Positions 1 through 40,861 of a stretch of 40,861 nt of DNA are shown here, in pieces. The stretch lies in the IMG/VR virus record IMGVR_UViG_2541047778_000015; one strand, given 5' to 3'. The translations under genes and the position numbers were made by a program. The notes under the pieces were generated by a model that was not told where the DNA came from, searched no databases, and worked only from the letters and a program-made list of their open reading frames with translations. Source of the DNA: a virus. Taxonomy: Duplodnaviria; Heunggongvirae; Uroviricota; Caudoviricetes. Every line of letters begins with the position of its first letter. Positions within the stretch are counted from its first letter, which is position 1.

Positions 1-516
1 ATGAAATTTAAAAAATGTCTTCTGCCTGTGGCAATGTTAGCGTCATTCACTCTGGCAGGATGCCAGTCAAATGCTGATGATCATGCCGCCGATGTTTATC
101 AAACCGATCAACTGAATACCAAACAAGAAACTAAAACCGTTAATATTATTTCCATTCTTCCCGCAAAAGTTGCCGTAGACAACGCCCAAAATAAACGGAA
201 CGCACAAGCCTTCGGCGCGCTTATTGGCGCTGTCGCTGGCGGTGTTATCGGCCACAACGTCGGGTCTGGCAGCAATTCCGGAACGACGGCAGGTGCAGTT
301 GGCGGCGGAGCTGTAGGCGCGGCAGCGGGTTCTATGGTGAATGATAAAACCTTAGTGGAAGGTGTTTCTTTAACATATAAGGAAGGCACCAAAGTGTATA
401 CCTCCACCCAGGTGGGTAAAGAGTGCCAGTTTACGACAGGTTTAGCCGTTGTTATTACCACGACGTATAACGAAACGCGTATTCAGCCAAATACCAAATG
501 TCCTGAAAAGAGCTAA
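1..516 (+). CDS. yfgH: Outer-membrane lipoprotein with glycine-zipper region (host gene, YfgH-like)
   Basis: Lipobox LAGC after signal peptide (MKFKKCLLPVAMLASFTLAGC); Gly/Ala-rich GALIGAVAGGVIGHNVGSG segment; the size and the pairing with the next gene match my memory of E. coli yfgH-yfgI synteny, unverified. Confidence 0.6.
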   Translation: MKFKKCLLPVAMLASFTLAGCQSNADDHAADVYQTDQLNTKQETKTVNIISILPAKVAVDNAQNKRNAQAFGALIGAVAGGVIGHNVGSGSNSGTTAGAVGGGAVGAAAGSMVNDKTLVEGVSLTYKEGTKVYTSTQVGKECQFTTGLAVVITTTYNETRIQPNTKCPEKS

Positions 517-531
517 TAATCAGGAGGAGTC

Positions 532-1071
532 ATGAAGAAAGTTTTTCTTTGCGCCATCTTAGCCTCCTTAAGCTATCCGGCTATCGCCTCATCATTGCAG
601 GATCAACTCTCGGCTGTCGCAGAAGCGGAACAGCAAGGTAAAAATGAAGAGCAAAGGCAGCATGACGAATGGGTCGCGGAGCGCAACAGGGAAATCCAGC
701 AAGAGAAGCAACGTCGCGCAAACGCCCAGGCCGCGGCTAATAAAAGAGCGGCAACGGCAGCAGCGAATAAGAAAGCTCGTCAGGATAAACTGGACGCCGA
801 AGCCACTGCGGACAAAAAACGCGATCAAAGTTATGAAGATGAGCTACGTAGCTTAGAGATTCAGAAACAAAAACTGGCGCTGGCGAAAGAAGAAGCCCGC
901 GTCAAGCGCGAAAACGAATTTATCGATCAGGAACTGAAGCACAAAGCTGCGCAAACCGATGTGGTGCAATCTGAAGCTGACGCAAACAGAAATATGACTG
1001 AAGGCGGTCGCGATCTGATGAAAAGCGTGGGTAAAGCAGAAGAGAATAAATCAGATAGCTGGTTTAACTAA
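532..1071 (+). CDS. yfgI: Signal-peptide protein with charged coiled-coil-like region (host gene, YfgI-like)
   Basis: 179-aa ORF with an N-terminal signal sequence and a strong RBS (AGGAGG) 6 nt upstream; highly charged K/E/R/A-rich body; symbol assigned from recalled synteny only. Confidence 0.6.
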   Translation: MKKVFLCAILASLSYPAIASSLQDQLSAVAEAEQQGKNEEQRQHDEWVAERNREIQQEKQRRANAQAAANKRAATAAANKKARQDKLDAEATADKKRDQSYEDELRSLEIQKQKLALAKEEARVKRENEFIDQELKHKAAQTDVVQSEADANRNMTEGGRDLMKSVGKAEENKSDSWFN

Positions 1072-1109
1072 ACGATGTTAGTAACTTCAAACCTATAATT
1101 CTTTAGGAT

Positions 1110-1140
1110 AAAAAAACCCTCTGTAGTAACAGAGGGTTTT
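1110..1140. terminator. Bidirectional intrinsic terminator between host yfgI and the prophage lysis cassette
   Basis: A-run, then hairpin CCCTCTGT-agta-ACAGAGGG, then TTTTGTT; sits between convergent genes. Confidence 0.6.
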
Positions 1141-1289
1141 GTTCATTCATAGTGCAGGGTCAAATCATTCCCACTCAATTATTTACGACAATCATAACCA
1201 ATTGAGTGATAACATTTTTCCAAAGTTCAACTTTTCCCGTACCGTTTTATATACCGTCACCGGAAATCAGTGCCATGAAAAATACCATG

Positions 1290-1772
1290 CTATCTGGTCA
1301 GGGTGTCGTACTGTTTTTCGCAGACTCTTCCGGCTTCGGCTGCCCGGTCAGCATACTCTGCCAGTTGTCTGTTTCTCTCGAGAGATTTGCTGAGCACGTC
1401 GGCAAGCAAAACTCCGGTGTCTGCGGCTGACGACCCAGCGCCGACAATGGCGTTATACTGCCTGAGCTGCTCACGGATGGCAACGAGCTGTTGCTGCAAC
1501 CTGCCAGCGCGAGCGGCAGCATCAAGAGCATCGCTGCGCGCCTGATCGATCCTCTGCTGCGCTTCACGTTCATTGGTCGCTTTCTCCTGTTCGTAGTACT
1601 GACGAACTTTTTCTTCTTCGGCTTTGCGGTCTTCTTCCGCCTGCGCATACCCGGCATCGTACTGGCGACTGCCGTGTGCATTCCAGGCTACAACTCCTGA
1701 TATGACCAGAACAGCAAGCATCGCCATGATAACCAACTGTTTCCAGTATGCTTTTGCGAATGCCCAGATCAT
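1290..1772 (-). CDS. Rz-like i-spanin
   Basis: N-terminal transmembrane segment followed by a long charged coiled-coil-like region; immediately downstream of the endolysin with a 4-bp overlap; contains an embedded out-of-frame lipoprotein ORF. Confidence 0.7.
1298..1573 (-). CDS. Rz1-like o-spanin (lipoprotein) embedded in the +1 frame of Rz
   Basis: Frame embedded in Rz encodes [26 protein letters not shown] (signal peptide plus lipobox LAGC) followed by a Pro/Ser-rich short body; an alternative start is the ATG at 1531. Confidence 0.55.
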   Translation of the reverse strand: MNVKRSRGSIRRAAMLLMLPLALAGCSNSSLPSVSSSGSITPLSALGRQPQTPEFCLPTCSANLSRETDNWQSMLTGQPKPEESAKNSTTP

Positions 1773-2398
1773 ACCGCCAGCACCTTACTGGCAGTGATGT
1801 ATCGCGCGCGCCGGTCATCAATGCCGTTCCGGCCACCATTGATAAGCAGAGTTACACGTGCAATATCTCCGGTATACTTCATGCAGCCTTTGCTGGCGAA
1901 GAACCACGCCGCGCTACGAGCCGCATATTCGTCCTGCGCCAGCAGTTCAGGGCTCTCCAGCAGGTCAACCTTCAGACCGTTTCCGCAATCACGATAGTTA
2001 TTCAAACCGGTAATCTGGATAAGTCCGCGCCCTCGGTAATTCCAGCCATCACCAGGGGCATTGTTCCCCATGCGTTTGCTGTACACCAGATTGGCAATCG
2101 CTCTCTGGCGCTCAGGTGGCAATGGTGGTTCGCCTGCGCGTCGCCCCAATGCGTTGGCCTGTCCCTGAGTGAGACGCCCAGCCCGAACAAAGTTAGCCAG
2201 TCCGCTGACGCTGTAGTTGAAATTCTCCTGCAACCGGGTGAAGCCTCCAGACTCATGCCCGACCTGAGCAATAAACATAGCCTGATCTTCTGGTTTGCTG
2301 ATACCAAACTCTTTCATCGCAGAAGTTATATGCGAGAACCAGCGTGCGGCCAGTGCCTCGCTGATACCAGCAGCTCGCTGGAATTGTTTAATCTCCAT
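1769..2398 (-). CDS. Endolysin, glycoside hydrolase family 19 (chitinase-like) type
   Basis: Start taken at [11 protein letters not shown] (ATG at 2398) rather than the ORF-track upstream start; the translation reads like a GH19-type phage endolysin (called from recalled family resemblance). Confidence 0.75.
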
Positions 2399-2696
2399 GT
2401 TTAGACCTCGATACTTTGAAAATTTGAACGACGTTACCGCGCGTTTTAATAACCGCAGCAAGCATGACAGCGTTGATAATGACCTCGGATAAATCCACAG
2501 CCATTGGCGTACGTAACCAGATTGCATAGGCGACTCGAACAGGAATACTGGCCGCAGCAACAATCAGGAAATAAGCAAGCCATCCTCCCCACCTTCGGTG
2601 TTGAGAGCCGTTACGCCGGAATGTGACAACGCGAATTGCTATGCCAGTGCAAATAACTGCATTGGTGATAAGCAAAAAAAACTCATGCGTTACCAT
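2388..2696 (-). CDS. Holin-like small membrane protein
   Basis: 102 aa with about three hydrophobic helices and a charged C-terminus; overlaps the endolysin start by 11 bp. Confidence 0.55.
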
Positions 2697-3087
2697 CGTC
2701 TTTTCTCCCCGGAATTAACTCGCGTGGATTATCGGAACGGTGATAGAGCCATATACCAATACGCACAGCGACAATTGCTGACACGAATGCGCCTGCAGAG
2801 AAAACAATCCCTTTTTCAAAAGAGTCCTGCGTGATGGTAGGGATCAGGCTAGCTATGCCGATAAGAATTGATGCTGCTGGTTTGTAAAAGAGAAGGCCGC
2901 AAAGAAAGCTGAGCATCGACAGGAGCACCCGGCGACGGATGGGGTACTCTACTGCAGAGGTAACAAAAATCACCGCCCCAGCCAAAGCCCCTAAAGCAAC
3001 CTCCGGAGGGACACCTGCAATAACCGCAGCAAGAGAACCAAAACTAAGCAACTGATTTAATTGCTCACTTGTTACTTGAGCAGACAT
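2683..3087 (-). CDS. Holin/antiholin-like membrane protein
   Basis: 134 aa with several hydrophobic segments; first gene of the lysis cassette, overlapping the next gene. Confidence 0.5.
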   Translation of the reverse strand: MSAQVTSEQLNQLLSFGSLAAVIAGVPPEVALGALAGAVIFVTSAVEYPIRRRVLLSMLSFLCGLLFYKPAASILIGIASLIPTITQDSFEKGIVFSAGAFVSAIVAVRIGIWLYHRSDNPRELIPGRKDDGNA

Positions 3088-3368
3088 ACTTTCTCCTGTT
3101 TACTATCTATAAGCCAGTCAATTATTGATGACTAAACCCGCATAGTAAACCATATATGAATCATTATTGTTCCATATCATATATCTCAATAAAAGTACTA
3201 ATGATTTTACAGAACGAGCCAGCAGAGTGGGGGCAGTTGTACAGGAACCATAGACTTAATTTTGTATTTAATAATGCTATGGTGTAATAAACCTGAACAT
3301 GTATTTAAAATACGTACTGATTCATGATAGAATTCAAAGATAACTTTTCACCAACTCCGTTTTTGATA

Positions 3369-3395
3369 CCCGCAAAATATTGCGGGCTTTTTTTT
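3369..3395 (+). terminator. Plus-strand intrinsic terminator (hairpin plus T8) overlapping the tailspike stop codon
   Basis: CCCGCAA-aata-TTGCGGG followed by TTTTTTTT on the plus strand; the minus-strand reading lacks a U-tract, so it does not terminate the tailspike transcript. Confidence 0.6.
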
Positions 3396-6300
3396 AACGT
3401 TCTTCCAGAGACTGAATCCGCTCTTTTATCTTATCCATTTCTCTGCGCTGCCATGCTGCCTCGATATAGAATAAGAGATCAGGTCTGACCCCCCATCTAG
3501 ATCCTGCTGGCGTTATTTCAACGCGCTCAATGATGTCTTCCATTACCATCACTGGATTATCATCCTCATCAACAATGATGCTCCCGTCATTATCAGTCAG
3601 CGGAATTTCCCTTTGGCCAGTAATGACGTCATCATATACTGCGGGATAATCGTCATAGCAAAGAAAGGCATAGCGGCATGTTGTGCTTTCTTCTTCCATG
3701 AGTCCGTGAGAAATAAGAACATCACGAAGTTGCTGCGCGATTACACCATGATGTATCCTCGCCCCTTCTTCCCCCTTTATAGCGACAGCGTTCAGCCATT
3801 TATAAGCGATATACCTGACGTCACCCCAGGCATCCAGCAATGCTTCGTCAGGAGAGACCGGCTCTGTCTTTAATGTTCCGTCACTGGTAACCACAGGATT
3901 GGAGCCAAGATAAACTGTCGAGAACCTGTTTCCCGGACCACCAAGAGCATTTACATTATCAAGATAAGGTTTAACATCTCCGTTCTCAAAAAGATGTTCG
4001 AGTGCGTTATATACCGCGCGACGTGGAGTACTGCTTCTGGAACCATGCAACGTTATCATTGCACCATCTGCTGAAGACGTTGTTTCACCGCCGCTAACGA
4101 TTAATCTCTGAGCGGTAACATCATCAGACGGTACTTTCTTCGCAATAATGGCGTAATTACCCTCAAGTTTGACTTCCGCGCGAACTTGTCCTGATGTACC
4201 TGCATGGACAGTCAGTGACTGGACGGCAACATCATCTGTGAAATCAACGGGTACAGGAACCGTCCTCACGCCTGACGTCGACATAAAAGTAGGAAGCGTT
4301 CTGTTAGGAGTGGCTCCGTAGACAAAATCCCTTGAAACAAATTCTTCCTGTTTAATTTTCACCCTGAAACAATACAAATCAGCCGGGTGACCATCGTGAA
4401 CATAAGGATATTTTCTGTTGTTATCCCCTATGCTCCATGGGTTTAGAAAGTCTTCCCCACCGAAAATGTAGTACAGCCAGTTGTCTTTGATACAAACTGA
4501 ACCAACACCAACCGCAGAGTTAACTATTCCGCCCTGATAAATCTGATCAGTAACATTAACCCACTCTACATTATCCAGACTCCACTCATTGACGTTAACT
4601 CTGGTCATAAATGTTCTTGGATAATTTCCTGCATAACGGTTATCAGGTTCTCCTCCTTCCCACTCACCAAATGCGCGCTCACTGCCAAAAATAATCAGCT
4701 CATCGCCAACTTTGGCAAAAGGAAGGTTTGAGTGATGAACATTATTTGGGAAGCGAAGAGAATTCCATGATGTACCTAAATCAGAGCTTCTGTGCAATGA
4801 ACTACCGGGTTGAGTACTTAATGTCCCCCTGGTCGTCAGATACAGAATGCCATCATAATATTTTACACATGGCTCAGATGCATTCGCCTCATATTCTGCA
4901 GGTATGCGTCTGCGAACAAAGCTACCAGGAGAACCGAAAGCATCAGAGAAATAGAGTATCCCAAGCTCGCGTGGACCAATATCACCATTATGGTAGCCAA
5001 CAGCAAAACTGTTATCGCTAATCGTCGCAAAACTGTGAATCTCAGTAACAGGAGTGCTTCCGTCAACAAAAGAAGGAATAGTTCCAAGACTGGTTTTTCT
5101 CCATGGTGACGAGTGAAATGATGTACCAAAACTCCAGTATCTACCCTCGTTATTCTGATCCACATCCTGGGTATTTTGCGTCGTAACTGTAAAAGTATTT
5201 TTATCAATAACAGTAGTCACCGTCATATTCCCGGTAACACCTGTAACACCAGAGTTTGAGAAGTTGACAAAATCACCAGCAAATAATCCGTGATCAGTAA
5301 TGCGAATATAAGCGACTTGCTGATTTGCTGCTTTCGTTATACCACCATAAACGCGAAGGCTGCGACTCATTGGGCGATCCCACAACTCTGCAACCTGCAG
5401 TTTATTTCCGCTCACGGTCCGCGTCTCAATTACAGCAAAAAGGCGATTTCTGACAACCCCCATACTCATGCAGTGATAGTTAACTGTGGGATAGTTTTCA
5501 TGTAAATCTGTAAGCCATTCCGGCGTTGTCCAGGTCTTCCCGTCATCTCCTGAGCGAACCCATGCAACATGGAGGTTATTTACACCATGGCGGTCTCCAG
5601 CCATAAAAGGCGCATAGATGACATTGTCATATACAAACGTTTTATCCTGCGTCCAGGCGTTGTACCACGGTGTATCTGTAATTTTAAATAACTCTCCCTG
5701 GATAAAATCTTCAGAAGCATAAAAAAGAGGCTGACCCGGTATTCTCTCAAATAAAAAACGAGCATTTTTAAATCGGCTGACATCCGGAAGAGTTGATACT
5801 TTAAAAGTAAGCCCTAATCCGTCAATTTTATAACCTGGAGATGAGGCTTCAAGGCACGCGCTTATTGCAGTGGAATCGTCATTTATACCATCACCAACAG
5901 CTCCAAAATCTTTGGGGCTAATAGCATCACGCATTTTATCCTGGAACGTTCGGTACACAGCCCCAGAACCATACTGAATAAACCAACCAAAACCACCAAC
6001 AACCCCGGCGATTGCAGCATCGACATAATTACGCATTGAGCGATTATTTACAGCGTCCTGTTCAAGTGATGGATCTGCAAGGTTAGAAATTTTGTTTTGC
6101 TTTGCATCGTAATATTTTGCAAGCAAAGATGGTTTCATCAATGCACGTCTGAACCACCCAAAACATTGCTGGATCAGCATCGTCAGGTAGTCAAAAGCAT
6201 CTTCATGCACTTCGGGGAAAAATTTTCCCTGATTGCGAAGGTCTGTCTCCTGCACTACATCAAGCACACGATCTATCGTAATTCGCCATCCAGCAGCAAG

Positions 6301-6513
6301 CGGCGACGGAAGAACAACAGAACCGCCACTATAAGTGCCCGCCCCAGTTACCGTATAACCGGTATCCAGTACTAGTTCTGTTACGTTACCGTTAAGGTCA
6401 GACACCTGAACAACCAGGTCGGATTTTTTGAAAATACGGAAGGTATACGGAAATGATGTCGTAACGCCGTTACCAGTGTATTCGTTGTGGTCAACTTCGG
6501 TTGAGACCGTCAT
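3394..6513 (-). CDS. Tailspike / tail fibre with predicted C-terminal intramolecular chaperone domain
   Basis: 1039 aa; N-terminus resembles the T7 gp17-type adaptor domain; two Asp-box-like motifs (SGDDGKTW, SSDLGTSW); C-terminal ~160 aa resemble the peptidase S74 chaperone domain, with S-x4-K at VVTSDGTLK. Confidence 0.8.
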   Translation of the reverse strand: MTVSTEVDHNEYTGNGVTTSFPYTFRIFKKSDLVVQVSDLNGNVTELVLDTGYTVTGAGTYSGGSVVLPSPLAAGWRITIDRVLDVVQETDLRNQGKFFPEVHEDAFDYLTMLIQQCFGWFRRALMKPSLLAKYYDAKQNKISNLADPSLEQDAVNNRSMRNYVDAAIAGVVGGFGWFIQYGSGAVYRTFQDKMRDAISPKDFGAVGDGINDDSTAISACLEASSPGYKIDGLGLTFKVSTLPDVSRFKNARFLFERIPGQPLFYASEDFIQGELFKITDTPWYNAWTQDKTFVYDNVIYAPFMAGDRHGVNNLHVAWVRSGDDGKTWTTPEWLTDLHENYPTVNYHCMSMGVVRNRLFAVIETRTVSGNKLQVAELWDRPMSRSLRVYGGITKAANQQVAYIRITDHGLFAGDFVNFSNSGVTGVTGNMTVTTVIDKNTFTVTTQNTQDVDQNNEGRYWSFGTSFHSSPWRKTSLGTIPSFVDGSTPVTEIHSFATISDNSFAVGYHNGDIGPRELGILYFSDAFGSPGSFVRRRIPAEYEANASEPCVKYYDGILYLTTRGTLSTQPGSSLHRSSDLGTSWNSLRFPNNVHHSNLPFAKVGDELIIFGSERAFGEWEGGEPDNRYAGNYPRTFMTRVNVNEWSLDNVEWVNVTDQIYQGGIVNSAVGVGSVCIKDNWLYYIFGGEDFLNPWSIGDNNRKYPYVHDGHPADLYCFRVKIKQEEFVSRDFVYGATPNRTLPTFMSTSGVRTVPVPVDFTDDVAVQSLTVHAGTSGQVRAEVKLEGNYAIIAKKVPSDDVTAQRLIVSGGETTSSADGAMITLHGSRSSTPRRAVYNALEHLFENGDVKPYLDNVNALGGPGNRFSTVYLGSNPVVTSDGTLKTEPVSPDEALLDAWGDVRYIAYKWLNAVAIKGEEGARIHHGVIAQQLRDVLISHGLMEEESTTCRYAFLCYDDYPAVYDDVITGQREIPLTDNDGSIIVDEDDNPVMVMEDIIERVEITPAGSRWGVRPDLLFYIEAAWQRREMDKIKERIQSLEER

Positions 6514-6616
6514 GTTAAATCTCCAGATAGTCGCAGCACCCGTTGCGCCGCATATCTGGTTATTCTATTACCTGAAAAACCACATATGGATAGAAAGACT
6601 GTGAATACGAATAGAT

Positions 6617-6633
6617 ATTACCTTTCGGGTAAT
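6617..6633. promoter_or_regulatory. Operator-like site ATTACC-tttcg-GGTAAT
   Basis: 17-bp palindrome of the recurring family; intergenic, between the tailspike start and the LexA box. Confidence 0.5.
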
Positions 6634-6669
6634 TTGCAAAACGTGCTGGATAGCAAACAAATTATTTGA

Positions 6670-6689
6670 TACTGTATAAATATACAGTT
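6670..6689. promoter_or_regulatory. LexA (SOS) box
   Basis: TACTGTATAAATATACAGTT: CTGT-N8-ACAG with an AT-rich spacer, close to the consensus TACTGTATATATATACAGTA; lies 20 bp upstream of the 6709 start and overlaps a TATAAAT -10-like hexamer. Confidence 0.7.
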
Positions 6690-6708
6690 ATTGCATGGAG
6701 AAGATAAG

Positions 6709-6966
6709 ATGCAGCAGTATCACTATCCACTGGAAGACGGATTTACCGAAAGGATTCACACGCCGGGAGGCGTCAGATCACTGGTGGAGGGATCGCACTT
6801 GATGAAATTACTCCGGGATCTCGATAAGGATGGATTTAATGTCGATGGCCCACTTGCCGAACTGACTGCACTGATTAACTACGTCACCAGCTCACAGATG
6901 TCTATGCAGGATCTGCAAACACATCTCGACTATTGTGCCGAACAATTACGAAAACAAACCACATAA
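6709..6966 (+). CDS. Small protein homologous to the shared antirepressor C-terminal module (candidate SOS-inducible antirepressor)
   Basis: ATG at 6709 with GGAG 8 nt upstream (ORF track used TTG at 6691); the 85-aa product aligns with the C-termini of the 8112 and 10849 genes. Confidence 0.55.
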   Translation: MQQYHYPLEDGFTERIHTPGGVRSLVEGSHLMKLLRDLDKDGFNVDGPLAELTALINYVTSSQMSMQDLQTHLDYCAEQLRKQTT

Positions 6967-6990
6967 AGAAAAGGCCGCTCTAGCGGCCTA
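6967..6990. terminator. Hairpin between convergent genes (bidirectional terminator candidate)
   Basis: GGCCGC-tcta-GCGGCC with an A-run upstream (U-run for the minus-strand transcript). Confidence 0.45.
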
Positions 6991-7716
6991 TCGTTTCGCT
7001 TTGTGCTCGTCCCAGCACGTTTTGCACCATGCCATTAAGCCGTCCGCATTTTGATTATTAGGGTAAAAGCTAGTTCGTTTTCTGCGGACATTACAAATTG
7101 GGCACCACTTCATATGGCGTGTATTCTTTGGGCCATCGAGACACCTTGCACACCACTTAGTCAATCCATCTGGATTTTTTGACGATTTCCTGAATTTTTC
7201 ATATGGAAGGTTTATTCTGCATCGCAAGCACTGCTTGCTACCACTTGAAACTCTGTTAGCTGATTCTTCTTTTGGCGGCGATACAGAAGGTATTCTTGCT
7301 GGCTCTGATACTGCCTGAGGTGCTTTTTTAGATGACTGAGACGATATGTCATCACCAGGGAATCTTCCATGATATGCCGGACGCGTTGACACTCCGGGTG
7401 GAAGCTCAGCTGTAAACGGCTTTGGCTGAATCAGTTGCCTCTCTTTTGCTAACTCCTGCTGTTTATAATATGTCTGGATTACCGCGCTATCATAAGCAGG
7501 AGGTACGGAAATATTAGGCGCATTATCTCCCGTTTTTTGAAACTGAGTGGAGGTGTGTTCTATCACCTGTGTACGATTAATCGTTATCTCCCCATCTTCA
7601 GTCTTTATCGTTTTGTTATGATTAACGACCGTACGATCAGAGATCTTAGTCTTGTTCTGGTTGATAACGTAAATAATCACCGCAACCACACCAACAACTA
7701 CCCAGAAAACTTCCAT
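6988..7716 (-). CDS. Membrane-anchored protein with tandem Cys-rich (zinc-ribbon-like) repeats, unknown function
   Basis: N-terminal TM helix (MEVFWVVVGVVAVIIYVI); C-terminal repeats SKNPDGLTKWCARC and NQNADGLMAWCKTC plus further CxxC pairs. Confidence 0.55.
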   Translation of the reverse strand: MEVFWVVVGVVAVIIYVINQNKTKISDRTVVNHNKTIKTEDGEITINRTQVIEHTSTQFQKTGDNAPNISVPPAYDSAVIQTYYKQQELAKERQLIQPKPFTAELPPGVSTRPAYHGRFPGDDISSQSSKKAPQAVSEPARIPSVSPPKEESANRVSSGSKQCLRCRINLPYEKFRKSSKNPDGLTKWCARCLDGPKNTRHMKWCPICNVRRKRTSFYPNNQNADGLMAWCKTCWDEHKAKR

Positions 7717-7735
7717 TGCCTTTCCTCACAATAAC

Positions 7736-7752
7736 ATTACCTTAAAGGTAAT
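7736..7752. promoter_or_regulatory. Operator-like site ATTACC-ttaaa-GGTAAT
   Basis: Perfect 6-bp arms; 20 bp upstream of the start of the 6988..7716 gene. Confidence 0.5.
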
Positions 7753-7800
7753 ATCTTGCTTTCAGGTGATCAAGCGTTAAACGCAATCAACCAAATACGG

Positions 7801-7845
7801 TTGATTTTAATATTTCTTCGCGTTTATCATTACCTTTGCGGTAAA
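7801..7845 (+). promoter_or_regulatory. Sigma70-like promoter with overlapping operator-like site
   Basis: TTGATT, 18-bp spacer, TATCAT, with ATTACC-tttgc-GGTAAA (7829..7845) overlapping the -10/+1 region. Confidence 0.5.
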
Positions 7846-7960
7846 TTTACATCGCACTCCTCTTGTGCCATAGTAATCGGGCACTGGCAAAATCCAGTGC
7901 CGGGATTGGTCTCCCGGATTACTACAGAGGCACATATGCCGCATAAGCGGTTTTTTTATG
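7838..7960 (+). ncRNA. Candidate structured small RNA or leader/attenuator upstream of the Bro-N antirepressor
   Basis: Outer helix AGTAATC/GATTACT encloses hairpins GGCACTGG-caaaat-CCAGTGCC and GGGA-ttggtc-TCCC; followed by GCCGC-ataa-GCGG plus T7. Confidence 0.4.
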
Positions 7961-8111
7961 TGTAAAGCGCACCTATTCTATGGTGGGCTGTGTGGGGGCA
8001 CCGAAAGGTGCGCCGGGTTCCTTTGTAGCCGGTAAGACCAACTCTGCACAGTTCACCACCATCTGATTGGTCTCAGCGGTGGTGATTAACCTAACTACAA
8101 AGGTGATCGCC

Positions 8112-8804
8112 ATGAATACCAAACCTTCCATCTTTTCCTTTGAGTCATCCTGCCAGATCCGTATGTTCATGATTGACGGAGAACCTTGGTTTGTCACCAA
8201 AGATGTGTGCAATGCTTTGAATATTGATGTTACACAAGCGAGAAAACTTGATAAAAAAGGCTGGAACAAAAAGGGGCTGTATTCAATACAGACCCCTGGT
8301 GGAATACAAGAACTATCCATCGTTTCAGAATCAGGTCTCTACATCCTTATTCTGCGTTGCAAAGAGGCAATGACTGAGGGAACGAGAGCATTCAGATTTC
8401 TTGAATGGGTTACAGGTGAGGTTCTTCCTCAGATCCGCCGCACCGGAAGTTACATTAAAAACTCGCTCCCGCAGGAAGAACGCATAAAGATGGTTGCCGA
8501 CCAGGTAGCCAACGCCACAGCATCAGCAGTGATGCAGGCAATGAAGATAGAGAACAAAACCTACAGTGCCCCACTGAAGCCCGGCTACCGCAGCCTGATT
8601 CATTCTCCGTCTGGTGTTCTCGGCCTGACGGAGAACTCATTGCTTATGAATCTGCTAAACCAGTTACAGGAAGACGGGCACGACGTATCGGGCGCGGCGG
8701 CGGAGCTGACCACCATGTTCTGCTACATCGTCGGTGTGAGCAAATGCCTGCGTGATATCCAGACCCACGCGGAGTACATCAACGACAAGGCAGGGTTCTT
8801 CTGA
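8112..8804 (+). CDS. Antirepressor with Bro-N/KilA-N-type N-domain and shared C-terminal module
   Basis: Start at MNTKPSIFSF (ATG 8112); the N-terminal segment IRMFMIDGEPWFVTKDVCNALNI is Bro-N-like; the last 77 aa are identical to the C-terminus of the 9911..10849 product. Confidence 0.7.
   Translation: MNTKPSIFSFESSCQIRMFMIDGEPWFVTKDVCNALNIDVTQARKLDKKGWNKKGLYSIQTPGGIQELSIVSESGLYILILRCKEAMTEGTRAFRFLEWVTGEVLPQIRRTGSYIKNSLPQEERIKMVADQVANATASAVMQAMKIENKTYSAPLKPGYRSLIHSPSGVLGLTENSLLMNLLNQLQEDGHDVSGAAAELTTMFCYIVGVSKCLRDIQTHAEYINDKAGFF
8571..8804 (+). repeat. Inverted-repeat copy A (codes the shared 77-aa C-terminal module)
   Basis: Reverse complement matches 9911..10144 with about a dozen single-base differences by hand alignment, all synonymous. 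Confidence 0.8.
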
Positions 8805-8841
8805 CGGGCGGTGGCACAGGGATGTGCCTTTAAAATAATCA

Positions 8842-8886
8842 TTGGCGATGTGATGTAGATTCGCGTAATATTACCTTACGGGTAAG
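8842..8886 (+). promoter_or_regulatory. Promoter-like hexamers with operator-like site ATTACC-ttacg-GGTAAG
   Basis: TTGGCG, ~17-18 bp spacer, TAATAT, then the 17-bp palindrome at 8870..8886; upstream of the 8945 gene. Confidence 0.45.
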
Positions 8887-8944
8887 AAAGCGTTTTTAAT
8901 CTTCCCTTCAAAACGCGTCCTGTAGCCAAACATGGGAGGACGAA

Positions 8945-9577
8945 ATGAAAACAAATACAACAAGAAAAGCGATGCCATACATTATCCCAGAAGCAGATTT
9001 CGACAGAAAACTGAACATGTCTGAGAAGAACACTAGTCACACCGAAAGCTACTTAGCGAAAGGTGTGGTTGATTTCGTTCTTCCGGGATTCACAACACCT
9101 TATGGTTATCGCCTTGTAAAATCTTGTAATGGCGATCATTACAGAATGATTACTACCAGCGATACTCCAGAAACGGTGTATGCGGTTAAGTTAATCTTTC
9201 GGGAAGATATCGTCGAAGCTAAAAGAACATGTACGCAGATCATGGTATGGCGTACGCCTAATGTTATTCATGACCGTGCTGTTCATGGTTTGCCTCAGAT
9301 TTTTTTTCAGTTCTTTCTAGAGCAATATGCGATCGTTGTATCTGATGAGCAACAAACAATCGATGGGAGAAGATTCTGGGAAAGAATGATTTCTTGGGCT
9401 ATAAACACCCCGGGATATAATGTATACGTTTCAGATGGCTCTGAAGAAGATAGACCTCTTAGCTTCATGACATCATGGGATGATTTCTATAGCCAGTGGG
9501 CTGATTTCTGTTGGGGCAGTGATAAAGATGTGCATACCCACAGACTACTGGTTATAAGCAAAGATAAACTGCATTAA
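8945..9577 (+). CDS. Hypothetical protein, accessory cargo
   Basis: 210-aa ORF with its own promoter-like region and downstream terminator; no family recognised. Confidence 0.55.
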   Translation: MKTNTTRKAMPYIIPEADFDRKLNMSEKNTSHTESYLAKGVVDFVLPGFTTPYGYRLVKSCNGDHYRMITTSDTPETVYAVKLIFREDIVEAKRTCTQIMVWRTPNVIHDRAVHGLPQIFFQFFLEQYAIVVSDEQQTIDGRRFWERMISWAINTPGYNVYVSDGSEEDRPLSFMTSWDDFYSQWADFCWGSDKDVHTHRLLVISKDKLH

Positions 9578-9581
9578 TAGA

Positions 9582-9603
9582 AGCCCGCAGCGCGGGCTTT
9601 TTT
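9582..9603 (+). terminator. Intrinsic terminator
   Basis: GCCCGC-agc-GCGGGC followed by TTTTTT. Confidence 0.65.
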
Positions 9604-9675
9604 GTGGACGAAACAAAAGTCAGTGCTACACTCATTGACGCCACATTGAGGTGGCTTATAGATGGAAATTTCACA

Positions 9676-9837
9676 ATGAAAAAAGCATTTGCTGCACTGT
9701 TCGTTTTGTTGTCTCTGGTAGCTTCAACTCAGGCCTTTGCCGGTCGTTGTCAGCACGACAGCGATACTGCCGCTGACGGCTCCCGCTGCGGTGGGCGTTC
9801 TGCGGATTCCCGCCCGGGCGGCGGTGGCATTCGTTAA
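9676..9837 (+). CDS. Small secreted Gly/Cys-containing peptide (candidate)
   Basis: MKKAFAALFVLLSLVASTQAFA signal peptide, then a ~31-aa Gly/Asp/Arg-rich body with two Cys; start is the ATG at 9676 inside the longer ORF-track frame. Confidence 0.4.
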   Translation: MKKAFAALFVLLSLVASTQAFAGRCQHDSDTAADGSRCGGRSADSRPGGGGIR

Positions 9838-9860
9838 AAACAAGGCCGCGAAAGCGGCCT
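9836..9860. terminator. Hairpin terminator serving the minus-strand antirepressor gene (possibly bidirectional)
   Basis: A-run, then AGGCCGC-gaaa-GCGGCCT; read on the minus strand the hairpin is followed by a U-run. Confidence 0.5.
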
Positions 9861-9910
9861 GTGACATGTCACGCTAGTTTCGTTTTGCACGTCCCTGTGC
9901 CGCCGTTCTG

Positions 9911-10144
9911 TCAGAAGAACCCTGCCTTGTCGTTGATGTATTCCGCGTGCGTCTGGATATCACGCAGGCATTTGCTCACACCAACGATGTAGCAGAACAT
10001 GGTGGTCAGCTCCGCCGCCGCGCCCGATACATCGTGCCCGTCTTCCTGTAACTGGTTCAGCAGATTCATCAGCAGTGAGTTCTCCGTCAGGCCGAGAACA
10101 CCCGACGGCGAATGAATCAGACTGCGGTAGCCTGGCTTCAATGG
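9911..10144 (-). repeat. Inverted-repeat copy B (codes the shared 77-aa C-terminal module)
   Basis: See copy A at 8571..8804. Confidence 0.8.
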
Positions 10145-10849
10145 ATAACCATAACATTTTGTCTGTGTTTTAATTGCCTCACGAAGCGCATCTAACATCT
10201 TGACTGCCACTTCATCATTCTCTGATGCAGATCCAGCAGGGAGATACTCCCCTTCAAGCGGAACCCGAGCAACAAGAGACAACGCTTCGGCAAATTGATC
10301 TTCACCAATTTCTTTGTACGAACAGCCAAAATGAGATTTCAGTGACGACCACATGGTGATCATCGCCTTAGCCTGTTTTTCTTTTGGCAGAGACTGACCG
10401 CGACTCATGACGAGTTGTTTAATGGCTTCCTGCTGTTCAGTTGTTATTTTACCCGGCAACGCCTTTTTAGCTTTGCGTGGGTTAACCACATGGCCTTTAG
10501 TCCAGTACTCGTAGAGCACATCGTCACACTCTTCCTGATACTGGATTACCTTGTCGCGGATTTCAGGGCGGACTTTGTTAGGGCTGATGCTGTTCAACCA
10601 AGCTGCCAATTTTCGTAAAGCCATACAAATCATGGCTTGCACCCCACCGGCAGAAGGTATGGTGATTTCCACCATACCCTTCGAGAAGCGTTGAGAAATC
10701 TTCTTATGTTGAGATTTCCAGTCTAGCCCCATTCCCTCAACGATAGGTTTCATTGGGGTATACGGTTCGCCGTTGTGATTGACAACATAAAGCTCTGCGC
10801 CGTGGAATGGCACGTTGATAGTAGATACTGCTGTTGCTATACTCGTCAT
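9911..10849 (-). CDS. Antirepressor with P22 Ant-type N-domain and shared C-terminal module
   Basis: N-terminus YVVNHNGEPYTPMKPIVEGMGLDWKSQHKKI resembles the P22-type antirepressor N-domain; last 77 aa identical to the 8112..8804 product; sits downstream of an Arc-like gene as in P22 immI. Confidence 0.7.
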   Translation of the reverse strand: MTSIATAVSTINVPFHGAELYVVNHNGEPYTPMKPIVEGMGLDWKSQHKKISQRFSKGMVEITIPSAGGVQAMICMALRKLAAWLNSISPNKVRPEIRDKVIQYQEECDDVLYEYWTKGHVVNPRKAKKALPGKITTEQQEAIKQLVMSRGQSLPKEKQAKAMITMWSSLKSHFGCSYKEIGEDQFAEALSLVARVPLEGEYLPAGSASENDEVAVKMLDALREAIKTQTKCYGYPLKPGYRSLIHSPSGVLGLTENSLLMNLLNQLQEDGHDVSGAAAELTTMFCYIVGVSKCLRDIQTHAEYINDKAGFF

Positions 10850-10898
10850 GTCGTTAATTCCTATACGTAGTTTTACGATACTGAAGCCCTGACGGTCT

Positions 10899-10912
10899 GG
10901 CCACCGTGGGGC
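10899..10912. promoter_or_regulatory. Mnt-operator-like near-palindrome (GGCCACCGTGGGGC)
   Basis: Contains CCACGGTGG on the opposite strand, the core I recall from the P22 mnt operator; second copy at 11104..11118. Confidence 0.4.
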
Positions 10913-10921
10913 TTCGCTGTT

Positions 10922-11089
10922 TTATGCCACGCTATTCTTCTCACCAGTGAGTCCATACACTTTCCTCAGCTGATAGATAATCTCTGTATTGAACTTTCGG
11001 CATTCTTTTTCGCCATTTCTTTCAATAGCTAACTTCACATCGTCCGGAAAACGAACTCGTCGTTGACACATCTCTTTTGCTTTTTGCAT
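10922..11089 (-). CDS. Arc-like ribbon-helix-helix repressor
   Basis: Start at MQKAKEM with AGGAG 7 nt upstream (ORF track used GTG at 11110); RVRFPDDVKLAIERNGEKECRKFNTEIIYQL parallels the P22 Arc RHH region. Confidence 0.6.
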   Translation of the reverse strand: MQKAKEMCQRRVRFPDDVKLAIERNGEKECRKFNTEIIYQLRKVYGLTGEKNSVA

Positions 11090-11103
11090 TTCATATCTCC
11101 TTA

Positions 11104-11118
11104 GCCCCACCGTGGGGC
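11104..11118. promoter_or_regulatory. Mnt-operator-like near-palindrome (GCCCCACCGTGGGGC) in the arc/ant promoter region
   Basis: Perfect outer arms GCCCCA/TGGGGC; lies between the divergent mnt-like and arc-like genes; related CACACCGTG and CACACGGTG elements at 11130..11163. Confidence 0.45.
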
Positions 11119-11209
11119 AAAATAATTGTCACACCGTGCGTCATTGATGTCAAGCACACGGTGAGGCATACTTCAATCATTGCAAGTAACTCAATATTTG
11201 GTGAAGAAC

Positions 11210-11641
11210 ATGAGCAGAGAAGATCCACAACTAAGGATCAGACTTCCCGTCGAAGTAAAAGAAAAAATAGAAATTTCTGCAAAAGCCAATAAGCGATCAA
11301 TGAACGCTGAAATAGTACAACGTCTTGACACCAGCTTTCTGAAAGATATTCATGAAGATGACGTAATTTCTGCTTATGAAGCAAAAATCATTGCAAACAA
11401 TGCACGACATGAAATATCAAATATTATTTTCAAAAGAACCTTTAATGAAATTAATAAGAAAATAACACTTGGACATACAAGTTTTTATATAAACCTTAAT
11501 GACCTTGAACTGGAATCACTTGCAGATAATGATTACCAGATCATCTTTGAAAAAACATTTAATAGGCTCAATGAACTAGGTTACATCATCTGTGAAAACT
11601 CATGGGATGCAGATGGTTTTGGAATTGAAATACCTGAATAG
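11210..11641 (+). CDS. Mnt-like ribbon-helix-helix repressor with C-terminal extension
   Basis: MSREDPQLRIRLPVEVKEKIEISAKANKRSMNAEIVQRL parallels the P22 Mnt N-terminus as recalled; 143 aa, longer than the Mnt I recall. Confidence 0.65.
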   Translation: MSREDPQLRIRLPVEVKEKIEISAKANKRSMNAEIVQRLDTSFLKDIHEDDVISAYEAKIIANNARHEISNIIFKRTFNEINKKITLGHTSFYINLNDLELESLADNDYQIIFEKTFNRLNELGYIICENSWDADGFGIEIPE

Positions 11642-11731
11642 GAAGAACAAAAGGCGTGTACATATTACACGTCTTTAATACAATTGAAAAACGCCACATT
11701 ACTGATGTATGTTACAACAAGGAGCGATATT

Positions 11732-12295
11732 TTGAAAACCATATCTATATTAAAGGTTGCATTAGGCGTCGCTATTATTTTGACTCTCTCAATATTGTTT
11801 TATTTTTACCACAAACAAACTGCTATTGCTCTTGATAGTCACGCGGCAAACTCATTTTTCTCAGAGTACATAGTGCCGCTATCAGGAAGCGGTATAACAA
11901 ATAAATATACTGACTATGACATCAAATATGGAATTGATGATGGGGAGACTATTGTATTACATGTAATCATTAAAAACCTAATGACAGTAAATAAAAATAC
12001 AGACTTCAACGATAAAAATACAATACATCACAACAACAGCAAAACATTAATTTCTTATAGTAGCAACATCTATACGGATAAATACCTAAAATACATATCA
12101 GAAGATACAATAAAAGAAACCCGCGAAAAGTTAAAAAACATATATTGTGCATCCGGCAGTTTTCACAAATTATCGCCGCAAGAGCGTTTATTCTACGAAG
12201 CAAGAAAACAACGTAAGTCAATAATATTACATTATTATGCTGATTCAGGGGAGACACTCATATTTAATATTGGGGTTTCCCCTGAATCATGCTAA
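11732..12295 (+). CDS. AT-rich accessory gene, membrane-anchored protein of unknown function
   Basis: TTG start with AGGAG 8 nt upstream gives MKTISILKVALGVAIILTLSILFYFY (signal anchor); AT-rich by eye compared with the flanking genes; ORF track begins at 11684. Confidence 0.5.
   Translation: MKTISILKVALGVAIILTLSILFYFYHKQTAIALDSHAANSFFSEYIVPLSGSGITNKYTDYDIKYGIDDGETIVLHVIIKNLMTVNKNTDFNDKNTIHHNNSKTLISYSSNIYTDKYLKYISEDTIKETREKLKNIYCASGSFHKLSPQERLFYEARKQRKSIILHYYADSGETLIFNIGVSPESC
12241..12289. repeat. Perfect 12-bp inverted repeat with 25-nt spacer at a convergent gene junction
   Basis: TGATTCAGGGGA ... TCCCCTGAATCA. Confidence 0.5.
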
Positions 12296-12306
12296 AGGTG
12301 TTTAAC

Positions 12307-15300
12307 TCACCGCATCACCGGATCCACTTGGTTTATTAGTGGCGCAATCCAGAACAGGTTATTGCCGGGTATCAGGGTTCGGACATTATGCACAATACGA
12401 TCACCGGCATCACCATTCAACACTCCTGAGGTCACATCAATGATGCTATCCGCAAGACCAAATGACGGTCCGAATAGAGATCCTACGAATCCACGACTGG
12501 CATACCTGGACTGTGTGCCAGTGCCAAATAAAGCCCCCAGCCCAACAGCACCACCAGTCGCCTTTTCAGCCATGTTGTTATATTCCATCAATGGCCCAAG
12601 AATACCGGATCTATCTATACCCTCAAGCACCAGCTTCTCTGGTGACCAGTCAACATTTTTCCCTTTCGATGCTTCTTTAAGCGCATAGACCAGTGAGCCA
12701 AGAGCAATCTGAAATGCAGTGCCATAATAAAATTGCGCAGTTCCTTCCTGTAACCCACCAAGTAGCGCACGGTTGTATGAAGCCGTTGTGAATGATTTAA
12801 ACTGAAATATCGTTCGCCCCATTGGAGTACTCGCCCATAAAGGTGTGTCACCAATACCGGGGGTGATGATAGTGTTATTAACGTCTTTCAGAACCGCTGA
12901 CTGGAATACTCCGGCAACGTACTGATCGTCCCATTTATCAAAGTTACCAATGTGCCATCCATCAATTACCTCACCATGTTTCTCGAACTCACTGCGAATA
13001 CGCGCAGCCATATTGTCGTTGATACCGAGTTTTGCCATGCGACGTGCAGAAAACGCACCAGACAAAATACCGTCTGACGTGAGCATTCCGTTCATGGATT
13101 TGTTTATGTCATTAAATCGATCCATGAGTGTCAGCTTGCCGAAGGCATCAGTAATTCGCTCCATTCCTGCTTCGACTGCTGTTGTCCTGGAAGAACTGTC
13201 AACAAGATCACCAATTGCACGAGAACGTGAATGTAGTACAGTTTCCAATCCAATCCCCATCTTCAACATCTCTTCTTTGCTGGCCTTAAATGCCGGTGAT
13301 TGGGATATCTGAGAAGCATAGCCTTTCATGGAGTTACGGAAACCATTAACCATAACCCCTCTGGCCAGATCTGGAATAGCTGATACTGTCATTCCACCGA
13401 GTTTGGTCGTGAAGTTCACATCCCGCAGAAAAGCGCCAGCACGAACAAAAAACGAAGACGGGTCATCAGGCATACCATATGTACCAACAAGACGATCGCG
13501 TAATGCTGTTATGTCTCTGAGATCATTTGCTCTTGATTTTGAAAGTCTGGACTGTTCTTTCCGTAATTCCTTTTCGTACTTTCGCATTAATGAATCGAGT
13601 TTACCCTGAGGAACAACTTCACCATTGCTCTCATAACGTGCTTTCAGATTTGCCACACTTTCGTCATATTTCGCCTTTATTTTTTCAGGCACTTCCCGTA
13701 ACAGACTGTCATATTCGTCCTCAATTAATTGCAGACGCTCTGTCATAGTTCGTTTGCCAAATGTTCTCGTCAACTCAATTTCTGCTGCCGCTTCACGGAT
13801 ATGACGTTGTAGAACGTAATTCACATCACTTTCGAGATAATCCCTGATAAGACTATCAGGCACATTTAATGTTCTTTCTTTCGTACTACCTGCGGCTTTT
13901 ACAGAAAATACGCTGACAAAATCCTGTGGAACCTTAGCACCAGTAATTTTATTAATTACGATATCCGCTGCAATTTCAGCATCCTCAGGATCCAGTGTTT
14001 TATTGCCTCTCGACCACCAGTCAACCAAAATACGTCGAAATTTATCGCGTTCACTGATTATTTTTCCAACTTTATATATACGTGGGAAATAGCTTGCCTG
14101 GCCTAATGCTTTCAGTTCTTCATCTGGCGGCAATAAACCAAGCTTTTGCATTTCAACCTTCACCCGATTTAATACAGTTCGCATCGCCTGCGCCGTTTCC
14201 TGAACAACAGGATTAGCATGCACATCACCGCTTCGCATAGCATTCCCAACCTGCTGACGAAATGAATCAAAACTCATGTCACCACCATCAGCTTTATACT
14301 TTGCGTATGCCTGTTTATTTCCGACAACAACAGCAGCTTCTTCACGCTGCCATCCACGTGTACGGGTTTCTACAGCTACCGGTGTTTCAATCCCCCTTTC
14401 ATTTCCTTTAAGGGTGAAATTATTTTCGGCTAACTCCAGCGTTGTTTTTCGCACTGTCTTGGACGGAGACTCCATTAACCTTGTCAAAGGAGTAAGATAG
14501 CTCCCTGCTTTCCATGCAGCCTTTCCAACCACCCCACCGGAAACAGGGGTTAAATCATCCAGAGTCGCTGTATCAATTTTCATAGCACCAACACTACCAC
14601 CATCAGAAAGCGAAGCGGCAGCCCTGTCAGTCGCTGATGTAATGCTCATATTATCAAGAGCATCAGCAACCTCACGCGTGGCTGCAGCCCGGACGGATGG
14701 CGAAAGCGCAACACCAGCACTGGCAAACACGCCGCTCATCATCGCACCCGCTGCAATGTGAGCGGCACTTTCACCCCATGAGCGTGTTATTTGCTGATTA
14801 TTCAGCACAACCTCGCTTAATGCTGTACCGGCTGCACCAATCGCAATCTGTGAGCCAATACGCGCCAGTGCCCCTCCTTGAGCACCGGGGATAAACATTG
14901 ACGCAACAGTAACCGGATCCATTCCCGCAGCAATACTGGCAAGGGTTCCAACTACGCCAGCATCAGACAATAAACGTCTGTCTTCATTTTCATCATCTAT
15001 CTGCTGCTTAATCCACGCCGTTTCCTCTGGCGATCGGGAATCTGCAAATTTCGCCCCCCAGTATTCATAACCGTGCAACTCATTTTTATCAGCATATGGG
15101 TTATAACCTTCGACCGGTTCAAACTGTCTGGCTGGTCGGAAAAAACCAGCCAGAATATTGTTCTGTCGCATTGCAGCCCCCCATACGGAAGGCTCCGGTG
15201 GCAATGGCTCAGGATTAGCCCCTTCCGGAAGGGCAACATCAAACCCAGTTTGTTCCGGCAAAACATTACCTGACGGGATCAGTCCGTTATTAAGATCTTC

Positions 15301-15321
15301 AGCTTGTGCATAAACTGGCAT
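12307..15321 (-). CDS. Large internal virion / ejection protein (podovirus-type)
   Basis: 1004 aa, Gly/Ala-rich hydrophobic stretches and long charged helical regions; last of three consecutive large virion genes. Confidence 0.6.
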   Translation of the reverse strand: MPVYAQAEDLNNGLIPSGNVLPEQTGFDVALPEGANPEPLPPEPSVWGAAMRQNNILAGFFRPARQFEPVEGYNPYADKNELHGYEYWGAKFADSRSPEETAWIKQQIDDENEDRRLLSDAGVVGTLASIAAGMDPVTVASMFIPGAQGGALARIGSQIAIGAAGTALSEVVLNNQQITRSWGESAAHIAAGAMMSGVFASAGVALSPSVRAAATREVADALDNMSITSATDRAAASLSDGGSVGAMKIDTATLDDLTPVSGGVVGKAAWKAGSYLTPLTRLMESPSKTVRKTTLELAENNFTLKGNERGIETPVAVETRTRGWQREEAAVVVGNKQAYAKYKADGGDMSFDSFRQQVGNAMRSGDVHANPVVQETAQAMRTVLNRVKVEMQKLGLLPPDEELKALGQASYFPRIYKVGKIISERDKFRRILVDWWSRGNKTLDPEDAEIAADIVINKITGAKVPQDFVSVFSVKAAGSTKERTLNVPDSLIRDYLESDVNYVLQRHIREAAAEIELTRTFGKRTMTERLQLIEDEYDSLLREVPEKIKAKYDESVANLKARYESNGEVVPQGKLDSLMRKYEKELRKEQSRLSKSRANDLRDITALRDRLVGTYGMPDDPSSFFVRAGAFLRDVNFTTKLGGMTVSAIPDLARGVMVNGFRNSMKGYASQISQSPAFKASKEEMLKMGIGLETVLHSRSRAIGDLVDSSSRTTAVEAGMERITDAFGKLTLMDRFNDINKSMNGMLTSDGILSGAFSARRMAKLGINDNMAARIRSEFEKHGEVIDGWHIGNFDKWDDQYVAGVFQSAVLKDVNNTIITPGIGDTPLWASTPMGRTIFQFKSFTTASYNRALLGGLQEGTAQFYYGTAFQIALGSLVYALKEASKGKNVDWSPEKLVLEGIDRSGILGPLMEYNNMAEKATGGAVGLGALFGTGTQSRYASRGFVGSLFGPSFGLADSIIDVTSGVLNGDAGDRIVHNVRTLIPGNNLFWIAPLINQVDPVMR

Positions 15322-18038
15322 TATTTAGATCCCCACGAAAAGTAATCTTTAAATTTGTCCATACGTTCGTTATGCAGGCGCTGATACTGCTCATCCAGAG
15401 CGCGATGCTTGTCTTTGAAGTTTCGTATAGCCTGTCCACGCATAATTTCTTCCTGCTCGTACTGCTCCCGTTCCTGCTGCATTTTCTTATAAGGTTCCCA
15501 ATCTTCTAGTGATGGTTCCCAACGCATAGGACGCCCATGTTTGTTATAAAACGGCTGGACCCGATCGATGCCATTTTCATCCTTAGTTCTTACCATAATG
15601 GCGTAATCACCATTACGAGGTGTTAACACGTCAGGGGTTATGAATAATTCTCCATTAATACGACTCTCAGGGGTTTTTGTCTCAACTACAGGAGCATTAC
15701 CTGACGTGATCCCAAGCAACGTCGGACTGGTTGTTATAATCTCTTTGCGCTCACCGTACATCAGCCGTTCTTTTTCAGCTTTCCACTGCGCCGCCTGCCA
15801 GCCTGACGGCCCATATTGATAAAGCGCCTCCGGTGCATATTTCATAAACTGCGCTTCTCCGTTAACCTCGCTGATACTCCAGGTGCGGGCTATCTGCTGG
15901 TTGGTCATTTGCTTCGCTACGTCAGCGTTACCACCAGCAACGCGGTAGTTAATGTCATACAGCGTCTGATAGTCATTACGGAATCTAGCTGCTTCCGGCG
16001 TCTGGTCATCCGCAGACGGATCCCAACGGAACCACTGCGCCATATTGCTGACAGCAGAATTCATCGCCTTGCTGCGATTATTTTTGTACTCTTTTGAACT
16101 CTGCGTTGATGCCAATTGAGCTTTAAGAGCATCGGTCTGGTTGTACGTCAGGTTCTGCGCCTGCTCGATAGCCGCATCAGCAGACATGCCAGAATCTGTT
16201 AGTTGCTTAACAGTCAGATAAAAACCCTGCATATCCTTCGGCATATTTCCAATAGATGCATTGTCTGTTTCATATAACCGACTAAACAAATTCGCTGCAT
16301 TTTTAACCACTTCCTGATTGCTGGATCTGGATACTGCTGAAAGCTGCGTGATGACCTGCGAAGGCATGATGCCAGTCTGAGCCACAAGCCGAACAACCCC
16401 ATCATGAGTGGAGGCATCATTAATACGAAAGTTCTGCGCCATTTCTGTGTAATCAGCAGCTTTCTGCATTGATTTGTTGCTTGGGTCTAATTTTTCACCT
16501 ATTGTCAGCGCCTCATTGAATCTGCGTGAATCACGTTGCGCCTGAATTGCTTCATTTGATCGCTGAAGCAATGCAGACAATTTTCCGTAAGCATCGAGTT
16601 TTAACGCATAGTGAGGATCGTTAACCTCAGGCTTCACTTTCTGCATTTCTTCTTGCTGCTGAGAAGGAGGTAAATACTGAATTGCCTGGAATATTCTCGC
16701 GTTATCAATCGCTATATCCAGTTGATTGATTATTTTATCTGCATTTTTTCCATACCCCCTGATGATAGTCTCCTGAGCCGGTATATAATCTGGAACCTCA
16801 CCGTTATATAGCTGGGCCATGGTGTTATTAATAGCTGGCTCAAGCTGTTCTAATATTAACTTCCTTTGCTTTTCTATCTGACTATTAGCAAGGTTATCTA
16901 TTTGATAAATAGTCAGCGGATCCATTCCAGTTTTATTTTTTCTATATCGGGAAAGCCACCCTTGTGTTTCTGATGGAAGATTTCGGATAAATTCTTCTTC
17001 TGATATTTCACCTTTACGTGGATCACCGACTTTGGCGATCAGTTTATCCACGTTACCCATCCCCCAGTTATATGCTGCTCCGGTCAATATTTCGGAGCCG
17101 TACTTACCATACAGTTGATTTACATAGTCACTGGCGAGCATTTCATGCTGTTGTTCGTCCGTAGGGTTGTATTTAACGCCACGCTTGGCCGCCAGTTCTT
17201 TCCCTGTGCCCGGCATTAACTGGTATTTCCCCTGGGCTCTCTCTCCAGAAGATGTTATCGGTCCTTCAAGAAGACTACCATCAGGATTAAAATGTCGATC
17301 ACCTGATTCAACAAGGCGTATGGCACGCATGTCCATGCCTCCAGAATCATTTTTCTGAAACAGACCATTTAGCCATCCTTCTGGATTGGCAGCGGCATAA
17401 TTCTTCGCCCGCATTTCTGTGGCACGGCGATCATCACTTTCTATTTCTTCCAGAATGCGTTCTTGTGACCATCCCCTGGCAGCTCCATATCTAGCAATGG
17501 CTACCATTCTGGAATTTCTGGCTAAAGTGGCAGTTTGCGGGTCATTCCAGGCATCCGCTTCATTTTGTATCCATAATTTTCTCGTTGCCTGATATTGCTC
17601 ATCTTCATAGGCATTTGTCTGCCCTATCTCATGTCTGAGAACTCCAGTACTGAACTGAATTTTCTGTGTTCTGGCTTGTTGCAAAAACATATTTCTTGCT
17701 GCTTCATCAGTCAATGAAGCAGCTATTTCTTCCACATCCTGATCAAATCCAGATATGTACTCTTGCCCCTTACCAATCGCATTTTTGCCTTGTTGTGCAT
17801 AAAAACCGGTTTGAGGGTTATAAAGACGTTCATTGCTGCGCTGATTAAGCTGAAGGATGGCATCCTGAGACAATGCAACATTCGCTTTCTGCCTGGCTTC
17901 ACCATATGCCACCGCATACTGATCTGCGACATTCGCCAGCACCTGACCTGCTTGAGGAACATCGAAGATCTGAAAACCACCGGTTTGCACACCACGACTT
18001 TGCACCTGGCGTCCGGATGTAGTAGGAACAACAGGCAT
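15321..18038 (-). CDS. Internal virion protein with lytic transglycosylase (SLT) domain
   Basis: Segment VESGDRHF...AQGKYQLMPGT...AAYNWGMGN fits the SLT-domain signature; 905 aa. Confidence 0.7.
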   Translation of the reverse strand: MPVVPTTSGRQVQSRGVQTGGFQIFDVPQAGQVLANVADQYAVAYGEARQKANVALSQDAILQLNQRSNERLYNPQTGFYAQQGKNAIGKGQEYISGFDQDVEEIAASLTDEAARNMFLQQARTQKIQFSTGVLRHEIGQTNAYEDEQYQATRKLWIQNEADAWNDPQTATLARNSRMVAIARYGAARGWSQERILEEIESDDRRATEMRAKNYAAANPEGWLNGLFQKNDSGGMDMRAIRLVESGDRHFNPDGSLLEGPITSSGERAQGKYQLMPGTGKELAAKRGVKYNPTDEQQHEMLASDYVNQLYGKYGSEILTGAAYNWGMGNVDKLIAKVGDPRKGEISEEEFIRNLPSETQGWLSRYRKNKTGMDPLTIYQIDNLANSQIEKQRKLILEQLEPAINNTMAQLYNGEVPDYIPAQETIIRGYGKNADKIINQLDIAIDNARIFQAIQYLPPSQQQEEMQKVKPEVNDPHYALKLDAYGKLSALLQRSNEAIQAQRDSRRFNEALTIGEKLDPSNKSMQKAADYTEMAQNFRINDASTHDGVVRLVAQTGIMPSQVITQLSAVSRSSNQEVVKNAANLFSRLYETDNASIGNMPKDMQGFYLTVKQLTDSGMSADAAIEQAQNLTYNQTDALKAQLASTQSSKEYKNNRSKAMNSAVSNMAQWFRWDPSADDQTPEAARFRNDYQTLYDINYRVAGGNADVAKQMTNQQIARTWSISEVNGEAQFMKYAPEALYQYGPSGWQAAQWKAEKERLMYGERKEIITTSPTLLGITSGNAPVVETKTPESRINGELFITPDVLTPRNGDYAIMVRTKDENGIDRVQPFYNKHGRPMRWEPSLEDWEPYKKMQQEREQYEQEEIMRGQAIRNFKDKHRALDEQYQRLHNERMDKFKDYFSWGSK

Positions 18039-18604
18039 CAGTAACCTCCTATTTTGAATCGGGAGTCAGAATTCATAAAACCTGAGTTAGATAACATTGG
18101 CGTGTTTCCTTGCTTACTAATCGGATTGATACTTCCGCCACCCAACTTATATGCACCGTACGCTTTTAGTGGTGCCGTTAACAAAGTGCTGGTCATCGAT
18201 GATTTAGCAGCCGACTGAGCAGCAGCCCCCTGTGCCTGAGCATTCATTCCCTGAACCTGATACCCATATGCCTCACGCTGAGCGTTATTCACTGTCGTTA
18301 ACGCATCAAGAGTGCCGAACTGAGCATTATCCGCAAAAACGTCAAGAGCTGTTCCGCTACTTAATTCCGCACCGGTAGCCCCCATAGTGGCCGCCGCAGT
18401 GCCTGAGCGTTGACGCATTTCACGACGACGCTGATCCGCTTCAATATTCCCACGATTGATTGAATCCTGTGCCTGAGCTTCAGCAATTTCAGCATTCCGA
18501 TCAGCTACGGCTGACTGGTATTTTGCCTGCTTGCTCTGGCTGTACATTGATGCGGCTGTGGATGCCACTGTGACGGCAACCAAAGCGATGGCTGGGTTAC
18601 ACAT
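18038..18604 (-). CDS. Internal virion protein (small), Ala/Gln-rich
   Basis: 188 aa; N-terminal hydrophobic segment; position before the large internal virion proteins. Confidence 0.5.
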   Translation of the reverse strand: MCNPAIALVAVTVASTAASMYSQSKQAKYQSAVADRNAEIAEAQAQDSINRGNIEADQRRREMRQRSGTAAATMGATGAELSSGTALDVFADNAQFGTLDALTTVNNAQREAYGYQVQGMNAQAQGAAAQSAAKSSMTSTLLTAPLKAYGAYKLGGGSINPISKQGNTPMLSNSGFMNSDSRFKIGGY

Positions 18605-19068
18605 TATTTTCTCTCCATGTGAAATCTGTGGAAATTAAGACCAAGAGCACCATAAGGCGCGGCTTCTTCAAGCCTGAATCCAAGCCAGTGCAGCCATGCT
18701 TTGGCAACATGGTTTCGCTCGTCGACGTAGTTTTCCAGGCGCGGATAAACTGCCAGCATCTGCTGCAATACAGGGCGGCAGTGGCGAAGAAATGTCTTCT
18801 GATATTTTTCAATACGGCTGGTCCCGACCAGCCAGGGCGTACCATTGCCACCGATCATTGACGCCGGAGATACACCAAACATGGTTACCAGTTCTCCGTT
18901 CGCGAACCCTGACCAGGCCATAGTCGCAGTGCGAAGACCAACACGCAGCGCATCTTCGGTAGTCATCAGCGATACCGCATACAGTTCGTCAATATCAGCC
19001 TGACGAACATCCGGCAAAATCATCTGAAGATGCTCTTCGGTAGCGGGAATAATTCGAACATCGATCAT
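18604..19068 (-). CDS. Virion-associated hypothetical protein
   Basis: 154-aa ORF tightly packed between the tail and internal virion genes. Confidence 0.5.
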   Translation of the reverse strand: MIDVRIIPATEEHLQMILPDVRQADIDELYAVSLMTTEDALRVGLRTATMAWSGFANGELVTMFGVSPASMIGGNGTPWLVGTSRIEKYQKTFLRHCRPVLQQMLAVYPRLENYVDERNHVAKAWLHWLGFRLEEAAPYGALGLNFHRFHMERK

Positions 19069-21539
19069 CAGAATCCCCCAACAGTAAGGCGAGGAATAAC
19101 GGCAAGAACAGACAGTGGCAACGGGTCAAGCTGACGGATTCTTACACGTCCGTTTTTGCCCCAGTTACTGTCCAGTTTCACTTCTACTTTTCCGGTAGCA
19201 TCATCAACAGGATCATCGTAGAACTCGAATTCACGCTGTGGATATTCGTACCATTTACCGCCGGGCGTAGTCGCCCAGATGCCGCGACTGGCATTCACAA
19301 CCAGAGTAACGGACGGGATCACCTGTTTTTTGTCCAGCAGCGTTTCCTGTCCGTTAATGTTGATATCCAGTGTTTCGAATTCAGCAGTTATTGGCAGGCC
19401 GATGTGCACAACAGCCCCAGGTGATTCCAGCGTGACGGCACCTCCGGAAACCACTTTCTGTGGTTCCACGTTCGCATCAGAGAGAATGTTTACGGTCTGG
19501 CCTTCAAGATGAGACAGGCCTCCAAATGTCCGGCGCGCCATCTGCCAGTTCGTGGTGGCCACATTCCTGAGGGATGGCGGGACGTTCCTGTTAGCACGAA
19601 CCACTACAGCGGTGTTGCTGGTTACAGAAATAATGTCGCAACGTAATTCTTTTGACACCTCATCGCCAGTATCAGGATCAGTTCCGGTATAAGGGAACTG
19701 TAGTTGCGCGCCGACATCACTACTGGTGAAGTACGCACCACCAGAAACACTGATTGTATATTCCGCGCGGTAATCCCATTCGCCAGAACCACCAGTGATG
19801 ATCATCGTTCTGTCAGACGTATTTCTTCCATCATAGCTAAGGCCAGAATCAACAAAGAAAGCATCTTCATCGCTGGTAAATAAACGGCTGGACAGTCGCT
19901 CGATGTATCTCACTGTTTGCCCGTTAACGGTTCGGTTAACGACGAAATACACCGCATCTTCATTGCCTTCGCTGATACTGCATGTGCTTTCATATTTTCC
20001 GGTACTGGATTGTGGTGCCCATGCAAAAACCTGCTGATCACGCAAATAGGTCATCACCAGTAATTTACCGTCATCACGAATGCAGAAGGCACTGGAGTAA
20101 GGGACAATCGAGAAGCACCAGTCAACAATGCTGTGCTTCTGAAAAAGATGATTGGCAAGGATGGTCAGGTCGTTCCCCTGATAGCCGTCAACATCGAATG
20201 AGTAGGCCAGATCACGGACAACACTGCCTTTCTCCTGGACGAACAGAGCAATATTCGCCACGGCAATTGGTGGGACATTGCTCGAGCCATTTGATCCCTG
20301 AGAGCTGAATGCAAATGATGATGGGGTAAGCACTTTGTTCTGGTCGCCAGTGATGACGTACTCACCTCCGGAAGTCAGCGCCACCAGCGAACCAACATCA
20401 ATCAGGTGACGGATCTCATTAACCTGACGCCCGGCATAGGTGTAGATAATTCTGTCGTCATCCTGCGTAGGATTGCTTTTGCCAAAATCCTTATAATCCC
20501 CGGTACGGCTGGCCCAGATAGTCTGAGGGAACGCAGTCGATGCGGCGAAGTAAAGACGCTGTTGATAATAAACAACAGTGCCAGGATAACCATTAACACT
20601 GTTCCAGGCATATTTAGCCCATTTATAGCTGGCATTATCCTCGCCCACGACCTGCGAAGGGATATAGGAAATCACCTCGGCAGTTGCAGTAGTTCCATTT
20701 GCAGCAGTGATACGGGCAATGCCAAAACCACTGTGCAGATATTCCCACTCAATGCCGGTATCATCATCACCGGATCCGCCCCAGCCATCCCATGATGTGC
20801 CTTCTGTATGCGAAGGGCGCAAAGTGCCTGTTTTGCCTACTGTAACGGCGCGATAGTAGTTACTGTCTGCACGGCGAATATCGCCAATTGACGTACTCTT
20901 ACTGGTTTCCCATACCGGCACAGAATCCACTGCAGGCTGTTCCAGATAGAACAATTTGCCTACCTGCTCCGCGCCAAAAATAGAGGCGCTTGCCGTTAAC
21001 GTAATTGTCCCGGTGCTGGCGCTGGCATAAACCGTCACTGACTCGTCAATATTGATATCTTCAAATGGCCCGTTCTTCGTTACCACATCAACCAGTTGCC
21101 AGTTGTCATGCGCGTAGCGGCGCAACTCTTTCGGCGGGTATGCCGGGTGAACAAGCGTAAGCACGTCGGCGCTTTGCGTGAATTTAATTCGGAACAGATC
21201 GGCTTCAGTATATGGCGTGGCAATTTCATAAATAACATTGCTGCTGTTCAGCACCAACGCACCATCTTTGATAACGCGCATGTACTGGTGCCCGAACTCC
21301 AGAGCATAGGTCTGAACCGTCGAGAACTGGAACGGGATCAGGCGGCATTTCCGATTTGGGTATTTGGCGGCACCGACAAAACGCGTACCAGGTCGATTCT
21401 CAACTCCGCCATACTGCCGCACGATAAAGTTATCGCACTTGCGCAATGCCACCTGGTACTTCGCCATGTCAATACGACCGTACAACGACGGTCCAATCTC
21501 ACCACCGGCAAAGCTGGGCTGGATCCAACTGATAGCCAT
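19068..21539 (-). CDS. Tail nozzle / tail tubular protein B-like structural protein
   Basis: 823 aa; size and position after a ~200-aa adaptor gene match the podovirus tail-tube pair; assignment is by position and size only. Confidence 0.55.
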   Translation of the reverse strand: MAISWIQPSFAGGEIGPSLYGRIDMAKYQVALRKCDNFIVRQYGGVENRPGTRFVGAAKYPNRKCRLIPFQFSTVQTYALEFGHQYMRVIKDGALVLNSSNVIYEIATPYTEADLFRIKFTQSADVLTLVHPAYPPKELRRYAHDNWQLVDVVTKNGPFEDINIDESVTVYASASTGTITLTASASIFGAEQVGKLFYLEQPAVDSVPVWETSKSTSIGDIRRADSNYYRAVTVGKTGTLRPSHTEGTSWDGWGGSGDDDTGIEWEYLHSGFGIARITAANGTTATAEVISYIPSQVVGEDNASYKWAKYAWNSVNGYPGTVVYYQQRLYFAASTAFPQTIWASRTGDYKDFGKSNPTQDDDRIIYTYAGRQVNEIRHLIDVGSLVALTSGGEYVITGDQNKVLTPSSFAFSSQGSNGSSNVPPIAVANIALFVQEKGSVVRDLAYSFDVDGYQGNDLTILANHLFQKHSIVDWCFSIVPYSSAFCIRDDGKLLVMTYLRDQQVFAWAPQSSTGKYESTCSISEGNEDAVYFVVNRTVNGQTVRYIERLSSRLFTSDEDAFFVDSGLSYDGRNTSDRTMIITGGSGEWDYRAEYTISVSGGAYFTSSDVGAQLQFPYTGTDPDTGDEVSKELRCDIISVTSNTAVVVRANRNVPPSLRNVATTNWQMARRTFGGLSHLEGQTVNILSDANVEPQKVVSGGAVTLESPGAVVHIGLPITAEFETLDININGQETLLDKKQVIPSVTLVVNASRGIWATTPGGKWYEYPQREFEFYDDPVDDATGKVEVKLDSNWGKNGRVRIRQLDPLPLSVLAVIPRLTVGGF

Positions 21540-22144
21540 CAGGACAACCTCGCAATGGCAAACTCGTCAACCGGTGGCAGTGGTTCCTGTGATTCATTCT
21601 GGCTATGCGAGCCAGCACTAAGAATCACGCGATTGTACATATTGAGGGCAAACGTACCGAGGTCTGCATTCCCAGTCAGCGCCATGTTAATAGCTGCCGC
21701 AAGACGCCAGGCCAACGCCTCCATAAAAATGGCATCAAACATGTTCACATCTGTAACGCGAGATACATACTTGAGCCATGCCTGCGGCTGGTCTGTGTAG
21801 ATCAACTTTCCTGTTCCGTTGGTGTCTGCACCAACTTCGTACTGAACGCGCATTGCTGCTGTTGGATTGCGTACACCAGGAAGCATAATTTCAGTAATGC
21901 GCAGACAATCGGACGGGTACTGGTACGCATATTCCCAGTCAGGCGGTGGATTGCTCGTATCTGCAAGCGCCACGCGTTTGGTAGCAAAGTTCCAGTCAAA
22001 ATCAGAAAGCACAGCATCACGGCAGGCCTCAAAGTGCAGCGAACATTCCCCCGCTTCCTTGCTGGCTTCCGTCAGGCTGTTAATACTGCGGCTGTTGCCA
22101 ATATTGGACAGCGCACGATTGCAGATCTCTACTACAGAGGCCAT
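21539..22144 (-). CDS. Tail adaptor / tail tubular protein A-like
   Basis: 201 aa, stop/start overlap with the following 823-aa gene. Confidence 0.45.
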   Translation of the reverse strand: MASVVEICNRALSNIGNSRSINSLTEASKEAGECSLHFEACRDAVLSDFDWNFATKRVALADTSNPPPDWEYAYQYPSDCLRITEIMLPGVRNPTAAMRVQYEVGADTNGTGKLIYTDQPQAWLKYVSRVTDVNMFDAIFMEALAWRLAAAINMALTGNADLGTFALNMYNRVILSAGSHSQNESQEPLPPVDEFAIARLS

Positions 22145-22200
22145 AAGTTTCTATACTCCTGCAATAAAGGGGCCGAAGCCCCTTGTCTGATTCGCGAGGC

Positions 22201-22545
22201 TTACACGCCAAGTTCTTTACGCTTATCTGCGATCTTCTCGCGTAGCGTTTCGGCTTTGGCGTTATGGTGTGGCTTCTCGTTAAAGAGCAATTCGTACTCT
22301 TCACGGAGCTTATCCAGTTCACCATCATCTGACACATCGTTGATGATTTTGGTGCTGGTTGCTGCCATTAACACCTTTCCTGCAACTTTTGCTTTTGCCT
22401 GTCTGGCTGCATCGTTAACAGGTTCCAGTGCGCTACCAGGCTCACCTTCGTATTCGATTTCTGCCCCCTCCGGCCACAGAGTGTTATGGATATGAGAGAG
22501 GCGCAGAACGCGGTATCTTGGTTTCTCACCTGACATCGATATCAC
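22201..22545 (-). CDS. Hypothetical head-tail module protein
   Basis: 114-aa ORF in the operon. Confidence 0.5.
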   Translation of the reverse strand: MISMSGEKPRYRVLRLSHIHNTLWPEGAEIEYEGEPGSALEPVNDAARQAKAKVAGKVLMAATSTKIINDVSDDGELDKLREEYELLFNEKPHHNAKAETLREKIADKRKELGV

Positions 22546-22546
22546 C

Positions 22547-22984
22547 TTAACCAGTTACTTTTGAGCGGATCGGGTACGGCGTATTGGCATCAACATCCAG
22601 ACTGATACCCGCAGTGAATTTGCCAGCCGTTAGTGGGCCAGTTGCGACGGAGTAGTTAACACGCAGATATCGCTGAACACCGGCAGGCACCTTTGCAGAA
22701 ACAACTCGTTTACCTGCTGTCAGGGCGGTCTTTGCCAGTGCGCCACTATCATAAATAGTGGTCCATGAGCTGTTATTCTCACTCGTCTGCAACTGGATGT
22801 TTACAGTTGCATCACCGCTTGCCGCGGCGGCTGCGTTAACCAGCGCCCAAAACTCAAGCGGGTAACCCACGCCGATATCACGACGTTTTCCGTCAATTGG
22901 ACCGAGATCGATTACGTCAGTAGAAGCCGCGGTATTCGTAACCGCCTGAGCTTCGGAGAACATCAACAGTTTGTCGGTGATCAT
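22547..22984 (-). CDS. Hypothetical capsid-associated protein (possible decoration/cement protein)
   Basis: 145 aa, immediately downstream of the major capsid gene. Confidence 0.5.
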   Translation of the reverse strand: MITDKLLMFSEAQAVTNTAASTDVIDLGPIDGKRRDIGVGYPLEFWALVNAAAAASGDATVNIQLQTSENNSSWTTIYDSGALAKTALTAGKRVVSAKVPAGVQRYLRVNYSVATGPLTAGKFTAGISLDVDANTPYPIRSKVTG

Positions 22985-23035
22985 CTTCTTTCTCCATTAG
23001 TGGGTCTGTTACGACCCACAGGTTAATAACAGGCG

Positions 23036-24022
23036 TTACACCACGCGGGCTTCTGTTTCCAGAAGCGCATCAGTTTCACGGATTGGTACACCACGGAATG
23101 AAGTCCACCACTCGCCTTCAGTCTCTTTTACGCTGATAGCCAGAGATGTTTTCTCCAGAGATTGCAGATCAAGAGCCTGGCCTACAGTGCGGTTCATGTA
23201 GAACACCGGGCGGCCCATGCCACGGTTTGGAATGCGATGCAGTGCCTTAACCATCAACTTGGCAATATTTGCGGCAGAGGATGGTTCTGAAAGATTGCTG
23301 ACATCGATGTTTGCAATGCGAACAACATAACGCCAGTCACGCAGAGCAAGTCCGTTGTCCCATTTGTAATGGGTGCGATAACCTTCGTACTTGCCGCCAT
23401 TAGCATCTTCCAGTGTCACCTGGCCTTTATCTTCCATCTGGATGCCAGCCTTCTTCCCTTTCGGGAAGATGCCATGCACGGTGTTTTCGCCCCACACCAC
23501 TAACCAGATTGAGGTGTTATCTGTACCCGTGCCACCAGCATCAATGATGTTCTGAGCATTACCCGCAGACAGGCTGGAATAGCGGGAGGACAGTCCCATA
23601 AACTGCTGAGGGTTAACGCTGGAATCACCATAAAACAGCGTCTGCGCCATCTGCTGATTCATCGCTTCAATAAATGCGCGGTCTTCAGACAGGCGGAATT
23701 CAGCGGTATTGCCGTTCAGATCAGCCAGTGACTTATCGACTTCAGCATAGGTTTCCAGCATGCCAACGGAATCGGTTACCTGCACTGTGGTTGATTTGCT
23801 TGGCTGTACGCCATAGTTCAGCAAACGCCAGGTAGCTGAAGGTAAACCAGAACGAATGGTGGTTCGGTGTCCGGTAGGAAGGTTCCCTTCGACAAAGGGC
23901 ATATCCTGAAGGATCGGGTTAGTTTGACCGAGAAGCTCGATAATCTTATCGACTTTCCCGTTTGGATCGACGCGCTTACCCCAGTCAGCCAGCGTTAGCG
24001 CAGTTAAGCCTTTAACAGCCAT
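23036..24022 (-). CDS. Major capsid protein
   Basis: 328 aa, follows the scaffold gene; size and sequence character consistent with an HK97-fold capsid protein. Confidence 0.75.
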   Translation of the reverse strand: MAVKGLTALTLADWGKRVDPNGKVDKIIELLGQTNPILQDMPFVEGNLPTGHRTTIRSGLPSATWRLLNYGVQPSKSTTVQVTDSVGMLETYAEVDKSLADLNGNTAEFRLSEDRAFIEAMNQQMAQTLFYGDSSVNPQQFMGLSSRYSSLSAGNAQNIIDAGGTGTDNTSIWLVVWGENTVHGIFPKGKKAGIQMEDKGQVTLEDANGGKYEGYRTHYKWDNGLALRDWRYVVRIANIDVSNLSEPSSAANIAKLMVKALHRIPNRGMGRPVFYMNRTVGQALDLQSLEKTSLAISVKETEGEWWTSFRGVPIRETDALLETEARVV

Positions 24023-24036
24023 TGTTATTTCCTCTC

Positions 24037-24738
24037 TTATTTGCCATAGAGCACTTCGGCCGCACTACGCTGGCCTTCATTACCACCGGTGACCATGCCA
24101 TCCTCAGACATCGCCTTTCCGATTTTCACGAACGTTTTGACCAGATCAGGGTGATTACCCAGTCCGGTGGTGTTCAGATATTCTTTGAGCTCAGGTGTCC
24201 CGAACTGGTCAAGCGCACGCTGTGCGGCGCTAAGGTTAGAAATCAACTTGTCGCCACCGATTTCTTTGTCAGCTTTTACATCAGCAGCCCACTGCTCGGT
24301 TGTTTTCTGCCAGGCTTCTGCCTGGCGCTGCTGCACACCTGCCAGAATCTTCGGATAAGCATCAACCAGCTTTTGCGCTTGCTCGTTGGTCAGGTTAAGT
24401 TCTCGCGCCACCGGCTCGAATTCCTTCAACGCTTCTGTATCCAGCTCTACGCCTTCGGCAGCCTGAAACTCGTACTTCTCAGGCGCACCCTCTGGTTTAT
24501 CGCCGTCCTTTTTTTCATCCTGCTTATCGTTTTCAGGCTTTTTGTCATCAGCAGGTTTATCGCCATCAGCAACAGGTTGTGGCTTATCACCTTCCAGTTG
24601 TGATGGATCACCAACTGGAGCAGGGTTATCACCTGCAGGCGCTGACGGTTCTGACGCAGCCGGAGCTGCTCCACCATCGACTGGTTGCTCATTGCAAAGA
24701 CGGCGATACAGCAAACGCTCAAATAAATTCATGATCAC
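24037..24738 (-). CDS. Scaffolding protein
   Basis: 233 aa, very acidic, Pro/Ala-rich N-region and helical C-region; between the portal block and the capsid gene. Confidence 0.6.
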   Translation of the reverse strand: MIMNLFERLLYRRLCNEQPVDGGAAPAASEPSAPAGDNPAPVGDPSQLEGDKPQPVADGDKPADDKKPENDKQDEKKDGDKPEGAPEKYEFQAAEGVELDTEALKEFEPVARELNLTNEQAQKLVDAYPKILAGVQQRQAEAWQKTTEQWAADVKADKEIGGDKLISNLSAAQRALDQFGTPELKEYLNTTGLGNHPDLVKTFVKIGKAMSEDGMVTGGNEGQRSAAEVLYGK

Positions 24739-25031
24739 TCCTGTTCACTGGCCTCTTTGGCCATCTTCAAATACTGTTCAGGGCAATGCGCCATAACGCG
24801 CTGAAACAGTTCCAGCGCCAGATTGCGTTGCCCCTCATTAAATGCCATTGCCATAGCATCCATCGGAGAGATAGCGGAAAACACCCGGCCTTTCTCCAGC
24901 ACCGACCAGACAACGCGACGCCCCTGTTCACTGCTCATGACAAAGCGAATGTCATCAATTTCACGCTGCGCCATGTCACGTTGCTTACGGGCGTTTTCTT
25001 CTTTCAGTTGATCGTCTTCGTAATCTGTCAT
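24735..25031 (-). CDS. Hypothetical head morphogenesis protein
   Basis: 98 aa; start and stop overlap the neighbouring genes. Confidence 0.5.
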   Translation of the reverse strand: MTDYEDDQLKEENARKQRDMAQREIDDIRFVMSSEQGRRVVWSVLEKGRVFSAISPMDAMAMAFNEGQRNLALELFQRVMAHCPEQYLKMAKEASEQE

Positions 25032-26707
25032 TGTGATTGCCCACCCTGACCACTAACTGCATTCGCCATAGCTGACAAAACACTCGGATCCGAAGTTTTA
25101 GCTTCACTTAGCGTCTTGGCACCCTGTGCCGCCGCCATCCCCATCGCCATCATTTGTTGCTGCTGTTGTTGCTGTGCCCGTTGCTGGCGAGCCTGCTCAA
25201 CCTGTTCCTGCGGAACAATGACGGTTGGAGACACTCCGGACATATCAGCGAATGCATCGATCGCCTGATCAACGTTGAGTTTGTCGAGAGCTTCTGGTTT
25301 CGCTTGCGCAAGTTGACCAATGAAGTTAACCGTGGACGCCAGACTGGACAGGCCGATAGACTTCTGCGCCTGAGCCATGACGGAAATGTATTCGACCTTC
25401 AGGGGCATGCCTTCCATCGCGTCAGGCGGTGGCGGCAGCATGTTTTTACGCACCATCATCGAGAAAGAGCGATCAATGAGAGGATTAAGACATTCGTCGT
25501 TCAGGCGCTCCAGAACCGGCCCCAACATCAGAAGTTTTTCTTCTTTCATTTCGATCACCGCTTCCACAGGCATCGAGCGGGTATTGATGTTCTGCAACAT
25601 CATGAACAGATCGACAAAGTAGGCGCTGTTAATGATTTGACGAGTGTCCTGAATGTCTGCCACCAAATCTGCTGTACTGGGGTTAACCAGATAAGCAGGC
25701 CTGAAACCATCCTGACCAGTAATCTGATCGATATACGTGATGTCGCCAGGAAGAAGGGAGGCGCGCTGATTCTTGAGGGAAGTCGGAGCAACCATCGGCG
25801 GATTGGTGGCTTTATCAATCAACTGCGACTTGCGCTTCTGGAGAAGCTGCAATGCCTTAACAGGTCCAAGCGCCAGCATACCCGGGCATGATGATCCATA
25901 AACATCTTCGCCGTTAACTTCCCAGCGCGGAGCCATAATTGGAAACTCATCGAATCCGGACTCACGCAACAACTTGTCGTTATCGCCACCAACCTCGTAA
26001 TAAACCGATTTGAATGGCTTGTTCTTGCTATCCAGCTTCGATGTATCGCGGTCAATGTTCGGGTAAACCGAATGCATCACTTCAATCCACTTCTCGTAGG
26101 TGCCGCTTTCCCACATGCTTTTTACGGATTCGCTGACGTTATTTAGCCCGAACTCCTGAACAAGCTGACGAACAGTCATAGAGAACTTGCGAAAACAGGT
26201 GTCCACACTGCCACGAGGTGAGTTAGCCAGGTAGTAACTGCCTATCGGGAATGGCATTGTGCGAATGATGTCCTCGTCATCCTCCAGCACTGCCATTGCA
26301 CCAGTGCTGTATGTGCCGAGGCTTCCGTATAACTGCGGCAGCGACTGATAGAGATTCGACTTATTGAACATATCGTTCATGCGGTTCTGCACCGCCTCAA
26401 GCCACAACTTAACAGGGCCATAATCCATCATTTCAGGATCTGGCGTAGCCAGGCGAAACCACGGACGCGCGGGGCTTGTGATGCCTGACATCATGCCGCT
26501 GGCGAGAGTGCGCGCCGCCATAGTCCCGGTCGAATCAATAATGCGTGTATTGCGTCGATCGTTACGGTTGACCTCAGAAGTCAGAAAGCGGGAACCACGC
26601 GGGTTGATGTAATCACTCAACTCGCGCCAGTGCGGCTCGAACGACTGACGCTCGCTTTCAAGTTGTGCGAACTGTTTGTTCAATCGCTCTTTAGTTGTTT
26701 CCGCCAT
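25028..26707 (-). CDS. Portal protein
   Basis: 559 aa; position after the terminase; C-terminal Gln/Ala-rich tail. Confidence 0.75.
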   Translation of the reverse strand: MAETTKERLNKQFAQLESERQSFEPHWRELSDYINPRGSRFLTSEVNRNDRRNTRIIDSTGTMAARTLASGMMSGITSPARPWFRLATPDPEMMDYGPVKLWLEAVQNRMNDMFNKSNLYQSLPQLYGSLGTYSTGAMAVLEDDEDIIRTMPFPIGSYYLANSPRGSVDTCFRKFSMTVRQLVQEFGLNNVSESVKSMWESGTYEKWIEVMHSVYPNIDRDTSKLDSKNKPFKSVYYEVGGDNDKLLRESGFDEFPIMAPRWEVNGEDVYGSSCPGMLALGPVKALQLLQKRKSQLIDKATNPPMVAPTSLKNQRASLLPGDITYIDQITGQDGFRPAYLVNPSTADLVADIQDTRQIINSAYFVDLFMMLQNINTRSMPVEAVIEMKEEKLLMLGPVLERLNDECLNPLIDRSFSMMVRKNMLPPPPDAMEGMPLKVEYISVMAQAQKSIGLSSLASTVNFIGQLAQAKPEALDKLNVDQAIDAFADMSGVSPTVIVPQEQVEQARQQRAQQQQQQQMMAMGMAAAQGAKTLSEAKTSDPSVLSAMANAVSGQGGQSQ

Positions 26708-26721
26708 TTCAATGACTCCGG

Positions 26722-26928
26722 TTACTGACCAAGCAGCGTTTTACCGCTGGTATTAGCAGTTGATGTGTCGCCCTGAGAACCGGTAAGCAGCGTAGAACTA
26801 CGACCAGCAGCAGCGCGACGGCGACGAGTTTCTTCGTCGCGGGCATCAACAACGGCGGCATCCTGCTCCTGTGGTGCTGCCTGAACTTCTGGTGTTGCAG
26901 GCACTGACGGTGAGCTACCCATGCACAT
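26722..26928 (-). CDS. Small hypothetical protein upstream of portal
   Basis: GGAG 8 nt upstream of the ATG at 26928; Ala/Thr/Glu-rich 68 aa; preferred over the overlapping 79-aa frame. Confidence 0.4.
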   Translation of the reverse strand: MCMGSSPSVPATPEVQAAPQEQDAAVVDARDEETRRRRAAAGRSSTLLTGSQGDTSTANTSGKTLLGQ

Positions 26929-27017
26929 ATCAATGACTCCGTACGCAATTAAATTATTACCAATTTAACCACATATGATTTATTTATCGTAGATAGTTGA
27001 CATTTAACGCACGAATT

Positions 27018-27034
27018 ATTACCTTTTAGGTAAG
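27018..27034. promoter_or_regulatory. Operator-like site ATTACC-tttta-GGTAAG
   Basis: TTGACA hexamer at 26997..27002 immediately upstream. Confidence 0.45.
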
Positions 27035-27355
27035 CAAATGGTTCATTCCGGTTATTAACCTGACTGGCTTGTCGTTAAATTGAACAGGTGGAGTGAGCTT
27101 TTATTTTGAGCAGTACGGCGTATGGCACATGCGCCGATAGCGGTCTGGATACGTTTAAGGGGCACCCTCCCTTGCTCGGGCAAACGAACCAGGTAGCCGG
27201 AATGTGCAAGTCGAGCGGTTTTATTCCGCGCACGGGGATTCACCATCCCGGCGATTCGGTGTGACGCCTCGGAAGAGACGAGGGTACAACGATGAGAGCA
27301 TTTATGGAGCCGCGACAAAGTGTGGTGCCTTAACAGGCTAAGTGCTCTCAGCGTT

Positions 27356-27432
27356 GTGGCATTAGCTCAGTCGGACAGAGCAACCGCCTTCTAAGCGGTT
27401 GGTCGCAGGTTCGAATCCTGCATGCCACGCCA
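27356..27432 (+). tRNA. tRNA-Arg (anticodon UCU)
   Basis: Hand-folded cloverleaf: acceptor GTGGCAT/ATGCCAC, D-stem GCTC/GAGC, anticodon stem ACCGC/GCGGT with loop CTTCTAA, T-arm GCAGG-TTCGAAT-CCTGC, 3' CCA encoded. Confidence 0.8.
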
Positions 27433-27475
27433 GAATCACGCCTAAGGACCGTGATGCCAGAAGTTCCAGGTGCTT

Positions 27476-27518
27476 GGCGGTGATGGTTTCCCTTGAAGGA
27501 CTATCACCGCCCTTTTTA
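27476..27518 (+). terminator. Hairpin plus T-run downstream of the tRNA
   Basis: GGCGGTGAT ... ATCACCGCC (9-bp stem, long loop) followed by CTTTTT. Confidence 0.45.
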
Positions 27519-27547
27519 CAGCAGGACGCCATTGCGATGACTTCATG

Positions 27548-27563
27548 CTGTAAACCAGTACAG
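27548..27563. promoter_or_regulatory. Weak LexA-box-like element
   Basis: CTGT-aaaccagt-ACAG: correct spacing but the spacer is not AT-rich. Confidence 0.25.
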
Positions 27564-27635
27564 CCACGGAAGGCATAACTCATTGCTTCCAGTTCGCCCG
27601 GTTCGCAGGGCATTTTTTTAAGGTGAGATTAGACT

Positions 27636-28007
27636 ATGAGTGAAAAAGACATTGAATCTGAAATTCAGGCTAAAGGTTTAGCCGCGCCGCGCGTTACGCC
27701 AGACCATATCGAGAGCATTATTGCTCAGGAGGCATATTTCACAGCAGAAGATGGTGCCTTTGGCGTAGCCATAAAAGCGAAACATACTGGCGGAGAGGTA
27801 AACTACCAGCCGCACGAATCACTTTCTCTGCTGACGTTCTGCGTCCTGGTGCTGCGCAACGGCTTCACCGTCACCGGAGAGAGCGCCTGTGCAAGCCCGG
27901 AAAACTTTGATGCAGAAATTGGTCGGAAGATTGCCCGACAGAATGCTGTAAACAAAATCTGGATGCTTGAAGGTTACTTGCTGAAGCAGAAGTTAAGCGA
28001 GCAATAA
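27636..28007 (+). CDS. Hypothetical protein (moron, opposite strand to the virion operon)
   Basis: 123-aa ORF preceded by AGGTGAG RBS; no family recognised. Confidence 0.55.
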   Translation: MSEKDIESEIQAKGLAAPRVTPDHIESIIAQEAYFTAEDGAFGVAIKAKHTGGEVNYQPHESLSLLTFCVLVLRNGFTVTGESACASPENFDAEIGRKIARQNAVNKIWMLEGYLLKQKLSEQ

Positions 28008-28097
28008 CACCGTGACATATCACAAACAGCCAGCCTATGAGCTGGCTTTGTTTTATCCTCATCAGAGGATATCAACAACATTATCCCCTCAAGCGGA

Positions 28098-29573
28098 TTA
28101 AGCATAGGGATCGTAATCTGTGATGGCCTTGCCTTGCTGGTTCTGCTGCCCGGGAATTCGCAGACGCTTAGACACAGGGAACGCAAACGTCAGCAGTAGC
28201 GCATCGCCTTTACCCGGTGAACGCCCAAGCCGCTCCTTGATATCTTCCTTCGGTTCGATAACGATTTTACCGTCCACTCGAACTTTGTACTCTGCCGCCG
28301 ACAGGTCGTCTGCTGTTTCCTGGTCATCCAGCATGCCGCCCAGCCTCAGCCATGTCTTGCATGAGTTGAACATCTCCCCACGCTTGTTGAGCATCTGCGG
28401 GTCAGTAGACGCGCCACCGAACGGAACAAGTTGCCATGTGCGCCCCCAACCGTCACCGATTGACTTCAGCCCGGTACCGTAACCGAAGTCGATGAACACC
28501 GCGTCAGCCTGATACTGGTCTTCAAAGTCAGCGATACGCTTCGCCATAATCAGATCGTCAGTGGTCTTGTTGCCGGTCCACAGCACCTTACTATGCAGCC
28601 CCTGCCGCAGGTATATCACAGCGTCATCAACGCCGGAGTATGCCGGGTCAACGCCGATTATCACCGGAGCATGTGCAACCTGCGCAGCGGTTACCACCCG
28701 TTTCATTGCCTCGTCAGTAAGTCCGGTAGGGATAAACTGCAATTCAGATGCATCCGGGAATATGCCGCGCACACGGATTTTAACGAAGTCGCTGTCTTCC
28801 CCGTAGTCATCAACCCATTTCTGCAACTGCTGTTTGTTAGTGCCTTCCACCGTCCGGCTGTCAATCTGCGCAGTTTTCCAGCGGTGTTTATATTTGCGGA
28901 AACATTCGCGGAAACGCCCGGTGTTACGTGTAGGGTTTCCGAACGCCACCCAGATAATCTCAGTGTCTTCGTCCGTAAGCGCACCCTCAGCAACTTCCCA
29001 CACCAGATCCGCAATGTTCGACGCTTCATCGAATACCACGATGATGCGTTTGCGCTCGTTGTGTAGTCCGGCGAATGCCTCAGTGTTGTGCTCAGACCAG
29101 GGGATTGCGTCAGCTCGCCACCGCTTGTCGTGCCCAGGATCATTGCTGTACATCGCGGTAGCGGTACAGGTAAACCAGTCTTTCGTGATAGCAAGGTTCG
29201 ACCACTTGATAATTTCCGGCCAGGTCTTCGTTCGTAGCTGGTTGTCGGTGTTGGCGGTCACCACGACCTTACAATCCTCGCAAGTGGACATGCCCCAGTT
29301 GATCAGCATTGAGATGAATGCGGATTTACCAATACCGTGACCAGAAGCGCGTGCCAGCATAAGCGGCTGATAGCGCGTCGCTGGATTCTGCAGGTGATCA
29401 CGTATCTCTCGGAACGCATCAGCCTGCCACTGACGTGGGCCGGTAGCATGTGCCAGTTCAGTCCCTTCTTCCCCCCACGGGAACGCATAGAGGGCATAGC
29501 CAAGCGGATCGTGAGTGAACCCTGCAATATCCTCGATCAACTGCTCTTCAGGAGATAACGCTGTATCTGTCAC
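28098..29573 (-). CDS. Terminase large subunit
   Basis: 491 aa; Walker A-like ASGHGIGKS; acidic nuclease-region motifs in the C-terminal half. Confidence 0.85.
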   Translation of the reverse strand: MTDTALSPEEQLIEDIAGFTHDPLGYALYAFPWGEEGTELAHATGPRQWQADAFREIRDHLQNPATRYQPLMLARASGHGIGKSAFISMLINWGMSTCEDCKVVVTANTDNQLRTKTWPEIIKWSNLAITKDWFTCTATAMYSNDPGHDKRWRADAIPWSEHNTEAFAGLHNERKRIIVVFDEASNIADLVWEVAEGALTDEDTEIIWVAFGNPTRNTGRFRECFRKYKHRWKTAQIDSRTVEGTNKQQLQKWVDDYGEDSDFVKIRVRGIFPDASELQFIPTGLTDEAMKRVVTAAQVAHAPVIIGVDPAYSGVDDAVIYLRQGLHSKVLWTGNKTTDDLIMAKRIADFEDQYQADAVFIDFGYGTGLKSIGDGWGRTWQLVPFGGASTDPQMLNKRGEMFNSCKTWLRLGGMLDDQETADDLSAAEYKVRVDGKIVIEPKEDIKERLGRSPGKGDALLLTFAFPVSKRLRIPGQQNQQGKAITDYDPYA

Positions 29574-30166
29574 TGATTACCATCCTGACGTTCTTTGAGT
29601 CGCTTCCTGGCTGCTGCTATGCGATCAGCAATTGTCACATTCACATTAACATCCAGACGTTCTTTGAACGCGTTGACATCAACATGCTTACCAATCAGCT
29701 CAAGGTTCTTCACCTTGTCAGGCCATTTAATTTTTTTGAGGATTGTCTCTATCGAATCCTCGTTCATGTTCATGATGGTCGACGACAGATCAAAGCCACT
29801 AAGCGTAGTGCGCCAGATTTTCGGCCACTCACGGATTGGTTTAAGGCTCCCATCGTCGTTGAGGATGTCGATCACGTCCATCTGGTCGATCTCCACCAGG
29901 CGCATGAGAACGTAATCAGCACTGACGCGCATTCGTTTGTTGCGCTCCTCCATCAACTCGGCAATCCGTTTCTGAATGCGTTCATCGCGCATCATGACAC
30001 TGGCTTTAACTGCCGCTGTGTTTGGGGAGAATCCTGCGTTAATCGCTGCCTGAGTCTGGTTTTCAGGCGTTTTGATGTATGACTGGCAATAAGCCTCCTG
30101 CATTGCTGTGAGCGGCTTAAATTGCGTTGATTTGCGTTTATAGGTTTTAGGTTCAGCAGGCATCAT
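29570..30166 (-). CDS. Terminase small subunit
   Basis: Start taken at MMPAEPK; the ORF-track N-terminal extension is the translation of the upstream operator-like repeat; 4-bp overlap with the large subunit gene. Confidence 0.6.
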   Translation of the reverse strand: MMPAEPKTYKRKSTQFKPLTAMQEAYCQSYIKTPENQTQAAINAGFSPNTAAVKASVMMRDERIQKRIAELMEERNKRMRVSADYVLMRLVEIDQMDVIDILNDDGSLKPIREWPKIWRTTLSGFDLSSTIMNMNEDSIETILKKIKWPDKVKNLELIGKHVDVNAFKERLDVNVNVTIADRIAAARKRLKERQDGNQ

Positions 30167-30182
30167 AACCACCGTGGTAATA

Positions 30183-30199
30183 GTTACCGTTGTGGTAAT
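30183..30199. promoter_or_regulatory. Operator-like site GTTACC-gttgt-GGTAAT
   Basis: Preceded by an extra GGTAAT half-site at 30176..30181; directly upstream of the terminase genes. Confidence 0.45.
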
Positions 30200-30284
30200 A
30201 ATACCATGCAAAATAAAGCCGCCATAGTTGGCGGCAGTATTCAAAATCCATCAAATTCATCATGCATAATCTACTCGTGACATG

Positions 30285-30632
30285 TCACACTATTAATTTC
30301 GTTTCATGCCAGCCTTTAGTCACCCAGCATTGCGAGTCACCATTACACGGGCATGAATTAACTGGAACTCTCTCGCCGCACTTACCGCAACGTTTTCTGC
30401 TGATCGATTTTATACGCCCGCGCACGCGTGCATCATCCTGGCGGATCAGTAACGCGATGTATTCGCTCATTTCATACGGCGCACGACCAGGGCGACGGGC
30501 GGCACAGTTACGCTCCAGCATTTCCTGCTCCTGCTTATCCAGCACCAGTTCAATTTTGCGCTCACCGGCGGCGGACTGCCGAGCGCGCTGCGCGGCTTTG
30601 CGTTCTGCGGGGGATTTAGCCACGAATCGCAC
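30285..30632 (-). CDS. Zinc-ribbon protein, candidate regulator
   Basis: C-terminal CGKCGERVPVNSCPCNG; basic N-terminal region; last gene before the terminase promoter region. Confidence 0.45.
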   Translation of the reverse strand: MRFVAKSPAERKAAQRARQSAAGERKIELVLDKQEQEMLERNCAARRPGRAPYEMSEYIALLIRQDDARVRGRIKSISRKRCGKCGERVPVNSCPCNGDSQCWVTKGWHETKLIV

Positions 30633-30738
30633 TCCACGCCAGATTGATTAATGACTCCCAGGCAATATAAACCCGGATACCAGCAGCCAGGCCGAAACCA
30701 ATCACCATGGCATAAAGCAGAGCGTTGCACTTGTTCAT
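30616..30738 (-). CDS. Candidate 40-aa single-pass membrane peptide (below the ORF-track length cutoff)
   Basis: MNKCNALLYAMVIGFGLAAGIRVYIAWESLINLAWSAIRG; its ATG overlaps the upstream gene's stop (TAATG). Confidence 0.3.
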   Translation of the reverse strand: MNKCNALLYAMVIGFGLAAGIRVYIAWESLINLAWSAIRG

Positions 30739-31265
30739 TACTTCACCTCCTGCGGCGGTTCCGGTAGCGGCATCCAGTGAGTTGCCTGCTCAATACCATT
30801 ACCCGGCTTAATCGTTGCTTCTCCTCGCCGGAATGTGCTTCCGGTATAGCGTGCGGAGCATATTAGCGGTTCAACCAGAGAGCTGTCGAAATTCACCGAA
30901 ATAAGCACGTTCTTGTTCTTTTCCGGCATTCGCTCACTACAGCTTATCCAACTATCCGGAGTTGCCGGATAGTTGCCAGATAGCTCGTTCAACTTGTAAG
31001 TTTGGCTTACGGGTTCGGCTTCCAGTTCCGCTATGCGCTTTTTTGCTGTTTCCAGCTCGCCCAGCAGCGCCAAGACGGTAGCCGGATTGGCTGCGGCTAT
31101 GAATCGTTTATTGGCGCGATTATCCGGTCCTGAGCATGATGCTATGTAGTAATTGGCGTTCAGTCCGGCATCGGCAATTACTCCATGGTAGTCATCAGTA
31201 CACCATTCGCCTGGTGTTGCATTTTCTGCCGCCTCACGCAGTGCCTGGTAATTAATTTCGCTCAC
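30738..31265 (-). CDS. Ea22-like N-terminus / DUF551-like C-terminus protein
   Basis: N-terminus ALREAAENATPGEWCTDD and C-terminus HWMPLPEPP match motifs I recall from lambdoid prophage proteins of these families. Confidence 0.55.
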   Translation of the reverse strand: MSEINYQALREAAENATPGEWCTDDYHGVIADAGLNANYYIASCSGPDNRANKRFIAAANPATVLALLGELETAKKRIAELEAEPVSQTYKLNELSGNYPATPDSWISCSERMPEKNKNVLISVNFDSSLVEPLICSARYTGSTFRRGEATIKPGNGIEQATHWMPLPEPPQEVK

Positions 31266-31879
31266 TGGTTGCCTCCTTTGCGAAGCTGGGCAGCAAAGTC
31301 AACTAACCACTCAGTCATTTCAACCTTCCCTACCAGGTCTGAACCAGGGTGCATACAGCAATCACTCTGCGCCGCTTTGAAATCCTTATACTCATATTCT
31401 TGGGCCACCAGATTTTTTGCAGCTTCTATAGCAGCATCCACCCCCTGCGCCCGCACTTCAGCCAGGCATTTGCGAAACTCGGAAACGTACTGTTCGACGC
31501 TCATTCCCCAGCTAAGTGGACATTCATTGAATGTTTCGCCTTCGTGCTCTTCATCAGGTAGCTCTTTGGTAAAGAACTCACGTTCAATGGCGTGGAGTGT
31601 GTCAGCAAAACGACGTAAGTTACTCAAACCTGTCGTAATGGAGAATTCAGGAGCATCACATCCGACGCCCATCTGCTGATAAACGGCGGTTTTGAAGGCC
31701 TTAAGCCCAGCATTCTCCGCTGCCAGCGCATTAGCACGCACCAGTTGCACTTCCAGTTGCGTTGCCAAATCGCTGATCAGCTTTGCCACACTGCGCATAT
31801 CAACGGCACCACATTCTGCGTTCAGTTCCGAAGCCATCTCATGCCCGGCGGCAACTAACCCTTTGATATTACTTTCCAT
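31262..31879 (-). CDS. Hypothetical protein
   Basis: 205-aa ORF overlapping the following gene by 4 bp. Confidence 0.5.
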   Translation of the reverse strand: MESNIKGLVAAGHEMASELNAECGAVDMRSVAKLISDLATQLEVQLVRANALAAENAGLKAFKTAVYQQMGVGCDAPEFSITTGLSNLRRFADTLHAIEREFFTKELPDEEHEGETFNECPLSWGMSVEQYVSEFRKCLAEVRAQGVDAAIEAAKNLVAQEYEYKDFKAAQSDCCMHPGSDLVGKVEMTEWLVDFAAQLRKGGNQ

Positions 31880-31940
31880 CTTTACCCTCGCTTATCCACA
31901 TAACTTATTGATTACATTGATAACTAAAAAGATCGTCGAT

Positions 31941-32285
31941 TCAGAACTCTTCGATGTTCCAGCCACCACCTGCTTTCTTTGGTTTAACCGTTACCCCGAT
32001 GATTCGGAACGGATACTGATCTGCGGCGACTTTGGTTTTCACCCTGGCGTCGTCGGTCCAGAAACCTTTCACTTCGTGCAGTTCCATCTCTCCGGTGGCG
32101 AGCATCACAGCGAAATCGGGCGTATAGAACGTGTTGTCAGCTAACCGCAGCTTGATACCCTCGAATCGATACCAGGCGATTTCCCCTGCACGTTTACGCT
32201 GCTCAAGGTGCTGGCAATACGCAGATTCTGTTTTGTTCATCTGGCCTGTTTTGAGTCGACCAAGAGCCTGTATCTGTTTTCTCAT
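31941..32285 (-). CDS. Small PD-(D/E)XK-type nuclease-like protein (nin-region)
   Basis: YTPDF ... ELHEVKG motif pattern typical of small phage restriction-endonuclease-fold proteins. Confidence 0.5.
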   Translation of the reverse strand: MRKQIQALGRLKTGQMNKTESAYCQHLEQRKRAGEIAWYRFEGIKLRLADNTFYTPDFAVMLATGEMELHEVKGFWTDDARVKTKVAADQYPFRIIGVTVKPKKAGGGWNIEEF

Positions 32286-32287
32286 GA

Positions 32288-32304
32288 TTTACCTCTAAGG
32301 TAAT
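32288..32304. promoter_or_regulatory. Operator-like site TTTACC-tctaa-GGTAAT
   Basis: One mismatch in the left arm; overlaps the RBS region of the 32285 gene. Confidence 0.4.
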
Positions 32305-32349
32305 TAAAAACCATATAAGACACGAAATCAATAGAGTTTAGAATATTTT

Positions 32350-32366
32350 GTTACCTTGTAGGTAAT
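32350..32366. promoter_or_regulatory. Operator-like site GTTACC-ttgta-GGTAAT
   Basis: Intergenic, between the replication genes and the nin-like block. Confidence 0.45.
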
Positions 32367-32402
32367 TGTTGAGGCGTAAAAAAATGCGCTATCGCGCTGG
32401 TA

Positions 32403-33179
32403 TTACTTGATAAATCCTGCCGCCTTTCCCCGCCTGTATTCCTCCATCAGCCACTGCGCCGGTGTTATTCCCCCAAGGGTGGCGGCGTTAGGCATGCACC
32501 CGAAACTTCGCCCTGGTGGATGGTAAACGTCTCTCCCTGTGTCCGGAGGCGTACTCATGGGTTCTGGCTTTGCCTGTATGCTGATCACCGGATCGGGTAT
32601 CTGCTGTCCGGAAGCCACCTTTTTCGCCCAATCATCGAGCAGCCTGCGCGCGTGTTTCTCAACCTCAATCTCGCTAAGCTGGCGCTGATACATTGCACGG
32701 CGGGTATCACATACGACCCAGTACATAACCGGATGCCGCCACGGGAATCTTTCGGGACCACCAGGATATAAACTTTTTTCCTTGCTGTACCGGTGAAACT
32801 CCGCCATCACATCGTCAATGGTGACGCCAAGAACCATCTTGCTGTCTTTACACCACTTGATGAATTGCCCTGGCGACGGCCAGAACGGAGACTCACTGGC
32901 GCGGGCGTGGCGCATACCAGCGTTAACCTGTTCCATTGTAGTGATCCCATTCTCCAGAAACGCAAGCATCCATTGCTTACGGAATTCATTAAGTTTGTTC
33001 TGCTCCCTTATGGTCGAAACGCTTGCAGGAAATGCAGCCTGTAACTGGACAAATAGTTCATTGAAAATTCTAGCGACCTGCTCCTTTTTGCCATTGCTGT
33101 CACGCCGCTCTTCATGCACAGCAACACCATGCTCACGTAAGCGATCGTACTCATTGAGAAGTTCTGGAGTTGATTTCAT
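32403..33179 (-). CDS. Replication protein P-like helicase loader
   Basis: AAFPASVSTIREQNKLNEFRKQWMLAFLENGITTMEQVNAGMRHA...PSPGQFIKWC parallels lambda P as recalled. Confidence 0.75.
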   Translation of the reverse strand: MKSTPELLNEYDRLREHGVAVHEERRDSNGKKEQVARIFNELFVQLQAAFPASVSTIREQNKLNEFRKQWMLAFLENGITTMEQVNAGMRHARASESPFWPSPGQFIKWCKDSKMVLGVTIDDVMAEFHRYSKEKSLYPGGPERFPWRHPVMYWVVCDTRRAMYQRQLSEIEVEKHARRLLDDWAKKVASGQQIPDPVISIQAKPEPMSTPPDTGRDVYHPPGRSFGCMPNAATLGGITPAQWLMEEYRRGKAAGFIK

Positions 33180-33981
33180 CCCACACCCCTTCTATCCAGT
33201 CAGTGTTATTCCAGTCAAGCTCATCGCTTTTCCCGACGTTTTTTGATTTTCCCCTGATATGATTTACGTGCCTGGCGAATTTTTGTTCCCACTGAACCTG
33301 CGTGAACACTTTGCCCTCAGCCATCCAGTAATCCCGGAATGCAGCAAGTTCAGCAGGTGTAAATTCCGGTTCCGGCAGGGCCGTTCCCCACAGCGCAGCA
33401 CGCCGTCGAAAATCCGGCGACGGATGCCAGCCATCGGTCATCGGAAATTTCCCAATAGGTTCACTCAGGCCATCCAGAAATGCAGGTTCTGCCACCTGCA
33501 ACGGCGTACCGTTCGCTTCACTGGTCGGATCACTCTCGCGCGCGTGTGCTATGTGTGGGGTTTTATATATATCTTCCTCTTCCTCTTCCTCTGGTAACTC
33601 CTTTTGTAACGCTGTTGGCGTTACTTTTTGCGTTACTCGTTTTCGATGCTCTGCCACTCTTCTATTCGTAAGTGCACGTTTTTTCGATGATTCTCCATTG
33701 TGTCGCTCAAAGTTTGGAAGAATTAGTTTGCCGTCATGATAAGCAAGCCATCCGACGCTAATGAGGGCGTCAGCAAATCCTGTAATAAAAGCGAGTCTAT
33801 CAAGTACTCCTTTTGTAACGCTGCCAGCGTTACCGTCTATTGTTTGCTGGTCAGCCCATGCCCATATACGAACCAGCTTTCCAAGAACAGCATCTGGATC
33901 AATACCCAGAATTTCTGCTATCTGAAAAATTTCAGGTTTATCAGGAGTGATAACTTCAACCTTAATCCAGCTGCTTGCCAT
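33151..33981 (-). CDS. Replication initiator (replisome-organiser N-domain, DnaT-like C-domain) containing the candidate origin
   Basis: Start at MASSWIKVEV (AGAGGGG RBS); internal Glu6 linker coded by a TC-rich/AT-rich tract; C-terminal FTPAELAAFRDYW region; iteron-like palindromes inside the gene. Confidence 0.7.
   Translation of the reverse strand: MASSWIKVEVITPDKPEIFQIAEILGIDPDAVLGKLVRIWAWADQQTIDGNAGSVTKGVLDRLAFITGFADALISVGWLAYHDGKLILPNFERHNGESSKKRALTNRRVAEHRKRVTQKVTPTALQKELPEEEEEEDIYKTPHIAHARESDPTSEANGTPLQVAEPAFLDGLSEPIGKFPMTDGWHPSPDFRRRAALWGTALPEPEFTPAELAAFRDYWMAEGKVFTQVQWEQKFARHVNHIRGKSKNVGKSDELDWNNTDWIEGVWDEINSRTSQ
33561..33836. other. Candidate origin of replication: pyrimidine/AT-rich tract plus GTAACGC-N5-GCGTTAC palindromes
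   Basis: TTTTATATATATCTTCCTCTTCCTCTTCCTC (33561..33592); palindromes at 33606..33624 and 33815..33833 embedded in a 28-bp direct repeat with 3 mismatches; extra GCGTTAC at 33630..33636. Confidence 0.5.
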
Positions 33982-34156
33982 AGGTTTCCCCTCTTGCACT
34001 CTTTAGTGCACAAGCAAATTCATTACGATGGCGGTTGGCGCTATTCATTGCACATTCAACACATGTTCCGTTCAGAACATACCTTTCAGAGAGATGGCCG
34101 TGACGGCACCGCTTTCCTGTGAAATAGCGATTTAACCCGGCTTTTGCGGCCTCCAT
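33962..34156 (-). CDS. Small Cys-containing protein overlapping the initiator start (doubtful)
   Basis: 64-aa frame with CRHGH ... CVEC; weak RBS; occupies the position where lambda carries cII. Confidence 0.25.
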   Translation of the reverse strand: MEAAKAGLNRYFTGKRCRHGHLSERYVLNGTCVECAMNSANRHRNEFACALKSARGETYGKQLD

Positions 34157-34251
34157 TCTGGTTACTATCTTCAATTTTTCCGCCCCTTTTTGTTATTGAT
34201 ATTGGCTATTTTGCACAATTGGAAAATTTGATCAACCAGATTTGGTTTTTT

Positions 34252-34268
34252 ATTACCTTTGAGGTACG
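34252..34268. promoter_or_regulatory. Operator-like site ATTACC-tttga-GGTACG (degenerate right arm)
   Basis: Between the cro-like gene and the replication genes. Confidence 0.35.
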
Positions 34269-34269
34269 A

Positions 34270-34301
34270 ATAGATATGAAAAGACCGCCGGATGGCGGTC
34301 T
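34270..34301 (-). terminator. tR1-like terminator candidate downstream of cro
   Basis: Perfect 8-bp hairpin AGACCGCC-ggat-GGCGGTCT; on the minus strand it is followed by UUUCAUAUCUAU. Confidence 0.4.
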
Positions 34302-34322
34302 ACAGAGGGTTGTGGATGGATA

Positions 34323-34553
34323 TCATGAGTAGAAGAAGTATGCCAGTTCTGCTTTTGAGCGCAGCCATTGTCTTGTTTTACAGGCTTTAAAAAGCCCATT
34401 CATCAATACCTTACCTGGCATTTTGCGCTTACCTGTTAAGTGAGTCTGGATATAGTGACTCGTCGTTCCGGCTTCCTGTGCGAAGGCTTCACGCTCATCC
34501 GGAGTAAGTGCAAGCCAGTGCTTTTTGAAATCGAAATGTCCGTTATCGCTCAT
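34323..34553 (-). CDS. Cro-like HTH regulator
   Basis: 76 aa; AGTTSHYIQTHLTGKR resembles the Cro-type HTH; divergent from the repressor gene. Confidence 0.6.
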   Translation of the reverse strand: MSDNGHFDFKKHWLALTPDEREAFAQEAGTTSHYIQTHLTGKRKMPGKVLMNGLFKACKTRQWLRSKAELAYFFYS

Positions 34554-34588
34554 AGCTATTGCCTGATATTTATTTCAGATAATAAATA

Positions 34589-34653
34589 TTCACCCATAAG
34601 GTAACAAAAATCAAGGATAGTTACCTATGGGGTGCATTTACCTGTTGGGTAAT
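34589..34653. promoter_or_regulatory. Immunity-region operator cluster (three adjacent operator-like sites) between cro and the repressor gene
   Basis: TTCACC-cataa-GGTAAC (34589..34605), TTACC-tatgg-GGTGC (34620..34636), TTTACC-tgttg-GGTAAT (34637..34653); resembles an OR1-OR3 layout. Confidence 0.5.
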
Positions 34654-34707
34654 ATTGCTTTAAATTGAATCATCTACTGATTCATATATGAGGCGATTTT
34701 CCAGAAA

Positions 34708-35292
34708 ATGAAAAGTATCCAGGACGTCCGCAGGCAAAATCTCAACGACTTGATCGACCGTGAATTCAATGGTGTTCAGACGCGGATGGCAGAAAAACTT
34801 GGAACTCAGGCAAATCTGGTAAACCGCTGGGCTCTTGGCAAGAAGGTTATCGGCGACCAGGTTGCGCGAAAAATTGAAGCTGCCGCCAATAAACCCCGTA
34901 ACTGGCTTGATATCGATCGCTCGCTTTCTCAGGAAGGTTTTCAGCCTGTCGGCCCAAGCGACATTGGTCAGCTGGCGGCTCACAACCTGGAACGCTGGAT
35001 GAGCGAAAGCCGCGACCTTTCAACACAGGGAAAACTTCACCGCGCATCCGGCGTCGCCCAGGTGACAATCAGCCGCCTGTTAAACAATGAGGTCAGCGTT
35101 TCCATTTCCACCCTGGAGAATGTTGCATCCGCATTCGGGCGTCACGGCTATGAATTACTGATTCACCCGCACGACCCTGCGACTATCAACTATGACCGCT
35201 CGCGCTACGCATTGTTACCCGAAACCGAGAAAGCAAAGATCGAAAGTTACATTGAATTTGTCATCAACCAGAACGAAAAAAACAAACAATAA
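34708..35292 (+). CDS. Prophage repressor with two HTH-like regions and no S24 autocleavage domain
   Basis: 194 aa; HTH-like segments near residues 24-46 and 110-145; no Ala-Gly / Ser-Lys peptidase region seen; divergent from cro. Confidence 0.65.
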   Translation: MKSIQDVRRQNLNDLIDREFNGVQTRMAEKLGTQANLVNRWALGKKVIGDQVARKIEAAANKPRNWLDIDRSLSQEGFQPVGPSDIGQLAAHNLERWMSESRDLSTQGKLHRASGVAQVTISRLLNNEVSVSISTLENVASAFGRHGYELLIHPHDPATINYDRSRYALLPETEKAKIESYIEFVINQNEKNKQ

Positions 35293-35313
35293 AACTATAG
35301 TTTTCAGCAAGTA

Positions 35314-35339
35314 AGCCGCCTCATGGCGGCTTTTTTATT
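35314..35339 (+). terminator. Intrinsic terminator after the repressor gene
   Basis: AGCCGCC-tcatg-GGCGGCT followed by TTTTTTATT. Confidence 0.65.
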
Positions 35340-35348
35340 GCCAGCAAG

Positions 35349-35427
35349 ATTACCTTGTGGGTAATTTTTTTAACTCATATCTATTGACATCAAACCAGAT
35401 ACGCATAATCATTACCTCAACGGTAAC
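35349..35427 (+). promoter_or_regulatory. Early-left promoter (PL-like) flanked by two operator-like sites
   Basis: ATTACC-ttgtg-GGTAAT (35349..35365); TTGACA (35384..35389), 17-bp spacer, AATCAT; ATTACC-tcaac-GGTAAC (35411..35427) overlapping -10/+1. Confidence 0.5.
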
Positions 35428-35445
35428 AAACCGAGGTAACAAGTT

Positions 35446-35598
35446 ATGCAGTGGAAAATCATCAACGGTTGGTACTGCGTTACTGCATGCGGATTCATGA
35501 GCTGGAAGTTCCGCACCTTACAGGAAGGTATTAAGTGGGCTTTCGTCAGCAAAGAAGCTCGCGATGTGGCCAACGATAACGAGATATGGGAGGGCTGA
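35446..35598 (+). CDS. Candidate 50-aa protein (below ORF-track cutoff), first gene of the early-left operon
   Basis: GAGGT 9 nt upstream of the ATG; its stop overlaps the next start (TGATAATG). Confidence 0.3.
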   Translation: MQWKIINGWYCVTACGFMSWKFRTLQEGIKWAFVSKEARDVANDNEIWEG

Positions 35599-35600
35599 TA

Positions 35601-35900
35601 ATGAACGTTAATCAGCAGAAAAATCTTCAAAAAATCATGCTGGCATTCGACAAGGACTACCGCCTGTCAGAACAGCTATATGACCGACAAGTTGAACTGA
35701 TTGAGAGCATCCGACTTCATCAACTGTCCTCAACTTTCGACGTTGTAACAGGCAAAGGCGTTCGTCAGGAAGTGCTGGAGGCTGCTAAAGACAGCCCTGA
35801 GTTCGAAGAACTGATGGATTCCTACCGGCGCGAGGCAATGGCAATTATAGCGCGCTGGGATCTGGCGGATCAGCTTGATGGGCAGAGGGAAGCGGCATGA
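35601..35900 (+). CDS. Hypothetical early protein
   Basis: Start at MNVNQQ; 99 aa; stop overlaps the next gene (ATGA). Confidence 0.45.
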   Translation: MNVNQQKNLQKIMLAFDKDYRLSEQLYDRQVELIESIRLHQLSSTFDVVTGKGVRQEVLEAAKDSPEFEELMDSYRREAMAIIARWDLADQLDGQREAA

Positions 35901-36718
35901 AACCGGGAATTTATTTCGACATCAGCAACGAAGACTACCACGCCGGTGACGGCGTGAGTAAGTCGCAACTGGACATGGTTGCCAAGAATCCGGCGCTTCT
36001 TAAATGGGTTCAGGCAGCACCAGAAGACGAAGAGAAAAAGTCTGCACTGGATATGGGAACCGCATTGCACTGTCTGCTTCTGGAGCCTGGAGAATTCGAC
36101 AAACGCTTCATTGTTTCACCGAAGTTCGATCGTCGGACGAAACAAGGTAAAGCTGACGAAGAGGCATTTCTTCGTGATGTGGCGGATATGGGGATTACGG
36201 TACTTGATGCCGAGCAGTGGCGGAAACTGGAGCTGATGCGTGATAGCGCAATGGCTCACCCGGCGGCACGCTGGATGTTGGAAGCACCTGGTTACTGCGA
36301 AGCGTCAATGTACTGGAACGATGAAGAAACGGGTGAGTTGTGCCGAATTCGTCCAGACAAATGGCTGAACGAGCACAACGTGATCATCGACGTGAAAAAG
36401 GTTGCAGATATGGACCGTTTTGCACGTCACATCGAGGAATTCCGCTACCACGTGCAGGACGCAATGTACCGCGAAGGCGCAATGAGGGTTACTGGTCAGC
36501 CGCATGGTTTTTTCTTTCTTGCCGTGAGCGAAAGCATTGATTGTGGTCGGTATCCGGTACGCGTGTTCGAGCTGGATGCGCCGGATGTCGATGCCGGGCA
36601 CGCTCTGTTCCGCCGGGATCTGAATACCTATCACGAATGCCGCATCAACGATGAGTGGGGCGGAGTGGAAATTATTAAACGCCCTGACTGGGCACGTAAA
36701 CAGGATATGTACGTATGA
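35897..36718 (+). CDS. PD-(D/E)XK-family nuclease (recombination exonuclease partner)
   Basis: IIDVKK motif in a restriction-endonuclease-like context; immediately upstream of, and overlapping, the annealing-protein gene. Confidence 0.6.
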   Translation: MKPGIYFDISNEDYHAGDGVSKSQLDMVAKNPALLKWVQAAPEDEEKKSALDMGTALHCLLLEPGEFDKRFIVSPKFDRRTKQGKADEEAFLRDVADMGITVLDAEQWRKLELMRDSAMAHPAARWMLEAPGYCEASMYWNDEETGELCRIRPDKWLNEHNVIIDVKKVADMDRFARHIEEFRYHVQDAMYREGAMRVTGQPHGFFFLAVSESIDCGRYPVRVFELDAPDVDAGHALFRRDLNTYHECRINDEWGGVEIIKRPDWARKQDMYV

Positions 36719-37596
36719 GCAATGATATCGCAATCACATCACAACCAGGCGCAACTGTAGGCACTGCTGCGGCAATCTTCAGCCCCGAGGGAATGAATCA
36801 ACTGGTGCGTTTCGCTGAGTTGATGTCACAAAGCAAAGCGACTGTACCGAAACATCTTGAAGGCAAACCTGCCGATTGCCTGGCGGTGACCATGCAGGCG
36901 GCACAGTGGGGAATGAACCCTTTCGCCGTGGCGCAGAAAACGCATGTGGTAAACGGAACGTTAGGCTACGAAGCACAGTTGGTAAACGCGGTCGTATCCT
37001 CGTCAAGCCTGCTGGCGACACGCCTGAATTATCGCTGGAGCGGTGACTGGTCGAATGTTAACGGCAAAACAGATAAATCACCGAATCTGACGGTAACTGT
37101 GTCAGCAGTTCTTAAAGGAGAAGCAGAACCACGTGAGCTTACCATCAGTATGGCGCAAGCCGGAGTGCGTAACTCTCCATTGTGGGAACAGGATCCTCGC
37201 CAGCAGCTTGCCTATCTTTGCACGAAACGATGGGCTCGCCTGCACGCTCCTGATGTACTTCTCGGTGTTTACACCCCTGACGAATTACAGGAAACGGCAC
37301 CGCGCGTTGAACGAGACATTACTCCGCAAACAACTACTGCTGCGGGAATGAACAGTCTGATCAACGCTAAACCAGTGAAAAAGCCTGATGAGCAAACGCG
37401 TAAAGCGGATAGCCGTGATCCAGAAGAAATGCTGATGGCCTTTACCAGCGCAGCGATGAATTACAGCACTGTCTCCGAACTGGATAAGGCTTACAAATAC
37501 ATTGCACAAAAACTTTCAGATGATGACGAACTGCTGGCAAAAGCAACCGACGTTTACAGCGTTCGTCGGGAAGAATTAAACGAAACATCTATGTAA
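36715..37596 (+). CDS. Red-beta/Bet-like single-strand annealing protein
   Basis: SPLWEQDPRQQLAYLCTKRWARLHAPDVLLGVYTPDE and RVERDITP parallel lambda Bet (GPWQSHPKRMLRHKAMIQCARLAF ... ERDITP) as recalled. Confidence 0.65.
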   Translation: MSNDIAITSQPGATVGTAAAIFSPEGMNQLVRFAELMSQSKATVPKHLEGKPADCLAVTMQAAQWGMNPFAVAQKTHVVNGTLGYEAQLVNAVVSSSSLLATRLNYRWSGDWSNVNGKTDKSPNLTVTVSAVLKGEAEPRELTISMAQAGVRNSPLWEQDPRQQLAYLCTKRWARLHAPDVLLGVYTPDELQETAPRVERDITPQTTTAAGMNSLINAKPVKKPDEQTRKADSRDPEEMLMAFTSAAMNYSTVSELDKAYKYIAQKLSDDDELLAKATDVYSVRREELNETSM

Positions 37597-37645
37597 CCAC
37601 CACCGCGGCGCCACACGCGCCGCACTGCAACCAAGAGAGGTATTT

Positions 37646-37894
37646 ATGAAAGGTGCATTAGGTAAGAAGGAACTCCTGGCGGTGGTGCCACTGTCATGGA
37701 GCACTATCGACCGTATGGAGCGCGCAGGGGAATTTCCTAAACGCTGGTATATCACTGACAAACGCTGCGCATGGAACCGTGACGAAGTTGAGCGTTGGCT
37801 TGATGAACGTCAGGCAGCAAGTCCGGCAGAGTTCCAGGGTAAAAAACCTCCTGTTCAGCAACGTGTATATCGTCCCGTGAGCAACGCTGCATGA
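37646..37894 (+). CDS. AlpA-family excisionase / small DNA-binding regulator
   Basis: VVPLSWSTIDRMERAGEFPKRWYITDKRCAWNRDEVERWL fits the AlpA-type winged-HTH pattern. Confidence 0.6.
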   Translation: MKGALGKKELLAVVPLSWSTIDRMERAGEFPKRWYITDKRCAWNRDEVERWLDERQAASPAEFQGKKPPVQQRVYRPVSNAA

Positions 37895-38003
37895 GTGCGC
37901 TGCTAAGGCACTGGAGCAAATGGTCAGGATGGTACTTATTCCTGGCCTCTGTTTCAGCATGGCTTTATCTGCTGGCATTAATTTTCAGAGAGGGTTGGAT
38001 TAA

Positions 38004-38303
38004 GTGAGAAAGTTAAGCCGACTTGAAAAATATCACATGAATAAGGTTTCAATGCGTAGTCCGTCAAAGATTGTCGCCGTTACTCCTGCGGCGATAGAGA
38101 TCGAAAAACGCGCGATTGAAAGAGAAAAAAAAGGGCAGTTCCGCATTGCCGCTCACCTTTGGCTTCAGTGTATGGATGTTGCTTCTGGTGATGTTGAGCG
38201 AGCAAGGATTGCGGTTCGCAGGGACCAATGTATCACAAAAGGTAACGGCCTTCGCCGTGGCGACTATAGCGGCATAGGATGTTGTGGGGTGGTTTATGAC
38301 TAA
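38004..38303 (+). CDS. Hypothetical protein, translationally coupled to the methyltransferase
   Basis: GTG start; stop overlaps the methyltransferase ATG (ATGA). Confidence 0.4.
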   Translation: MRKLSRLEKYHMNKVSMRSPSKIVAVTPAAIEIEKRAIEREKKGQFRIAAHLWLQCMDVASGDVERARIAVRRDQCITKGNGLRRGDYSGIGCCGVVYD

Positions 38304-38946
38304 GAAATACACACTAATCTATGCAGATCCACCCTGGGTATACCGGGACAAAGCCGCAGATGGTAATCGCGGTGCCGGTTTTAAATATCCGGTTATGAGT
38401 GTGCTTGATATCTGCCGCCTTCCTGTGTGGGATTTGGCCGATGAAAACTGTCTGTTGGCCATGTGGTGGGTGCCAACACAACCACTCGAAGCACTAAAAG
38501 TTGTTGAAGCCTGGGGATTCCGTCTGATGACCATGAAGGGCTTCACGTGGATAAAATGTGGTAGTCGACAACAAGATAAACTGGTTATGGGTATGGGTCA
38601 CATGACTCGCGCCAATAGTGAAGATTGCCTGTTTGCAGTAAAGGGAAAACTACCTCCGCGCATTAATGCAGGGATCGTTCAGTCATTTACCGCACCGCGG
38701 CTTGAGCATTCAAGAAAACCAGATGTCGTTCGTGAAAAACTTGTGCAATTGTTAGGCGATGTTTCTCGCATTGAACTGTTCGCCCGCCAGTCGTCTCATG
38801 GCTTCGATGTTTGGGGTAATCAGTGCGAAGACCCGGCAGTGCAACTACACCCTGGATACGCGTTGGCTATTGGCGGATTAACAAATGCATTCAGCAATGC
38901 TCCGCTGTCACCAACAGACAACCAGGGGCGGGAGCGTTCAGCATGA
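38296..38946 (+). CDS. MT-A70-family N6-adenine DNA methyltransferase
   Basis: Catalytic DPPW motif (IYADPPWVY) near the N-terminus; start taken at the ATG at 38296. Confidence 0.7.
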
Positions 38947-39602
38947 ACCTATATCAACGCATCAATGGCGCTGACTGGTGCAATATCTTCGTCGTCGGCG
39001 ATCTGCATGGGTGCTACACGCTGCTGATGAACGAACTCGACAAAGTTTCATTCGACCCGGCGCGCGATTTGCTTATTTCCGTTGGTGACCTTGTTGACCG
39101 CGGCGCTGAAAACGTCGAATGCCTGGATTTGATTACTATGCCGTGGTTCCGAGCTGTTCGTGGCAACCATGAGCAGATGATGCTGGATGCACTGGTCAAC
39201 GGCGGAAGTTTCGGACATTGGATGTCAAACGGCGGTGGATGGTGGCGCCAACTTGATTCTGAGCAGGATGTGCAACTCAAATACCTTCTGCCAAAGGTTA
39301 CCAACCTCCCGATGATTATCGAACTGGTTACCGGCAATAAGAAGGTCGTCATCTGCCACGCAGACTACCCCCACAACGAATACGCATTCGATAAGCCAGT
39401 ACCGGAAGAAATGGTGATATGGAATCGTGAGCGGGTTAGCGACGCGCAGGACGGTATTGTCTCGGAGATAACCGGTGCCGATTTGTTCATCTTCGGTCAT
39501 ACGCCAGCACATCACCCACTAGTGTATGCAAACCAGATGTACATCGACACCGGCGCAGTGTTCTGCGGAAATCTGACGCTTACCAAAGTCCAGGAAGGAT
39601 AG
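38943..39602 (+). CDS. Ser/Thr protein phosphatase (lambda-phosphatase-like metallophosphoesterase)
   Basis: GDLHG, GDLVDRG and GNHE motifs in order; start MNLYQRING at 38943, overlapping the methyltransferase stop by 4 bp. Confidence 0.8.
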
Positions 39603-39604
39603 AA

Positions 39605-40861
39605 TTATTTATTACTGTCTTCCATCCACTTCTCAAACTTCGACGGGGAGAACGGAATCAGATCCGTATGCTCCCCGTTAATCCAGGAATCAATCATATC
39701 GGCCCACTGCTGCAACATGTAGGCGCGCTGTCTGGCGTATTCCGCTTTGTTATATACGGCGCGCACACCTTTCTGCTCATGTGCCAGAGCCTTTTCAATC
39801 CAGTCTGAAGGATAACCAGCCTCATGCAACAACGTACTGGCTGTACGGCGCATATCATGTACAGTGAAGTCCTGAATATACTCACCATCTTCATTTATTA
39901 TTTTCACCGTTCTGTCGATCAGAGAGTTCAGTGCGGCATTAGATAATGGCTTCCGGAAATTGTAACGACCAGGAACCAGATATTCACTTCCACCAGCGCA
40001 CATCTGCAACCCAACCAATATATCCTGTGCCTGTTTTGGCAGGTAAATAACGTGCGCCCGGCTTCCCTTCATGCGGTCTGAAGGAATTGTCCATGTCCAT
40101 TTTTTAAAATCTATTTCGTCCCACGTTGCATTGGTGAATTCGCCTTTACGAACCATAGTGATAAGCACCAGTTTTAAAGCCATTTTCATAGTGCCCATAG
40201 CACCAATGGCATCCAGCGTGCGGAAGAAAAGACCAATTTCTTCTGGTGTCAGCGTTCGCTCTCGTGGTTTAAATATGGCGATAGACGAAGGCTTAATATC
40301 AGCCGCAGGATTAAACAAACCATGACCGCGGTCATTGGCGTGACGGTATACGCTGCTGATGATCTCCCTGGCCTGCACTGCTGTTGCCCGGCCACCGCGT
40401 TCGACAATCCGGTCACACAAATCACGAACCATCGATGTGGTAATTTCAGCCATCATTTTGTTGCCAAGAACCGGAAGTATGTCACGGTCGATCACCGCCT
40501 GCTTCATTGCGCGGGTACTGTCAGCCAGGATGACGTGTTTCATATAACTGTCGGTATGTACCGCAAACGTCTCGGCACCACGAATCTTTTTGATACCGTC
40601 ACGTTTAGCCGCAGCCGGCGACTGGCCTGCTTTAAGCAACTTCTTTGCAGCAATCAGTTCTTCCCGCGCTTCTGCCAGGCTGATACCGTCACGCCCATAC
40701 TGCCCGATTACCAGTGTTTCGCGGCGACCGTTGATACGGTAGTCATAGCGAAACGAGACCGTACCTGACGTAAGCACAGCTACATACAGCCCGTCACGAT
40801 CGGAGACCTTGTACAGTTTGTCCTGCGGCTTGAGGTTTTTTAATTTTGTATCGGTAAGCAC
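39605..40861 (-). CDS. Tyrosine integrase (P4-type), N-terminus at the window edge
   Basis: N-terminus LTDTKLKNLKP ... DGLYVAV (arm-binding domain); C-terminal catalytic region with HDMRRT and conserved Tyr region; the ORF runs to the last base of the window. Confidence 0.85.
   Translation of the reverse strand: MLTDTKLKNLKPQDKLYKVSDRDGLYVAVLTSGTVSFRYDYRINGRRETLVIGQYGRDGISLAEAREELIAAKKLLKAGQSPAAAKRDGIKKIRGAETFAVHTDSYMKHVILADSTRAMKQAVIDRDILPVLGNKMMAEITTSMVRDLCDRIVERGGRATAVQAREIISSVYRHANDRGHGLFNPAADIKPSSIAIFKPRERTLTPEEIGLFFRTLDAIGAMGTMKMALKLVLITMVRKGEFTNATWDEIDFKKWTWTIPSDRMKGSRAHVIYLPKQAQDILVGLQMCAGGSEYLVPGRYNFRKPLSNAALNSLIDRTVKIINEDGEYIQDFTVHDMRRTASTLLHEAGYPSDWIEKALAHEQKGVRAVYNKAEYARQRAYMLQQWADMIDSWINGEHTDLIPFSPSKFEKWMEDSNK

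Follow-up and report, generated by a model that had tools for sequence, protein, structure and literature searches.

A strand-specific, pseudoknotted RNA module upstream of tRNA-Arg(UCU) in a tailed phage

A plus-strand gene cluster among minus-strand virion genes

The window, a 40,861-nt stretch of DNA from a tailed phage (IMG/VR record IMGVR_UViG_2541047778_000015), carries a portal gene (25028-26707) and a large terminase gene (28098-29573), both on the minus strand and both identified from the list of open reading frames and the phiV10 annotation; between them, on the plus strand, lie a candidate promoter, a long leader, a tRNA gene, two terminator-like hairpins and a gene for a 123-residue protein. 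All features described by the original prediction were found in place or at most 1-2 bases away.

As proposed, the cluster opens with a TTGACA hexamer and an operator-like site, which together form a candidate early promoter and operator (26997..27033, plus strand). The −35 TTGACA (26997-27002) is followed, after a 17-nt spacer, by a weak −10 element, TACCTT (27020-27025), which is overlapped by the palindrome TTACCTTTTAGGTAA (27019-27033). A strict promoter scan does not call this site, whose −10 matches at just 3 of 6 positions. The TTGACA-17-TACCTT arrangement is kept in many relatives, and the window has 15 copies of the palindrome, TTACC-N5-GGTAA, where chance would give 0.49; they cluster at phage regulatory regions that include both flanks of a helix-turn-helix (HTH) regulator gene. 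At the corresponding position in epsilon15, the annotators marked a repressor site. The cluster would thus be under repression in the lysogen and be turned on early. Because the promoter bears the phage's own operator, it would be an early cassette rather than a moron expressed in lysogeny: its own promoter (26997-27025) and terminator-like hairpins (27476-27511 and 28028-28047) agree with the moron label originally given to it, the predicted repression in the lysogen does not, and the label appears doubtful.

The tRNA-Arg(UCU) gene (27356..27432, plus strand) is accepted, as a canonical tRNA, both by ARAGORN, which places the anticodon tct at position 35, and by Rfam model RF00005 (73.3 bits against a gathering score of 29), and tRNA-Arg is annotated here in RefSeq E. 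coli genomes; its 3' end reads ...ATGCCAC-G-CCA, so that the CCA is encoded, as predicted. E. coli uses AGA and AGG about 2 and 1 times per 1000 codons; in a crude set of genes from this phage the figures are about 8.0 and 4.6, with both codons concentrated in tail and injection genes. The rare-codon supply suggested for the tRNA is therefore reasonable, and within the cassette it would additionally provide AGA decoding for these genes.

A terminator scan recovered the hairpin expected after the tRNA, T1 (27476..27519, plus strand), in which 14 base pairs (27476-27511, tail CTTTTTAC) are followed by CCCUUUUUACA; it looks like a terminator and has a homologue in the mEp460 group. T2, recognized in the sequence (27596..27619, plus strand), reads GCCCGG-UUCG-CAGGGC, with one mismatch, and then A plus seven U, and relatives have a perfect GCCCAC-UUCG-GUGGGC with U7 in its place. 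T2 directly abuts the ribosome-binding site (AAGGTGAG, 27620-27627, plus strand) of the 123-residue protein, so that any transcript of this gene must read through it. Between the hairpins, a pattern search located the LexA-box core CTGT-N8-ACAG (CTGTAAACCAGTACAG, 27548..27563, unstranded), which occurs three times in the window against about 0.6 expected by our own arithmetic. Of the weak LexA-like element noted earlier, the core consensus is present and conservation is missing, since the motif is not conserved in epsilon15 or SPN1S; a promoter scan found no promoter around it.

The gene itself, an open reading frame present as predicted (27636-28007, plus strand) and originally listed without identity, encodes a protein that matches Pfam PF13876 along the entire profile (positions 1-82 of 82; E 2.3e-35, 121.4 bits against a cut-off of 27) and, weakly, PDB entry 9e4w, 'anti-CBASS 4 (Acb4)' (E 0.007). 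As the Acb4 family is defined as PF13876 (bioRxiv 10.1101/2024.12.30.630793), the protein is by sequence a member of this anti-CBASS sponge family, differing from the profile in an N-terminal extension of roughly 20 residues; as such it would be expected to bind 3'3'-cGAMP and to block CBASS. A Klebsiella relative has a Tad2-like gene in the same slot. The boundary between the cluster and the large terminase gene is formed by a bidirectional terminator (28028..28054, with a terminator-like hairpin at 28028-28047), as indicated by a scan of both strands and the phiV10 annotation.

The best explanation of the region, which we put forward tentatively, is an accessory cassette, expressed early and read in the direction opposite to the virion genes. 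A repressor-controlled promoter would be followed by a structured RNA (a conserved core and a domain Y, 27115-27356), tRNA-Arg(UCU), two terminator-like hairpins and the Acb4-family anti-CBASS gene. Such an accessory, anti-defence slot would explain the presence of an opposite-strand cassette inside the virion module, and early-expressed cassettes with anti-defence genes (Acb4-like, Tad2-like) that are marked by the core could help to find more counter-defence genes.

A strand-specific, pseudoknotted RNA module

The 320 nt in front of the tRNA had been described as its GC-rich, non-coding leader. The segment (27035-27355) is indeed devoid of a credible open reading frame, the longest being 52 codons on the plus and 87 on the minus strand. 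The GC-rich label suits its conserved core (0.60) and not the leader as a whole (0.53, against 0.48 for the window). Sequence comparison suggests that the 5' part (27034..27114, plus strand; GC 0.41) is a degenerate remnant of a long hairpin, 'X', which is intact in Tyrion, PAT1, epsilon15 and ST512-KPC3phi13.3 and in which the epsilon15 annotators marked an RNase III site.

The conserved RNA core (27115..27283, plus strand), delimited by covariance model R1, covariation counts and alignment A1, is found by R1 as a single copy in the window (144.1 bits, E 1.5e-45). On the plus strand it contains helix P1 (27116-27120/27132-27136); helix P2 (27144-27148/27189-27193), which closes a variable hairpin; a 19-nt block, GGTAGCCGGAATGTGCAAG (27192-27210), taken from the core alignment; a variable hairpin, P3 (about 27210-27233); helix P4 (27235-27238/27246-27249); a CACC/GGTG pseudoknot (27241-27244 with 27258-27261); and helix P5 (27267-27271/27279-27283). 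From one genus to another, the 19-nt block and further unpaired stretches hardly vary. The tip of P2 shares the motif UUCCCUUGA with the loop of T1, and this motif is also the junction of a deletion in epsilon15, a viable phage that has thereby lost most of the core, domain Y and the tRNA.

In the 29 base pairs tested, 97.0% of alignment cells pair, against 28-47% with slid partners; 12 pairs change on both sides (102 cells), and none of 500 shuffles reaches the observed covariation values. Compensatory changes are seen in five helices, the pseudoknot included, in agreement with the structure originally suspected in the leader, and G-U pairs on the plus strand fix the strand of the core. The leader thus contains a self-contained, strand-specific, pseudoknotted RNA module of about 170-240 nt, of which the core accounts for 150-180 nt. 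For a possible second pseudoknot, GCACAT/ATGTGC (27125-27130 with 27202-27207, plus strand), directed scans for variants of the invariant block yielded few, of which one is wobble-compatible (A to G), two are disruptive (A to U, G to A) and none is compensated.

Rfam (release 15, 4227 models, membership taken as a score at or above the family gathering threshold) has no match in 27035-27355, either at gathering thresholds or at E<=10, and none in the lambdoid version of the element. In 17 related loci it matched tRNA, C4, isrK and int-alpA, all outside the core; neither the core nor domain Y had a match, and nor did Z, the tRNA-like element that occurs in other phages. The window's own C4 and isrK matches lie away from the leader, at 7881-8063.

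Domain Y (27284..27356, plus strand) follows the core directly. Its closing helix spans 17 positions (27287-27303 with 27340-27356), 16 of them paired, and encloses a variable insert; it is kept with compensatory changes in 31 sequence variants, appears in the single-sequence minimum-free-energy fold and ends on the base that is also G1 of the tRNA. About 80 of 94 loci of the Y class continue with the acceptor-like GTGG(T/C), belonging to tRNA-Arg or to a tRNA-like element. In lambdoid phages the latter, with complementary loops CUGAU and AUCAG, stands in place of the tRNA, and most copies of the core have no adjoining tRNA at all. The tRNA hence appears to be an exchangeable 3' neighbor of the core, and the original reading of the segment as the tRNA's leader gives way to an autonomous, widespread structured RNA module.

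Distribution and transcriptional setting of the core

Of 5426 complete E. coli genomes, 1839 (34%, about a third) contain the core. It is also carried by 23 GTDB species representatives, whose record titles all name enterobacterial genera, and by at least 120 contigs of IMG/VR. Its hosts include phiV10/epsilon15-like phages, lambdoid phages, Stx2-converting phages, Salmonella phages, P1/P7-like phage-plasmids, where it lies in the ban operon of phage P1, and prophages in Klebsiella, Citrobacter, Enterobacter and Kosakonia genomes. Its sequence is 70-84% identical between unrelated phage types, phage P1 included. Phages of the phiV10-like, lambdoid, P1/P7-like and other groups carry one copy each; BLAST places the core at one site per phage record, and model R1 found no second, PR-side copy in the whole mEp460 genome or in the window. 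Matches to the 19-mer in an Oscillospiraceae contig (L023), and to variants of it in three others (L162, L163 and L167), were rejected as chance; neither L023 nor L162 has a match to R1.

The core is never annotated as RNA, and several records place spurious hypothetical coding sequences over it, such as mEp390_036 and, on the opposite strand, mEp460_037. No description of the element turned up in the literature, whether by full-text search with characteristic stretches of its sequence or by keywords for epsilon15/phiV10, structured phage RNAs and the P1 ban operon.

In lambdoid phages a CI-type repressor gene precedes the core by 110-180 nt; these genes are diverse, and all six tested encode products with HTH and Peptidase_S24 domains. 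Of 54 representatives, 34 have a sigma-70-like promoter between repressor gene and core, whereas one is called in 22% of shuffles; in five representative sequences 6-7 nt separate the end of the −10 from the start of the core. This promoter is of the PL type beside cI in mEp460, cdtI, mEp390, BUCT708 and other lambdoid phages; in the epsilon15-like group, the promoter before the core bears the phage operator palindrome. Outside the P1 group, the core lies downstream of a same-strand promoter where one was detected, and in several lineages the module begins at the inferred transcription start. The possibility that the core belongs to the cI transcript, in the slot of rex, was discarded, since a terminator and an operator-bearing promoter separate cI from the element. 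The phage P1 core is separated from the ban promoter by 2.4 kb and from ban itself by about 100 nt; no terminator intervenes, and a tRNA-Ile is located upstream of the core. The genes downstream differ from one context to the next, and include Acb4-like, Tad2-like, ban, DUF2303 and unknown genes.

In summary, the module is found close to the beginning of early transcripts in many temperate phages that are unrelated to one another, and is invisible to current annotation.

Possible functions and known parallels

Our best guess, a tentative one drawn by analogy, is that the core is a nut- or put-like RNA acting on transcription elongation. The folded RNA would act co-transcriptionally on the elongation complex, as nut/put or rrn-leader RNAs do, and RNA polymerase would thereby get past the untranslated leader of roughly 600 nt, and past T1 and T2, as far as the anti-defence gene; in lambdoid phages, elongation control would extend to the PL operon instead. 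From the geometry of the locus, an RNase P cut at the 5' end of the tRNA would define the 3' end of the RNA, which helix Y would protect, and in lambdoid phages the tRNA-like element would replace the tRNA as the cut site. No N gene is annotated in mEp460, and the first open reading frame of its PL operon, mEp460_035, has neither an arginine-rich motif nor a Pfam match that would mark an N-like protein. Several observations speak against elongation control: the absence of resemblance to put, the single copy, the P1 context, the epsilon15 deletion and the outcome of a simple terminator scan, in which no convincing intrinsic terminator was found on the plus strand between the element and the first genes of three lambdoid-type loci.

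A trans-acting RNA with a host factor as its binding partner would account just as well for the long invariant stretches that are unpaired. Core and domain Y would then be a stable RNA, cut from the early transcript with RNase P forming its 3' end, that binds or titrates a conserved host protein or RNA, or serves as an anti-defence decoy or aptamer, the neighboring genes being co-passengers; we regard this as possible but rather unlikely. It would accord with a module that moves as a unit between contexts with different downstream genes, is present once per genome and is flanked by tRNAs or tRNA-like elements (including the upstream tRNA-Ile in phage P1), which are natural processing signals. 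Helix Y would protect the processed 3' end, the near-invariant 19-nt block and unpaired stretches suggest a conserved ligand, and both the window and the Klebsiella relative place the core in an anti-defence cassette (Acb4-like and Tad2-like, respectively). The promoters detected outside the P1 group argue otherwise, being near and co-oriented with a core that in several lineages begins at the start site; moreover, most contexts have no independent terminator directly 3' of the core, and a target cannot be named. If the RNA does act in trans, it would be an abundant phage RNA, produced as soon as induction or infection begins.

A broader proposal, to which we likewise give a rather low probability, is that the core represents a new class of phage regulatory RNA: a double-pseudoknotted stable RNA, processed by way of tRNA or tRNA-like signals, that binds a conserved host machine, with RNA polymerase and its Nus factors, Rho, RNase E or an immune signalling molecule as possible partners. 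In that case it would be the first RNA made after derepression in many temperate enterobacterial phages, phage P1 included, and would provide a previously unrecognised, RNA-only early function comparable in reach to N/nut.

A riboswitch-like aptamer that senses a metabolite or an immune signalling nucleotide on behalf of the early or anti-defence genes is improbable. The compact pseudoknotted fold with invariant joining regions is aptamer-like, the core lies within a 5' leader, and terminator-like hairpins follow in the window; yet no expression platform overlaps the core, a whole tRNA separates it from T1 in the window, the downstream genes are unrelated between contexts, and no Rfam riboswitch family matches even at E<=10.

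That the segment is nothing but the 5' leader of a tRNA precursor, or a decaying remnant whose local stems have no function, is already contradicted and very improbable: its position directly upstream of the tRNA, a single-sequence fold only moderately better than that of shuffles (z −2.3 to −2.5) and the survival of epsilon15 without most of it are outweighed by the lack of an adjacent tRNA in most copies, the identity retained across phage types as unrelated as P1, the compensated helices and the presence in a third of complete E. coli genomes. A small-protein gene or a double-stranded DNA site (operator, pac site or origin) has just as little to recommend it, the annotated hypothetical coding sequences notwithstanding, for every frame is interrupted by stops in at least half of 51 diverse homologues and their lengths and indels are not multiples of three, which rules out the protein-coding reading, while the variation in stems is compensatory, many G-U pairs would be A-C on the other strand, and the position varies relative to terminase, replication and immunity genes.

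Elongation control, should our tentative preference for it be right, would constitute a second RNA route to early antitermination, structurally unrelated to the put sites of HK022 and, with the core in 34% of complete E. coli genomes, far more widespread than they are. Lambda nutL and HK022 putL are both positioned just downstream of PL (PMC9378689), and the position of the core corresponds to that of nutL. Like put, the core is nascent RNA just downstream of PL and beside the repressor gene of a lambdoid phage that shows no N gene, is folded and conserved, and precedes genes to be reached across terminators (PMC9378689). Put RNA, however, consists of about 70 nt with two stems and a triplex, whereas the core is 150-180 nt long and forms five helices or more, with one or two pseudoknots; HK022 carries a putL and a putR, whereas the core is single in each genome and has no counterpart downstream of PR; and, unlike put, the core extends to podophages and to the P1 ban operon. 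Homology to put was rejected, as comparison with the PL-putL region of HK022 showed no similarity and model R1 finds nothing in HK022.

Lambda-type nut sites combine a boxA (YGCUCUUUA-like) with a boxB hairpin bound by an N protein, and nut and rrn leader signals (boxA, boxB, boxC) work with Nus factors. With respect to these, a small hairpin and a canonical boxA, GCTCTTTAA, directly follow the core in three lineages (3 of 134 unique loci), but the core itself lacks boxA, and no N-like arginine-rich protein was found in mEp460. T1-type hairpins with a boxA-like tail come after the tRNA or tRNA-like element: in the mEp460 group the homologous hairpin follows the tRNA-like element and has the tail GC(C/U)CUUUUUACA, and the tail of T1 resembles these lambdoid versions, the window having only the poor boxA-like GCCCUUUUUACA (the comparison with the boxA consensus was made by eye and regular expression only). 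The leaders of rrn operons are long and untranslated and contain stable-RNA modules plus a tRNA, an organization that the cassette resembles.

The C4 RNA of phage P1 and the CI RNA of phage P4 are cut by RNase P; the core has no homology to C4. Other small RNAs, such as 'species 1 and 2' of phage T4 and the eukaryotic MALAT1-mascRNA, mature by way of an adjoining tRNA or tRNA-like structure. As in these cases, the structured RNA of the core abuts a tRNA or tRNA-like element at which an RNase P cut would create its end, and, like the T4 RNAs of the tRNA cluster, it would be co-transcribed with phage tRNAs. The tRNA itself is a canonical tRNA-Arg(UCU) in a phage with AGA/AGG-enriched genes, just like other phage-borne tRNAs of this kind, for example argN and argO of Stx phages. 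Unlike those, it is interchangeable with a non-tRNA, tRNA-like element in other phages and may therefore also be a processing signal, suggesting that some phage tRNAs double in this role.

An uncatalogued, pseudoknotted RNA family

The DNA preceding the phage tRNA-Arg(UCU) gene contains, at 27115-27283 on the plus strand, a real, strand-specific and pseudoknotted RNA (hereafter the core) that represents a widespread, uncatalogued family present once per phage. When a hand-derived six-helix structure was tested on an alignment of 52 representatives (A1), standard pairs occupied 97.0% of cells, against 28–47% with the 3′ partners slid by 1–3 columns, and both sides changed in 12 of 29 pairs (102 cells); the observed pairing values were reached by none of 500 column shuffles. 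Individual helices are supported by a P1 pair that is G-C (25), A-U (24) or G-U (2), a P2 pair that is C-G (38) or U-A (13), and three covarying pairs each in P4 and P5. The pseudoknot joins CACC in the P4 loop to a downstream GGUG, with C-G in 46 cases and A-U in 5, and the five changed sequences come from at least three separate groups. A second pseudoknot, between GCACAU of the P1 loop and AUGUGC of an invariant block, is possible: both sides of this candidate pairing hardly vary, and the rare variants that three directed scans brought up are uncompensated. The many G-U pairs identify the RNA strand as the plus strand, i.e. the one transcribed from the upstream promoters. The window copy scores 144 bits (E 1.5e-45) against a covariance model of the core (R1); since the z-scores of single-sequence folding are modest (−2.3 to −2.5), the evidence for the RNA is comparative, not thermodynamic. 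The tip of P2 carries a conserved pyrimidine motif, YCCUU, resembling the anti-Shine-Dalgarno sequence.

The Rfam scan proposed in the original prediction left the leader without a family match in Rfam 15, even at E ≤ 10, and characteristic sequence strings had no match in full-text literature searches. The core is apparently an undescribed RNA family, while the tRNA and the Acb4-family gene that follow it are ordinary.

Megablast aligns window 27115-27362 at ~84% identity with mEp460, cdtI and 2H10, which are unrelated lambdoid phages; a more sensitive search adds Stx2a- and Stx2c-converting phages, P1, P7 and other P1-like phages (79–81% identity over window 27115-27277), Klebsiella, Enterobacter and Salmonella phages, and a phage deposited as infecting Stenotrophomonas. 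The element lies 3′ of the repressor gene, on the same strand, in lambdoid phages; in P1 it occupies the trnI–ban interval of the ban operon, which C1 controls. The 19-mer GGTAGCCGGAATGTGCAAG, invariant in the 14 of 14 copies read at that stage, yielded 24 loci among GTDB species representatives, 23 of them real (Escherichia, Citrobacter, Klebsiella, Kosakonia, Kluyvera, Enterobacter, Phytobacter, Buttiauxella, Pseudescherichia, ‘Ca. Erwinia dacicola’ and others), as well as at least about 120 contigs in IMG/VR; one locus sits on a contig binned as a Bacillota MAG; the fetched copies comprise 135 distinct sequences in 56 clusters at 93% identity. Of 5426 complete E. coli genomes, 1839 carry the core, with 2470 occurrences in all (554 on plasmids), and no RefSeq feature lies under it among the matches listed. 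Searches with R1 return exactly one copy per phage or locus. High-scoring copies occur in the Bacillota-binned contig (L035) and the Stenotrophomonas-labelled phage (L013); the element is otherwise seen here solely in enterobacterial genomes and their phages, and the bin assignment and host label may be wrong.

Domain Y, the tRNA and its mimic

In most copies P5 is followed by domain Y (27284-27356 in the window), a long helix around a variable insert, tens to ~200 nt in length. The window helix pairs 27287-27303 with 27340-27356 at 16 of 17 positions and persists, with compensatory changes, in 31 sequence variants. The final base of the helix doubles as G1 of the tRNA-Arg(UCU), which is present with encoded CCA at 27356-27432 (plus strand), as originally predicted. 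An acceptor-like GTGG(T/C) comes next in ~80 of 94 unique Y-type loci, where it starts either tRNA-Arg(UCU) (23 loci) or a tRNA-like element, Z. The latter is closed by GUGGUG paired with CACCAC, followed by AAC, and contains a hairpin (GCGCA-GGCUGA-UGCGC, covarying to GCCCA/UGGGC in one locus), a hypervariable central stretch (30–150 nt) and a second hairpin (GCCGG-AGAUCAGCR-CCGGY); pairing between its complementary loops CUGAU and AUCAG would produce an elbow like that of a tRNA. Element Z, which has no Rfam or ARAGORN match, is found in mEp460 (L002 3241-3375) and 17 other variants, replacing tRNA-Arg after domain Y, and lies 5′ of the core in one locus (L019). Because a real tRNA and a tRNA mimic share one slot, putative RNase P cleavage at either would define the 3′ end of a core-Y RNA. 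In P1, tRNA-Ile ends 14 nt before the core. In some phages, PAT1 (L009 ~2710-2900) and mEp390 (L014 ~2595-2780) among them, another conserved 3′ module, probably another structured domain, stands in place of domain Y; it reads ...AUCAGCCAUUCACGYUAAGCAUC...GGGACUGGAAGAGUUACCACUUGGAGACGGUCC...

The phiV10 record (L001, DQ126339) leaves the tRNA-Arg unannotated and instead has, antisense to it, a probably spurious hypothetical CDS, PhiV10p04, at L001 3433-3684 (minus strand of window 27362-27613). The RNA core or element Z is similarly covered by mEp460_037, mEp460_036 and mEp390_036.

Alignment of epsilon15 (L005 2550-2634) with SPN1S and the window reveals a deletion that joins the P2 tip to the loop of T1, the first terminator-like hairpin 3′ of the tRNA; SPN1S has the 13-nt motif UUCCCUUGAUGCU at both sites. 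The deletion takes out the tRNA, domain Y and most of the core, along with the 5′ arm of T1, and the first part of the core is all that R1 detects (38 bits), so the element is dispensable for growth of epsilon15. T1 was lost together with the core and the second hairpin, T2, was retained; the joint loss is compatible with a functional link between core and T1, though it does not prove one.

Promoter, operators and accessory genes

The window is a phiV10/epsilon15-like (Uetakevirus) prophage, whose 1.17-kb region around the tRNA shares 97.9% identity with phage phiV10 and 99% with many E. coli chromosomes. As originally described, the unit occupies the plus strand between the minus-strand portal (25028-26707) and large terminase (28098-29573) genes, is ORF-poor up to 27355 and begins with a TTGACA hexamer and an operator-like site. 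These form a predicted early promoter (TTGACA 26997-27002, 17-nt spacer, weak −10 TACCTT 27020-27025; plus strand) whose −10 is overlapped by the palindrome TTACCTTTTAGGTAA (27019-27033). A strict promoter scan rejects it because the −10 matches consensus at 3 of 6 positions; the TTGACA-17-TACCTT layout recurs in many relatives. With one mismatch allowed, the window contains 15 copies of TTACC-N5-GGTAA where chance predicts 0.49; they are concentrated at regulatory regions, with one cluster on both flanks of an HTH-domain gene (34708-35292) and another around the isrK/C4 antirepressor-control region; at the position equivalent to the window promoter, the epsilon15 record carries its depositors' repressor site and an IHF site. 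From the palindrome statistics and this annotation we infer that the promoter would be controlled by the phage's own repressor and that the unit would be an early transcript and not one expressed in lysogeny, which casts doubt on its original designation as a moron.

The antirepressor-control region comprises isrK RNA (7881-7957) and, directly after it, C4 antisense RNA (7976-8063), then a Bro-N antirepressor-like ORF (8079-8804) and sar RNA (10851-10918), the three RNAs being Rfam matches; with the phage operator palindrome on the flanks, the set resembles an antirepressor region under RNA control of the P1/P22 type. The isrK-C4 pair also adjoins an antirepressor gene in mEp460 and Stx2a_1447 phage.

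Past the tRNA, the predicted hairpin terminator, weak LexA-like element and 123-aa gene were all recovered, as T1 (27476-27511, plus strand), a terminator-like 14-bp hairpin with a U-tail, as CTGTAAACCAGTACAG at 27548-27563, and as an ORF at 27636-28007 (plus strand). A far more convincing, textbook LexA box, CTGTATAAATATACAG, is located at 6672-6687, adjoining operator palindromes at 6618-6632. T2 (27596-27611, then A and seven U at 27612-27619; plus strand) is terminator-like, imperfect in the window but in relatives a perfect terminator capped by UUCG. Since it borders immediately on the 123-aa gene's ribosome-binding site, any mRNA for this gene must read through it. The encoded protein is a full-length member (E 2.3e-35) of PF13876, the Acb4 anti-CBASS sponge family (bioRxiv 10.1101/2024.12.30.630793), and weakly matches the solved Acb4 chain 9e4w directly. 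Klebsiella phage ST512-KPC3phi13.3 (L011 3011-3532) has a Tad2-like (PF11195) gene in the slot after RNA and tRNA, and other relatives have different small genes there. The slot is a hot spot at which accessory and anti-defence genes vary, and these gene contents make the opposite-strand unit within the virion module an exchangeable accessory slot of anti-defence flavour, with a predicted early promoter. In Enterobacter phage Tyrion (L008 3708-3772) the cassette carries an int-alpA RNA motif, and also a DUF551 gene.

Supply of AGA/AGG codons, as first suggested, is a reasonable role for the tRNA, since a crude set of 40 long ORFs uses AGA at 8.0 and AGG at 4.6 per 1000 codons, compared with ~2 and ~1 in E. 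coli. Both codons cluster in ORF 8945-9577 and in the genes for tailspike, tail and injection proteins, and are almost absent from head, portal and terminase genes and the Acb4-like gene. ORF 8945-9577 (210 aa, no Pfam match) has AGA at 9 of its 13 Arg codons, the strongest local dependence on the phage tRNA.

Position and possible function of the core

Outside the P1 group, the core stands downstream of a promoter on its own strand and is often followed by a tRNA or tRNA mimic. Same-strand ORFs ending 110–180 nt upstream encode CI-type repressors (HTH + Peptidase_S24) in 6 of 6 tested cases, of at least four sequence types, and the interval separating repressor gene from core contains a terminator and a sigma-70-like promoter, the latter accompanied by operator-like palindromes. 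A promoter that agrees with the consensus at 9 or more of 12 positions, in most cases with an intact TTGACA, precedes 34 of 54 representatives, compared with 22% of shuffles; five representative sequences have a −10 that ends 6–7 nt before the first core base, so that the core starts at the inferred transcription start. On the 3′ side, three lineages have a small hairpin and canonical boxA (GCTCTTTAA) directly after the core, and the mEp460 group has element Z and then a hairpin whose tail (GCUCUUUUUACA) is homologous to that of T1 in the window (GCCCUUUUUACA).

By analogy with nut/put or rrn-leader RNAs, we tentatively favour a core that may act on the elongation complex during transcription, and would carry RNA polymerase through the ~600-nt untranslated leader and its hairpins. 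Against this stand the single core per genome, with no second copy, the lack of convincing plus-strand terminators predicted downstream in lambdoid contexts (three loci, simple scan), the P1 copy in the middle of an operon and the survival of epsilon15 despite deletion of most of the core. The main rival, which strikes us as only slightly less probable, is an RNA that is processed and works in trans, either by binding a conserved host factor or as an anti-defence RNA; acting in trans, the core would possibly be a new class. Much less likely are a riboswitch, a DNA site, a small ORF (no frame is free of stops in more than half of 51 representatives, whose lengths fall in all three mod-3 classes) and a plain tRNA leader: a tRNA is nearby in only a minority of copies, and therefore what had been described as the structured leader of the tRNA is instead an independent RNA module.

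With respect to action on the elongation complex, the position of the core is that of nutL in lambda and putL in HK022 (PMC9378689). In mEp460 no N gene is annotated, and the first PL ORF has no arginine-rich motif; HK022 put is unrelated to the core in sequence and size. Compared with the nut/put early-leader RNAs, the core thus lies in the same place, but has a different, much larger fold and a far wider distribution.

Follow-up and report, generated by a model that had tools for sequence, protein, structure and literature searches.

The DNA analysed here, referred to as the window, is a stretch of 40,861 nucleotides that is ~99% identical to Escherichia phage TL-2011b, a Uetakevirus-like temperate podovirus. 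The genes and protein domains in and around its replication initiator gene are the following:

32403-33179, minus strand: gene of a lambda P-like helicase loader (PF06992 Phage_lambda_P, E=2e-55; PHROG 109 'P-like helicase loader')
33151-33981, minus strand: replication initiator gene, coding for 276 aa from the ATG at 33981, with an alternative GTG at 33999
33241-33447, minus strand: DnaT-like ssDNA-binding domain of the initiator, aa 179-247 (Pfam DnaT DNA-binding domain)
33625-33981, minus strand: N-terminal domain and basic helix of the initiator, aa 1-119, proposed sequence-specific DNA-binding module
33962-34174, same strand as the initiator gene and upstream of it: gene of a Zn-ribbon-like protein of 70 aa (PHROG 1081) with a C-x-H...C-x-x-C motif
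34301-34282, same strand as the initiator gene and upstream of it: terminator-like hairpin
Upstream of the initiator gene, same strand: Cro/CII-like gene
Divergent: CI-like repressor gene

The initiator matches PHROG 2509, 'replication initiation protein', over its full length (E=5.9e-129, aa 1-268 on profile positions 1-277/277), and the loader gene starts inside the 3' end of the initiator gene, the overlap being 29 nt. The fold of the C-domain is that of the ssDNA-binding domain of DnaT, and no Pfam family was matched by the N-terminal 120 residues. In an AlphaFold model built from 45 homologs, the N-domain (aa 10-90) is predicted with confidence and consists of four helices and a beta-hairpin; a long basic helix (aa 91-119) and a disordered segment (aa 120-170) separate it from the C-domain. 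The structural matches of the N-domain were weak, the RepA_N initiator 4pta and the DnaD N-domain structures 2vn2 and 8ojj being found, and the assignment of a winged-helix-like fold to this domain is weak.

The DNA elements detected within the initiator gene are the following:

33561-33571, no strand: pure A/T run of 11 bp, TATATATAAAA on the coding strand, candidate first-melting point
33572-33592, minus strand (pyrimidine on the plus strand): purine-only run of 21 nt, AGAGGAAGAGGAAGAGGAAGA, a (GAGGAA)n repeat that encodes Glu6
33594-33636, no strand: proximal array of four half-sites, encoding aa 116-129 at the start of the linker
33597-33624, no strand: copy A of a 28-bp direct repeat (ACTCCTTTTGTAACGCTGTTGGCGTTAC), detected by a repeat finder
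33806-33833, no strand: copy B of the 28-bp direct repeat, 25/28 identical to copy A, at a spacing of 209 bp
33815-33833, no strand: distal site, a perfect palindrome GTAACGC-N5-GCGTTAC with a tgcca spacer, in the part coding for the N-domain (aa 50-56)

A first-pass annotation of this DNA had described a pyrimidine/AT-rich tract encoding a Glu6 linker, two palindromes, one of them with an extra GCGTTAC, and a 28-bp direct repeat with 3 mismatches, and all of them were recovered. The tract, TTTTATATATATCTTCCTCTTCCTCTTCCTC, starts at 33561 on the plus strand, and the minus (coding) strand encodes PEEEEEEDIYK, aa 130-140. The proximal palindrome, GTAACGC-tgttg-GCGTTAC, is perfect over its 19 bp (33606-33624), and the further GCGTTAC arm lies at 33630-33636. 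This left site had been read as a palindrome with a spare arm, a description that had to be revised: a degenerate half-site with 1 mismatch, GTAACTC on the plus strand, is present at 33594-33600, so that the left element comprises four half-sites, arrayed with a pitch of 12 bp. In the orientation of the gene, the half-sites read GTAACGC (33636-33630), GTAACGC (33624-33618), GCGTTAC (33612-33606) and GAGTTAC (33600-33594), which corresponds to a → → ← ← arrangement, and the pitch is exact (starts at 33594, 33606, 33618 and 33630). The two copies of the 28-bp repeat are read in different codon phases (VTPTALQKEL versus GNAGSVTKGV), so that the repeat is a feature of the DNA and not of the peptide, and its origin as a by-product of a repeated peptide was ruled out.

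The purine-only run begins 1 nt past the last proximal half-site and is the longest homopurine/homopyrimidine run in the window. The segment from 33561 to 33580 is the least stable 20-mer of the coding part of the replication module and belongs to the least stable 0.4% of the window; the purine tract itself has ~48% G+C, and the pure A/T stretch measures just 11 bp. The run from 33572 to 33592 is a candidate for a part of an unwinding element and is also a module junction. Array, purine tract and A/T run are together encoded at aa 116-140, where the model passes from the folded part into the disordered linker. In the whole window, GTAACGC occurs 13 times against 3.9 expected, a count that was reached in 0/100 shuffles, and 5 of the 13 copies fall within 33606-33833. 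No other match to the full 7-5-7 palindrome pattern with fewer than 3 mismatches was found in the whole 40.9-kb window, and no DnaA box with fewer than 2 mismatches was found within 33100-34300.

Phage genomes were searched by tblastn for relatives of the initiator, and twelve genomes were then scanned without prior assumptions on the motif. The tblastn matches showed that the N-domain has been shuffled onto differing C-termini in phages of Escherichia, Enterobacter, Klebsiella, Salmonella, Xanthomonas, Ralstonia, Pseudomonas, Vibrio and Aeromonas. GTAACGC-N5-GCGTTAC is present at ~aa 50 and at ~aa 120 in BUCT554, Klebsiella ST11-OXA245phi3.2, E. coli 673R7, Xanthomonas CP2/Tabio and Ralstonia YL1/CBW1004C, and the distal palindrome lies at the same codons in the Enterobacter, Klebsiella, Xanthomonas and Ralstonia phages. 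The N-domains of CP2, Tabio, YL1 and CBW1004C are ~48-52% identical, yet the palindrome has been kept. In the more distant epsilon15, SPN1S and phiPSA1 (~35% identical), another half-site makes up the same layout, as in GTCCGC-aaagc-GTCCGC-atctgaa-GCGGAC-aaaaa-GCGGAC, and the → → ← ← arrangement with clade-specific half-sites recurs in these three phages and in others. The half-site of Aeromonas pAEv1818 is GTCACG, mainly in direct repeats, and that of a Vibrio phage is GTCACA.

All half-site types except GTCACG and GTCACA are accompanied by a purine run of 21-29 nt that starts 1-2 nt past the last proximal half-site, and in the relatives a short AT-rich run comes after it. The run is a (GAGGAA)n repeat encoding Glu runs in the clade of the window; elsewhere it is a (GAGAA)n repeat that is read in another phase and encodes REEKRRE. 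The possibility that the tract forms H-DNA as a mirror repeat was rejected on inspection: (GAGAA)n is mirror-symmetric, the (GAGGAA)n of the window is not, and mirror symmetry is therefore not a conserved property of the tract.

By four scans of IMG/VR the set was enlarged to 260 loci, of which 210 were distinct; the IMG/VR loci are biased towards relatives of the four queries. Their N-domains were grouped by single linkage at 60% identity into five clades, and the most recurrent non-homopurine 6-mer in the first 520 nt, was determined for each clade by an unbiased search:

Clade of the window, n=71: GTAACG-type in 70
Xanthomonas/Ralstonia clade, n=4: GTAACG-type in 4
Epsilon15 clade, n=79: GTCCGC-type in 77
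Aeromonas-type clade, n=49: GTCACG-type in 48
Vibrio clade, n=7: mixed, GTCACA-like

The sequence of the half-site co-varies with the clade of the initiator N-domain. The bipartite layout, defined as a distal cluster (nt <280 of the gene) and a proximal cluster (nt 280-480) with at least 2 exact half-sites each, is present in 205 of the 210 distinct loci. Within the proximal cluster, → → ← ← is the commonest pattern of the epsilon15 clade, and the exact cores in the clade of the window mostly read → ← ← or → → ←, with a fourth site that is often degenerate. In three of the five clades (0, 1 and 4), 150 of the 154 loci have at least 10 nt of uninterrupted purines after the last proximal half-site, the median offset being 1-2 nt. 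The Aeromonas-type clade, in which the half-sites are mostly direct repeats, is without a pure purine run, and the tract is thus not universal.

Half-sites are concentrated in the first 480 nt of the gene, where their density is 12-18 per kb as compared to 0.3-0.5 per kb elsewhere in the loci. In the GTAACG clades, the entropy at third codon positions is 0.04 inside the half-sites and 1.15 outside (p=8e-6, with related sequences treated as independent); the corresponding values are 0.20 and 1.11 in the epsilon15 clade and 0.26 and 0.91 in the Aeromonas-type clade. The 5-nt spacer between half-sites varies freely. Nearly invariant wobble positions in the half-sites together with a free spacer are the pattern that would be expected for a site read by a symmetric protein. 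When synonymous codons were shuffled, the observed number of half-sites was reached in at most 1/5000 shuffles, a weak null since the amino acid sequence itself is shaped by the sites; the arguments from wobble entropy and codon phase are stronger than this test.

The codons that carry the distal cluster are not homologous between clades (aa 19-35, aa 50-58 and aa 47-69), which indicates that selection keeps a second cluster 170-320 bp upstream rather than one particular sequence. No common helical phase between the distal and the proximal cluster was found, the centre-to-centre distance having medians of 186-290 bp and a range of 172-320.

The known system that most invites comparison is lambda, whose origin has been proven to lie in the iteron/AT region: O attaches to the iterons, and DnaB is loaded where the AT-rich tract has melted (PMC3349717, PMC7466680). 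In the lambda genome (NC_001416), four tandem 18-bp dyad iterons, TCCCTC...GAGGGA, are located at nt 349-433 of O. Next comes ACAAAAGAAAAAAGAAAAGATTATT, a sequence rich in purines on the coding strand; the linker of O is encoded by the entire region, and iterons and purine-rich AT tract correspond to its aa 117-160. The window resembles this arrangement in several respects. Its sites are also inside the segment of the initiator gene that codes for the interdomain linker, array, purine tract and A/T run occupying aa 116-140, and the lambda-like placement proposed in the first-pass annotation is therefore well founded. The candidate initiator-binding sites are likewise repeated and have dyad symmetry, a coding-strand purine-rich tract with an A/T run lies on their C-terminal side, and a gene for a P-family helicase loader follows immediately downstream, as P follows O.

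The two systems differ in other respects. The gene had been called O-like, which is appropriate for its position and role but not for its ancestry: the initiator has no detectable homology to O, no match to PF04492 (Phage_rep_O) being obtained at a Pfam E<=0.01, and the N-domain alignment, when compared with lambda O, reached an hhalign probability of 0.3%. Its C-terminal domain is DnaT-like. Where lambda has four 18-bp dyad iterons in tandem, the window has four half-sites of 7 bp in the order → → ← ← with a 12-bp pitch. Palindromic sites as such, which had been presented as a departure from lambda, are not one, as each lambda iteron is itself an 18-bp dyad; the true departure from lambda is the bipartite layout, with an additional cluster ~210 bp upstream in the coding sequence of the N-domain. 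For unwinding, the candidate is a purine repeat, (GAGGAA)n/(GAGAA)n, accompanied by ~11 bp of pure A/T; as an element of the classical kind it is much weaker than the AT-rich tract of 38 bp in lambda. The element appears to work like ori-lambda but does not belong to its family.

It is well established that origins can lie within initiator genes, and some of the origins of DnaD-type replisome organisers of Gram-positive phages sit inside the organiser gene. With these organisers and with the Rep proteins of iteron plasmids, the window shares a putative winged-helix type of initiator and repeated short sites beside a tract that may melt easily. The combination of a Rep_3 or RepA_N initiator domain, direct iterons of 17-22 bp and an intergenic origin, as in iteron plasmids, was not found in the window element. 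The E. coli DnaT protein, which is involved in replication restart, differs from the initiator in that it lacks an N-domain for sequence-specific origin binding and works at forks bound by PriA/PriB rather than at origins; the NCBIfam DnaT equivalog score of the initiator is 93, far under the cut-off of 201. No report on an origin, a motif, binding or unwinding was found in the literature for this initiator family, including epsilon15, TL-2011b, phiV10 and the DnaT-like phage initiators, although an earlier mention may exist.

The logic shared with ori-lambda, the order of the elements along the gene, the nearly equal codon position and the P-family loader downstream all lead to the reading of this element as an origin. 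It is probably the bidirectional (theta) replication origin of the phage, located within the coding sequence of its own initiator in a lambda-style layout. The segment from 33561 to 33636, which unites the binding array and the unwinding tract, is likely to be the origin core, and the distal site at 33815-33833 is likely to be an auxiliary part. A replication origin in the initiator gene had already been proposed in the first-pass annotation, and the proposal gains strong support from the placement of the elements in the linker, the conservation of the layout in 205/210 loci, the co-variation of half-site and N-domain and the constraint on wobble positions.

From the elements, their conservation, this co-variation and the domain folds, we infer a course of events that comprises binding, looping, melting and helicase loading. 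The 7-bp half-site GTAACGC would be recognised by the winged-helix-like N-terminal domain, and initiators would fill the four proximal half-sites, one per helical turn with two facing two, as well as the distal palindrome ~210 bp upstream. The two clusters would probably be joined in one nucleoprotein complex by bridging. This complex might strain the adjoining purine/pyrimidine tract and A/T run (33561-33592) until they melt, and the DnaT-like C-domain and the lambda P-like loader could then deliver the host DnaB helicase to the opened DNA.

A bolder version of this scheme is conceivable, but we consider it rather doubtful. The origin would be obligatorily bipartite and dual-coded, with initiator oligomers that bridge the two clusters in the coding sequence into a loop of ~200-300 bp and thereby provide the torsional stress for melting. 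The (GAGAA)n/(GAGGAA)n repeat would not merely be easily melted; it would be a specific single-strand recognition element comparable to the DnaA-trio of bacterial oriC, captured by the conserved basic helix (aa 91-119) or by the C-terminal domain. Such a combination of a bipartite loop with single-strand recognition of purines would be a mechanism of origin opening undescribed for phages, and the recognition would account for a 5-nt repeat that is kept where the frame encodes a non-repetitive peptide. As a single-stranded target specific for the DnaT domain, the tract was ruled out, since tract and arrays are also present where Pfam detects no DnaT domain.

The half-sites could serve autoregulation instead of or besides initiation. 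In the form of this idea that competes with the origin, the clusters are operators at which the initiator or another repressor keeps the replication operon from being transcribed or translated, and the true origin is elsewhere. Inverted repeats bound by dimers are typical of operators, and the Rep proteins of iteron plasmids, which repress their own synthesis through inverted repeats, provide a precedent. An extra palindrome is moreover present within 300 nt upstream of the gene in 39 of the 71 loci of the clade of the window, and repression is plausible in 673R7, whose copy directly precedes the start codon. No copy of the GTAACGC palindrome is present upstream of the initiator gene in the window. 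In the linker, a purine or AT-rich tract is always adjacent to the proximal array, and an operator has no need of it. As the array also matches the lambda origin in position and no rival repeat-rich origin candidate was seen in the replication module, we regard operators in place of an origin as unlikely; the two roles are not mutually exclusive.

It was also considered that the purine tract and the flanking repeats may mainly be a recombination linker at the junction of the N- and C-domains, through which initiator modules are exchanged by homologous recombination. Similarity to the Klebsiella phage at the DNA level extends as far as 33572, where the purine run ends, and protein matches to the N-domain end at aa 130-138 in phages with unrelated C-termini. 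The same N-domain with its arrays is combined with ~10 homology groups of C-termini, and both arrays and tract occur with as well as without a DnaT domain. A linker leaves unexplained why the half-sites are clade-specific, why there is a distal cluster, why the pitch is exact and why wobble positions are constrained next to free spacers. A junction would in any case be expected at a conserved origin core, so that the recombination linker is more likely a by-product than the function, and as the main role it seems very unlikely.

It is extremely improbable that the palindromes function through hairpins in the mRNA or in an antisense transcript, be it as a terminator, a processing site or a translational pause, instead of as DNA bound by a protein. 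Both can form stem-loops of 7-8 bp, and the proximal one is followed on the plus (antisense) strand by TTTTT and was flagged in a scan for terminator-like structures, but this T-run is a mere spacer to the next half-site and exists on the antisense strand only. In the Aeromonas-type clade, the two clusters are retained but are built from direct repeats, from which no hairpin can form, and within clades the arms are invariant, without the compensatory changes typical of RNA stems. Accordingly, neither a hairpin with a U-run on the transcribed strand nor a covarying stem was found, and a search of the element against Rfam gave no match.

Binding of the half-sites by the small Zn-ribbon-like protein instead of the initiator, suggested by its C-x-H...C-x-x-C motif, its conservation in several relatives and its adjacent gene, which overlaps the start of the initiator gene, is scarcely probable and was ruled out, because the protein is ~78% identical (manual alignment count) between the Klebsiella phage (GTAACGC) and SPN1S (GTCCGC), and so does not co-vary with the sites, and because it is absent from 673R7, CP2, YL1, phiPSA1 and epsilon15, which all bear arrays.

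Most origins of temperate phages and prophages are unmapped, and the element described here offers a concrete and testable origin candidate for a widespread initiator family. This family covers the Uetakevirus group (epsilon15, SPN1S and the phiV10-like TL-2011b) and extends to many prophages of Enterobacteria, Pseudomonas, Xanthomonas, Ralstonia, Aeromonas and Vibrio. Natural specificity pairs, made up of N-domain clades and the at least four types of half-site that go with them, might be used for specificity swaps and for orthogonal replicons. If the origin reading is correct, the ori-in-linker design of lambda recurs with an unrelated initiator, either by convergence or as a very old shared design. 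The coding sequence would moreover be constrained by the candidate protein-binding sites that overlap it, as the half-site dictates a GNA..VT peptide motif. This exact element is contained in ~4% of the complete E. coli genomes.

The similarity of the window DNA to the Klebsiella phage ST11-OXA245phi3.2 stops exactly where the purine run of the candidate origin ends (33572), within the initiator gene (33151-33981, minus strand); in phages whose C-termini are unrelated, the match to the N-domain stops at amino acids 130-138. Together, these endpoints indicate that the candidate origin core and a module-exchange junction coincide at 33572. Beyond this junction lies the following feature, identified by sequence matches:

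33241-33550, minus strand: DnaT-like C-terminal half of the initiator

YdaU of Rac-type prophages and the 'primosomal protein' of an Actinobacillus phage match this half at 82-84% identity, although their N-domains differ from that of the window initiator. Judged from these matches, the C-domain is a separately mobile module. The purine tract itself (33572-33592) shows microsatellite behavior: among near-identical prophages (loci L013-L092), the length of (GAGGAA)n varies between 15 and 35 nt, and the Glu stretch that it encodes in the initiator linker varies accordingly.

Additional palindromes were found inside the window's initiator gene and, in relatives, upstream of it:

L003:1468-1488: extra upstream GTAACGC palindrome, an example from the palindrome scan of relatives
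33922-33935: 14-bp palindrome CTGAAATTTTTCAG, at codons 16-20, close to the 5' end of the initiator gene

In 39 of the 71 loci of the window's clade (grouped by N-domain at 60% identity), the 300 nt preceding the initiator gene contain at least one extra copy of the GTAACGC palindrome, the proposed initiator-binding site; the window itself has none upstream of this gene. In the E. coli phage 673R7, the extra palindrome directly precedes the initiator start codon. These upstream copies may act as an operator for autoregulation or form a third cluster of the candidate origin. The counterpart of the 14-bp palindrome in Enterobacter phage BUCT554 is still palindromic (CTGAAATATTTCAG).

Two further features lie upstream of the initiator gene:

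33962-34174, minus strand: gene of a 70-amino-acid protein (PHROG 1081), by profile family match and motif
34282-34301, minus strand: strong terminator-like hairpin, AGACCGCCATCCGGCGGTCT then TTTT

The first shares 20 nt at its 3' end with the start of the initiator gene. Its product, probably a zinc ribbon, contains an invariant C-x-H-G-H...C-V-x-C motif and is kept in BUCT554, a Klebsiella phage and SPN1S, but many phages that carry an initiator of this family lack it. The hairpin separates the Cro/CII-like gene from the replication genes, a placement similar to that of lambda tR1, which implies that expression of the replication genes requires read-through or antitermination. Over the 70 bp that flank it, many phiV10-like phages share 96-100% identity with the window, and the matching region is annotated there as 'terminator'.

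Genomes or MAGs of Planctomycetes are the recorded source of two N-domain homologs (P0044 and P0061, 51-58% identity). This is far removed from the hosts of the other members, which are Proteobacteria, and could mean that the host range is truly broad or that the records are contaminated. Of 5426 complete E. coli genomes, 237 contain the candidate origin region (321 bp), in every case on the chromosome and, in some genomes, in two places.
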